A stretch of 64,000 nucleotides of DNA, taken from positions 70,248,001-70,312,000 of the forward strand of contig CM059432.1 of the NCBI GenBank assembly GCA_030390025.1. Reading direction: 5' to 3'. A model generated the notes under the pieces. The model was given only the letters and a program-made list of their open reading frames with translations. It ran no database searches and was not told where the DNA came from. Positions 1 through 64,000 of this stretch are shown piece after piece. The DNA is from Squalus acanthias. Its lineage: Eukaryota. The position numbers were made by a program, and so were the translations under genes. Within the stretch, counting starts at the first letter, position 1. The number at the start of each line of letters is the position of its first letter.

Positions 1-1130
1 GCTAATGACGCCAATCAGGAGGCCAGCTAACGAGGCTCAAGAGCGCTACAACGCCAGCCACACTTCGACCAGGTCCATCATAGAGCAGACCATTGGGTTG
101 CTAAAGATGCGCTTCCGTTGCCTTGACCGATCAGGTGGAGCCCTGCAGTATACACCATACAGGGTCTCCAGAATGGTCGTGGTCTGCTGTACACTGCACA
201 ACATCGCACAGCGTCATGGCTCGCAGCTTCCTGATGAGCAAGCAGCTCAGTTCCAGCCCTCCTCAGATGAAGATGAGGAGGAGGAGGAGGCTGAGGAGGA
301 GGAGGAGGATCTGGAGGAGCAGGAGGAGGTCAGAGCGCTGGTGTATCGACCAGCGGCAGTGGCAGCACGCGAGCACATGGCTGCCCGGGATGCAAGGGAT
401 GAACTTATCATGGCCAGATTTGCATAGGTTGCCCAAGTTGGCACATGTCCTTGGCTCCATCCTAGGACTTCATTGACAATGGACATGACTCTCTGGCCTC
501 CTTTCACTCAGGCCACCAACCAGACAACGCAAGTGTGGTGGAGCCCGCAATGTGGAGCTTCCTAAGGCGAAAGAACAGATGGTATAACGCCAACATTTTG
601 GCTTCAAATCATTTTAATGCTTTCCAACAGGGATGGCATTTCATCAATACACAGAAACAGTCTCCCAATCTGCACACAGATCTGGAGGCTATATCCCTTG
701 CCAGCTGTACCCTCACAGCCTTGGTTTCTTTGGCAGACCTCTTCCTCCGAGATGAGTGGAAGAGCACCTCCAAGCTCTCACCCCCTCAAACAACATTTGC
801 AGCACCACATCTGAGAGCCTCGGGTAGGCCCTTGCCTTGGAATTGGATATTCGTATCTCAAAAGATGTTGGAGGTGTGCAGGAGAAGCAGGAATGCTGTG
901 GAGTGAGCCAAGAGAGCAAGAAGCCATAAAATCAGACTGGAAAAGTGCTGCCAACAGAGGCGAGTTTCAGTCCCAAAACACTAATTGAGGAAGGCATCCC
1001 ACACCTCTGAAATCAAGTGGATAATCATGAGAAAATCGCAAAATTTTGAAACCTATCAGTGGAGGCGAGTTTCAAACCCACCCAAACTGAAACCCGCCTC
1101 CATCTCGCCTCCAGTGGGAAAATCGCCCCC
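1..1130 (+). mobile_element. PIF/Harbinger DNA transposon, right part: transposase C-terminus plus Myb/SANT remnant
   Basis: Positions 2-427 read LMTPIRRPANEAQERYNASHTSTRSIIEQTIGLLKMRFRCLDRSGGALQY...VVVCCTLHN, the HARBI1/DDE_Tnp_4 C-terminus, followed by an acidic tail. The minus strand at ~660-900 reads ARAYPRLSDVVLQMLFEGVRA, a Myb_DNA-bind_5-like remnant. A TIR-like end gggaaaatcgccccc finishes at 1130. Confidence 0.85.
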
Positions 1131-1253
1131 TACACTTCAAAATGCGGTATGTAAATACAAGTTCTTTCTTTCTATAAGCATCCTTTAAAAGCAGGACTGA
1201 AGAGATCATGGACCACAGGCTCTTCAGGATGCCCTGAGAATGTCAGAGTCTTC

Positions 1254-1937
1254 GGGCTGGATTTTCATTGACCCGTGGAGGTGGGTTTGGAGGCGTGTGG
1301 GGGGTTCAAATTGAGAAAACTGGCAGGAGGGCACAAGCCTACTCCCATCCCGCCTCCACGCAATTTTCATTAAATTGTGTCTGCTGGTCCCGACTCCGTC
1401 CCGCCTCTAAGAGGTGGGATAGGCTGTTAATGCCCTTAACAAGCACTAAATTGCCTATATAATGCCATTTTGAAAAGCCTTTGTGATTTTAACCCTTTTT
1501 CTACGTGAAGCATGCCTGTTCTGAACCACGAATGTGAAACCTGGCGGGAGCACATTTGGATAGCTGACTATGGCTGGCTGGCTGGGAGTGGTGGAGGAGA
1601 CATATCTGGGAGTGGTGGTGCACAAATATCTGGGAGTGGTGGTGCAAAAATATCTGGGAGCAGACTTAGGGCTGCTGCTGCTCATTTTGCATACAGGTCC
1701 TCTCACAGCAAAGGCCAGGCAGTCTTTGCAGACCTTCAATGCAGCAGCAATGATGACATCATCAGAGGCGACTTTCAGACTGAGAACACTAATTGGGTCA
1801 TGGGTTCCCACATGCTGGAACTCAATTGCCCAATTAGGTGAAAATCGCATCAATCTCCCACATCCAATTGCAGTCGGGTGGATACACGAAAAGTGGATGA
1901 CACGACCCCAACCCGCCCCAGTATCAAAATCCAGCCC
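1254..1937. mobile_element. Harbinger-type MITE
   Basis: Perfect 12-bp TIR GGGCTGGATTTT/AAAATCCAGCCC, with 3-bp TSD TTC at 1251-1253 and 1938-1940. Confidence 0.85.
1582..1660. repeat. 24-bp minisatellite, about 3.3 copies, inside the MITE
   Basis: ctgggagtggtggaggagacatat / ctgggagtggtggtgcacaaatat / ctgggagtggtggtgcaaaaatat / ctgggag. Confidence 0.85.
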
Positions 1938-3228
1938 TTCATCTTCCACACTCTCCCCAACTCCTCTTGCACAATCACACTCAGTACATCACCTTGTGCA
2001 TCTCCTCATGCTCGTTATTTAACTCCCTGGGCGCTTATCTCTGAGCTGGTGCTTGGCAGGGAAAAGATGAACGTCAGCGTGGATGATGTAGTGCTTGCAG
2101 GGCCTGAAGCCAGTCAGCGCTATGGGCCCTTCCTGACATCCTGCCATCCTTTCTTTTCTGGCCTTTAAGCTGCTCCAGGACTTTTACGTCTTATGTCAAT
2201 ACAAGATTACCTGCACCCACCCCCCCTCCCCCCACCCCTCACAAAAAGGCCTAATTGCTTGTGACACTCTGCTGGGAATCGGACAAACAATATTTAAATT
2301 ATCTGAGCCCAAAGATTTGCTGGAGCAGCAGTGAACATGTGGGCAGGGTGGAAGTCCCATCCTGACGCTTGCTTCATGTCTGAGCAGAGACTCCCTGCCC
2401 TTATGTACAATATGAATTAATAAATCACAAAAGCACTTACAACAAAGAGAAGAAATGAAAGTACTGCAAGTTCTGTTACAGCATATTTGTATGTATCTAT
2501 TTCAACATTTCTAGTCTCAAAAATAGAAAACTAAAATATTTTTAGTCAATGGCTCTGTTGCACACAGTCTTCTGACTGTGATAGACGGTTATCTCCATCT
2601 GTTCTACCTCTTGCACTGAATTATCCTCAATCGAGTGATATCATCCTTGGGACATCCTCCATGGGAAATTTAACAGTTCAGCTGGCTAATTTACCAGTAA
2701 CCCTTTTCTTTCCTGTTTTTATAATATCTCAATCCTCATGTTTTAATGAAATCATGACTACAAGATAATTAGTTACCACCAGCGGTATTTAACAGAAATG
2801 GTTGTCGCAGGCGAGAATGCAGTGACAGTTAATTGACTTCTGCATTGTAATATTATTTTCCTATATAAAATATCAGCCAGGTTCTTTAAGTAAAAGGCAA
2901 CTTAACTACTAGAATCTAATTATAATGGGCCTACAAGTAATGACAGTAACTGATTTTCAAGTAGAAAAATGCTCCATGGGGAATTACTTTCAGTGTAAAG
3001 TTAATTCCTCTTTCTATGTGCCAACCATATAATTTTTTAATGGTTATGGACTTATTTAATGACTGACGACTTTGCATCAGCACCCAAAATAGAATTGGCT
3101 GACAATCTCCATTGAGTCGATGCAGTCACTCACTCATTCAGCCTATATCTGAACACGAACTGGAACCTCAACCCAGCCGACGATGTCAGGTCTACTCAGG
3201 GTTATGGTGCAGAGCTATAAATCACAAT

Positions 3229-3976
3229 GGGGGCAAAATTGGGTCGTGCCCCCTTTGGGGCGCTAACATCGCCGGGGCGCTACTTTTAGCGTCCCGAAAA
3301 AGTTAGTGCCCCCGCGCCCAAAATTCACTGGTAGCGCACCAAGAGGGAAGCAGGGTGCTACTGGAAGTGCCCGCCTCCCACTTGGGGCGCTGCGAGTGAA
3401 TATCGCGGCGCTATGTGCAGCAGCGCCACGGGCTGCGGCACGTTGTGCCGCGGTACTGCAGGCCTACCTCCCCTTATTAAAGGGGAGGGGCCTAGCAAGA
3501 CGCGACACGGGGCCCATCTGGGCCACCAGGGATCGGAGTACCGGCAAAAGAGCCCGGCACTCAAGAGAAGTGCCGGGCTCACGGAGGGCAGCCGGCACCC
3601 CGCGGGGGGCTGCACAGGAGGCTGGGGACAGCAACGGGGTCAGGTGCTGACAGGCGGCCAGCAACAAAAATGGCTGCCCGGTACCTCCCCTTTAATTTGC
3701 GCCACCCCAGCCGCAGGTAGGCCCCCTTCACCCTGTCGGACATAGCGTCTGGCAGTAAGTCACGGGGCGCTACCGAAGGTCACGGCCAGAGCGCTGCGCA
3801 CGGTGATGACGTCATCGCTGGAGGCGCAGCGCTGTGGGGCGCTAACGGTTACCGCCGGCGCTAACCTCCCGCTGAATTTCGCGGGAGGCGTTAGCGGCGC
3901 CACACCCAGGCGCTAGTTTCTTTGCGCCCCGTTAGTGCCCTAAATGGGAGGCACAAATCAACCGAATTTTCCCCCC
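3229..3976. mobile_element. GC/CpG-rich Harbinger-type MITE
   Basis: TIR GGGGGCAAAATT / AATTTTCCCCCC (11/12 match), TSD AAT at 3226-3228 and 3977-3979, and many subterminal GGCGCTA/TAGCGCC motifs. Confidence 0.85.
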
Positions 3977-4432
3977 AATATCTCCTAATAGGCAAAGGGT
4001 TTTTGATAAAAGGATACAGCTGAGTGAGACATAAAGGAGAAGTTGCATTAAAAGTACCTCCCTATAAATATTGGAATTCTATTTTGTTAGCATAATTATT
4101 GTTGTGACAGTCCTTTTAAGTATTATTATGCTGCACAATTTGGTTTGGACTTATTGCTCTTCTTATGCTGAGGAAAAAGTGGAGCGGGAAGGTGCACAGA
4201 TCAGCACAGGATCATGCAGCACCATAGAAAGGTCCCCAGAAAGGGCTTGTGTTGTTTTTATGGCCTCTGTTCCACTATGCTGGAGAAGCACCCACCCACC
4301 GAAGAACACAGAGAGATCCCTGCGTCCTAATGACTCACTGCAACATCCATCCCCCTTCTCACTGTTTTGGGTGCTAAGCGGAAAGTTCGCCTGTATAAAC
4401 CAGGCATTCCTCACTGCCTGGATGTAGTGAAT

Positions 4433-5185
4433 GGCCCAAAAATTGCTGTCACAATAACAGCAAGGTTAATAGCACTACCGTTATTTAAGTGCAAATGCCA
4501 CAGCAGCTTCAGGCGAGGGTAGATGCGCGATTAAACGCAGAAATCGAGAAGCTGCTATCGGAGATGCGCCGCTCTGTCATGAACTTCGTGAAAACGATAT
4601 CTCGCTGTCTGGCTCCCCATTTAAATGCATTGACCGACATGAAGTTCCTGTACTTGCACAGTAGATACAAAGTGAACTCACCACAGAAAGTTAAGTCAAG
4701 TCATTTCAAGTCTAAGTACTCTTTTAATAGCGTGATAAGCGTTAATTACTGCCAGTCAACCTCTTTGGCACTGAAAATTAATTATTACAAGTGTGGAGTC
4801 TCATTACTTCAGATTTAAATTGTTGTTGGAGATTTAAAAAACATTTTTTTTTACTTTTTCTTTCTGCTCTTTTTTCTATCTCTCTTAAACCAATATTTCT
4901 TTCCCTCTCTTTATTTCTCTTTGAATTCACCATTCTAACTTATACTTCTTTGTTCAGACCTTGCACAGTTCATTTCACAATCCTTCAATCTGATTGGTTC
5001 AGGAGATATACAGTTACTTACTCTGTTCACTCAGATCCCAGATGCCCTGTAGAGGACGCCATGCCATTTCCATCTCGCTCTTCCAGCAACTTGCAGGGCA
5101 AAATATCATAGAGAGTAAATGGGCAAGGACGAGTCTAACTAACTGCGGGTGATGTTCATTGGCCAGTTACAGGAATCCTTGGGCT
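4433..5185. mobile_element. Harbinger-type MITE, same family as 17324-18032
   Basis: Imperfect TIR GGCCCAAAAATTGCTGT / ACAGGAATCCTTGGGCT. Internal blocks resemble 17324-18032 (caacttcagg...tgcgc, aaagttaa/aaagttag, ctgaaaa..taatt, tctgattgg). Confidence 0.65.
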
Positions 5186-5324
5186 ATTGGCTATTGTTGA
5201 TACTTAGGCCTGAAACTGTGCTGTTTTTGTGAGTATCTCTTGTTTCTTTATCATTCTTTTCCTGTTATTAGTGAGTCCAGTTTCGTTATCTTAGGGATAT
5301 TGTTTTTATCATCTCAACACCTAA

Positions 5325-5612
5325 GGAAACATAGAAACATAGAAACATAGAATCTAGGAGCAGGAGTAGGCCATTCGGTCCGTCGAGCCTGCTCCGCCAT
5401 TCAATACGATCATGGCTGATCATCCAAATCCAGTACCCTGTCCCTGCTTTAATCCCCACAGTACACATATCCCACCCTACCCCCGTAACCCCACGTATTT
5501 AATTCCCCCTAACATATCCCATCCTATCCCCATAACCCCACATATTTAATCCCCCCTAACACTAAGGGTCAATTTATCATAGCCAAATCAACCTAACCCA
5601 CACATTTTTGGA
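5325..5612 (-). mobile_element. HE1/V-SINE-like fragment with CR1-derived 3' tail
   Basis: (catagaaa)n tail and a CR1-type 3' end (ggagcaggagtaggccattcgg...) followed by acactaagggtcaatttatcatagccaaatcaacctaacccacacatttttgga, which resembles the V-SINE core. Contains an internal duplication of about 45 bp. Confidence 0.6.
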
Positions 5613-5699
5613 ACAGTTCTCACTTTTCCTGCCCGTCCCACCCCTATTTACCATCATCTCACGGAAAACTGCCTGAAAACCAGTCAACTATGACTTTCC

Positions 5700-8600
5700 C
5701 AGGGAATCTCATTATTCTTGGTTGCATGGAGAACTAGGAGGAGCAGAATCAGAGGGAGCAGGCAAGGGCGAACGTGCACATGAAGTGTCTGTTGCCCAAA
5801 TGCCTGTATCTCCCCACTCTGGAAGTACAAAGACAGAAGAAATATTGAAAACCTCACAGATGAGCAACACTTGAAGGCTGAGGTTCCAAAGGAAACCATT
5901 CAGGATTTTTGTAGAATGCTTGCTATGGAGACCTATCTCAAGAAATCTAGCTGCCCTCTCAGTTGAAGTGAAGGTCACAGTAGCCCACAACTTCTATGCA
6001 TCTGAATCCTTTCAAGCTACAAGTGCGGATCTTAGCAATGTGTCCAGATCAGCTGCACAAAGATGTATAAGGAGTGTAACCAATGCATTATGTGAAAGAG
6101 CATCAAATTGCATAACAATGTCAATGGACTTAGAATCACAGGGTAAAAGGACTATTAGCTTCTACAGGATGATTGGCTTTTGCAGAGTACAGAGAGCCAT
6201 TGTTGGAACGTGTTGCTATAAGAGCCCCTTTCATTAATATGGCTATATAAATAGAATGTTCCAATTGTCTGTGACCATTAGCACTGCCAATGCCCTTTAG
6301 CCTAATAGCTCCTATGATGCTTTCATTCTAAAGCAGCTCTATTTCAGGGTACTGACTGTACATATGGCTGATTTTTTGGGGACCTAGGATACCCTCTCCG
6401 GCCATGCTGACGATCCCCGTGTGTTTTCCAAGGGCACTGTTGAGAAGAGCTACAACGTGTCTCATTCTTCATTCAGAGTCATAATTGAGTACACCATAAG
6501 GAATCTGAAACTGTACTTCAGGTGTCTGGATTGGTCAGGAGGAGCTTTGCAGTGCCCCCCCCCCCCCCCCCACCTTCTAGAGTATCCAGGATTGTGTTGT
6601 GCTGCATACTCCATAATATGGCACTGACAAGAGCAATACAAAAGCATCAAAAAGAGATACCAGATGAGATAGCCCAGGCAGCTGACAAAGTTGCCTTTGA
6701 TGATAATCAGGATGATGACCAGCCTCCTCCAGCTATGAGATCATTAGAAATAATCTAATCTGGAATGAGTTCAACTGATAAAAAGCATCTACATGACCCA
6801 CTGTCCAACCATTCCACCTGGAGATGACAGTCAGAAATTGGCACAATTTAAGTGGACAAATATGAGGTAGAATTTATCAGTGAAGACATATTAATCATGA
6901 AACCATTACAGCCTGACGGCTAATATCCACCATGATTCTTTTCCTTTGTGCCTTTAAGTGATCTACTTTCAGCCTCCTAATTTCGTGCTCCTGGGTACCC
7001 CCCCGCCTGAATGTCAGGAGTGACAGAGTTGGCAGGCGGCTGTTGATCAAGTAGATTCTTAGGGACCACTCATGGTAAATTTCTCACTGATCCTAAGAAG
7101 GACCAGCCTCTGATTGTTGCTCTCCAATTGTAGCTGGACCCCATGAAATTTCTTTGTGGACCAGGAGCAGCATACAGGTGTCCACTGTCCTGAGAGACTG
7201 CTGTGTCACCGAGGGGTCTTGGCACCTGCTCTCTGGCTTGTGGCACTGCATCTATTGAACCAAGGAATTGATGATTGGCATTGGCAATGGTACAACAGAT
7301 ATCAGATAAGCTGCAGCCTAGTGCTCTCTAATTGGTCAAAACCTGTAGAGATTGTACTTTCTACACAGTCACCCAAGGTTGCCAATGTAGAGACATAGGA
7401 TGCCAGACACCAACCCATACCTGACCCAGCACCTTCTCCATCAGAGTGTCCCCTACGGGCTTACTTGTGGCAGTCATTCCCCGCAAAGTGACCTGCAGTG
7501 ACTGAAAGCCATCCCTAAAAGCACAGTGAGCATCAGTGGTGGACTTCTCCACCTGTTCTGACTTTTCCCATATGTTATAGGAGACTCTCCAGAGAACTTC
7601 CACATATTTTCAATGCTCTGAAAGTATCCTCCTTTTAAATGCAAGGCAAGTGAAATCAAGATCCACTCAGCTATAGATGGATGTCGCCAAACTCTCCGAT
7701 CTTCTGCCACAGTCTCTTCCTGTTGCAGTCCTCACTCACCCTGTGTGATCTTCTAACTAGTATATCTATGGGTCCCCCGTGATTCAATCTGTGCTGTAAG
7801 GTTAGAACTGTCAGAGGAGGGTGTCTAGGAATCGAAAGACAGTTGGAGGTTTGAGTGACCAGCTTGTTCTTACTCTTCATCCTCCTCTTTCCTGTAGCAA
7901 AGAGCCAGCACAGACATGATGGACTGAATGGTCTCCTTCTGTGCTGTAAACTTCTATGGTTCTTTGGTTCCTCTGACTCTTCACCTGCAGCTTGCTGGGG
8001 TGCTGAGGGACCTATGACAGGACAACATGAGATGAAATTAAAGTGTTGCATGGGCACAAGGAATATAAGCATTCACTTAATGAAGATGAATTCTCAGAGT
8101 TCAGAGGAATGCATCTTGGATATTGAATTTTCTGATGACCAGGACTGGTAAATTGGAACAGGACGACTGCTGCCACTGCTCTCCCACTTCCCTCTCACCA
8201 CTTCCCTATGTAGCAAATCTCCCAGGTTATCGATTGCTTCCACCTCATGGGGGGTCAAGGGCCTAGTATAACCCTCCCCTCTCACCCCCAAATTCCCTCG
8301 CAACCTTCCTTTCTCTGTGGGTGCTCTTCTCCTAAGATGGGAATAAGGTGAACACTGTGAGAGACAAAACAACTGTACGGTGGAGCAGACATTGGTAGTG
8401 ACGGGCATGCTGCTATTTGGGGATGAAAATCATTTGGAAGTTCCAAACAGTGATACTAGCAAACTCAATGCACCTACAGTGTGTAGAGATTCCAGTGAGA
8501 CTAAGGGTATGTATGTTGCTGTGTGGAGGGAATGTGCCAAAGGAAACAGGGCAGAAACTCGTACAGCTTTCTATTGTTCAATGCTAATATGCCAGCTATA

Positions 8601-9706
8601 ATGCCGACAGTGGTGCCCAAATGTCTCCTGGCAGGAGCAGCTGTCGAGGCTTACCTTCTCTAACCATGTCAAGTCATTAGATTTCTGATGACACTGAAGT
8701 GCCATGTGGTGGTTGCAGGACATTATACTAGCAACCAGTGCCACTTCCCTCCACTTGCTGCTGCCTCTGAGCAAATGGCCCACTACAAAAACAAACTCTT
8801 CCTTCTCCTGACTTCTGGCAGCAATAGCTTCAGCTTATCCTCAGCAAAATTGGCAGACCTTCTCCGTCCCTTTCTCTGGCTGGCCATCTTCACCATCTGC
8901 TTCTTTGGGCTGCTTCTGCTCTTGTTCTTCTGCCTACAGGATTTCAAATTGATGCTTGTTATGTAATATTTAAAAAAAATGTCACAAATCAATATTGCAA
9001 CCCTGATTTTCACAGCCTCCACCCAACATCAACCACCTCTAGCTTGCTCCCGATCCACCCCCACCATTTTAGTTGGAGCTTTCACATGGGTGGCCCTGGC
9101 ACCCACCTGTTTCACATGAGAACCTACTTGTAATAAGCAAATTGAAGACCTGTGCCTATTGTAGGCTCCCAATCCAATTTTGAGGAACCAATAGGCGGAG
9201 CATGCACCACACTCTCCACCTATTGGCACTGAGTGTTAAGCGGCCTAACCAACAGTCCTTAAAGGAACCACTGTAGGCCACTCCTGAAATAGGTCTTTAT
9301 TTTTTTAAGATTTTTGTGGGGACGGAAGGAGCGATTGCTTCCCCCTCTTAACGTTGAACTTCTGACTTGGCAGATTTTCATCTCCACCGTCCGCCCACCC
9401 CCACCCCCACCCAACCCCATTGACCAGCAAGTCACCTGTGAGCACTGATTCAGTGTCTGCAGCATACTTGGCATTATGCAGATGAGGCCATGCCTTCAAA
9501 ATTACTCAAACTCTTGCCAAGAAAATCGACCCCTACATCTCTAAACCTTTTCCAGGCCCCATACATCTTCCACTCAGCAAAGTTTATGGGCTCAGCAGCA
9601 CTGGTTGTGAATCAAGGTTCCTTCATCTGCCTCCTTCAAGAGCAGCAGGACTATTTCCTGGATCCTAAGGGACCTCTTGGTAGGTCGGGTCCACATTTTG
9701 GGGCCT
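5700..9706 (+). mobile_element. Decayed two-gene Harbinger transposon (transposase on +, Myb/SANT gene on -)
   Basis: Plus strand 5920-6760: ALSVEVKVTVAHNFYASESFQATSADLSNVSRSAAQRCIRSVTNAL, then GDLGYPL, YNVSHSSFRVIIEYTIRNLKLYFRCLDWSGGALQ and VLCCILHNMA, with frameshifts. Minus strand 8660-8900: MASQRKGRRRSANFAEDKLKLLLPEVRRRKSLF and WREVALVAS...LQCHQKSNDL. Boundaries are approximate. Confidence 0.85.
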
Positions 9707-10189
9707 GATCTCTGACCACAATGCACTGCAGGAACTTGTCCCACATTTCTGTGGATGACTATCCACACAACACTGCCTAGTCATTTAAAGTAAAATAAAA
9801 TAATAGTTTCCAGAGAGTTGCGAGACACTGCAAAAGAAGCAAGTCTCCCACACCCAGGGTACCTCCTTCCAGTGTTGGGGCAGTTAAATTAGAAGTGGTA
9901 CAGGTGAGGTTGGGAGACTGGCTGTATCTCTAGCAATATCCTTGACAACAGGCTCCCCTCCAAATCAGCGAGGACCTGCTAGTAAAGTTGAATTGAAGTT
10001 CCTGAAGATAGTTCAGTCTTTTTATCAGGGCTACTATTGTGCTAAGTGTGATGCTGCTGATCAACAGTCTAAATGCCTGGTTAAGTTACCAGAGAGACAG
10101 ATATGAAATGGAATTGAAATGCTGGATGGTCACATTTAAGACAAAACCATTATCAAATGATTAGAAGTTAGTAAGCTGTAGGGCATTAT

Positions 10190-10285
10190 CATAAAGGATT
10201 AGGCTCATGTGAAGCATAAAGACTGGCACGGACCTGTTGGGCTGAATGGCCTGTTTCTGTGCTGTAAGTACTTTGTAATTCTTTG
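10190..10285 (+). mobile_element. CR1 LINE 3' tail fragment
   Basis: gctcatgtgaagcataaagactggcacggacctgttgggctgaatggcctgtttctgtgctgtaa, the same tail seen at ~46790-46860 and ~63285-63370. Confidence 0.6.
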
Positions 10286-11681
10286 ATTAACTCTGGGTCT
10301 TGACTTCAGATGCTATGTACAGTATGTAACAATTTCAGTAGTTCAAATATCAGAATAACTTATAAGGCATACCTGTTGCTAAAATCCTGCTGATATTGAC
10401 TAAAGTGGGGAACTTTTGAGCCGGAAGCATGCAGAAACTTTGACTATGGATTATTGGAGCTGAGCGAAAGATCTTAGGACTGTAGTCTCTTCTTCTGTGG
10501 AGGTGGAGGTACCAAATGATCCCTGGCCACTTCTGAAATTGGGAACGATTGCAGATTAAAGTGAAGATGTCACACACTATATTGATGCCTGCAATGAGGA
10601 AAATGTTTCCCTGATGTTACCACAAAAAAGGGCTGTAGATTCCAGAGTCACACTTCTCAGCTGTTGCATATCATCACGGCTTGACTTCAAAGCCTGCAAA
10701 TGAATGTACTGTTCCTAGAATATCCTTCTCTTCAGGCGAGTACCCATGACATCTGGGTTGGTCTAGCTACTCGTGGTTGGGCTTGGTCCCCACATCCTCT
10801 CCCGCATCGTCATTGTCATTATCATAGTTGACGAGGAAGACTTCTTTTATCTTATGCCTCCTCCCCTTCAAGAGTGTCTTTCTCCTCTTTCTCATTGTCT
10901 GCTTTAATGGATCTGCAAGTAAAGGAGGTAATAAACTAAGAATGGGTGAGAATAACCCACTTGGAATTAAGGAAACAGACAAAAATTGAGGCAATTGGTT
11001 ATTTCCTGCTTCACAAGGATGCTCTGGCAACCGTGTAGTCTGCATCCACTAACCTGTGCTTGCACTGTCCCACCAATCTAGCCATCTCCCATGGCATGAG
11101 CAGAGTGCCTTCCCAGCAGCTCCATGGCCTGCTTGTTGTCGGAGGTGAGCTCCCTGATGTCAGGAATGACCCTTCTGGTCTCTTGCCTCTCATGAACATT
11201 CCGCACAGGCGTCTTCTGTAACAAGAATGAGGGAAATAAGTGAAGGCAAGCAATTGGCATTGGACAGCTGATGTAAGAAATCTGGTGCCATCATCCTGTT
11301 AAAGTGGAGGAAAGCATTTTAAAGTCCTGCATGCAAGTAGTTATTGTTAGGGGAGGTCGCAACATTTATTGTAAGATCCCGAGTTAATGTTCCCCTTTTC
11401 GCCACAATGCAGTGTGAAGGGTTATTTGTACAGCTATTAATTTTAGAGGGTGAAGAGTACATTGGTGCCCAGGGAAGAAAAGGGACAATGGTCGGTGTAC
11501 CTTGCATGCCCTTCTCAGGTCATTGAACTTTTTCATGCACTGGTCTGCTGGGGTGAGAGATTTGGCACACTGTATCACTGCTATCTTCATTCAAGATGTG
11601 GAGATGCCGGTGTTGGACTGGGGTGGACAAATGTGAGAAGTTGCACAACACCAGGTTATAGTCCAACAGCTTTATTTGAAA

Positions 11682-11718
11682 TCACAAGCTTTCAGAGCGC
11701 TGCTCCTTCGTCAGGTGA
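11682..11718 (-). ncRNA. Minimal type I hammerhead ribozyme motif (Penelope pLTR)
   Basis: The reverse complement reads tcac-CTGACGA-aggagc-agc-gctct-GAAA-gctt-gtga, with one G-U pair in stem II. Confidence 0.75.
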
Positions 11719-12576
11719 AGTGAAGAGATGCATATAGGCACAGCATATATAGTCAGAGAACACTGCCAGATGATTACAGTTAATCTTTCTAACTGCCCTT
11801 TATCACACCTCGGCAGAGAGATAATCACGGCAATCAAAGGTGTGGATGGTGTCCAAACAGGTCAGTCAGGAAAACATTACTTTGCTGGAAATCACAGCAG
11901 GTCCGGCCGCATCTGTGTAGAGAGAACAAGCCAACGACGACTCGAGTCTGGATGACTCTACATCAGGTGGGGTTACATGTAGCGTGACATGAACCCAAGA
12001 TCCCGGTTGAGGCCGTCCTCATGGGTGCGGAACTTGGCTATCAGTTTCTGCTTGACGATTATGCGTTGTCGTGTGTCTCGAAGGCCGCCTTGGAGAACGC
12101 TTACCCGAAGATCGGAGGCTGAATGTCCTGGCTGAAGGACATTCAGCCTCCGATCTTCGGGTAAGCGTTCTCCTAGGCGGCCTTCGAGACACACGACAAC
12201 GCAAAATCGTCAAGCAGAAACTGATAGCCAAGTTCCGCACCCATGAGGACGGCCTCAACCGGGATCTTGGGTTTATGTCACGCTACATGTAACCCCACCT
12301 GACGTAGAGTCATCCAGACTCGAGTTGTCGTTGGCTTGTTCTCTCTACACAGATGCGGCCGGACCTGCTGTGATTTCCAGCAAAAAAAGTTTTTTGTTTC
12401 TCATTCTCTTTGATGTAATGTTTTCCTGACTGACCTGTTTGGACACCATCCACACCTTTGATTGCCATGATTATCTCTCTGCCGAGGTGTGATAAAGGGC
12501 AGTTAGAAAGATTAACTGTAATCATCTGGCAGTGTTCTCTGACTATATATGCTGTGCCTATATGCATCTCTTCACT

Positions 12577-12613
12577 TCACCTGACGAAGGAGCAGTGCTC
12601 CGAAAGCTTGTGA
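12577..12613 (+). ncRNA. Minimal type I hammerhead ribozyme motif (Penelope pLTR)
   Basis: tcac-CTGACGA-aggagc-agt-gctcc-GAAA-gctt-gtga: stem I tcac/gtga, CUGANGA core, stem II ggagc/gctcc, GAAA, and a palindromic AGCT stem III. Confidence 0.8.
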
Positions 12614-12689
12614 TTTCAAATAAAGCTGTTGGACTATAACCTGGTGTTGTGCGACTTCTCACATCTTCATTCAAATTTCAGGAGATAAT

Positions 12690-13413
12690 GGCCCAGAAAT
12701 TGATCTCGCTCTGTTCCCGCGGGGGTAAGCCTTCCCCGCGATGTCTCACCTCGCTTATGCTTTTTCTGATCCAGCTCGCACGAACTTGATGTTCCAGACA
12801 TCAGCTGTGCTGGGCTTGCGTATCCCAGCGGCGTAGTGAATTCGTGCGAGCTGTGGGATCACGTGACTCAGTTAGAGCCAATGGCAGCACACCATCTTCC
12901 ATTCATAAGTCTCATGAATCTTACACCCCCCCAAAATAACAGCTAAACCTCAATTAAATTTTTTTTAAAAACCATCACATTAATAAAATAAGTATAGTTA
13001 ATTAAATTAACCATTTTAAATAAAAAATTAAATTTTTGAAAAAATTTAAAATCTTTTAAAAAGTTATAAAAATAAACTTACCTGTCTTTAAAGTCTATAA
13101 AAAAGATATACCTGTAAAAAAAAATTCAAAAAAATACTTAATTCACTACTTACCTTCTTAAAAGCGGGTCTTACTCCTCCTTTTTACATTTCCAAAATCT
13201 TCCCTACTTACCTGCGCGTCCAAAGCATGAAGTGCACAGCGTGCGCGCAGCCTGTAGCGCGCACGCGATGCACCCAGGCCCCGCCCCCTTTTCGGAAGAG
13301 CAATTGCCGGTTTTCAGCGCATGCGCAGGGCATGCAGAAAACCGGCAATTGGAGTGGGAATACGCGAGAGTATGCAGTGCGTACTCTCGCGTCCCGGGAT
13401 CAATTTTCGGCCC
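12690..13413. mobile_element. Harbinger-type MITE with AT-rich core
   Basis: TIR GGCCCAGAAATTGATC / GATCAATTTTCGGCCC. Shares gggatcacgtg..agccaat, aataaacttacct and the ccggtttt..gcgcatgcgca..aaaccggc hairpin with 22468-23170. The TSD is not clean. Confidence 0.75.
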
Positions 13414-14892
13414 ATACTTTTTTGTTGCTTCTTTTGCTGAATCTCATCCAGGCGGGTTTGTAAGTCAGCCTCATTGAAATTGTGAGCTATTCTCTGTTGC
13501 TTACCTGCAATGCCCTTCTCTGGCTAGATCTTCCAGTGGAAGACATTCTTTAAAAGTGGCACAAATTCATACATAAGCCATCCAGTACAGTTAGCTGACA
13601 GTCAACTCACTGAGCCAAGCACTTCCCTACTTACATACTTTCCTACTGGCTGTTCTCCCAGCCGACTGCTGCCCTCTCCAGTCAGACTTATACTTATTTC
13701 CAAGCACCCCCAGCATAGTACTCCCATTTTGTATAAGGAATACGCTAGAGAAATGACCAATGGATATTTAAATGAGCTGAACCTGCCAATCATCGCAGGG
13801 CCAGCGCTGCAGATGATCAGCAGGCTCAAGTCCCAGCTCAGGGACCCAAAGCCAGAATTTAAGGGCTTACCTGCCTTTCATCAGGATCTAACAAGCTCAT
13901 TTACATCATAATCAAGGGTAGCCATGTACAATTAGCATATCCCCTTATAAGTTACTGTTCAGTGTCGCCCACTGACTTTCACACTTTCACACTATGCACC
14001 GAAAACTCCAGCATCATCAGCATAATACATTTATGCTGCACATCTGACAAAGTTCAACCCCAACAAAAATTCATGAAGTGTAATGGTTATATACATCACA
14101 GATGCTGATCTCAGTATGCAAAAGTAGCTCCTGAGCTCGTAAGCAGCAAGACTGCAGGTTTCACTTTATATTCAGAGCACCAGAACCATTTATTGGCTTG
14201 TAAACAAGGCAGCTCCTGCATATATCATTTAAACGTCCTTTTGTCTACTTTTTCTCATAAATTGCTTCTGCTTTGAAAGTTTCTTCCTGTTTAATTTGCA
14301 GTCGATGGCTCATTTCACCAAGTGATATAATTCTTAGTTGAAACATTTTAGAGTGCATCAAACTTAATTATTTAATTATTTAAACATTTTGCAGTATGTA
14401 AACCAGACAGCTACCTATATTTATTACGTGAATTGTCCACATTTTCTCACTAAAATCTTATATTTGTAGCTGAGGGGCCCAATAAATGGGAAGCCAGCAG
14501 GAAAATAGTCAACAAAGTCCAATAAAAATGTAAATCTAGCTGCTTTCCGGTCCATGGAGGCAGTGTTGATTATTGATTTATTTTCTGTGGCCCAGTCAAA
14601 CAGTGCACAATACAACATTCAAAAGTTAATTGTTAATTGTATTTTTAATACTGTCTATAATCTCCCTTTGTACTCAATTTGAAACACTGCTCATTAAACA
14701 AATGTTTCTGATGTAACCCCTTTACCACTTCATAATTAATCCAAATTGCATTAAATCACTACAGTATTTGATTTGTAAAAACCTTAATTTCTATTTTTCA
14801 ACTCTACTGTGCAAGTATTATGTGAATGGGTGTTCCAAGAAGCTTAAGGGGGCAATTGTCTTCTTGAAAAAGTTTTTGACATGCCTTTTCCA

Positions 14893-15930
14893 GGGAGTGA
14901 GCCTATGGCAGTACAGTAGTAGCATTCCCACCTCTGAGTCTGAAGGTAAAGGGGTTCAAGCCTCAGTCCAGACAGCCCCAGTGAGTGGAGACAGGCTATA
15001 TTGGACTGGGTACTGTGCAATGAGAAGGGACACCAGTCACTGAAGGCGAGCATGCAGGTGCAACAGGCGATCAAGAAGGCAAACGGTATGCTGGCCTTCA
15101 TAGCAAAAGGGTTGGAATACAGGAACAGGGATACCTTGCTGCAGCTGTACAGGGCACTGGTGAGACCACACCTCGAGTACTGTGTACAGTTTTGGTCGCC
15201 TCATCTGAGGAAAGATGTTCTTGCCATGGAGGGGGTGCAGCGGCGATTCACCAGGCTGATACCAGGAATGGCGGGATTGACCTATGAGGAGAGACTATGT
15301 AGTTTAGGGATGTACACACTGGAGTTTAGAAGATTGAGAGGGGACCTCATAGAAGTGTATAAAATTCTGACAGGTCTAGACAGACTAGATGCAGAAGGAA
15401 TGTTTCCCTTGGCGGGTGAGAACAGAACTAGAGGACATAATTTAAGGATAAGGGCTAAACCATTTAGGACAGAAATGAGGGGGAATTTCTTCACTCAGAG
15501 GGTGGTGAACCTGTGGAACTCATTGCCACAGAGGGCAGTGTACGCCAGCTCATTAAATATATTTAAGAGGGAATTAGATGTATTTCTACAGGCAAAAGGG
15601 GTTAAGGGTTACGGAGAGAAGGCGGGGACGGGATACTGAATTGGAGGATCAGCCATGATCTCATTAAATGGCGGAGCAGGCTCGAAGGGCCGGATGGCCT
15701 ACTCCTGCTCCTATCTTCTATGTATCTATGTATCTATGTATATGGCTCTAAATACTGGGGTGACATCCAGCAGGGTAATGACATCCAAACAGAGCGACCA
15801 CTGGCTCAGTGGTAGTATTCCTGCCTGTGAGCCAGAAGAATTGAGTTCGGGTCCCACTTCAGTCCTGTCGAGTGGAGACTAAACTGCTGGTTCTGAATAC
15901 TGGGTTGACATCCAGCTAGGGTACTTGTAT
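14893..15930 (+). mobile_element. Tandem pair of tRNA-derived SINE-like units; the first is interrupted by a CR1
   Basis: A/B-box-like heads (tggcagtacagtagtagc...gggttcaagcc and tggctcagtggtag...gagttcgggtccc), each followed by gagtggagac...aatactggg.tgacatccagc. Confidence 0.45.
15001..15740 (+). mobile_element. CR1 LINE, 5'-truncated (ORF2 C-terminus and tail)
   Basis: [42 protein letters not shown]...RGHNLRI...FFTQRVVNLWNSLP, followed by a 3' UTR hairpin and a (ctatgtat)n tail. Confidence 0.92.
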
Positions 15931-16254
15931 CCAGTTATGTGTGGGTGCTCCCCCACCCTTACGCCCCATCGTAAAGGCTTTAGCATTGGTTGCCGCCCAC
16001 TTAGGAGAAGGTCCTCTGAAGATAAAAACCGTGAGGAAAGCAACGGAAACCACTTCAGTTACCCCTCCCTAGTAAGTTGCTCTAGAATCTCCTGTGTGAG
16101 ACTTGAATTAGGACCTACCCTAGGGCAGAACACAATGGACAGATGGGCAAATACATACATTTTGGATAAGAAGTAGGAAACAGCGGCTACTGCCTAGAGG
16201 AGCGATATCAAAGTAGAGTGAAATACTGAGTTGAGTGCCCAGGACTTTTTCTAA

Positions 16255-16420
16255 CTTACCTTTAACATAGTAAAACATCCCAAGGTGCTTCACAGGAGCG
16301 TTATCAAACAAAATTTGACACTGAGCCACATAAGGAGATATTAGGGCAGATGACCAAAAGCTTGATCAAAGAGGTAGGTTTTAAGGAGTGTCTTAAAGGA
16401 GGAGAGGTAAAGAGGTGGAA
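16255..16420 (-). mobile_element. L2 LINE 3' fragment
   Basis: Matches the L2-type end at 21785-22160 (tttaac.tagtaaaa..tc.caagg.gcttcacaggag...gatgaccaaaagcttg.tcaaagaggtaggttttaaggag). Confidence 0.7.
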
Positions 16421-16424
16421 AGAA

Positions 16425-16755
16425 AGAAGAAAGAAAGTAAGACTTGCATTTATATAGTGCCTTTCATGACCTGAGAACGTCCCAAAGCGCTTTACAGCCA
16501 ATGAAGTACTTTTGAAGTGCAGTCACTGTTGTAATGTAGGAAACGCAGCAGCCAATTTGCACACAGCAAGGTCCCACAAACAGGAATGTGATAATGACCA
16601 GATAATCTGTTTTTGTGATATTGATTGAGGGATAAATGATGGCCAGGACCACAGGGATAACTCCCCTGCTCTTCTTCAAAATAGTGCCATGGGATCTTTT
16701 ACATCCACCTGAGAGGACAGACGAGGCCTCGGTTTAACGTCTCATCTGAAATCTG
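16425..16755 (-). mobile_element. SINE with L2-type tail (DeuSINE/SacSINE-like)
   Basis: (aaga)n tail plus cttgcatttatatagtgcctttcatgacc...gtcactgttgtaatgtaggaaacgcagcagccaatttgcacacagcaag...aatagtgccatgggatcttttacatccacctgaga. Further copies at ~37345-37445, ~37600-37990 and ~61915-62130. The family name is from memory. Confidence 0.7.
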
Positions 16756-17194
16756 AGAGTAATAGGGCAGTGTGCAATTACACAATCAGTAATATAATAA
16801 CAGAGCACCAATTACATGCGTTGAAGCACAGAGCTTCTATCGGAAACCAGATTGTACTGACCAATATGGTGGCATTAAATCAGAGTAGAGCAGCTTCTGT
16901 TATTGAAATAAAGAGGAGAACCTTCATGCTCTCTCTCTAGGTTGCTGAGCCATGTCTTCAACCTGACTGACAATGAGGTGCTGCTGCAACAAAGCACCTC
17001 CCCTTTAAGTAGTGCAAAGAGCCGAGGCCAAACATTACAGGCCATTAGACTGCACCTGATATTGGCCCACCTGTTGAGCGCTAAGCCAATCAGCAGTGAT
17101 TTTAGCACTGCAATCATTCTAATAAGCAGGCAGCACGAAATTTGGACGGGCACAAGCATTTTCGGGCCTAATCCCATTTCTAGGCCTAGTGTCA

Positions 17195-18150
17195 GATGAC
17201 TGAGTTATTAGGACAGATTGGAGAAGCTTGGGCTTTTCAGCCTTGAAAAGAGGTCACTAAATAGGGACTTCGTTGAGGTAAATAAGATAGTAAACAATGT
17301 AGAAAAGGGAAATCTGGGACATTGGCCCCGAATTTGCAGTCCTGATGACGACAAACTGGCAGCATTCGCCGTCATTTCACCTTTGAAACTGACCGCAACT
17401 TCAGGATTTAGTGCATGTGCAGCCTAATGCGGAAATCCTGAAGTTACGGTCTGTCATTCACTGCTCCTCCACAGGCTGTGCTATGCCGGCAATCAGTGAA
17501 ATCTCTCAAATCAGGGAAACTGCAGTAATTACGCTGTTAAATAGCCCACTAAAAGTTAGACCCAAAATGAATAGGTGTAACTGGGGTTTTAACAGCATAT
17601 TGACTGCTAAACAAAGGTTATGGCCCTGAAAAAACTAATTTTAATTTTGTGCAGTGTCGAATTTATCCATTTTAATAAAAATTAAAATTTTTAAGAAGCT
17701 TTTAAAAAGTTTGTTCATCTTTATTTCAGGTTTGCCTTTTCCCCATGTGAGAGCACCAATCTTTGTTTTGCTCACTCTAACATTTTTAAAAAGTTAGAAT
17801 TTTAAGAGCCTACTCACTTCCTTGTTCGCTGTCTGTGAGAATTCTGATTGGCTGCTTAGACAGCCCGTTGACATCACAGCAGCTCTCACTATGGGATTCC
17901 CACTATACTATGTTGATTTGAATTACATGTCCTAAACTTCTCGACACAGAGTTCGCGAGATCTTTGTGCAAAGCTTACTTTGGGGCCAGCGGCGAATGCC
18001 TTTGCTTCGCAGCTGACTGCAAATTCTGGGCTATTATTTCAACTTAAACTGTGATGGTTGGATTAGGAGGCACAGCTTCAAACTAGTGAAAGAAAAATTA
18101 AAGCTGATGTCACAAAATTCCACTTCGCTTAAGAAGTGATCAACATGGGG
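17195..18150 (+). mobile_element. Old CR1 3' fragment split by a MITE
   Basis: LEKLGLFSLEKRSLNRDFVEVNKIV lies before 17324 and the fragment resumes after 18032 (aggaggcacagcttcaaact...gtgatcaacatg). Confidence 0.7.
17324..18032. mobile_element. Harbinger-type MITE
   Basis: TIR GGCCCCGAATTTGCAGTC / GACTGCAAATTCTGGGCT (16/18 match), TSD ATT at 17321-17323 and 18033-18035. Confidence 0.85.
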
Positions 18151-21100
18151 ATGGATTTCACGATAAAACCACCTTCCAAATGTCCACAGGACTACTGGCG
18201 CTGTCTGTGCAGTTCCAGCACTGATCGACAGCTCATTGATTGGGGTGCAGGGCCGAGCAGGAAGGAAACCCTTAAAGAGATGGGCCATGCCAATGGGGGG
18301 GTGGGGGGGTGCAGGGAGGGGCAACAGCAGAAGGTTAGACAGAGGCTGGAAGGATTATGCTCATCCTTCGCTGCAAAGATCCTACACAAACCTGAATTTT
18401 GGCCTTTTCTCAGCAGCCTCCAGCAATGCCTTTAAGGGATGCTGTTATGGCTGCTTAACACTCGGTGTCATTGTGTGGGGCTTGTGCAATGTTGGCACCG
18501 CAATTTTTCAGTTCAAAATAGCATTGGGATCCTCTGTACGTTTTATATATATAGTACACATAGTAACGGGAGCTCTGGCCGTTTATTTTGCAGGCCGTTC
18601 CAAAATTTGCTGTAAGCACGAAGCCGGCGGTAGGTTTCTCATTGCGATTCTGATCTTACTACCACCGAAAACATGGCAGTAGAGAGACTGAAATCACCCC
18701 CAGGGAGGCTTGGCTGTGTTGTTTGGAGTGGGAGTGCATAGTTTAAAGTATATTGAAGTTGGGAAAAGTTCAATACCAGGGCCATATTGTGTATATATTA
18801 GCCCACAGCCTTAGGTTCCACCAGTAAAATAATTTCTCTTTCAGAATTTCCATTAAGCAGGGAAATAAATGAAGGATATACCCAATCTTCCGCCTTTTTT
18901 ATTTGTTTTTCTCTAGAAACTATTGGAGCAGAAAATCCAGTGGGACCTATTACAGATGTTATCACTGGTGAATGGCACCATATAAGTCTTTCTACACCCA
19001 CGTGTATGGCATTGATCCTCTCAGCATGTGAATTATAAACCATCTGAGAATTATTGCCACACTCTGAGGTTGGGATCTGCTTGAGTTCTAGCCATGGTGG
19101 ATGATTACCATATATGTGTGCATATAAGGCAACCCACCTTAAGAAAACATGTAGAAAAACTTACAGCTCTCGTATAAGGCGAGGAGCAAAACTATATCTT
19201 CCAAAATTCTCACCTTTACGTCTGCTGGCATTCACAAATTGCTGTTCTTTGACATTTCAACCAACACAATCCTATCATGCGTTCCTCCACTCCTCCCAGT
19301 ACTGTCATATTTAAATAGGAGCTCTTCCTCCAAATTTCAGTACTGGCTCCTGCTGCTGATTTTAAATATCTCATAGTTGCCCAATGTCTGCGTGTTGTAC
19401 AAACTGTAGACGTTTCTGGCCTTCATTTGTGCTATTTGCCCTGGGCCTCAAAAGCTCACTGATCCTCGGACATTTTAAATCTTGCTGAAACTGCCTCGTT
19501 GTCCATTGTGCATGTGTGATATTTTAGCACATGCTCAGAAAAGACAATGCACAAAGGATAATGAGGCAATTTCATCAATCTCCAGGGTCATTTCATTGTA
19601 ACAGGAGTTGGAAGTATGAGAGTTCGTATACCTGCTTCTGTTACAGGAGGTGTTGAAAGATTTATGGAAAGACACTGACACATATTTAGGCCGCTCACCC
19701 ATCTACTCTGTGTTTAAGAAGCATTATTCAGACTGGTCAGTGCAATCTGCCACCCAAATTCTTCAGTCTATAACTGGGAGAGAGTTATGCTATTGTAATC
19801 TAATTGAGGTACATAAGACATCATGAACCACATATGTTTTTTATATTGGCTCTTTTTTTGCTACTGGCAATCACCATGGTGAATGTTAGCAGCAAGTGTC
19901 AATACAAATAACATCAGCGAGCACCATTCCAAATATCACAACAAATATCAGTAAAATGTCATGTGGATCAAACAATGAAGAATGATTGAGAGTACTGGAG
20001 AGCACAATGAGCTAAAACACTGCTCCAAAACTGCCCTGACAGTTTGTTTGACTTGAAACCAGCACATACTGTACCACTTATTGCACTCCAGTAGCTTCAT
20101 TAACATCCAGTTACTATGTAATGTTTTTGCATCACGCCGATTTATCTTTTGATCACTGTTAAACCATTAACCCAAATTAATAAGAAAATTGAGCAGAATT
20201 TCAAATCTAATGTCTTTGTTATGAAGGCAAGCTGTCAGTCACCTCTACGGTTACAGCAGGTCTCATTCAGCTAGTTTAATTTTGAAACATAGAGAAAAAT
20301 CTCAGCAGTTCATAACAGACCCTGAGTAAAAAGCGAACACGTGTGAGTCCTGTGCACACTATGGGCTAACGGAAGAAGCTGGTAGGAAACTTATGAACAT
20401 GTTTTGCAGTTAGTAAATGTCTGAAGTATGGACATCACTTTGGAGAAGTGAACTAGTAGAATTTATTATACAGTCTGACATGTATCAATATATAATTTCT
20501 AATATATATTTATTAATATATATATATTATATTTACTTTTAAACATATTGAAGTCATAGAGATAAAAATCAGGAGTGATGTAAAACGGGCTGCTGATTCA
20601 CTATCACCCGATTTACACTATCACACAAAGTCAAGATCTACCCCCAGTAGTGTAATACATTGGTTGGTCTAAAGCACTGTGCTAAGGCATTGTGGGACGT
20701 GGCTTTGTTTAGACTGGACTTGTCTTGATTTTTACAATTAAACTTTGTTTTGTCCCAGACAGATCACGAATTTCAAATCTGAAAGGCCTGTTCTTAGGCC
20801 TCTCGTGCCATCCAGTCATTGCAATGACAACAATTTGCACCCTCCAGACTTGTATTTAAGGTGCATTTGGGTTTTGATTTGTACAGTTGGAAGGAGAGGG
20901 CATTTTTTGCACAGGGCACAGCCCTGAAATGGGAGCAAAGAGCTTGCATCCTGGTAGAGCTGAGGGTGTGATTGGAATCAAGGTTTGGCTTCATCTGGGA
21001 GTGGAGGTCGTTTGGACTAAGTTCCATGACATTGTTCATGGGCCAACAAGCACAAGCTGGTAAAAATGTATGATTCGGCTGAATTTCAACAACAGGACAA

Positions 21101-21784
21101 AAAAAATCGGCAATGTATACTGAAAAGATAAAGCACAGCAAAAGAACAGGAAAAGCAGGCAAGGAAAGAAACACAGAACATTTCAGATTGCTTCAAAAAG
21201 TGTCAAAAATCTAATTTAATGGAGGAGGTATGTCCCAAAAGCCCTAGAAAATAAGTTTCACACCACCAGAGCTCATTTTCCCTTTAAACATTTCTAACTC
21301 TGCCACTGCCAAAATTGTACTTTTGCGTATTTCAGGTTTTTCACTCTAAAATGCAACCGATGGAATATTGGGTATCGCTGTAGCTTCAGTCATGACAAGC
21401 TAACGCTCCACTGTATTTTTTTTTGTATCTCATACATAAGGGTTTCAGGTTTCACAGAAAAACAAACTGAATTGTGGAATGTGATCCTAAAACACTAATA
21501 AAAATCCTGAAATCCAAAGTAATAAAAACGGAATGTAACTTACTTGGTAGCCTTGAAGCAGTGGCCTCAGTCAGGGGCCTTTATTTGGGGCTGTTTTTCA
21601 TTTTTATGAGTTTTCAGCTTTTTTGAAGGTTTATTGATTGGCATGTATGTATGTATGGTTTGCTCTCTCTGTATCTTATTTTGCTGAATTTTCTCCAATT
21701 TTAAATCAGCACTGAGAGCCTGGGCTGAAGTCAGGAGGGAAAGCTACCACCTATATACTCACAGCCCTGAAGGAGCAAAGTGGA

Positions 21785-22160
21785 ACAAACAACAACAACA
21801 ACTTGTATTTATATAGCGCCTTTAACGTAGTAAAATGTCTCAAGGCGCTTCACAGGAGTATTATAAGACAAAAAATTTGACACTGAGAAGCACAAGGATA
21901 AATTTGGGGAGATGACCAAAAGCTTGGTCAAAGAGGTAGGTTTTAAGGAGCGTCTTAAAGGAGGAAAGTGAGGTGGAGAGGTTTAGGCTGGGAATTCCAG
22001 AGCTTAGGGCCTAGGCAACAGAAGGCACGGCCACCAATGGTTGAGCGATTATAATCAGGGATGCTCAAGAGGGCAGAATTAGAGGAGCGCAGATATCTCC
22101 GGGGGTTGTGGGGCTGGAGGAGATTACAGAGATAGGGAGGGGTGAGGCCATGGAGGGATT
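21785..22160 (-). mobile_element. L2 LINE 3' end
   Basis: Minus-strand LHGLTPPYLCNLLQPHNPRRYLRSSNSALLSIPDYNRSTIGGRAFCCLGPKLWNS, typical of the L2 ORF2 C-terminus, with a (ttg)n tail. Confidence 0.85.
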
Positions 22161-22467
22161 TGGAGCGGACTGCAGAGGCCATAAAGCACGAGAGGAACGG
22201 TCTCTCTGTGACGCAGGGAAGAACCTGAAAAAAAAATTGTAAATCTGAAAAAGTGACGTTGGAGGAGTGGTGGAGCCCGAGGAACTGCAGCTAAGTGATT
22301 CATTTATTTTATAACCAAGTCAGGTGTATAATTTATTATATAATTAATTTAGTGTTTAATTAATTAATCAGATATAGGGGATAACATTTAAATTAACTAA
22401 ATAGCAGATACTAACATTAAAAGGTTCTGAATTTTCATTAAATTAAAATCTGACATATATAAATAAT

Positions 22468-23170
22468 GGCCCGTATTTTCCGATCGCAGGCCTCCCATGG
22501 GCGGAGGCCTGCGACCTGGAAAAATCTGCGCCCTGACCTGAGGGCTCCCGGGAGGCGCACAATTCCGCTCCTGGGCCTCTCCAAACTGCCGGTGCGCGGG
22601 GCCCACGTATCCCAGAGGCGCAGGTAGTTCGCAGCGTCCCTGGGATCACGTGGGCCATGGGGAGCCAATCAAAGAAGGGAATCTCCCTTCATACATTTGA
22701 CAGGAAGACCTGTCAAATATATGAATGGAGATCACCCCCAAAACATAGTAAAACTTTAAATAATTTTTTTTTTTTAAATCACATTTTTAAAATGACTTGA
22801 AAGTACAATAAATTAACTATTTTAAACAAAACTTTAAATTTTTCAAAAAAAAATTAAAGTTTTTTATGGGGCTAAAAATAAACTTACCTTTTTTTAAAGT
22901 ATTTTTAAATGATAAATCAGTGGAAATTTTTTTAAAAAACTTTTTTCAACTCTTATCCTGGTAAAAGCAGGCCTTACGCCTGCTTTTACCAGGCGCTAGA
23001 ATTGCAAGAGTTTTCTGCGGGCGGAGGGTCTCCAAAAAGCGGAACTATCCACCTGCAGAGGCCCTTCTCCAGGGCAGCCGGAGGATCTGTCAAGAGCTTT
23101 CTTGACAGATCGTAAGTGCCGGTTTCCAGCGCATGCGCAGTGCATGCCTGAAACCGGCATTTCCGATGGA
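22468..23170. mobile_element. Harbinger-type MITE (truncated) in the CR1 5' region
   Basis: Starts GGCCCGTATTTTCCGATC and has the same internal blocks as 12690-13413. The right TIR is not evident. Confidence 0.65.
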
Positions 23171-25562
23171 CCAATAAATAAGAGTTAAGCAAATAAAAAA
23201 AATAAAGGAGCTAATAAACAAATAAACAAGGAGCAGAGCAGAGTAAAAGAGCGGGAACTGGAGCAGTTTAAAAAGGAGACCCTAATTTTAATGTAACTTT
23301 TAATTAATTTTAATTAATTAAATAAATAATTAAAACAAGGTTATAAAGGAATGGCAGTGCAGGAGGTGTGCCTCGACTGCAGCATGTGGGAGTTTGTAGA
23401 GTGCATCGCGCTCCCGGACGACTACATCTGCAGTATCTGCATCTCGAGAAACTTCAGCTCAGAGTTTGTGAGCTGGAGTCCAAGGTGCAGACACTGCGGG
23501 GCATTAGGGAGGGGGAGAGTTATCTGAACACTTTTATCCAGGAGGCAGTCACAGACCTTAGGTTAGGTAGTGGTATAGGTTTGGTTAATGGTCAGGGACA
23601 GGACAGGCAGGTAAGGGGACCCCAAATGCTGGAGGAGCCTTGGCCTTTGCCTTTATCCAACAGGTACAAGGTTCTTGCTGCAAGTGTAAAAGAGGGCAAA
23701 GTCTTCAGGGTGGATGAGCAAACTGACTATGGCACTGTGGTACAGGAGGCCATCCAAGTGGTGGGAGTGAAAAGGAATGTGGTAGTGGTGGGGACAGTAT
23801 AGTCAGGGGTATAGAATAAATGCTGTACTCTGTAGCCACGACCAGGTGTTCGAAGGTTGTGTTGCCTGCCTGGGGCCAGGGCTAAGGACATCTCCTCACA
23901 ACTGGAGAAGAACTTGGAGTGGGAGGGGGAGGATCCAGTTGTCAAGGTCCACGTAGGAACCAACAACATAGGTAGAACTAGTAATGAGGTTTTGCTGAGA
24001 GTTTGATGAGCTAGGGTCAAAATTAAAAAGCAGAATGTTACCTGAGCCATGCGCAAATTGGCATTGGGTCAAACAGATTAGAGGTTTAAATATGTGGCTC
24101 AAAGAGCGGTGTGGGAGGAGGGGGTTTCAGTTCATGGGCACTGGCACCAGTACTGGGGAAAGAGGGAGTTGTTTCGTTGGGACGGGCTCCACTTAAACCG
24201 GGCTGGGACCAGTGTCCTGGTGAATCGAATGACTAGGGCAGTGGATAGGGCTTAAACTAATGAAAGGGGCGGGTGCGATGATTCAGGAAAGGGTAAATTC
24301 AAAAGCAGTAAGAGAAAAGTCAAGGCTGTAGAGTAGAGTAGCGATTTGGGTAAAAATAAGCAGAGTAGTCAGAAAGGGACAGAGAGCTTAACAAACGTAA
24401 TAGAGCATTAGAGACTCAGGTGACGTCATGGAAAATAGAAAAAAGTTAAAGCACTGTATATGAATGCGTGAAGCATTCACAACAAAATAGATGAATTAAT
24501 AGCACAAATAGAAATAAATGGGTTTGATCTAATAGACATTATAGAGACGTGGTTGCAGAGTGACCAAGGTTGGGAACTAAATATTCCAGGATACTTGACT
24601 TTTAGAAGAGATAGGCAAAATGGAAAAGGTGGGCGGGGGGGGGGGGTATAGCTTGGAAAATCAAGATGTAGAATCAGTTTGGGTGGTGCTAAGAAACAAC
24701 AAGTAGCAGAAAATATTGGTGGGAACAGTTTATAGGCCCCCTAACAGTAGTTGTTGGGTCACGCAGTGTATAAATCAAGAAATTAGAGGTACATGTAACA
24801 AGAGTAATACAGTAATCATGGGGGATTTTAATCTTCATATAGACTGGGCAAACCAAATTTGCAGTAATAGTGAGGAGGACGAGTTCATTGAATGTATTTA
24901 AGATAGTTTTCTAGATCATTATTTCGAGGAGCCAACTAAGGAACAGGTTATTTTAGATCTAGTATTGTGCAATGAGAAACAGTTAATTAATAACCTTGTA
25001 GTAAAGCAGCCTCTGGGGAAGAGTGATCATAATATGATAGAATTTTATATTGAGTTTGAGAGTGATTTAGTTAAATCTGAAATTCGGGTCTTAAATCTGA
25101 ACAAAGCAAACTAAGTAAGTATGAGGGGCGAGTTGGCTCAGGTAAATTGGGAAGCTAGATTAAAAGATATGATGGTAGATAAGCAATGGCAAACATTCAA
25201 AGAACTAATTTATAATTCGCAATGAATATACATTCCCCTAAGGAATAAAAAGCCTACAGGATTAGTAGTCCAACTGTGGCGAACAAGAGGAATTAAAGAT
25301 AGTATTAGATTAAAGGAAGAGGCTTATAATGTTGCCAAAAAAAGTAGTAAGCCTGATGATTGGGAGGATTTTAGAATTAAGCAAAGGATGACCAAGAAAT
25401 TGATTTTAAAAAAGAGAAAAGAGAATATGAGAGTGTGAAAGCTTCTATAGATATGTAAAAAGGAAGAGAATAGCAAAAATAAATGTGGGTCCCTTAGAGG
25501 CAGAGACAGGAGATATTATGATGGGGAATAAGAAAATGGCAGAGACATTAAACAAATACTTT

Positions 25563-27274
25563 GGGGGGAATTTTTTGGGGGGTCAGCGTGCACGTTCGGT
25601 GGTGGGTCAGGTGGGGTAAAAACATTTTTTGACAGCGGGTCGGGACCCCACTGTCAACTCACCGCCACGCGACTTTCCCAGATGTCGTGTCTGTCAAGGC
25701 TGAACAGACCCAACACACAGTGGCGGGGGAGGCAACTCAGGTCATTATGATCTTGTTAACAACCCATTAAAAAGTATTTTGAGCTTACCTTACCATTTTA
25801 CGAGGTTGCCCATGGGGTTCACACTGCTCGGGGATCATGTCAGGGAAGGAGGTCAGGAGTTGTATGACCATGGGATCATCTCATTACTTGACAGCTGCAA
25901 ATGTGCTATAAAAGCTCCCATCTCATAGCTGTTCACTTTCCAAGCTCATAAGCTGTTGCTTACCGCATTTGGAAGACAGATTGAGCTTTATGCAGGTTGC
26001 AAGTGTTTGGAGCAAACTCTCTATCCAGTGTCACCTCATTGGAACAACCTCTCTCACCATTGACAGATCACTTCTGTCATCTCAAGTTCACCTGCCATCT
26101 ATTACATCAGCATGGGTGCCCTTGAAACTATCTCACCTTGGTTCTCACAATCCCACCATGATCAGCCCCAACACCAGCAGCACTAACAACAACACCAATC
26201 TTCTCTGCAATCAACTGATGCTGCACAGGACAGAGGGTATCAGCACCCGACCACATTGCTGCCCGGGAGGCCAGGGATGACCTCACCATGAACAGATTTA
26301 CTTCACTTGAAGCTGTACACTCTGGCAACCACATGATGTGCCAGGTTAGTACTACCCCACACCAACACCATAAAGCATCCCCACAATGCCCAAGCCATTC
26401 CTTTCACACTCATCACCATTGCGGGGAGTACCGTTATGTCTCACCATTCACTGCAACTCACTAAGCCACTTCCAAAGGTGTACACAGATCTGTCCAAGAA
26501 GGCAAAGTATTGAAAATAAAGGTTTCAATGTTTGACACTACATTAACAGAAACTTTGCATGAACATTGGCTAAAACACCCAAGTGCCTACCCTTGTGTGT
26601 TGTTAGTTGGTATGATTGGACTAAGATGAGGGTAAGTGTGAGGGGTGGCTAGTGAGATGGGGAAGTGATAATGTAGATAGAGAGGGATGGGTGGAGGTGC
26701 AAGGTAAGTTGGTGTGAGTAAAGATGTGCAGGAGTAGGGTAGGGTAGGGTAGTGGCACAGCAGGTTGAGGTTGAGTGTGGCTTTGCAGTAACGTTTCGTG
26801 ATTTACTGAGATCATTGAAAGGTTTGCGCCACTGCAGCCTGGTCCTCCTGACAACATCCCTGCTTGTGTCCTCCTGTGCAATGTGCAACCAGGCTGAGTT
26901 GATCTCCTGGGGAGGTCTCTTCCACCCATGGGAAGGGAAGAGAACCTCCCTGCATGGGAGAGCCTGGGTGCAGCCGTGCACCTCTGTGCAGTGCTTGTCA
27001 GTGTTTGCAGGACCTCAATGCTGTAGAACACTAACAGCACAACTGTCAAAATCAATTTGCGCATGGTCCCTTTAAGGAAACCGACTGATGACACGTCATC
27101 AAATGACGTCACAGTTCCGCTTCCTTCAATTGGCTGGCAAACGCACTGGGCGGGCTTAACAAGCCCAATCAATGTAAAATCATTCTACACAGCGGGCTGG
27201 AGCCAGCAGTGGGGTCGGCACCCACCACCGACATCGCCCGCCACGGACCCGCCGAGGTAGGGGAAATCGCGACC
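25563..27274. mobile_element. Internally deleted Harbinger transposon inserted in CR1 ORF2
   Basis: TSD TTT at 25560-25562 and 27275-27277; removing the element restores CR1 aacaaatactttgtatctatcttc. It contains a transposase tail remnant (cacattgctgcccgggaggccagggatgacctcaccatgaacagattt, cf. 374-421) and a minus-strand Myb remnant EVLFPSHGWKRPPQEINSAWLHIAQEDTSRDVVRRTRLQWRKPFNDL. Confidence 0.88.
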
Positions 27275-28975
27275 TTTGTATCTATCTTCATGGTAGAAGA
27301 CAAAAAATAACATTCCATCAATAGTGGGGAACCAAGGGTCTAACGAGAATGAGGAACTTAAAGAAATTAGTATTGGTAAAGAAATTATACTGGAGAAATT
27401 AATGGGACTAAAAGTCGACAAATCCCCCAGACCTGAGGTAGCTACATGGATAGTGGAAGCATTGGTTTTGATCTTCCAGAATTCTATAGATTCTAGAACG
27501 GTCCCCATGGATTGGAAGGTAGCAAATGTAACCCCGCTATTCAAGAAAGGAGGGAGAGAGAAAACAGGGAACTATAGACCAGTTAGCTTGACATCAGTAG
27601 TAGGGAAAATGCTAGAATCTCTTTTTAGGGATGTGGTAACAGGGCACTTAGAAAATCATTATATGATAAGGCAGAGTCAGCATGGAGTTATGAAAGGGAA
27701 ATCGTGTTTGACAAATCTATTAGAGTTTTTTAAGGTTGTAAGTAGCAGGGTAGGTAAGGGGGATTCAGTGGATGTGGTGTATTTGCATTTTCAAAAAGCA
27801 TTCGATAAGGTGCCACACAAGAGGTTATTACACAAAATTAGGACGCATGGGATTGGGGTAATATATTAGCATGGATTGAGGATTGGTTAATGGACAGAAA
27901 ACAGAGAGTAGGAATAAACAAGTCATTTTCGGGTTGGCAGGCTGTAACTAGTGGGGTACCTCAAGGATCAGTGCTTTGTCCTCAGCTATTTACAATCTAT
28001 ATCAATGACTTAGATGAGGGGACCAAGTGTAATGTATCCAAGTTTGCTGACAATACAAAGTTAGGTTGGAAAATAAGCTGTGAGGAGGACACAAAGAGGC
28101 TGCAAAGGGATATAGACAAGTTAAGTAAGTGGGCAAGAGCATGGCAGATGGAATATAATGTGGAGAAAAATGAAGTTATCCACTTTGGTACGAAAAAAAG
28201 AAAAGCAAAATATTTTTTAAATGGTGAGAGACTGTTAGTATTTAGAGGGGCCTGGGTGTCCTTGTACATGAATCACAGAAAGTTAACATGCAGGTACAGC
28301 AAGTAATTAGGAAAGCAAATGGTATGTTAGCCTTTATTATAAAGGGATTGGAGTATAAGAGTAAAGTCTGACTACAATTATATAGGGCCTTGGTGAGACC
28401 ACATCTGGAGTACTGTGTACAGTTTTGGCCTCCTTACCTAAGGAAGGATATACTTGCCTTAGATGGAGTACAATGAAGATTCACTAGATTGATCCCTAGG
28501 ATGAGAGGGTTGTCCTATGAGGAGAGATTGAATAGACTAGGCCTATATTCCCTGGAGTTTAGAATAATGAAAGTTGATTTTAATGAACATATAAAATTCT
28601 TAAAGGGCTTGACAGGGTAGATACAGGGAGGATGTTTTCCCTGGCTGGGGATTCTAGAACTAGAGGGTCACAGTCTCAGAATAAGGGGTCGGCCATTTAG
28701 GACTGAGATGAGGAGAATTTTTTTCACTCAAAGGCTTATGAATCTTTGGAATTCTCTACCCTCGAGAGCTGTGGATGCTCAGTCATTAAGTATATTCAAG
28801 GCTGAGATAGATAGATTTTTGGACTCTAGAGGAATCAAGGGATATAGAGATCGGGCGGGAAAGTGGAGTTGAGGTCGAAGATCAGCCATGATCTTATTGA
28901 ATAGTGAAGCAGGCTCGAGGGGCCATATGGCCTACTCCTGCTACTAATTCTTATGTTCTTACTTATGTTCTTATG

Positions 28976-30062
28976 TTGAGTATATTTAAGACAGAAATCA
29001 ATAGATTTTTGGATACTAAGGGGGAAAAATTCAGTTGGTTGCGCCTCCCGTTAGCGCCTTAAGAGGGCGCTAATGGGGCGCAAAGCATCTAGCGCCCAGG
29101 CACGGCGAAGTTTGCGCCGCTCGTGAAATTAACGAGACATTTTGCGGCAGCGCTAAACACTACCGCCACGATCTCCTGTGCCGGCAGATCATGACGTCAC
29201 TCGAGTGCACAACGCCCCGGTATCGCCCCGGAGCGGATATTGAGTGGCGCCCCCTGCCTTACCGCCTGACGCTAGCAATGACAGGTTGAGGGGAGCGTTC
29301 TGCAGTCATGAAGGGAAAGGGGGAGCGCTATTTAAAGGTGTCCGCTTCCTGCCTTTTATTGTTGGTGCCATTTTTGAACTACGCATTCTGAGAGAGAGAG
29401 GGAGAGACTTCTGGAGAGATTCAACGTTGTGTGAAGGAGTTTTGGGTACTGAGCAGCACTTTGCAGGTTCATTTTGATTTGCCATTCCTTGTATCGATTT
29501 AGCAGAGACTGTGGGGGCTGCACTCTGAGCTCTTTGCTTGGTACTCTCCATTGTTCTTTCCAGCACATTTGATGTGCAGGTCTCTCCAGGCCGAGATTCA
29601 AGGCTGCAATGAGCAGGATGTGGATGGAAAGCAAGATTAACCATCCCCTTTAAGAACTGGCCCGTGCCATTGTGTGTGTGTTCCATTGCTGACTGACATT
29701 ACATGAGCTTCGCCAGCGCTCTGAGGTAGCGCCTCGCTCCTCGGCATTTGCGCCTTAAGACAGGTGTGAAGCGCCTGATATAGCGCTGCAATCACCTCCA
29801 GGGGCGATAAAAGTCAAGTTTGCAGTCGGTGGCGATAATTAGCGCCAGGCACTAATCTTTGCGCCCGGCCGATAATTGCTGCCCAAATGGGGCGATACTG
29901 AATTTCTCCCCCTAAGGGAATTAAGGGATATGGGGATAGTGTGGGAAGGTGGAGTTGAGGTAAAAGATCAGCCATGATCTTATTGAATGGCAGAGCAGGC
30001 TCGAAGGGCCGAATTGCCTACTCCTGCTCCTATTTCTTATGTTCTTACTTATGTTCCTATGT
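28976..30062 (+). mobile_element. Second short CR1 3' end, split by a MITE
   Basis: gagtatatttaagacagaaatcaatagatttttggatactaa|gggaattaagggatatgggg...gatcagccatgatcttattgaatggcagagcaggctcgaagggccgaattgcctactcctgctcc followed by the tail. Confidence 0.85.
29020..29912. mobile_element. GC-rich Harbinger-type MITE
   Basis: TIR GGGGGAAAAATTCAGT / ACTGAATTTCTCCCCC (15/16 match), canonical TSD TAA at 29017-29019 and 29913-29915, and subterminal TAGCGCC repeats as in 3229-3976. Confidence 0.9.
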
Positions 30063-30164
30063 TAGCTTATGTTGTTGGGCCTGTTAGAGGCCCTTTAGGA
30101 TGACTTACCTGTATTGGGTTCTCAGACTAATGAGTCTATAGATTGTTTAAAATAACTTTTTGGG

Positions 30165-30420
30165 GGCTTTCCTGATGGCCCAGTTAGTAAGAGCACTGTC
30201 TAGTGTGGAACTAAGTCGTGCAGATCTCAGTTCTATGTTGAGTAGCAGATCTTATGCTGGGTGGCAGTAGTGCTTCACTTGGCCTCAGCACCTAAGGCTG
30301 AGGTGAGATAAATGAACTAGGGTTCCACCTCCCGATCATTATCCAGTGACACCTATTAGAAAGTGTGTTTGTGGATGTCAGACGAGGACAGGATTGGGTT
30401 TAGCTGTGCTCAATGCTCAT
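30165..30420 (+). mobile_element. Old tRNA-derived SINE-like element
   Basis: A-box-like tggcccagttagtaagagcact head followed by a degenerate body. Family not identified. Confidence 0.35.
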
Positions 30421-31062
30421 CATCCACCACCTTCCCCCCCCCCCCCCCCACCCACACACCCCACCAAGGACAATCAAACAGCTTATTAAGGTCCACACTG
30501 TGGTGAGATATTGGAGAGCAATTGGTGTCCATGAAACCATAACCCAGCACAAACAAGCACCGTTAGGAGAGATAGAAAATTAGAGTGACAGATTTTTTTT
30601 AAGGCTTCATTGTGGTAGCTTCCTTTTCCTTCTTTACTTATCTATTCACTTTCTGGAACAATAATCACAGCTACAATATGTACAGTAATATCATAGAAAT
30701 AACTTAATATGTATTTAAAAAGAATTGAACTGAAACTTAAAAAGGAGCTATATAAATTACATAGCTGGCAAATTGAACCAAATGTCCAGTTCAGGTTGCC
30801 AGTGGCCACAGTACTGTGCTGGTTATGAATTCTTTGCAGTTGGTAAAACCCAGTTCAGAACACTGTCAGTAATGCTTCAGCAGAATAACGAACAATAAAG
30901 CACTTTTTAGTACAGTATTTAGTTCATTAACTGGATAACTGGTTAGCATTGGTTGAACACTAAAATGTAAATAAGCTGGTGCCCATTCGGCGTGACTTTA
31001 AACAATTTTTGTCACAGTGTAATGTGTCCAGATATTCATTGTAATTACCACTGGAACATCTT

Positions 31063-32018
31063 AGTTTATAAATTCAGTTCCCATAACCCCAGTTGAAGTT
31101 ATACCATCCGATCGCAAAAACCCCTGAGGAATTTCCCAATGAAAGAATAATGGCCGGGAAATTCCCTACCTTAGCACCAACCGTTAACGCCGTATTTCTT
31201 CAAAAAATGGCAGCCGCCTCATTTCCACCCGCTTCCGGCGCGGAACACGGCCGCCGCCATTTTGGAGAAGTCAATAGCGCTGCCGTTGCCAGTGCTCACC
31301 TCTCAAATGTAAATGTGCAGATTGTGATGTCAATCGGCATGCAATGCCGGAAGAATGTGCATGCAGCAGTACTGCAGAGATGCAGTTAGTGCTTCTTAAA
31401 GGGACACACACATCTTTCAGGTAAGTTTTGATTTCCGCTTGTGGAGTTTTTTTAATATTTTGTTGAAGTAGTGGCTTGGTACAATACATATTAAAAGTTG
31501 TTAAAGTGCACAGGGAGTGCTGCTAGATGCTTGCAAGGCTTTGGATGTTAAAGAAGGCCTCTAAGAAGACAGAAAATGCTGGAAATACGCAGCAGGTCAG
31601 GCAGCATCTGTGGAGAGAGAAACAGAGTTATGTTTCAGGTCGATGACTTGTTTGGAATGATTTTTAATGTTTTCTTTTCAGAAGGCAGTTGAGCTCTAAG
31701 GGATAGAGACTACCTATTTTTGAATGATTTTTAATTTTTTTTCAAGCGGCAGTTCCCCTTTAAGGGCTCAAGACTGCTTTTGAATCTGACAGCCTTACTT
31801 TAAGAAAAGGCAGCTTCGCTACAGGGACGCTACATTGGGCTTCCTGCTGAGCGTACAGCCTGAAACAGCGCAATGGTCGCTCGGCTGTGTGCTGAAATCA
31901 TTCAAATCAGCAGGCAACACCAAAATAATGGTGCTGCCTGTGACTTTTTTATGGGCGCGAGCAAATATTGCGCTGCGGTGGCAACGCCCTTTATCAGGCC
32001 TTATCGAATTTCTAAGCC
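31063..32018. mobile_element. Degenerate Harbinger-type MITE with a small inserted repeat (~31565-31650)
   Basis: Right end gaatttctaagcc versus left agtttataaattc, with CpG-rich subterminal regions. The insert acagaaaatgctggaaatacgcagcaggtcaggcagcatctgtggagagaga has a partial reverse-complement copy at ~59830-59875. Confidence 0.45.
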
Positions 32019-32028
32019 AATAACTCTT

Positions 32029-33139
32029 CTGCCTCTTAGACTTTCTAATCCCCCTGTTTATAGCTTTGCTATATTCTTTATATTTGACCTGGCTTTCAGT
32101 TTTATTACCTGCCATGTAAGTGTTACATATGTCAGATCATTGATACAGAAGAAAGCTGGGGCGGGCAGACTGGTGAGCTCACACAAAATAAACAGGTAGC
32201 CAATGTCAAACAGACACAATTTTTCTCAGTAATATAGATATCCTACTTAGTTATTTCCAGATTTTCTAGTCATAAGACCAGAGTCACAGAGGTTTACAGC
32301 ACAGAATGAGGCCATTTGGAAGCAGCCTTTTTGCACCAATCATGTTTTCATAAAGAAGGTGGATATTGGGTTTGCATTCATATAGCAAAGGCAAAAGACT
32401 TCCTGTTTGTTTTATAATAATGTTTTAGTACTCACAACCAATTTTACAACTTTTATTTTAAGTTACATATTAAAGTTAAAGTTAACTATGAGCAATTACC
32501 ATCACAGGGACTTGCCATACAGATCCTCTATGCCAGTGAGGATAAAAAGTCTTACGTTACTGCAGCTCTTCATTTAAAGGGTGCCTCTGGGGAGATCCAA
32601 TTTTAAAAACTGTCATTTAAAAAAAAAATAGCTGGCATAAAATCGATCTGAATGTGTAGCAGACATTCATGTACAGCAGGGCAAAGATTAATAAGGATTT
32701 TTGATTAATAATTCTACAGAGTGTAACTTTAACCGTCAGATCACGAATAAACATTTGAAGCAGAGGAAGTTATGTGGCTATGGGAAGGAATTACTTTTGA
32801 TTTGCTGTAGTAAAGAGCCAGCATAGGTATCATGGGCCAAATTGCCTCATTCTGTGCTGTAAACCTCTGTGACGCTATGGTCTTATGACTAGAAAATTTG
32901 GAAAGAACTAAGTAGGATATCTACAAAAGCAAAATACTGCGGATATCTATATTACTGAGAAAAATTGTGTCTGTTTGACATTGGCTACCTGTCTATTTTG
33001 TGTGAGTTCACCAGTCTGCCCGCCCCAGATGTATCAATGATCTGACACTTACATGGCAGATAATAAAACTGAAAGCCAGGTCAAATATAAAGAATATGGG
33101 AAAGCTATAAACAGGGGGATTAGAAAGTCTAAGAGGCAG
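32029..33139. repeat. Inverted duplication of about 290 bp (32029-32319 versus 32837-33139)
   Basis: ctgcctcttagactttctaatccccctgtttatagc...acagcacagaatgaggccatttgg is the reverse complement of ccaaattgcctcattctgtgctgt...ggggattagaaagtctaagaggcag, with a few indels. Confidence 0.92.
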
Positions 33140-33928
33140 TATTGGAGAAAATGAGCAAAAAACATAAAAGGGCAATAAAAATCATTTTTATGGACACATT
33201 AGTATAAAAGGATAGTCAAGTTAGAGGGTAGAGCTACTAAGAGAAGGCAAACTTGTAGTGGAGAGTGATGGGTTGGCAGAGATACTAAATACATATTTTG
33301 CCTCTATTTTTATAAAGAAGGTGGATATTGGGGTTCCAGAAGCACCAGAAATCCACTGGCATATTGTGTTTACTTTTGTGCCAAAATGCTACTGAGGTTC
33401 TCAAAATCGTTAATGAATGTTTATCTTACCACTGAAATGAACACAACATTTTGGAAAATGTGATCCCCTGATACAACCTATGGTTAAAAATAGAATCACT
33501 TTTAAAATGAAGTCTGAACAAACAAATGCCACTCGACAGGTGTGTCATCGTTGTAAATGTTTCAACTCGTTTTAACACCAATTTACCCAATGACTACAGA
33601 ATGTTGTCCCACTATTTTCTGCATTTCCAAGTTCTACTAAAATTGTTAAAGACCTTTCAGACCCTCAAGGTTTGCAGGTGGGATCAGTATTGCTGGATTT
33701 CATTATTTTGCTGTTTTTTTTAATTTTTGTAAATGCAGCTGACTTTTACAAATCGAGAGTAGAAGAGAGTGAGGGAGAATTACTTGGGCACCAGGTTCAT
33801 AAGAAAGGGCTCGATAACCCAACTTTTCCAGATACTGAATGACCTGCTATAAATTTCTGTTTTCTTTTTTGATGACTTGGCAAACCTTTTTCTGGGGATG
33901 AAAAGAACCAAAAGAACGGCAATGAACA

Positions 33929-36137
33929 ATGGAGAGGGATAGGGCCATACGGCAGGGCAGGGTTTATAATTGGGGGAGGGGTAATTATGATGCGATTAGG
34001 CAAGAATTAGGGAGTATAAGATGGGAACAGAAACTATCAGGGAAAGGCACAAACGAAAAGTGGAGCTTTTTCATGGAGCAATTACTGCGTGTCCTTGATA
34101 GGTATGTCCCTGTCAGGCAGGGAGGAAATGGCCGAGTGAGAGAACCATGGTTCACAAAAGAGGTTGAATGTCTAGTCAAGAGGAAAAAGGAAGCGTATGT
34201 AAGGATGAGAAAACAAGGTTCAGTTGGGTCGATTGAGGGGTACAAGGTAGCAAGGAATGAGCTAAAAAAAGAGCTTAGGAGAGCTAGGAGGGGGCATGAG
34301 AAGTCCTTGGCGGGTCGGATCAAGAAAAATCCCAAGGCTTTTTACTCTTATGTGAGAAATAAAAGAATGACCAGGGTGAGGGTAGGGCCGGTCAAGGACA
34401 GTAGTGGGAACTTGTGCATGGAGTCAGAAGAGATAGGAGAGGTGATGAATGAATACTTTTCGTCAGTGTTCACCGAGGAGAGGGGCCATGTTCTTGAGGA
34501 TGAGAGTGTGATAAAGGTGGATAGGCTGGAGGTGGTAGATGTTCTGAGGGAAGATGTTTTAGCAATTTTGAAGAACCTGAGGGTCGATAAGTCCCCTGGG
34601 CCAGATGGGATATATCCTAGGATTCTTTGGGAGGCAAGGGAGGAGATTGCAGAGCCTCTGGCTTTGATCTTTGGGTCCTCACTGTCCACGGGGATGGTGC
34701 CAGAGGACTGGAGAGTGGCGAATGTTGTTCCTCTCTTCAAGAAAGGAAATAGGAATGACCCTGGTAATTATAGGCCGGTTAGTCTTACTTCGGTGGTTGG
34801 TAAGATAATGGAAAAGGTCCTGAGGGATAGGATTTATGACCATTTGGAAAGGGGCAACTTAATCAGGGATAGTCAACACGGATTCGTGAAGGGTAAGTCT
34901 TGCCTAACAAATTTGATTGAATTCTTTGAGGAGGTAACTAAGTGTGTAGATGAAGGTAGAGCAGTTGATGTCGTATACATGGATTTCAGTAAGGCGTTTG
35001 ATAAGGTTCCCCATGGTCGTCTCATGAAGAAAGTAAGGAGTTGTGGGATAGAGGGAAATTTGGCCGATTGGATAAGTAACTGGCTAACTCATAGAAGGCA
35101 GAGGGTGGTGGTGGATGGAACATTTTTGGACTGGAGACCAGTTACCAGCGGTGTGCCACAGGGGTCGGTGCTGGGTCCTCTGCTGTTTGTGATTTTTATC
35201 AATGACTTGGAGGAGGGGACTGAAGGGTGGATCAGTAAATTTGCTGATGACACCAAGATTGGTGGAGTAGTGGATGAGGTGGAGGGCAGTTGTAGGCTGC
35301 AAAGAGACATTGATAGGATGCAGAGCTGGGCCGAAAAATGGCAGATGGAATTTAACCCTGATAAGTGCGAGGTGATTCATTTTGGTAGGGCAAATTTGAA
35401 TAAGGATTACAGGGTCAACGGCAGGGTTCTGAGGAACGTGGAGGAGCAGAGGGATCTGGGGGTTCATATCCACAGATCTCTGAAGGTTGCCACTCAAGTG
35501 GATAGAGCAGTAAAGAAGGCCTATGGTGTGTTAGCGTTTATTAACAGAGGGTTTGAGTTTAAGAACCGTGAGGTTATGCTGCAACTGTACAGGACCTTGG
35601 TGAGACCACATTTGGAATATTGTGTGCAGTTCTGGTCACCTCACTATAGGAAGGACGTAGAAGCATTGGAAAGAGTGCAAAGGAGATTTACCAGGATGCT
35701 GCCTAGTTTGGGGGGGAGGTCTTATGAGGAAAGATTGAGGGAGTTGGGGCTTTTCTCTTTAGAGCGGAGGAGGATGAGAGGCGACTTAATAGAGGTTTAT
35801 AAGATGATGAGGGGGATAGATAGAGTGGATGTTCAGAGACTATTTCCTCGGGTAGAGGCAGCTGTTACAAGGGGGCATAACTATAAGGTGCATGGGGGGA
35901 GATATAGAAGGGATGTCCGAGGTAGATTCTTTACTCAGAGAGTGGTTGGGGTGTGGAATGGACTGCCTGCTGTGATAGTGGAGTCGGACACTTTAGGAAC
36001 TTTCAAGCGGTTATTGGATAAGCACATGGAGCACACCAGAGTGATAGGGAGTGTGATAGCTTGATCTTGGTCTCGGACAATGCTCGGCACAACATCGAGG
36101 GCCGAAGGGCCTGTACTGTGCTGTACTGTTCTATGTT
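33929..36137 (+). mobile_element. Young 5'-truncated CR1 LINE with open 711-aa ORF2 (RT domain, no endonuclease)
   Basis: KSPGPDGIYPRIL, NYRPVSLTSVVGK, QHGFVKGKSCLTNL, YMDFSKAFDKVPH, SGVPQGSVLGP, KFADDTK with no stops over 33929-36064. 3' tail ctgtactgttctatgtt; possible short TSD aacaa at 33925-33929 and 36138-36142. Confidence 0.95.
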
Positions 36138-36476
36138 AACAACATAACTTATATTATTGCAAATTTCACCTTGCCAGTTTCTTTTATCTGGAGTGTAAAG
36201 TTGCTGCTGGTTCATCTCTGTGCCCATGTACGTAAAGTTGGTTTTAACTTTTGCTGAGTCTCTGTTTTTAAACTTCCTAGGCCTGGAAGATCAAAAAAGA
36301 CTGCTCCTGAATGGTGCATTTAGACCAATCAGGAAGCAGCCTTTTTGCACCAATCAGGATTTACTATATATGGGGGGAGGGGTCTAACATTTTTGTGTTT
36401 GCAGGCTCAGATTTTTTGTATGTGAGGATTTGGATTTCTGTGCAACATATGACCTACTCCCTGACTGTGACACATT

Positions 36477-37199
36477 GGGCTGGATATTAGCTCGAAGGCG
36501 GGGAGGAAACTGTTTTGAGGTCGGAAAATCCGGAAGTATGGATTCCCTGAACGTCCTGCAGTTCTTAATTGCAGGACATCTTTAAATGTTTTTCTGTAGG
36601 TTTCCTGCCCTCAGCCAGCCTGATTGACGGGGGGAAATCCTGCAGCACAAGGCCGCAGCTGAGCTGGGCTGAGAGCAGGTATGTCTAGTGGGGAGAAGTG
36701 GGAGAGATCGAGGGGTGGGGCGGTCTGATCACGGAGGGAGGGGTCTGATCACGGGGGATGTCCGATCACGAGGAGGGGCAGATGGTTGTTGGGGGGGAGC
36801 AGATGGTGGTCGGGGGGAGGGGTCCGATCGTGGTGGGGGGAGCAGACAGATCGCAGCTGGGGTGGGGGGGGGTAGGGTTACTGCGTAGCTCCTCCTAGGC
36901 CACAAGCAGTGCTTATGGATTTCGCCTCCTTTCATCTGCCGGGTTTCCCGAGGCCAGGGAAATGCTGCCACCTATGGTTAAAAATAGAATCACTTTTAAA
37001 ATGAAGGCACGCAGCCTCATTAAAATATTTAAATAACCTACTTCATGCGAGTGGCTTGGTCGACTGCCCCTCGTCCTGTCTCCATTAAAATCGGAAGTAG
37101 GCGTGTTCGAGGCGGGTTAGGTTCCTGTTTCAGATTTTTAGCTTTTTAACCTCCCACCTGAAACAAACCCACGTATTTTTGGGTGTTAAAATTCCCCCC
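36477..37199. mobile_element. Harbinger-type MITE, G-rich, related to 56139-56787 in opposite orientation
   Basis: Ends GGGCTGGATATT / AAAATTCCCCCC with TSD ATT at 36474-36476 and 37200-37202. Confidence 0.75.
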
Positions 37200-38539
37200 A
37201 TTATCTCAGCCCCAGCTCCAGAAGGTTGGACACCCCTGCTTTAAATAAAAAAATAGAAATTCAGTAAAGCTTTTTGGATGTTATTTCAAAGCCATCTGAA
37301 ATATTTTATGCAACCTGACATGACCAATTTCCTAGAAAGTAAATAACTTGCATTCATATAGCGCCTTTCATGACCTCAGGACGTCCCAAAGCGCTTTACA
37401 GCTAATGAAGTACTTTTGAAGTGTAGTCACTGTTGTAATGTAGGGAAATGTTCAAGGTAGTTTAGTTAACCTGGTCAAGCCTGAGTTTTGATTTCTGCTT
37501 CACTTCAGGCCTGCGCCAGGCTTAAAGTTAGATATGGTCACAGAAAAGGGTTCACACGTATAAATGTTTACGCTTAGAAATGATACTGTACCTTTATAAA
37601 ACTTGTATTTATATTGATTGTCTCAAAGTGCTTCACATTATGAGCTACTTTTGTCATGCAATTCACTGTTATGTAGCAAAGCACAGCAGTCATTCTGCAC
37701 CAGCAGTGTCTTACAGATAGCAACAAGATGAATGATTGGTAAAGATTTTTTTAGCAAAATTGTTTGAGAGAAGAGAACTCTTTGCTCTTCTTGCAATGGC
37801 GCCATGAGATTTTTAACATCCACTTAAACCATCAGAACAGACAGATTTAACATCTCAGCTGAAGGACAGTACTTCCAAAGATAAATCAGTACTACACTGG
37901 AGTGTCAGTCTAGATTATGATTTTAAAATCCTGGGGTTCAAACCCACAATCTTCTGACCGAGGGGTGAAAGTGCTACTAACTATGCCAAGCTGATTAAGC
38001 AAATTGCCAGTCCATACCAACATCATAAGGTTGATTTTAGAAAAGAGCACTCCTGGCAGGGAGCCTCCCCCTCCAGCAGCAGATCAATGATTTGCCATCC
38101 ATTACAATGAATGGATAGAAAATCATGAGCAGTGCACCTGTAATTCTTTGAAATGCCCAGCCAACGGGCGAGGCTCCCTGCTGGAGGTACATGTTTGTTA
38201 AATCGTTCATACATACATGACTTGCTCCACAATATCTTAGGTTTGTTTCCCATCATTGACAATAGTTACATGCACATAGTGTAGAATGTTAATTTTCATT
38301 ACTATTGAAGTATCTTATTTTGTAACTTGAGTTGCCACAGCACTAATTTTAGTATGTTGCATGGAACACAATTTTCTCAATATAGAATCTAGCAAAGTAA
38401 TTATAAACAGTAGCAACTATATGTGGTCTTGAAGAAAGTTTAAATGGTTTATTCAACAGTCAAGTATCTAAGGAGTAGGACTTGAGATCCTGGGTTAACT
38501 AGTATAATCACAATTCTTCTTCTGTGCCTTTATGTCTTC

Positions 38540-41130
38540 AGGTCAAGCATGGGCAAGGAAACCTCCTGCTGATTACCACCTACCATCCTCCCTCAGCTGA
38601 TGAATCAGTACTCCTCCATGTTGAACACCACTTGGAAGAAGCACTAAGAGTAGCAAGGTCACAGAATGTACTCTGGGTGGGGGACTTCAATGTCCATCAC
38701 CAAGAGTGGCTCGGTAGCACCACTACTGACCAAGCTGGCCGAGTCCTGATGGACATAGCTGCCAGTCTAGGCCTGCGACAGGTGGTGAGAGAACCAACAT
38801 GAGGAAAAAACCTACTTGACCTCGTCCTCACCAATCTACCTGTTGCAGATGCATCTGTCCATGACAGTATTGGTAGCAGTGACCACCGCACAGTCTTTGT
38901 GGAGACGAAGTCCCATCTTCACACTGAGGAAACCCTCCATCGTGTTGTGCGGCACTACCACCGTGCTAAATGGGATAGATTCAGAACAGATCTAGTAGCT
39001 CAAAACTGGGCATTCATGAGGCGCTGTGGGCCATCAGCAGCAGCAGAATTGTATTCCACCACAATCTGTAACCTAATGGCCCGGCATATCCCTCACTCTA
39101 CCATTACCATCAAGCCAGGGGACCAACCCTGGTTCAATAAGGAGTGTAGAAGACTATGCCAGGAGCAGCACCAGGCGTACCTAAAAATGAGGTGCCAACC
39201 TGGGGAAGCTTCAACACAGGACTACATGCATGCTAAAAAGTGGAAGCATCATGCTATAGACAGGGCTAAGCGATTCCACAATCAACAGATCAGATCAAAG
39301 CTCTGCAGTCCTGCCACATCTAGTCGTGAATGGTGGTGGACCATTAAACAACTAACGGGAGGAAGAGGCTCCATGAATATCCCAATCCTCAATGATGGTG
39401 GAGCCCAGCACGTGAGTGCAAAAGACAAGGCTAAAGCGTTTGCAACCATCTTCAGCCAGAAGTGCCGAGTGGATGATCCATATCGGCCTCCTCCTGAGGT
39501 CCCCACCATTACAGAAGCCAATCTTCAGTCAATTTGATTCACTCCACGTGATATCAAAAATGGCTGAGCACACTGGATACAGCAAAGGCTATGGGCCCCG
39601 ACAACATTCCGGCTATCGTGCTGAAGATTTGTGCTCCAGAACTAGCCGTACCTCTAGCCAAGCTGTTCCAGTACAGCTACAACACTGGCATCTATCCGAC
39701 AATGTGGAAAACTGCCCAGGTATGTCCTATCCACAAAAAGCAGGACAAATCCAACCCAGCCAATTACCGCCCCATCAGTCTACTCTCAATCATCAGTAAA
39801 GTGATGGAAGGTGTCATTGACAGTGCTATCAAGCGGCACTTACTCACCAATAACCTGCTCACTGATGCCCAGTTTGGGTTCCGCCAAGACCACTCGGCTC
39901 CCAACCTCATTACAGTCTTGGTTCAAACATGGACAAAGGAGCTGAATTCCAGAGGTGAGGTGAGAGTGACTGCCCTTGACATCAAGGCAGCATTTGACAG
40001 AGTGTGGCATCAAGGAGCCCCAGTAAAACTGAAGTCAATGGGAATCGGGGGGAAAACGCTCCACTGGCTGGAGTCATACCTAGCACAAAGGAAGATGGTT
40101 GTGGTGGTTGATGGTCAATCATCACAGCCCCAGGACATCACTGCAGGAGTTCCTTAGGGCAGTGTCCTAGGCCCAACCATCTTCAGCTGCTTCATCAATG
40201 AACTTCCCTCCAACATAAGGTTACAAATGGGGATGTTCGCTGATGACTGCACAGCGTTCAGCACCATTCACAACTCCTCAGATAATGAAGCAGTCCATGC
40301 CCGCATGCAACAAGACCTGGACGATGTTCAGGCTTGGGCTGATAAGTGGCAGGTAACATTTGCGCCTCAGAAGTGCCAGGCAATGACTATCTCCAACAAG
40401 CGAGAGTCTAACCACCTCCCCATGACATTCAACAGCATTACCATCGCCGAATCCCCCACCATCAACATCCTGGGGGTCACCATTGACAAGAAACTTAACT
40501 GGACCAGCCAGATAAGTACTGTGGCAACAAGAGCAGGTCAGAGGCTAGGTATTCTGTGGCGAGTGTCTCACCTCCTGACTCCCCAAAGCCTTTCCACCAT
40601 CTACAAGGCACAAGTAAGGAGTGTGATGGAATACTCTCCACTTGCGTGGATGAGTGCAGCTCCAACAACACTCATGAAGCTTGCCACCATCCAGGACAAA
40701 GCAGCCCGCTTGATTGGCACCCATCCTCCACCTTAAATATTCACTCCCTCCACCACTGGCATACCGTGGCTGTAGTGTGTACCATCTACAAGATGCACTG
40801 CAGCAACTCGCCAAGGCTTCTTCGGCAGCACCTCCCAAACCCACGACCTCTTTCACCTAGAAGAACAAGGGCAGTAGGCGCATGGGAACACCACCACCTC
40901 CAAGTTCCCCTCCAAGTCACACACCATCCTGACTTAGAAGTATATCGCCGATCCTTCATCGTCGCTGGGTCAAAATCCTGGAACTCCCTACCTAACAGCA
41001 CTGTGGGAGTACCTTCACCACACGGACTGCAGCGGTTCAAGGCGGCGGCTCACCACCACCTTCTCAAGGGCAATTAGGGATGGGCAATAAATGCTGGCCT
41101 TGCCAGCGATGCCCACATCCCATAAACTAA
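38540..41130 (+). mobile_element. Non-LTR retrotransposon (CR1/Jockey group, distinct from the vertebrate-type CR1 copies), 5'-truncated, lightly decayed ORF2
   Basis: APE motifs TYHPPS, WVGDFNVHH, LLDLVLTN, SDH. RT motifs GPDNIPAIVLK..APELAVPLAKLF, NYRPISLLSIISKVME, QFGFR, LDIKAAFDRVWH, AGVP*GSVLGP, FADD. A few stops and frameshifts. 3' end gggcaataaatgctggccttgccagcgatgcccacatccc. Confidence 0.9.
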
Positions 41131-41996
41131 TTTAAAAAAAATTTAAGTCGCAAAACTGAAAGTTGTATTTACAAAGAAACACTTTAGGAAGACCAGATCA
41201 AAGAACCAAATTAGTGTTTAATATTTCTTCTTTCAGGCAAGATCCACATTTCAAGGATCATCACTGCCATGTTTATAATATATCGTTTTGTAAAGGTACA
41301 CCAGCGATTGCTGTCGTTGAGCAGGCCCTTCTCTAAATCCCCAGAGGGAGCCTCTTCCTCTAAGGAGTAGCCCAGATCCAGCTCATCCTGCTGAAACACT
41401 GAAGGAAACCATTGTGCGGTGTAATGAATAGGAAGTGTTGCCTTTGAATACTTAGATCTGGATGTGTGCATAAACGAGGCATAAGATAGTCAATAAAAAA
41501 TTCCATAGCATAGCCCGTCTCTAAATAGAAGATATTTGAAAGGTAAAATTATTGTGTATTGTGAGGTGAAAGTAATACAGTCTGAGAAATCAATTACAAT
41601 AATAATGCTGTCATAATGATTGACTAGTTTGAGAACTATTAATTTGAAATTCATCTGTGTACTATTTTTAAAACACTGATTGACATGTTTGCTTCAAATT
41701 CCCATGTGTGCTCTTCTTATAAAGTTTCTAACCAGAAACAGGTCAACAATTTCATTAAAATAGTAGACACAAGAATTTGACGCAAAACATATTAACCAGT
41801 CTCACAATAAGTCAAAATATTGTGGTAAATCAAAAATAATCAGAGCATCTTCACTCTAACGTTGAAAGGTAAGTCCATATTTCGGTTTACGATACAAAAG
41901 AGATTTCTGACCAAGTTGACATTTGCGAATATCATGCTGAAGTTAAAGGTCTTGTTATTGATTTGGAATGAGAGGCCACAGCACCAAGGAATTCAG

Positions 41997-43042
41997 TGGG
42001 GTCAATCTTAAACTTACCCGCCTGGGGGTAACTGGGTGGATGGGCAGTTCAAATCCAATAGGTTACCTTAACCCGCTCAGATCCCGACCATTTGCAGTGT
42101 TAACCTTCAGGGTTTTGCAGGCAGGTGAGGTGCCTGGATAAGGCAGGTGGGAGCCTCATAAATTTAGACAATTCAAGGTCCTATAATCCCAATGTACACC
42201 ATGAGTACACCTCTGAAAAATAACATGGAACTGGGAACTAAGAATCTACCCACCCTCCTTCAGGAATTGCTGTGTGGCCCAGGAGAACCAGAGAGGGGGA
42301 AGGAACTAAAAGAAATTGTAAAACGGGCTTTACAAGAGGATGTGGATTTTAACCCTTAGAACATTGAATTTCTATGGCACTCTGTAGAATCCAATACCCG
42401 AATTTAACTCTCTCCTCCCCCCCACCCCCCGCCGCCCCCCCCCCCCCGGCCCGGCGGAAACCAGGCCATGGGGGGCAGTTAAAATGAGGGCAGTCACTTA
42501 CCCCCTCTGGTCCTGCTGCCTTCCCGCCTTTTCCTGATGTTAACCTGCTCTTTTGAGCAGGCGAGCAGGACACCTGCAGGAAGGAAGCGGAGCTCGTCTT
42601 TAAAAATGCAGATCGGGTCCCGATCATGTCACCGGGACCCAACTGCAATATTCGTTGGAGGCCTGAGCCGGGGAGCAGTGCCGGCTTCTCCGTAAGGTCA
42701 AACCTGCCAGGAGGTGGATCGTGGGCCAGACGATGCCTACCCAAGGCAGCTAAGTAATTACATTTAATTTTAGGTTTCCTTGTGGGCTAGGAGGAGCAGG
42801 AGTGCTCCTCCCGTCACTCTGCCCGCATCCAGAGCCCCCTCACCACTTAATTGGATCCCCGGCTACGGCCTCCTGCTGCTGAATTCCCGCTCCTGCCTGC
42901 CGGGTTTGGGCGGGTCAGCGAGAAAATTTATGGCGATGTGGCCCAGCCGGTAAGATCGGCCAGTCCTTCACGTCCTCGAACTTCCCCTGTTCGCCGCCTG
43001 CTTCGGAGCTCACACGCACCCTACCCTTTAAAATTGGGGCCC
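41997..43042. mobile_element. Harbinger-type MITE fragments just upstream of the XKR4 exon
   Basis: GC-rich blocks with TIR-like ends (gggggtcaatcttaaac...; ...ccctttaaaattggggccc). Probably two elements; boundaries uncertain. Confidence 0.45.
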
Positions 43043-43333
43043 AAATATTTCATCAGATATTACAACACTGATGGACAGTAGTATTATAATACTCACAGGT
43101 TAGCAGGGATTTAAAAAAATCATGTTTTAGGAAAGGTATTTGAATGAACAAATATATGAAAGGAATTATATTTTTGAATTAATGTTATATAATTGAAGTG
43201 GTACTTTTTGGAAAGATCTTTTTAGAAAGATTTAAACTCAAATTTGTCATGTTTTACTTTTGTTCAAAAGGTCAGGCCTGACATTGATGATCTAAAATCA
43301 CTTACTATTTGTGTACTTTTATCTTTTCTACAG

Positions 43334-44262
43334 GCCTTACAGCTGCAGCATCTTTGGTGTCCTTGGCCTGGGCCTTGGCCTCCTACCAGAAGGCTCTTCG
43401 TGACTCCAGAAATGATAAAAAACCCATCAGCTACCTGGCTGTTATCATTCAGTTCTGTTGGCATTTCTTCACTATTGCAGCCAGAGTCATCACATTTGCC
43501 TTGTTTGCATCAGTTTTCCAGCTCTATTTTGGGATCTTCATTGTCTTGCATTGGTGCATCATGACTTTCTGGATTGTTCATTGTGAAACAGAGTTCTGCA
43601 TAACCAAGTGGGAGGAGATTGTATTTGACATGGTTGTTGGAATAATCTACATTTTCAGTTGGTTCAATGTTAAAGAAGGAAGGACTCGGTGTCGGCTGTT
43701 CATCTACTACTTTGTAATCCTTTTGGAAAACACTGCCTTGAGTGCTCTGTGGTACTTGTACCGAGCACCTCAAATAACAGATGCTTTCGCCATACCAGCG
43801 CTTTGTGTTGTCTTTAGTAGTTTTTTGACTGGAATCGTTTTTATGTTGATGTATTATGCCTTTTTTCATCCAAATGGACCAAGGTTTGGCCAGTCACCAA
43901 GCTGTGCTTGCAAGGAGCCTGTGGCCACTTTCAATTTGCCTGCAGAGGCGGCAGCAAATGTTTTGAGGGCTGCGTCCCAAAACAGGGAACAGAAACTCAC
44001 AGAAAGGGATGGTTGTATGCCTGTTTTTCAGGTCAGACCTACTGCACCCTCCACGCCATCTTCTCGCACTCCACGGATAGAAGAAACTGTGATCAAAATT
44101 GACCTTTTGAGAAACAAGTATCCAGCATGGGACAGACATGTTTTGGACAGAAGTCTGAGAAAGGCCATCCTTGCATTTGAATGTGCATCCTCGCCACCTC
44201 AACTCCAATACAAGGATGAAGCCCTCATTGAAGAACAGCTGGAGTATGAAACAACTCTGTGA
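43334..44262 (+). CDS. XKR4: XK-related protein 4 (phospholipid scramblase), terminal coding exon
   Basis: The translation [25 protein letters not shown]...[54 protein letters not shown]...[17 protein letters not shown]...LEYETTL* closely matches my recollection of the vertebrate XKR4 last exon. A polypyrimidine tract and acceptor (ttttatcttttctacag|G) end at 43333, giving a phase-1 intron. Stop TGA at 44260-44262. Confidence 0.95.
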
Positions 44263-46290
44263 TAAGTTAACAAGTTGTTTTGTTAAGAAAACCAGTTGCC
44301 AAACCAGAGGTTGAAACTAGGGTTGTGGTGATAACAGTGGGTGGAAGATTTCCTCTGTGTGCTGCATCTAGTGAGATCGTAAACCTATTCTTTATAAATC
44401 GGTTTATGATGTTGATGCACACAATACATTAGTGTATATGCCATCATGAACATCAATGTTTATGAACTTGGAGAGGCAGACAAATATTACTATGGTTATC
44501 ATTTTCTTATAACTTTAATGATATGGTGCTAATTCATCTGCCAGCATAATTTACCAAAATCGGGCTTCTCTAAGCTGTCAAGAATTCAAAATACATTATT
44601 TGCTGGCAGTATGAACATGCACATTTTCTAGTATCTAAAAATGAACATCATTTGTCTCTTTGATTTATGTAATCAAGAGTTAAAAAATGTGATTTTGTTG
44701 ATTTTTTTTATATTGTGAACTCTGCTAGAAAGTAACTTTTTAAATGGATAATCGTGATATTGTGGACTAAATTTTATGCAGACGTTGAAAACAAACTTGG
44801 CAGCTTTCCATTCTGGATTGTATCATCGTGAGAACTGAAATGGAATTTTAAGTATCTACATATATGTATAAAGCTTAAGTAAAGGCGTCTGCACCAAAAC
44901 ACAAGCCTGCACTTTGTGGCTGTTTAGTAATTTGATGGAGCATATAGCCCTGGATTTTGGGTATCAAACAGGGTTGTGATGATCTCAGTGTGGAAGCCAA
45001 GAAATGGATGTGAATTTACCAAGACAGTCAAGATCCAATTTAGTTTCAACCTCTGCAAATGCAGGCACACACCATTAGTACAGTGGGAGATACATATCTG
45101 AATAGAAAGGAAGCACAGACTGCCAAACAGATTGTCAGCTACTGGACAGAGTTCTAGTTGAAGCCAGTTTTACTAACTGACTATGATACCTTCCTCAGTA
45201 TTGGAAGCTCTGTTTGGGCTAGAATCCCGCACTGTAATCACTATTCGTGCAGTCAAAATGTGCACTCTTCAGAAAGGATAGTGAGGGATGCAGTAAGCTA
45301 ATTAATTGTGAAACTTTTTGCAAACTGTTGCAAGAGAAGATTGGCAAAATTGTTTCCACTTCGATGGACATTATTGAGAGTGTATAAAGGCACTGCATTC
45401 TGTGGTAATGTAATTGTATAAATCAGTGATGAACAATTGGATGCCACTGTGGTAGGGAGTAGTTTTAAAATACATTGCATTAGAAAAGGTTGATTTTGCT
45501 TGTCAGTGGCAGCTGTTTTTACTTACTGTACATTATTTACGTTTCAGTTATTAATATTTTACCAGTACAAGTGCTTTTGTCCGAAGAATCTAAATTCAAA
45601 GGGAATATGCAAAGAATAGTTTCAGTGAAATTGCTTTGTCTTTTCACAAAAGGATTTTTCCATTGTTATAAAAAAGATGTTTTTAAGAGAAAACTTGTTT
45701 CGGGATTTTGCTTTTTTGATTATTCTGATACAATGTATATATTACATGCTAAAAGATGTTTTACATCTGTTAATTTGTGTAAGATACTACAATTTCTCCC
45801 ATTTTCCATAATTTGCATCAATGTTTCAGTTGTACAGTATGCTATACATGTCAGCCATGGATAACCTAATGTGCAGATATTAAATGAGCTCCATGCCTAA
45901 TAGGTCATTACTTGCCAATCCTGTATTTCTAGCTCTCTAGTGAATATGGCAGTGTTGAAACTGAAAGGTTGATCAATATTAAAAATACATAGCATACTAC
46001 AGACAGATTGACAGCTATCATAAATTCGTGGAATATGATTTGCAGTGCAGAAATTTAAGGTTGGGGAATAAATCGGTTCATATTGCGCCATTTGATGATT
46101 TGATATTTCTATCTATCTGACTTTTTGACTAATCTGAGCAGTATGGCAATCTTTACACAAAGGTATAAAAAGCAGTAAAAATCCTATGACATTATTTCTT
46201 TGTCCATAAATACATTTATAAATAAACAATTTATAAAGTTACTAATTAGCAAATAAATGGTTGTTTGATTTTTTTTATCTAGAAACAATC
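44263..46290 (+). other. Probable proximal XKR4 3' UTR with candidate poly(A) signals
   Basis: AT-rich stretch with no recognisable repeats directly after the stop. AATAAA at 46221-46226 and 46252-46257 is followed by a GU/U-rich tract (ttgtttgattttttttat). The true end may lie further downstream. Confidence 0.5.
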
Positions 46291-46639
46291 TATTATGTCA
46301 TTATCTTGTCTGTAAATATATACAGATGTTCTGCCCAAGATGGCCTTAGGATAGTGAGAGCAAAAGGTCTTTCACTGGACTGTGGCCTCAGTCTCTGATT
46401 TAATTAACCAACTCCTCCAAGGAATTTTGCATCAAAGTCATGTCTTAAGGGGGGAACTTTTTAATGTAAATGCCAAATGCCAGTAAAAGCCCAACAAACA
46501 TGCTTTACAGACTGAGGGCATCACTCTTCCCAGAAATTCTGCACTCGTGTCATAGTAGCTGGAAGTAAAACCTGTCACTTGAATTATTCTCTATACTGAA
46601 AGTTTACAGCTGAGCATTTTTATAAACAACTTATTGACT

Positions 46640-47000
46640 GTCAAAATACTAATGTGGAACTCGCTACCACAGGAAGTGATTGAGGCAAATAACTTAGGTG
46701 CTTTCAAAAGGAAACTAGACGAGTACGTGAGGGAAAAGGGAATAGAAAGATACGCTGAAAGGCTGAGATGAGGTAGATGGAATGGGAGGAGACTCGTGTG
46801 GAGTATAAACACCAGCACAGACTAGCCTGTTTCTGTGCTGTATATTCTATGTAATTTCTATGTAATGCAATTCAGAATTGAATCATTCAGCACAGAAGGA
46901 GGCCATTAAGCCCACCGTACCTGTGCCAGCTCTATGAAAGAGCTATCCAATTAGTCCTACTCCCCTGCTCGTTCCCTATAGCCCTACAAATATTCCCTTT
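46640..47000. mobile_element. Two old CR1 3' fragments, tail to tail
   Basis: A + copy (tgtggaactcgctaccacagg...cctgtttctgtgctgtatattctatgtaa) followed by a - copy (cagcacagaaggaggccattaagccc...). Confidence 0.65.
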
Positions 47001-48619
47001 CAATGGTCAATGGTCATTCTACGTTACACACTTCTGGAACTCGGCTCTTGAACACTGTGGTGAAACATTCATCATTGCTTTCAACATCCCCAAAGCAATT
47101 TTACTGCGGACTTCTAAACAAGCTACTGTCATATAGCATCCCACCAAAACTAGTTCACGATTATCAGGTTTTCTCTCAAAATCCTCTATATGTGCTGTAG
47201 TTGATGGCTTATCCTGAGTTCTTTCTGCATTCTCCTCTTTCCCAGGTCTTCTCCTCTCATTATCCAGCCCTGACCACTCTTTTGCTAATAATTTTCCTCA
47301 AGATTCATCGACATCCTTCAGATCACACACCCTCAGTGCTCACAACCTCCAGTTCTCTCGGTGCATAGGCTGAATTATTACACTTAGGTCTTTTTCATGA
47401 CCTTCAATGGAGCAATGAAAATCTTGTTTCTTTCAGTTCTTCCCCTGTTATCTTTGCTTTATCGAAGAAGGGAACAAACACGGAAGACTGTCAGCTGGTC
47501 AAGCTGTGCCAAAAGCACATGGAATCCACCTAAACACCAGTATATACTGGCAAAGGCAGTGCTACCTCAAATCGTAAAAAGCCGCCCACTGAAGTGGCAT
47601 AAATTGGGTAGCTAGTTGAGGAAAATGGGCAGGAGTTGCACTCTGTTGGAATGCCCAGCAACTTTTGCACCTGCTCTATTTTCTAATGTAATTTCCATTG
47701 GCCAGGGAAGCTCCCATATATGGGTGGCTAAATGCAAATGAGACATTAATGATGTGATGATGTCATAAGTCGCATGTTTCTCATTTTTACCCCAATTGCT
47801 GCCACTGATGTTCTCGCCCATATGAAATTGATACCCAAGGTCACTGGGCACAAGAGAAAAGGCAGGAGTGAATTTCAAGAGCCAATAGCTAAATTGGTAG
47901 GATTTCCAGAAATCTTAAGAGTTGCTTTGCGGTGGAGATTCTCCTGATTGTCCACTGTAACTGTGGTGGAAGATCTGTGGAAACCTTGGGGGAATAGTAT
48001 AAACCCCCCACCCTATTTCTGACTCAATTTTGTTGGGGGGGTTTTCTGGGATTTTATTGACAGCTACTTTCCCAGCTGTCTTTGTGTCACTTGCCATGTG
48101 GCTACCATTTACCCTTGCCCTCCATTATGGAGGCTGCAGAGGAGGGAGGGACCCAGGAAAATTAGCCAGAAGAACAGCAGAAATCTTAAGAGATTGCGGA
48201 GGAAAACCTCAAACCGACTACAAAGGAGATTTGTGCTAATTTCGTACAAGAAACCTCTTGACTTCCACATCTGGCCATTATATTAACAGTCCTATCTGCA
48301 ACAATGTAGCCCAATCTGCTCAACAACTCACTTAGCTCCCATTAAGCTAACAAATAAAAGCAACTTCCACACCTTTCCAAAAACAAACCCTGCACACACA
48401 AAAACTTTAGTGCCATCATAAGTTTACTGTCAATCCATACTGTGTGTGTGAATGCCTAGTGCTTTTACGACATTACTTCCCCTTGGTGCTAGTATGTGAA
48501 GTATGAATTCTTAACACTAATCTAGTGCTTCTCCTAAGTACTGCTTAAGTGGCAGGAGTGTGTGAGGTGGCTGGCTGCTGTGTGTCAATATTATCAATAT
48601 TGTCTAAATCCTGAAACAG

Positions 48620-48960
48620 ACCCGCTACATGCTACATCTCTCGAGCTGTTGCATAGGCAACCTGACACTGCCTCCTTTCTGCCACATATGCAGACATAGG
48701 TAGGGCTGGCACTGAGGTCCCATGCATGGAGTGGATGAATTGGCACTTACAGCTTTAGTCATCTCCGTGAACTGGCCTGCTGCAGCTATCCTTGAAGCCC
48801 TCCTTTTGTTGTTTCCAAAGAGGGCCTCTCTCCTCAGCCTAACCTCCTGAAGCAGCACTTCAACATCAGAATCTGCACAGCTGGGGGGCCCTGTGCCCTG
48901 CAAGTGATCTCTCCAACATTTGGATAGCCATCACAAACTTTCCTACAGCCAAAATGATTT
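48620..48960 (-). pseudogene. Harbinger Myb/SANT gene remnant
   Basis: PPSCADSDVEVLLQEVRLRREALFGNNKRRASRIAAAGQFTEMTKAVSANSSTPCMGPQCQ, which is Myb_DNA-bind_5-like. Confidence 0.7.
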
Positions 48961-49346
48961 TGTGGATGCCCGGTGCTATAAGCTACTATCAGCCTTTAAA
49001 TCCTGCTGCAACATACTGTTTCATGTACCCTAGTCAGCAATTATAATGTCTGGAGTTCGTCTAAATTATTTTAATTGAGCTGACCTCAGGAATTACAATG
49101 CCATCAGTGCCAATGATGTTGGGTGGGTGCCAATCCTGGCCTGCCACACTTCTAGTGGGGATCATGACCCACCACAAAATCTGAGGTATAGTTTCTTCAT
49201 GTCTCTTACAGGTCTAATCAATGATTACCACCACCTGCCTTTGTTGGCTCCATTTTTATACATTCTTTATCTACCAACAATCGTAGCCTCACTATCTCCA
49301 CTGACCTCAAATGGAACTCCCACATCTCCATCACTGCTGAAATTAT

Positions 49347-49533
49347 GGGGGTAGTTTTAACCCCTCTCGCCTGGTGGGAAACTGGTGGGTTCAGATCGGC
49401 TGCTCGTTTCACACCGCGCCTGATTTTATTTTCTATTTACTTTGGAGGAAAGTAAAATCAGATGGATTGTAAAATGGTGCCTGATCAGATCCTGTCAGTT
49501 TCTCATCACGCTGGTCAGGTTAAAATTACCGCC
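49347..49533. mobile_element. Short Harbinger-type MITE
   Basis: GGGGGTAGTTTTAACC / GGTTAAAATTACCGCC. Similar short elements at ~58014-58172 and ~20560-20646. Confidence 0.55.
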
Positions 49534-51199
49534 TTTGTCTGAAAAGTTGTTTCTTCTTCTTTGCCAAAAATGTATTTTTCCTTCAACAACTATTAACTCC
49601 TCCATGATTTGATTACTGCTCCCATATCTGTGGAGGCCCTTCCACCTGCTCTCCCACACTGCTTCTCAGGGTACAAAACAAACCTTGGCCCAAAATTTCC
49701 TAGCAGCCCATTCAACTGACACAAGTATAACGGAGCTGAACCCCTGTTCACCCTAGCCTGAAGCCAGCGATCTCATCCCAAATCCTGGGGATGGGGTCAT
49801 TTCCATGGCAGGGGTGGGTGCATTAGCAGCACCTGACCCGAACCTCCAGCTAGAATGTCAGTGTGAAGCCATGCTGCTCCGACAGCCGAGACTAGACCCA
49901 GTGCGAGCATCCAGGAGGGGTGACCAAAAGCTTAGTCAAAGAGGTGGGTTTTAAGGAGGGTCTTAAAGTGGGTAACTCCCTTTTTGCTCCTTCCAACAAT
50001 CTTCAGACTTCCAAAACCCAAACTTTCTATCGCCTAATCACTAGGTTCTGATTTACCTTGTCTTCCTTTTGGGTTTTTTCAACTTTGGTTGTGACCTACA
50101 TCATTGGCCTTGGCCTTTCATTTGGTTTCTCAACAAAAATACTCTTCTCATTGTCTTAAGAGGAAACGAACAAACCAATTTCTACCACTCAGGTGCAACA
50201 ATACAGATTCACCATTAAGGCCTGTGTACTACAGCTTGTGTTTAATATCACATGTACATAAAGCTAAAACAATAGGAGGCATTCATGAAGATACAGTTTG
50301 TATGAAATCAAAAATGAAGAAAAGCGTTATAGACATTATCTACATGGAAGCAAAACACGTAACCTATTTCAATGGCCAAATAACATTCAGTTATCTGGCT
50401 GAAGCAAAAGTAAGTTTTTGTACCTGCAGAAGATTACAAAATCCTGGTAGAGATCACAAAGTATTTCTCTGATCACTGCCATAGAGAACAACACTTTTAG
50501 ATCAGACATGCTGAAGATGCCTTTTTTTCCATGTGGGATGGAACAGTGGAAAATATTGTGAACTCGATGTTAGCTTTGACTTTCACTGTATTTCATTGAA
50601 GATTTCTAGAAGCTTCCTACAAGAACAACAAACCCCTTTAGTCAAAAATCATATCAAACAGGTAAAATTTGGTACTTGGAAAAGTAAAAGTCTTGGGCCC
50701 AAAATTCCACCTACATCTCCGACGTAGCTGCCAGAGGAGACCAAAAAAAAGGGCGGGACCTCATTCTGTCAGGATTCTTCCCTATGGAAAAGTGGGTAGA
50801 AAAATCTGGTGGGTGGGAGAGAGAAGATTTTCTGCTCATTCCCACCACAAAAGGGGGCGTGTCTGGGGAGTTCTTGGGCTTCCCCAGGAAAGTCCTCCCA
50901 TACACTATCTGATTGGTCCAGTGGATCCCATGCCTGCTGAGAACAGCTGTAGGTTCTGTTATGGGCCTTCCAAATGACCCAAAGTGCCTGAAGAAAAAGG
51001 TAATCAATTCTGGAGGGGAGTGGCATGGCGGCACTGTAACATTCCAGATCTGTCCAGATGTGCGCTGCTCATGCACTCACCTCAAACATGCTAATGACCC
51101 TGTTCCCACAATTTGTGACAAGGCTGGCATCCCTCAGAATTGATAGACATAGGCCCTATTAATATTTCTATGGATAATTTATGTTTATAATTGCACATA

Positions 51200-51420
51200 T
51201 TTTCTGTCCAGCCCCCAAGCTCTGGAATTCCCTCCTTAAATAACTCAAAATCTCCACCTTCCTCTCCTCCTTTAAGACCCTCCTTAAAACCCACCTCTTT
51301 GACCAAGTTTTTGGTCACCCCTCCTAATATCTCACTCTTTGGCTCAGCATCAATTTTTTTCCTTGGGAAGTTTTTCCATGTTAAAGGATCTATATAAATG
51401 CAAGTTATTATTGTTGCTGT
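51200..51420 (+). mobile_element. L2 LINE 3' fragment
   Basis: cccaagctctggaattccctccttaaa...taagaccctccttaaaacccacctctttgaccaagtttttggtcaccc...tatataaatgcaagttattattgttg. Confidence 0.75.
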
Positions 51421-52274
51421 TGTATATGTAACATCAATGAAGAACTCATGTCCCCAATGTAACAAGCTCATTTCCACATTTTTTTTTAGTCTTGTTCAAA
51501 TATTAAGTCTAAAAATATTGGGCTGTGATGGCCCCCTACTAACCTATTATTTCTACCAAGCTCTCATGAGTAAAATGATGGTTTTGACATATCAGAAGCT
51601 GCTTATAATTGTAATATTCAAATCTGTCTCACAACAAATTAGCACAAAAGAATAATATATGGTGTAATTCTCTGACTGCACTCCAGAGAGTGCAAATTGA
51701 AAAATAAGGAGGCTGCGCACAATTTTCTGGCCATTAATTGAAATGATCAGAAAGTCATGCGCAGGGCATGCCCAAATTTTAATATGCACTGTTGGCAAGT
51801 GAGGTTCCTTGTCGGAAGCACACAGTTGGAAAATTATCCCTCAACCATTTTGTGCTTCCAGCATACAGTGCTGGTATTGATTTGTTTATTGATGACGCTA
51901 ATTTGACTTTTAAACTTGTTCAATATTCCAAATGTTCTCATAATGTTGTTTGATTTCTTGTTATTCAAACATAGCAAAAAGATGTCTTGATGATAAAGTG
52001 CAATAGCAAAACTTGAGCAATTTAACACAACCCATAACTCATTGCAAGATTATAGTTTTTGCCCTCCACATTTTTCCCCCTGAACCATTTCCAAATGTTT
52101 CCCTGTAGGTCACTTAAATTGCTTCAGAAAAATAGCAACAGCACAGGAAGAAGTGATACAACAGTCTAGAAACAAAATCCATTATTACATTGCATCAAGT
52201 GGAAGGATCAGTTTTACACAACTTGAATAATTAAAATATATTTGCGTGAATATTGACATTTTTATTTATATTCA

Positions 52275-52445
52275 GTCTTGGGATGCGGACATCGCTGGCA
52301 ATGCCAGCATTTATTGCCCATCCTTAGTCGCTCTGAGAAGGTGGTGGTGGGCCTTCTTCTTGAACCGCTGCAGTCCGTGTGGTGTAGGTGCTCCCAGAAT
52401 GCTGTTAAATAAGGAGTTCCAGGATTTTGACTCAGCGACAATGAA
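52275..52445 (-). mobile_element. 3' fragment of the 38540-41130 LINE family
   Basis: Reverse complement of ~40960-41125 (tgggatgcggacatcgctggcaatgccagcatttattgcccatcc...). Confidence 0.85.
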
Positions 52446-55400
52446 TAAATAGATATACACTTTGAACATAACCAAACCTACCATAATGCAAAGTGTCCAG
52501 TTACAGAATGACTAATGAATGTGAGTTGCCTTGTGCTGTGGAGAGTCAAAACTTGCACATTGACTTTAGTTAACAATTTTATTATTTAATAGCTGCACTT
52601 AAAGTCACACAATATGTTAAAACATCAGAGGCTGCTATGAGTTACATTTAATTTGCATTTTAGCACCATTGTACCAGCAGTTTTGGTAACTTGTACTGAA
52701 ATCATTAATGATTTACTTTGATTCATTTATAGAGTTTTAATAAATCCAGCTTCATTCATTGATTTTGATTGTAAGACTATTGTTACAGTTTTTATGCTTG
52801 CTTTTTAGTATGTACCACAAGATTGCTATAGTGGTAACTAAGAAGCACATGACTTCTTGGTCATATGATTTAAGTTACATTTATTTTTACACTCTAATTG
52901 TAAATAGTGGTCAGTCTGGTTCTTTGCAATTTTTATTTATAAATTTGCCCTCTGTTCCAGATTAATGTGACCAAATGTAATTAGAATGTTTCCAACATTT
53001 TACTCCTCTTACATAGACAAAGGTACTGAATCTGTGAATGTGTTGTATTGTAGTTGCTATTTTCAGTCGTGTGATAATATAATGTGATGACAGTGAAGGA
53101 TGACAAGTAGAGATATGGAGAAATATTGGGTCTGCAATGCTGACAAGAGCTTCGTCTGCCAGAAGTCCATATTGGAAATTTGGGCACGCAATTGCCCCGG
53201 ATTCTTCAACCATTTCTACTCCTAAATTTCCAATATGTAGTCCCAGTGGGCGAGGCTCTCCACCAGCAGCACAGACTCATAAAATTATCCCACAGTCTCA
53301 TCCCACTTTACTTGTTTTACTGTGAAATTACTTATAAAATGCATTTAAAATGAGGTCACAACATGATTGTTTTAAATTACAAACCACTGTTCTTTTTATC
53401 CCTGACCTGATTTAAATTATTCCCCTGCTATACATGGTTTTAATAGGAGTCTGAAACATAGCTCAAAAAAAACCCCACAGATAAGCAGCAGGAGTGCTAT
53501 AATTGACCTCAGTACCTATGGGCATAGAAGAAATAAAATCTCCCAGGATTCCCACTCCTGTTTGCTCTCCCATGACATTTACCAGAAAGTACACATGTAT
53601 AGACATCAGGTAAGAATAGGATCAGGCTCAGCGGCAATGCTCCCGTAGTTCGAATAGCCTGCCGACACTCACTGTCAAGGCTGACATGTGGAGAAAAATG
53701 GCCACTTGAGTGAGGTACCAAAGGGTTGCCGCCACTGGAGAACCATAGTCCAGCATAGGTCAGCAGCTTCAGGAGACAGCGGAGAAAATTTGTAAAAGCA
53801 AAATTGAAAAAATATGCACACGCAAACATGAAAGAGCACTATAAAAGTAACAGCTTATGCTGCCCTGCAAAGCATTTGTACAGACATTACATTTTGTTCT
53901 TTTAATACATTGTTTTAACGAAAGACAAATCATGATTTGCATCATCATTGCCAACTTCAGCAAAGGAGTGGCAGCCATAAAAACGAAGTAATGAAGGCCT
54001 AACTAACAGAAATAATGCTATAATGGGCACAGTCAAAATAAATAATTGTGTGCTGTCATTGTCTTTTGTGTAAAATGTTTTTCATGTAAAAATATTCATA
54101 AGGAATTTTGTGATATTCGAGAGTTTTGATATGGTTGTACTAGTAGCTAATTATGTACATGTTTGCACTTCAACTTAACCTTTGTATTGTCTGTTTAAAT
54201 GGTGGTCCATTTTGTGCTGTGAATGTAAATGTGTGCACCCAAAAATGATGTATGATACATTTAGTAACAGATTGAGTCATGTTGTTTTGTTTCATTTGTG
54301 AATCTGTTTTTGTGCTTTTTCGTTTCTCATAATATATTGTATAGTCACTTGTAAATATGCATCTTTGATCATTCAGATTTTTAGTTTTGTTTAAATATGC
54401 ATTTTTCACCTTGAATAGTTAATTCCACTATCAGCTATGCAAAACAGCAAAACGGTAAAACTGAAGCGTTTCTAGATGTGATTTCCCTTTTTATTGAGCT
54501 ACATGCTGTTATACAGGTATGCTTTTTTTCTTTTCCCTGTCAAAAATTTTGCCACCGATATTGTAGGACCTTCTTTGGTAAAGTTACAACACAAGAAGTA
54601 TAAATGTATTGTATAACGTGAGGAAATTAAAGCAGTCATCAAATTTTGTAACTAATTGCGAGTGGGTGGCCTTTTTAATTTGGTGCATCAGAAGTCCCCG
54701 TTAGCTATGCATTCTTGCTGAGTAATGTATAATTACTCTGATGTGAAATGTACAGTGTATTTTGTGTTATTCAGGTCAGTTATAGTGGACATTTTACATT
54801 GATGCAAAGTGATTCTTGCTTTTATATATATATATATACACATGTATATAAAATGTAGTATAATTGCACTGTGAAGTTGCTTAAGTCAAATTTAGGCAAC
54901 TTCACACTTGAAGTGGTAGTCTCAAGCCACTTTATACCGGCCATAGTACGACTGCAGTATAAAGCAACATTTCCCAGGGCTAACTGCATGGAAACTTATT
55001 TAACATAATTTTTCACCTTTTTAATGTTAGCACAAAGATGACTATCCTATGAGCTCTACACTAGCACTGCAATTTAACTGATAGTTGGATGCCTATGAAT
55101 GAAGCTCTGCACATGCATATTCACACACATGTGCAGAGTTCTTTTGGCCAGAGATTTTTCTGGGCAGAGAGTGATGCCGAGTCTGTCGTATATAGCTCAG
55201 TACTGCTGGTCCTGCATCACTTTTACCATGTACTGCTGTGAAAGCAGAATCTGTAGCAGAGCTGCATCCTCACAAGAATAGTTTCCATTGTTCAAAATCA
55301 AAAATTCAAAACTCAATTATTTTGAGTACATCTCCTTGGAATTACAGTCTTCTGAGAAACTTTTATTTTTCTACTGATGCTGCAGTTATCAGATTCTTTT

Positions 55401-56138
55401 GAAAACCTTTGAGCCTTAAATATATCCTGGTCATGTTGATTACCAGGCCAGACTATGAATAAAAATAACATGGCAGAGACATTGTTATGATTTATATTAT
55501 ATTGTTAGTGACGTTAGGGTTTGTTTTATTATAGTTATCAAATTACACTTAATATTAAATCTCCTTAATATGCATTATTAGAAATCTAATCTAAAATTTA
55601 GTATTCATCTAAAATATGAAGTTAAAGACTTGTTTTTCTAATTCTGTAACAAGGTCAGCTGTAAGACACTGTATTGGATAGTTTAATTCCTCAACCATCT
55701 TTTTAGATGCCATTATAAGTTCCAGTACTAAGATTCCAAGTCCAATTCTTTTAGATACTTACAAGGGGCAATGTCTATGTGAAAAATGTTTTGTAACCCT
55801 TTTTTCATTTGTTTGCAAATACACAATGCATAAAACACTGCCTCATAACAGCATCTGGACAAAATGCAGCATGGCTAGCCTGGCATTTCTCCCACCCGAA
55901 ACAAAAAAACAAGGTTTACCAAATACTTTTTCATGAAGACAGTGCCTTAAGATAATACAGATTATAGGGTGGAATTGTTTCACTCTAAAATGAAAAATAC
56001 AAAACCTGGCGGAAAAATCACTCTAAAATAAATATACATTTTGTCATGCTAAAATGGTACCAAAACATTACAGTCATTAAAAGCAAAATTGAAGAAGCAT
56101 AAAATGAGGAATATACAGTGGAAGGAAGGAAACACAAA

Positions 56139-56787
56139 GGCCAGAATTTTCCCCTAAAAAAACGGGTGGGTTTGGAGCGTGGGGGCAGTTAAATTGTTAA
56201 AAATGGGATTCCCGACCTGATCCCACCTCCAACCCGCCCACTTCCGGTTTTGCCAGAGGCAGGGCGGGACGGGGGTGTGGGGGGCGGGGGGGGGTTGGGG
56301 GGGGGGGTGGCAAGAGACCAACCAGCTCCTAGGGTACGGTACCGTAATTTAAATATTGTAATGAGGCTGGAAGCCTCTTTTTCCCCATCCATTTTGTGTT
56401 TAACTGCATGTGAAACCCGACAGTTAAACAGATTCGGGGACTGCTGCATCCAGGAGGTAAGTGGCTTTATACCTACCTCCTGGATCCAGGGTCCCAACCT
56501 AATCCACCCCCCGCGATCAGAAACCCCCCCCCATGAGGCCTCCAATCACCTTCCCAGGCAAACCCCCACCACCCCCCCCCCCCCCACCCCCGGCATCCCC
56601 CCCCCCTGCCCTCCCACCCAATGATGATTATGAGGCCAGCCACAATCCTCTGGTGGCCGACCCCGATCTTCTGGCCCCTCCGGTAAAGTTGGCAGTGCCT
56701 GCGGGAAACCTGGCCTCTCGGGTTTCCCGCCCATCTCGGACCCCCCCACCCTGCCTCCAACCCACCCCCCCAAAGAAAATTCCGGCC
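56139..56787. mobile_element. Harbinger-type MITE with poly-G/poly-C tracts
   Basis: TIR GGCCAGAATTTTC / GAAAATTCCGGCC (12/13 match), TSD AAA at 56136-56138 and 56788-56790. Confidence 0.85.
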
Positions 56788-57250
56788 AAAGTGTACAGAA
56801 TGTCGTCTGTGAATTCCATTACTTTTCTTTAAAATTGAGAAACCTAGCTGTTGGGCAAGGCTCATAGTGCAGGTTACCGCCAATGATGAAAAGATTAGAA
56901 GAGATGTTTAGGTGATTCTAAGCTTGGGTTCTAAAAGCCTATAAATTATAGGACTAAGGGGAGACTGAATACAGCCTTATATATAGTTTTATACACACCC
57001 GCACGCATACACACAGACACATTCATATACATACACACTAGTTGATCTCCCAAGAGCTTCCACATGTGAAGTCAAGACCAAGTGTAGTCTTCAGATGAAG
57101 CAGGGTTGGGAGGGAATTGTTGGAACGGGACACACAATGTAATTTAGACCCTATTTTAAAGTCATACATTCAGTCCTTATTTTTATATTTCTATTATAAA
57201 TTCTGATGTCCACATTTATAATAAAAACTGCCTATGTAAACTTGGTACAC

Positions 57251-57390
57251 TGTGAGAAGTTGCACAACACCAGGTTATAGTCCAACAGCTTTATTTGAAA
57301 TCACAAGCTTTCGGAGCGCTGCTCCTTCGTCAGGTAAAGTGAAGAAATACATATGGGCACAGCATATATAGTCAGAGAACAGTGCCAGAC
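57251..57390 (-). mobile_element. Penelope pLTR fragment with hammerhead motif (57301-57337)
   Basis: Near-identical to 11632-11770. The reverse complement contains ttac-CTGACGA-aggagcagcgctcc-GAAA-gctt-gtga. Confidence 0.88.
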
Positions 57391-59215
57391 GACTAGTCAT
57401 AGGAAGTATAAAAATAAGGTTATGTTTGACTTTAAAATGTGGATTGAATTGCATCTGGGGTACCTGGTCCAATTATCCCCCTACTCTCTAACCCCAATTC
57501 ATCTGAAGACTACACTTGTTCTTAAGTCCCATGCACAGTGCCACGGGAGATAATATACAGATAATATAATAAATACATATATAAAATATACAGTATTCAG
57601 AGGAATATGCCAATCAAAAGGGAACCTGCATTCTTGACTTCAGACTTTACTTGTTATATCTAAAGGCATAGGTTAAGAACAAACTTTGATTCTGAAACAG
57701 TAGTTAATAAATCCAAATTAATATGATGTTATTTGCCATGTAAACTAAACTCAAGGTGAATGTGCCATTTATGTACTGTATTTTTTGTGCTGCAGCAGAA
57801 TGATTTTTTTTGTAATATATTGTACATTATAACTACCTCAACAGTGGTTTACTTTATGCATACAGTTTGGAGATTCATTTTGTGGTAATTCGTTCAAGAA
57901 TGGACTTTGCATTTTTCAATCACTGATAATATTTTCTTTGTAAGTTTTGTTGAGACTTTTAATGTGAGTATTTTCTTTTAGGCAGCATTGAGTAGTGTGC
58001 AGATACATGACAATGGGGTAGATTTTCAACTTGCTACCTGGGCATAAAGCTGACATTGCGGATCAGCCGGCCGTTATAGAAACTTCCCGATTAGAAATGA
58101 AAATTGAGTGGTTTCTATGATGGGCAGCTGATCCACAACGCCAGTTTTAGGCCCACCCATAAATTTACCCCATGTGTTCTGTTTCACAATTGTAATTAGG
58201 TTTACATAGGAAGTAGAAATCAAGAGATGTAACATTACATACTATATCTGCCATTACATGAACATTTTACCTTTTTATATATTTCAACAAATTTTACATT
58301 CCTTACGCTATAAATGTAACTAATGTTTCTTTTTATGTCTGAACATACACCCTTCAAATCCTAATAATGTCAGCTATACAGAAAGGATTTATATTTCAAA
58401 ATATATTGCCACTTGCCAAATATTAATATTCTGATCTCAGTGAGCTATTTATTGGTCTAAAAGGTGCTTACTATGCTTGATTCTGAAAGTGCTTTTTCAT
58501 TTCTCGGTAAGTACATCAGCCGATCAACCTTAAACACCTAGTGAGAAGATAGAAAATTATGTTTCTGTTTACACAATAGTATGATGAACACTTAGGTCGG
58601 TGCAAGTACCATAGTGAAAGATGCAGTAGAAAAACAAATGTGCTTTTAGTAACCCTCTTATAATACACCTGGAATTGTGTGGGAAGAAAAGATCTTACTG
58701 TGAATAATTAAAAACCGATTGAAAATAATATGATCCCTTTCTATCAAACATTCCTTTAATAATACAGACTGCAAAGATTGGTACTGGCTAGTAACTGCTA
58801 ATGTAATGCTATTCAGCAATAGAACAAGTTGTATTGAACACAAAAGTATCAGAATGTGCATTGTGTATTTATTATTTTGACTGTAGAGTGAGTTGAATCA
58901 TTATGGTGATGGAAATATAAGGTAGTATTTCAAATAAGTATTAGTTCATACTTGTTTAGTTCTTCTTGTAAAAGTAAAGAATTGGAATACTTGAAATTTT
59001 GTATACTGTATCTCAAAATTTTTGTACACTTTTTATTTTACTGCAGCACAAGGTACCAAAATCATTGAATAAATATACTGTGGCCATTTTAGCAGCTGAA
59101 TTTGGTTGTCTGTGTCCTTTTTGATATCTAATGCTGATGACAATTCTACAGTTTCTAGTGGGCAAGAAAAAAAAGGGTCTGCAGATTGTTTTGATCTGAA
59201 ATTGACTTTCCACCT

Positions 59216-59496
59216 GGGACCTGATTTGCCAGAAATTATTCCAGAAATATTAAGGCACAGAAAGTGATTATGCATGGTAAGGGTCACGTACTTGTGCATG
59301 ACCCCCCCCTTGCTGTGCCAAAGGCTTTTGCCATTAATTTCCACAGGAGTTTTCCTGATTGTCAGTTGTAACTTCGGTGGAAGATCCGCGGAAACCCTGG
59401 AGAAACAGCGCATACATTGTTTCGCTGGGGTTTTCATGGATCTTTCACCGAAGCCACGACAGAAATGTGGGGAACCCCCATGGAAATTCTAACCCC
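59216..59496. mobile_element. Short MITE-like element, related to ~47870-48280
   Basis: TIR-like end ggaaattctaacccc. Shares gtaact..ggtggaagatc.g.ggaaacc.tgg with 47955-47990. Confidence 0.45.
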
Positions 59497-62400
59497 TTAT
59501 GCTTACATTTTTTGGGAGTCTTTCCCCAAGTTACCATAATGTCAACAGGTAAGCTAATGATTGCCTATGTGCTTTGCCTTGCTATAAGCTACTGTCCATT
59601 CTTCTGCCTATCCTGCTGCTCATGCATAATGGGTGACAAGCATACCTAGTGCCAATGTTCTACAACACTGGATCTGATTTAAAAAGAGACACTGGTGTTG
59701 ATTTCTTGAGCACTAAAGTCAACCATCATTATTCTGAAATGCAAACTTGATACTTGAGGAAAAAAAGACAAATTATAAGGTAGTTTGCAATCAATACTTA
59801 GAGGGTTTTGACAAAGGGGTTACTTATTTGTTCTCTCCACAGATGCTAAATGTTTCCAGCATTTTCTGTTTTTCTTTTAAAGGGTTGTATTTAACTTGCT
59901 AAGTATCACTATTAGGTTGGCCTTCTAACAACATTGGACTGAGTCTGTGAGCAAGTTCTTAAAATAGCAAAACTGTAAATGCATTAATAAAGAAATTAGA
60001 GATTTGGAATTTGTACTTTCAGCTTCTACAATAGTTAATTTATTAACTTACAGTTCACTTGCATTCTGAAGTCTATCAAAGTGGAAGGAAAGTTTGGAGG
60101 GGGTTACTTTTGTTCAACGTTTATTTGATTTTTTTTTAAAGTAACATCAATTACCTTATCTGCATGGAAATCCTCAAGTTAAATTTTCAATTCTAGATAT
60201 GTCACTGATAAAGAGTGTTCCCGTGCATCCTAAAGCAGGTCCATAGGAAACAGTGGGGCTGTGACCTCAGACCAGCCTGACAACAATTCTGCTCTACCAT
60301 GGGTACCCTTTAATCGGCTATAGAGAAAATGGTGTCAGTTAATGTTAATTATATGAAAGCAGTTGACCATAAAAATATAGATGTCAGGAGAACAATTCAG
60401 TCAGGAGATGGGAAGCAGAAGAAATTCATTCTAAAATCAACAAATAAATTGCACCATTGGCAACATTTTTTTTAATACTTCTTTTCATGTTGTACTTTTT
60501 GAATCAATGTGATTACATCACTGAGAATCAGCTCTCACATTATATAGCTCAATAACTGGTATTAATAACAGCCAAAGGGAAAAGTAAGTATACATTCAGT
60601 GATTATCACTGCTGGCCAGCACTTTTTTACATGTGATCCAGCTATAAGACGTTGCTTCAATGTTTACACCATTATATTTTATGAAAAGCAACAACTTACC
60701 AAACCTTCTGTACTTTTTTCTACAGAAGGGTTTGATGATTTTTTAATTGACTATTCTTTGTCATTTCAATCCGACAGTAAAGGCCAAAGTTATTTCATCA
60801 ACACTGCTGGGAGCCCCTTCTATCTATGAAGATAACCTCGAGATGGTTTATGAACTCAAATGTGACACACATGCCTGTTAGAGCAACAGGTGCCCACTTG
60901 CATTTTCTTTTATGCTGGCCGTACAACAGAATGTATTGGCTCTGCAAGGTCTAACATGATTGTGCAGATTCACGAGACAGTACCGCACAGATGCACTGAT
61001 AGATTATGTATGGTGTCTGTGTGGGACATCATGGTGACATTTATTCATAATCCTGGCTGCATTTTGAAGCTCAGTATATTTTCAGCTGTTGGTTTCAGAG
61101 AGACTAATTTAAGGCTATGCTGTTTGTTTAAGCAATTATGAGAATTTTCAAGTTAACTAACAGAACCTTTTTTAATCCACCAATCTATTCAATGTGGAAC
61201 AAGTTAAATGCTGCAATCAGGTGCTCTGCCCTAAAACATATGCCATGAGCTTCACTATCAAACTGCCATCTTGGGTGGTCCCTGGCAGAGGAGTGCCTAC
61301 TTCAAGTTTGACAGTCACATACTACAAATTCTGTTCCAATTGATGTGATTATTAGCATTATTCAGCATAAAATTAATCTCATTAATATTTTTTTATACCA
61401 TTGCAAAAACAAAATTATTCCAGTTCTTTAATTTGTACAAAATCTTTTAATTTATAATTTTAAAATACAAATAAACAAAACAACTTATTCCTCATTAGCT
61501 TCATTTACAATCCAATGTTTGCAGTCAATCTCAAGGTCCAGTCATGTATTTTTTTAAAAAAAAGAACATAATGGAGAATTAAAGGACAGCTTGTGTTGAG
61601 ATTAAATGAATATAAAAGACACATAATCAGAAAAGAAAAAAAGCTGTTCTTGCAGAACACAAAAAATTAATTCCATTCCATTTTAGACCAAATTAGTTAC
61701 TATGGTACGAAATTATCAAGAATAATGACGGGATGTATGGAAATAAATCTTGAACAAGATTGCTGTAAACCATAGAACTAAAGTGGCACTTACAATATAT
61801 AATTTACAGAGTATAGATCAAAGAAATTGTTAAGGACCCATTCCCGCTGTCCAATTTCTAGACTTCTTCAGTTGTCTGCACTCACTCATGCCTTTTAATA
61901 TTATTTTTAAAAGTAAGAAAGAAAGACTTACATTTATATAGCGCCTTTCACAATCTCAGGATGTCCTAAAGTGCTTTATGACCAATAAAGTAGTCACTGT
62001 TGTAATGTAGAAAATGCGGCAGCCAATCTGTGCACAACCAGGTTCCACAAACAGCAATGTGATAATGACCAGATAATCTTTTTTTTAGTGATGTTGGTTG
62101 AGCGATAAATATTGGCCAGGACAAATGTAGTAACTGAGTAATAATTCAGTGCACAGTAGGGCAATAGTTACACTGCGGGACCAAAAGACTTCTTCCCAAT
62201 CCATGGTTCTCACATTCTTATAAGTTTGACCCTGAACGTTTCTGAGATCAACAGAAAGATCTGGAAAAGTTGCAACAAGATACCAGGAGATTTGCAATCA
62301 TCTAATGTATGCTCAAATAGCCATTGTTCAGCAACTGTGTAAAATTGTGGGTAGTTTTGCACTATGGGTCTACTCCTATTTGAAATTGGGTCAAGACTGT

Positions 62401-63434
62401 CCACAATCATTCTCATAAACTATTAAGAGCCATAAAATAAAGAAGACTTTCATCCCTTCATTCCGGCTGGATTTGACTTCACTGGCAACTCCTGTGACCC
62501 TGCTACAATCACATCAGCTCCACCAGATCTTTTCAGAGGTCATCCTCATTTGCTCTACTCTTCTGCATAACATTATGCCATAATGAGTTAGGAGCAAGGG
62601 GTGGCTTACCTCTGCAGCTTGCCAAACAGGCTACAATATTCCATCAGTGGCATTTAAAGTATCATTTACATTGAAACTATTGACAAAGGCAAATAAAGCT
62701 ATGCTTTTTGTGATATCTCATCTCTTCCACTCACTTTTCCAGCCATCTTGTTATCCCTAGTATAGTTCTGATGTGATTAACAAGCTAAGGAGCTGAATGT
62801 TTGTAACTGATGGGAAATTATTACCTTTTAGAAGAGAGGCAGTGGCTAACACTGTGCTCAAAGATAACTTGGTTTTCTCAGTAATGAAGATAACATGCCA
62901 TAGCTTCTTCTACTTATGGAATGTCCAATTTAATAATAAGAATAGAAGAAATGAAAGTGGATGGTAAATGGTCAGCAGTAAGAAAAAATATAACTGCAAA
63001 AGTTGGCAGCAATAAAAAAATGGCAATTTTACTATGCTGCAAAATGTATAGTGAGAATTAGAGCCACAAAACATAAAAGCTGATGAACCTAGTATATTTG
63101 TGAGGGCTATGAGCTATATCTTAATCTCAAATCTGAGGTACTCAGAACCCCTCAATGGCATTATAACTTGTAAGCACTCCCAGCCATTCATCTATATATG
63201 TAAAAGTAACACACAATATGGAAACTATAACCAAAAGTATTTTGTGCTGTAAATACTATTATGTAATACTATAAGTAGGGTGGGAGAAGGCTCGTGTGTA
63301 GTGTAAACACTGGCATAGACCGGTTGGGTCGAAAGGCCTGTTTCTGTGCTGTAAATACAGTGTAATACAATGTAAAATATGTGTGGCAGCTACATTGGCA
63401 AAACTTGACTGAAACTGAGTGCCACAGGTGAGTT

Positions 63435-64000
63435 TACATAGAAATACATAGAATTTACAGCATAGAAACAGTCCATTCGGCCCAACTGGTCTATGCCAGT
63501 GTTTATACTCTACACAAGCCTCCTCCCAACCTACTTAATATAAAACTGTCTATTCCTTTCTCCCTCATGTACCTATCTAGCTTCCCCTTAAAGGCATCTA
63601 TGCTATTCGCCTCAACTACACCATGTGGTAGCAAGTTTCAAATTCTATCCACTCTCTGGGTGAAGAAGTTTCTCCTGAATTCTTTATTGGATTTATTAGT
63701 GACTATCTTATATTTATGGCCCTTAGTTTTGGACTCCCCTACAAGTGGAAACATCTTCTCTACGACTACCCTATCAAGCCCCTTCATAATTTTAAAGACC
63801 TCTATCGGGTCACCACTCAGCCTTCTCTTTTCTAGAGAAAAGAGCACCAGTCTATTCAGTCTTTCTTGTTAGTTATAACCTCTCAGTTCTGGTATCATCT
63901 TTGTAACCCATTTTTGCACCTTCACCATTGCCTCTATATATTTATGTAATATGGAGATCAGAACTGTACACAGTACTCCAAGTGTGGTCTAACCAAGGTT
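63435..64000 (-). mobile_element. CR1 LINE 3' part, running off the window
   Basis: Minus-strand LFSLEKRRLSGDPIEVFKIMKGLDRV...KGHKYKI...RRNFFTQRV, with tail acatagaaatacatagaa. Confidence 0.9.

Follow-up and report, generated by a model that had tools for sequence, protein, structure and literature searches.

A palindromic insertion of a putatively Neptune-type Penelope-like element in the genome of Squalus acanthias

How two nearly identical copies of the end of a retroelement come to face each other within a single insertion is the question raised by a palindrome of about one kilobase in the genome of the shark Squalus acanthias. It lies in a stretch of 64,000 nucleotides, referred to here as the window, and a preliminary description made from the letters alone had presented it as two Penelope 3' ends fused into a mobile hairpin unit bounded by ribozymes. 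The analysis described below shows the palindrome to be real and, in all likelihood, a young and ordinary insertion of a Neptune-type Penelope-like element (PLE), whose apparent fold-back junction is unusually clean and whose pattern has already been published for PLEs.

Architecture of the palindrome and identity of its arms

An inverted-repeat scan of the window resolves a left arm (11631-12129, minus strand) and a right arm (12136-12664, plus strand), separated by a 6-nt loop (12130-12135). The inner arm pair (11871-12129/12136-12394) extends over 259 nt at 97% identity and the outer pair (11631-11880/12415-12664) over 250 nt at 98%, while in the arm-to-arm alignment 9 of 499 columns (1.8%) are substituted and the right arm has 30 extra nt (12385-12414, plus strand). 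The left arm (499 nt) comprises the end of the PLE open reading frame (ORF), the 3' region and the pLTR, and the right arm (529 nt) is an inverted copy devoid of a tail. At 11880/11881, where the left arm is without the 30-nt segment, the family has a longer segment, of which the right arm retains both ends and the left arm none. The inverted arms previously described, with their loop and indel, are thereby confirmed, and the palindrome is a real structure. The unit is not symmetric: a 36-nt extension of the left arm (11595-11630, minus strand), hereafter the tail, has no mirror image and had been overlooked. No second copy of the palindrome was found within the 64-kb window.

The unit is enclosed by a target-site duplication (TSD). 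A direct-repeat search detects ATCTTCATTCAA at 11583-11594 and 12663-12674, with 1068 nt between the two copies, and these are its only occurrences in the window. The chance expectation is about 1.2e-7 per site, and about 2e-4 for any 12-mer across 50x50 positions, so that the pair is far beyond chance and supports the earlier view of a single insertion event around the whole unit. The first 2 nt of the right copy are also the final 2 nt of the right arm, and the TSD is either 12 bp with 2-nt microhomology or strictly 10 bp.

Concerning the nature of the element, each arm starts with 51 codons and a stop, corresponding to the last 51 codons of a PLE ORF and hence to the C-terminal end of its GIY-YIG endonuclease (left arm, 11976-12128, minus strand; right arm, 12137-12289, plus strand, 96% identical to the left). 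The 51-aa peptide shows 94% identity to the C-terminus of P0122, a protein with a reverse transcriptase (RT) domain (Pfam RVT_1, E 5e-9), a CX4CxxC (CxxxxCxxC) linker and a GIY-YIG-type C-terminus, and 84% identity to P0125, which itself matches Pfam GIY-YIG (E 2e-5); a Pfam search with the arm peptide alone gave no match. A search for longer proteins yielded matches in 19 of 23 candidates, every named one of them from sharks, and the relatives P0122, P0126 and P0128 carry a CX2-5CxxC linker between RT and endonuclease (EN), the linker region itself being located outside the window. Together with the head-to-head arms, the match to P0122 bears out the earlier reading of two Penelope 3' ends that meet at their truncated 5' termini. 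The combination of RT, CxxC-type linker and GIY-YIG C-terminus is given as the Neptune/Nematis signature in the description of these groups in PMC8557442, and Neptune and Poseidon are the vertebrate PLE groups named in bioRxiv 10.64898/2026.07.22.740005. Judging from sequence, the arms would thus be of Neptune type, a putative assignment in which Nematis is set aside by host range only; compared with the Neptune clade, only the last 51 codons are present in the locus. The features that characterize EN+ PLE insertions are all found, namely the origin from an RT/GIY-YIG ORF, an inverted 5'-truncated pLTR, a one-sided tail of 30-40 bp, a TSD and a hammerhead motif in the pLTR.

A candidate extension of the left-arm family match up to 12131 was dropped, since the family carries Q, not P, before GHS. 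Separately, the PLE C-terminal fragment also occurs in predicted shark isoforms (P0123, P0134, P0138 and P0139, of XRCC5, FAM210B, FAM204A and septin 5a, respectively), with P0123 and P0138 sharing the same terminal read-through peptide; these are either exonised family copies or artefacts of gene prediction.

Insertion ends, related species and the history of the arms

The left junction was followed in contigs of public sequencing runs. Five of the 24 runs listed contain at least half of the query words, and the contigs of four runs were compared with positions 10900-12170; two of these runs are samples of organism A, each from a different study, and the others come from organisms C and D. 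In both samples of organism A a contig links the left flank, across the TSD, to the tail, with 0 differences over 11101-11616 in the first and 2 differences over 11101-11618 in the second, at depths close to those of the flank (17.1 vs 16.4 and 23.2 vs 19.7). These contigs enter the element by only 22 and 24 nt, under the 31-nt bridging rule, and run X1 may be the assembly's own source sample. The pieces listed for 10900-12170, a stretch that ends before the right junction, include no loop-spanning contig.

In species C and D, 1481-nt contigs follow the left flank at 3.4-3.6% divergence (23/669 and 25/689), leave the reference at 11568 and 11588, and continue for 184 and 166 further letters. 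Both species carry the PLE family, and since the contigs of family-bearing species part from the reference at these points, the site is probably empty in C and D. The search for an empty site in related species, which had been suggested as a check, therefore gave a partial answer: the departure of the contigs is observed, and the insertion is probably missing at this site in the two species.

The same contigs give a view of the family. Contig depth summed over the arm reaches 1e4-1e5 times that of the flank, a value which provides no copy number and is taken only to mean that the family is abundant. Loose contig ends pile up just before 11595 (at least 108 in X1, 76 in X5 and 38 in X14, among the contigs listed) and before 11597 (at least 55 in X14 and 58 in X16, again among those listed); as they do so in all four runs, the end of the tail is the family's usual insertion end. 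Whereas this shared end is observed, the reading of 11595 as the start of first-strand cDNA is drawn by analogy from Poseidon_Ac. The tail region may form an AC-rich stem-loop (z -1.9; 8 of 200 shuffles equally stable). Ahead of 11595 the consensus is AT-rich, with an agreement of about 0.4 that partly reflects family read-through, and no target preference was derived from it. As a side observation, the minus strand of 11595-11660, antisense with respect to XKR4 (see below), shows a pyrimidine-rich stretch that ends in AG, much like a splice acceptor, and lies just ahead of an ATG present in some family copies. Intron retention is known in PLEs.

Other copies of the family also contain inversions. 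Four of the 15 joints listed (31 in total) are between opposite strands, at 11630/11721, 11671/11719, 11793/11832 and 11901/11947; with offsets of 39-91 nt, they are not exact analogues of the present junction. Neither the exact loop junction nor a conserved family motif was found at any locus in metagenome_contigs, and a family motif gave no locus in viral_contigs either; given that the family motif itself is absent from metagenome_contigs, these blanks are uninformative on the copy number of the junction.

The differences between the arms carry information about their common origin. Six of the nine fall at CpG, although CpG columns make up only 48 of 499 (Fisher p=4e-5). Four differences, at 11642, 11694, 11962 and 12061, are private to the left arm, the family allele being that of the right arm; the remaining five, which do not appear in the 40 of 82 variant rows listed, are probably private to the right arm. 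At position 12053 both arms share an allele (an E-to-K change) from which 97-99% of the depth-weighted family contigs differ in four of four runs, and the arms also agree at the subfamily-polymorphic sites listed (11632, 11670, 11822, 12024 and 12056, among the same 40 of 82 rows). They are, moreover, truncated within 6 nt of each other. A shared rare allele combined with differences mostly at CpG indicates that the arms began as one sequence, and most likely they were identical at insertion, while gene conversion between the arms could also produce the shared allele at 12053. Outside CpG the arms diverge at 3 of 451 columns, a level about five times lower than that separating the flank from species C and D, which is consistent with a young insertion, the estimate being one that rests on three events.

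Hammerhead motifs and host gene context

The hammerhead reported for each arm was found by inspection, as a minimal type-I motif at 12577-12613 on the plus strand and at 11718-11682 (11682-11718) on the minus strand. The right-arm motif consists of a 4-bp stem I, the core, a bulged A, a 5-bp stem II, a palindromic AGCU where stem III would stand, and U17. In the left arm a private C-to-T change at 11694, with the family allele taken from the contigs, turns the G10.1-C11.1 pair into G-U. An Rfam search at gathering score gave 0 matches in the whole 64-kb window, and a strict hammerhead descriptor, which did not permit the bulged A, gave none; the folds are no more stable than those of shuffled sequences (z -0.9 and 0.1). 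Located on opposite strands, the two motifs leave one in sense in each transcript, and for either strand the sense hammerhead is predicted to be locked in the long stem, its bases having a mean probability of 0.035 of being unpaired. Instead of the tandem same-strand repeats with at least two hammerheads that characterize a retrozyme, there is one hammerhead per strand, in inverted arrangement. Published accounts describe single minimal hammerheads as not cleaving as monomers (PMC4209133) and hammerhead cleavage as dispensable for Poseidon_Ac insertion in vitro (PMC11167929). Next to the right-arm motif, a TATA-like and a TCACT motif with a 21-nt spacing (12544-12576, plus strand) face outward and are mirrored in the left arm; they resemble the putative pLTR promoter described for rotifer Penelope in PMC3846280, and could represent a candidate promoter.

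The last coding exon of XKR4 lies at 43333-44262 on the plus strand, its ORF (43333-44259) covering residues 289-597 with 98.7% identity to the closest named shark protein. For residues 1-288 of the four XKR4 proteins compared, the window contains no meaningful match; with no upstream exon in the window, those exons would precede base 1, and the palindrome would be located in the last intron of shark XKR4 (plus strand). The palindrome encodes no protein. The hairpin of about 500 bp that it would form in the XKR4 pre-mRNA would be no more than a passive by-product; its predicted fold has -1031.6 kcal/mol, 519 pairs and a longest perfect helix of 133 bp, so that a role of this double-stranded RNA (dsRNA) as an ADAR or Dicer substrate is structurally plausible. 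If edited or diced, shark intronic palindromes would be the counterpart of inverted Alu pairs. A Drosophila precedent exists in the siRNAs reported to be produced from Penelope inverted repeats (PMC3681739).

Several further repeats occur in the window. A solo 145-nt family end at 57251-57395 (minus strand, 94%) carries a hammerhead, has no tail and shares its terminal boundary with the right arm. It is located inside an older, decayed inverted repeat of unassigned family (about 57074-57191/57403-57523, 73%; overall 57074-57523), with no TSD by eye. A second long inverted repeat, with arms of about 290 bp at 32029-32319/32837-33139 (94-98% in pieces) and a spacer of about 517 nt, consists of mixed fragments unrelated to the Penelope arm. 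Short inverted repeats clustered to the right of the insertion (12688-13415) are possibly a MITE or another repeat, and an inverted pair of 105-nt arms (63272-63376/63433-63537, 84%) presumably represents LINE/SINE 3' ends, tail to tail. Long LINE-type reverse-transcriptase frames, which we take to be CR1/L2-like, are present at 33926-36064 (plus strand; 712 aa open), 38803-40736 (plus strand), 14950-15639 and 27297-28306.

Formation of the second arm and relation to known elements

Very probably the palindrome is an ordinary, one-off inverted insertion of a PLE that is now immobile. As for its second arm, we favour cis fold-back of the first-strand cDNA, a reading that we regard as reasonably probable; the fold-back synthesis already put forward in the preliminary description is the likeliest origin given the matched arm ends, the shared 12053 allele and the CpG-type differences. 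The element endonuclease would nick the target with a 10-12-nt stagger, as the TSD suggests, and the RT would start at the tail end (11595) and halt after about 545 nt, within the endonuclease coding region. The cDNA 3' end would then fold back on 2-3 nt of microhomology and prime on its own strand, generating the mirror arm. This copy would stop or be cut at the tail boundary, which is observed, and would presumably join the other target end via the 2-nt microhomology; the arms would subsequently decay separately, mainly at CpG, with the left arm losing 30 bp. If first-strand cDNA synthesis was primed from the left TSD end, its product would read as the plus strand of the left arm does, and the loop consists of the family's next letters, the 3' end of which is complementary to the arm end over 2-3 nt, as expected for a cDNA that folds back and primes itself. 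The family sequence past 12129 matches the window from its sixth to its twelfth letter (12131-12137), so the loop is imperfect for fold-back: either 4 nt would have been lost and another change added, or synthesis would have slipped back by 13 nt on its template. Likewise, the different deletions of the two arms at the A-rich segment oblige fold-back to invoke the later 30-bp loss, and they would fit two templates as well.

Two templates are what twin priming could provide, in which both nicked target strands prime their own cDNA, one at the tail end and the other with its start at the tail boundary, possibly on two RNAs, and the tips are joined in trans. Its precedent is the Poseidon_Ac protein, described in PMC11167929 as cutting and extending both strands, with a predicted dimer and two RT starts that bound the tail; besides the unlike deletions of the arms, it gains from the fact that the solo copy at 57251, like the right arm, terminates at the tail boundary. 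A trans join need not be symmetric, however, and here the arm ends fall within 6 nt of each other; the arms share the rare 12053 allele and the states at the five subfamily-polymorphic sites listed, and their differences look like subsequent CpG decay, so that we consider twin priming possible but unlikely. The palindrome could also have pre-existed in the template, through self-priming on antisense RNA followed by integration, as proposed for rotifer Penelope; head-to-head palindromic junctions are read in this way in PMC3846280, and the geometry here is head-to-head. Against this very unlikely course, the tail end is the fixed family end, like the RT start mapped in vitro on sense RNA, and first-strand cDNA already gives an antisense template, leaving antisense RNA unneeded.

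The notion of a non-autonomous palindrome that moves by being copied in its entirety, with its two ribozymes as boundaries or as the means of its release, draws on the single TSD around the whole, on a minus-strand read-through transcript that would end in the tail and be usable in trans in principle, and on the rotifer case reported in PMC3846280, where PLE ends alone mobilised host DNA. It does not hold up well here: the hammerheads are on opposite strands, buried in duplex and of the minimal kind that is inactive as a monomer, the promoter-like motifs point outward, the XKR4 strand has the tail in antisense, no second copy exists in 64 kb, and other family copies invert at other positions. 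In addition, Poseidon_Ac RNA needs about 55 nt past the RT start (ORF nucleotides to 172, with the start at 111-118), and by analogy the inserted copy would be without them. The mobile-unit reading is highly improbable, and re-mobilisation of this palindrome is unlikely to much the same degree. Finally, a fold-back artefact of assembly or sequencing has to be considered, because assemblies are known to have difficulty with inverted PLEs (PMC8557442) and no loop-spanning contig is among the pieces listed. Such an artefact would yield identical arms, whereas nine CpG-biased substitutions are seen, on both sides, together with a family-derived 30-bp indel; the unit is closed by a TSD, and, the possible identity of X1 with the source sample notwithstanding, single contigs at flank-level depth carry the left junction in two samples from two studies. 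An artefact is therefore extremely improbable.

A more general extension of fold-back would be that shark Neptune elements integrate via an obligatory cDNA hairpin, the RT folding its first strand back on 2-3 nt of microhomology and the endonuclease opening the product at the tail boundary. We regard this as unlikely, although the part that concerns junction statistics is plausible. Were it true, the very numerous shark copies would record PLE second-strand synthesis in their loops, host introns would be seeded with dsRNA hairpins that are several hundred bp long and almost perfect, and some hairpins would be re-mobilised whole from antisense read-through. The shark retroelement exists in very many copies, and the present locus is of little weight by itself. 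It does retain the footprints of PLE integration, namely a fixed start, a tail, microhomology at tip and end, and once-identical arms. The formation of PLE inverted repeats and of the second strand is still described as unvalidated in PMC11167929 and PMC3846280, and the value for deciding between fold-back and twin priming lies in the shark population of loops, not in a single locus. A literature search, confined largely to papers outside subscription, found no publication devoted to shark PLE palindromes.

Comparison with known systems places the palindrome among published PLE structures. An inverted 5'-truncated copy with a one-sided tail of 30-40 bp and a TSD is the insertion pattern reported in PMC8557442 and PMC3846280. 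As in the EN+ PLE inverted-pLTR insertions presented there (Arkhipova et al. 2013, PMC3846280; Craig et al. 2021, PMC8557442), the copies are head-to-head, with a palindromic junction, a one-sided tail and TATA/TCACT motifs; the TSD is 9-10 bp in those insertions vs 10-12 here, and, unlike them as far as described, both copies are cut at the same point with no ORF body between, in a shark host. The motifs are similar to the PLE minimal hammerheads of Cervera and De la Pena (2014, PMC4209133) in their short stem I, the bulge before stem II, the palindromic 15.2-16.2 and the arrangement in opposite-strand pairs, and differ from those detailed there in the U at 17, the G-U at 10.1-11.1 (left arm) and a distance of about 860 nt between motifs, compared with the 100-700 bp reported for such pairs; no shark is named in the passages cited. 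Poseidon_Ac of Anolis (Frangieh et al. 2024, PMC11167929), from another clade, resembles the present element in its fixed insertion ends that bound the tail, and in the capacity of the tail region for an AC-rich stem-loop; unlike in Poseidon_Ac, the hammerhead here is without an ATG, and a consensus of low agreement suggests one just beyond the tail in some copies. With the non-LTR retrozymes outlined in bioRxiv 10.64898/2026.07.22.740005 it shares a non-coding, hammerhead-bearing sequence related to PLE pLTRs, but those are tandem arrays of at least two consecutive hammerhead units, whereas the shark palindrome is inverted, single and endowed with ORF remnants.
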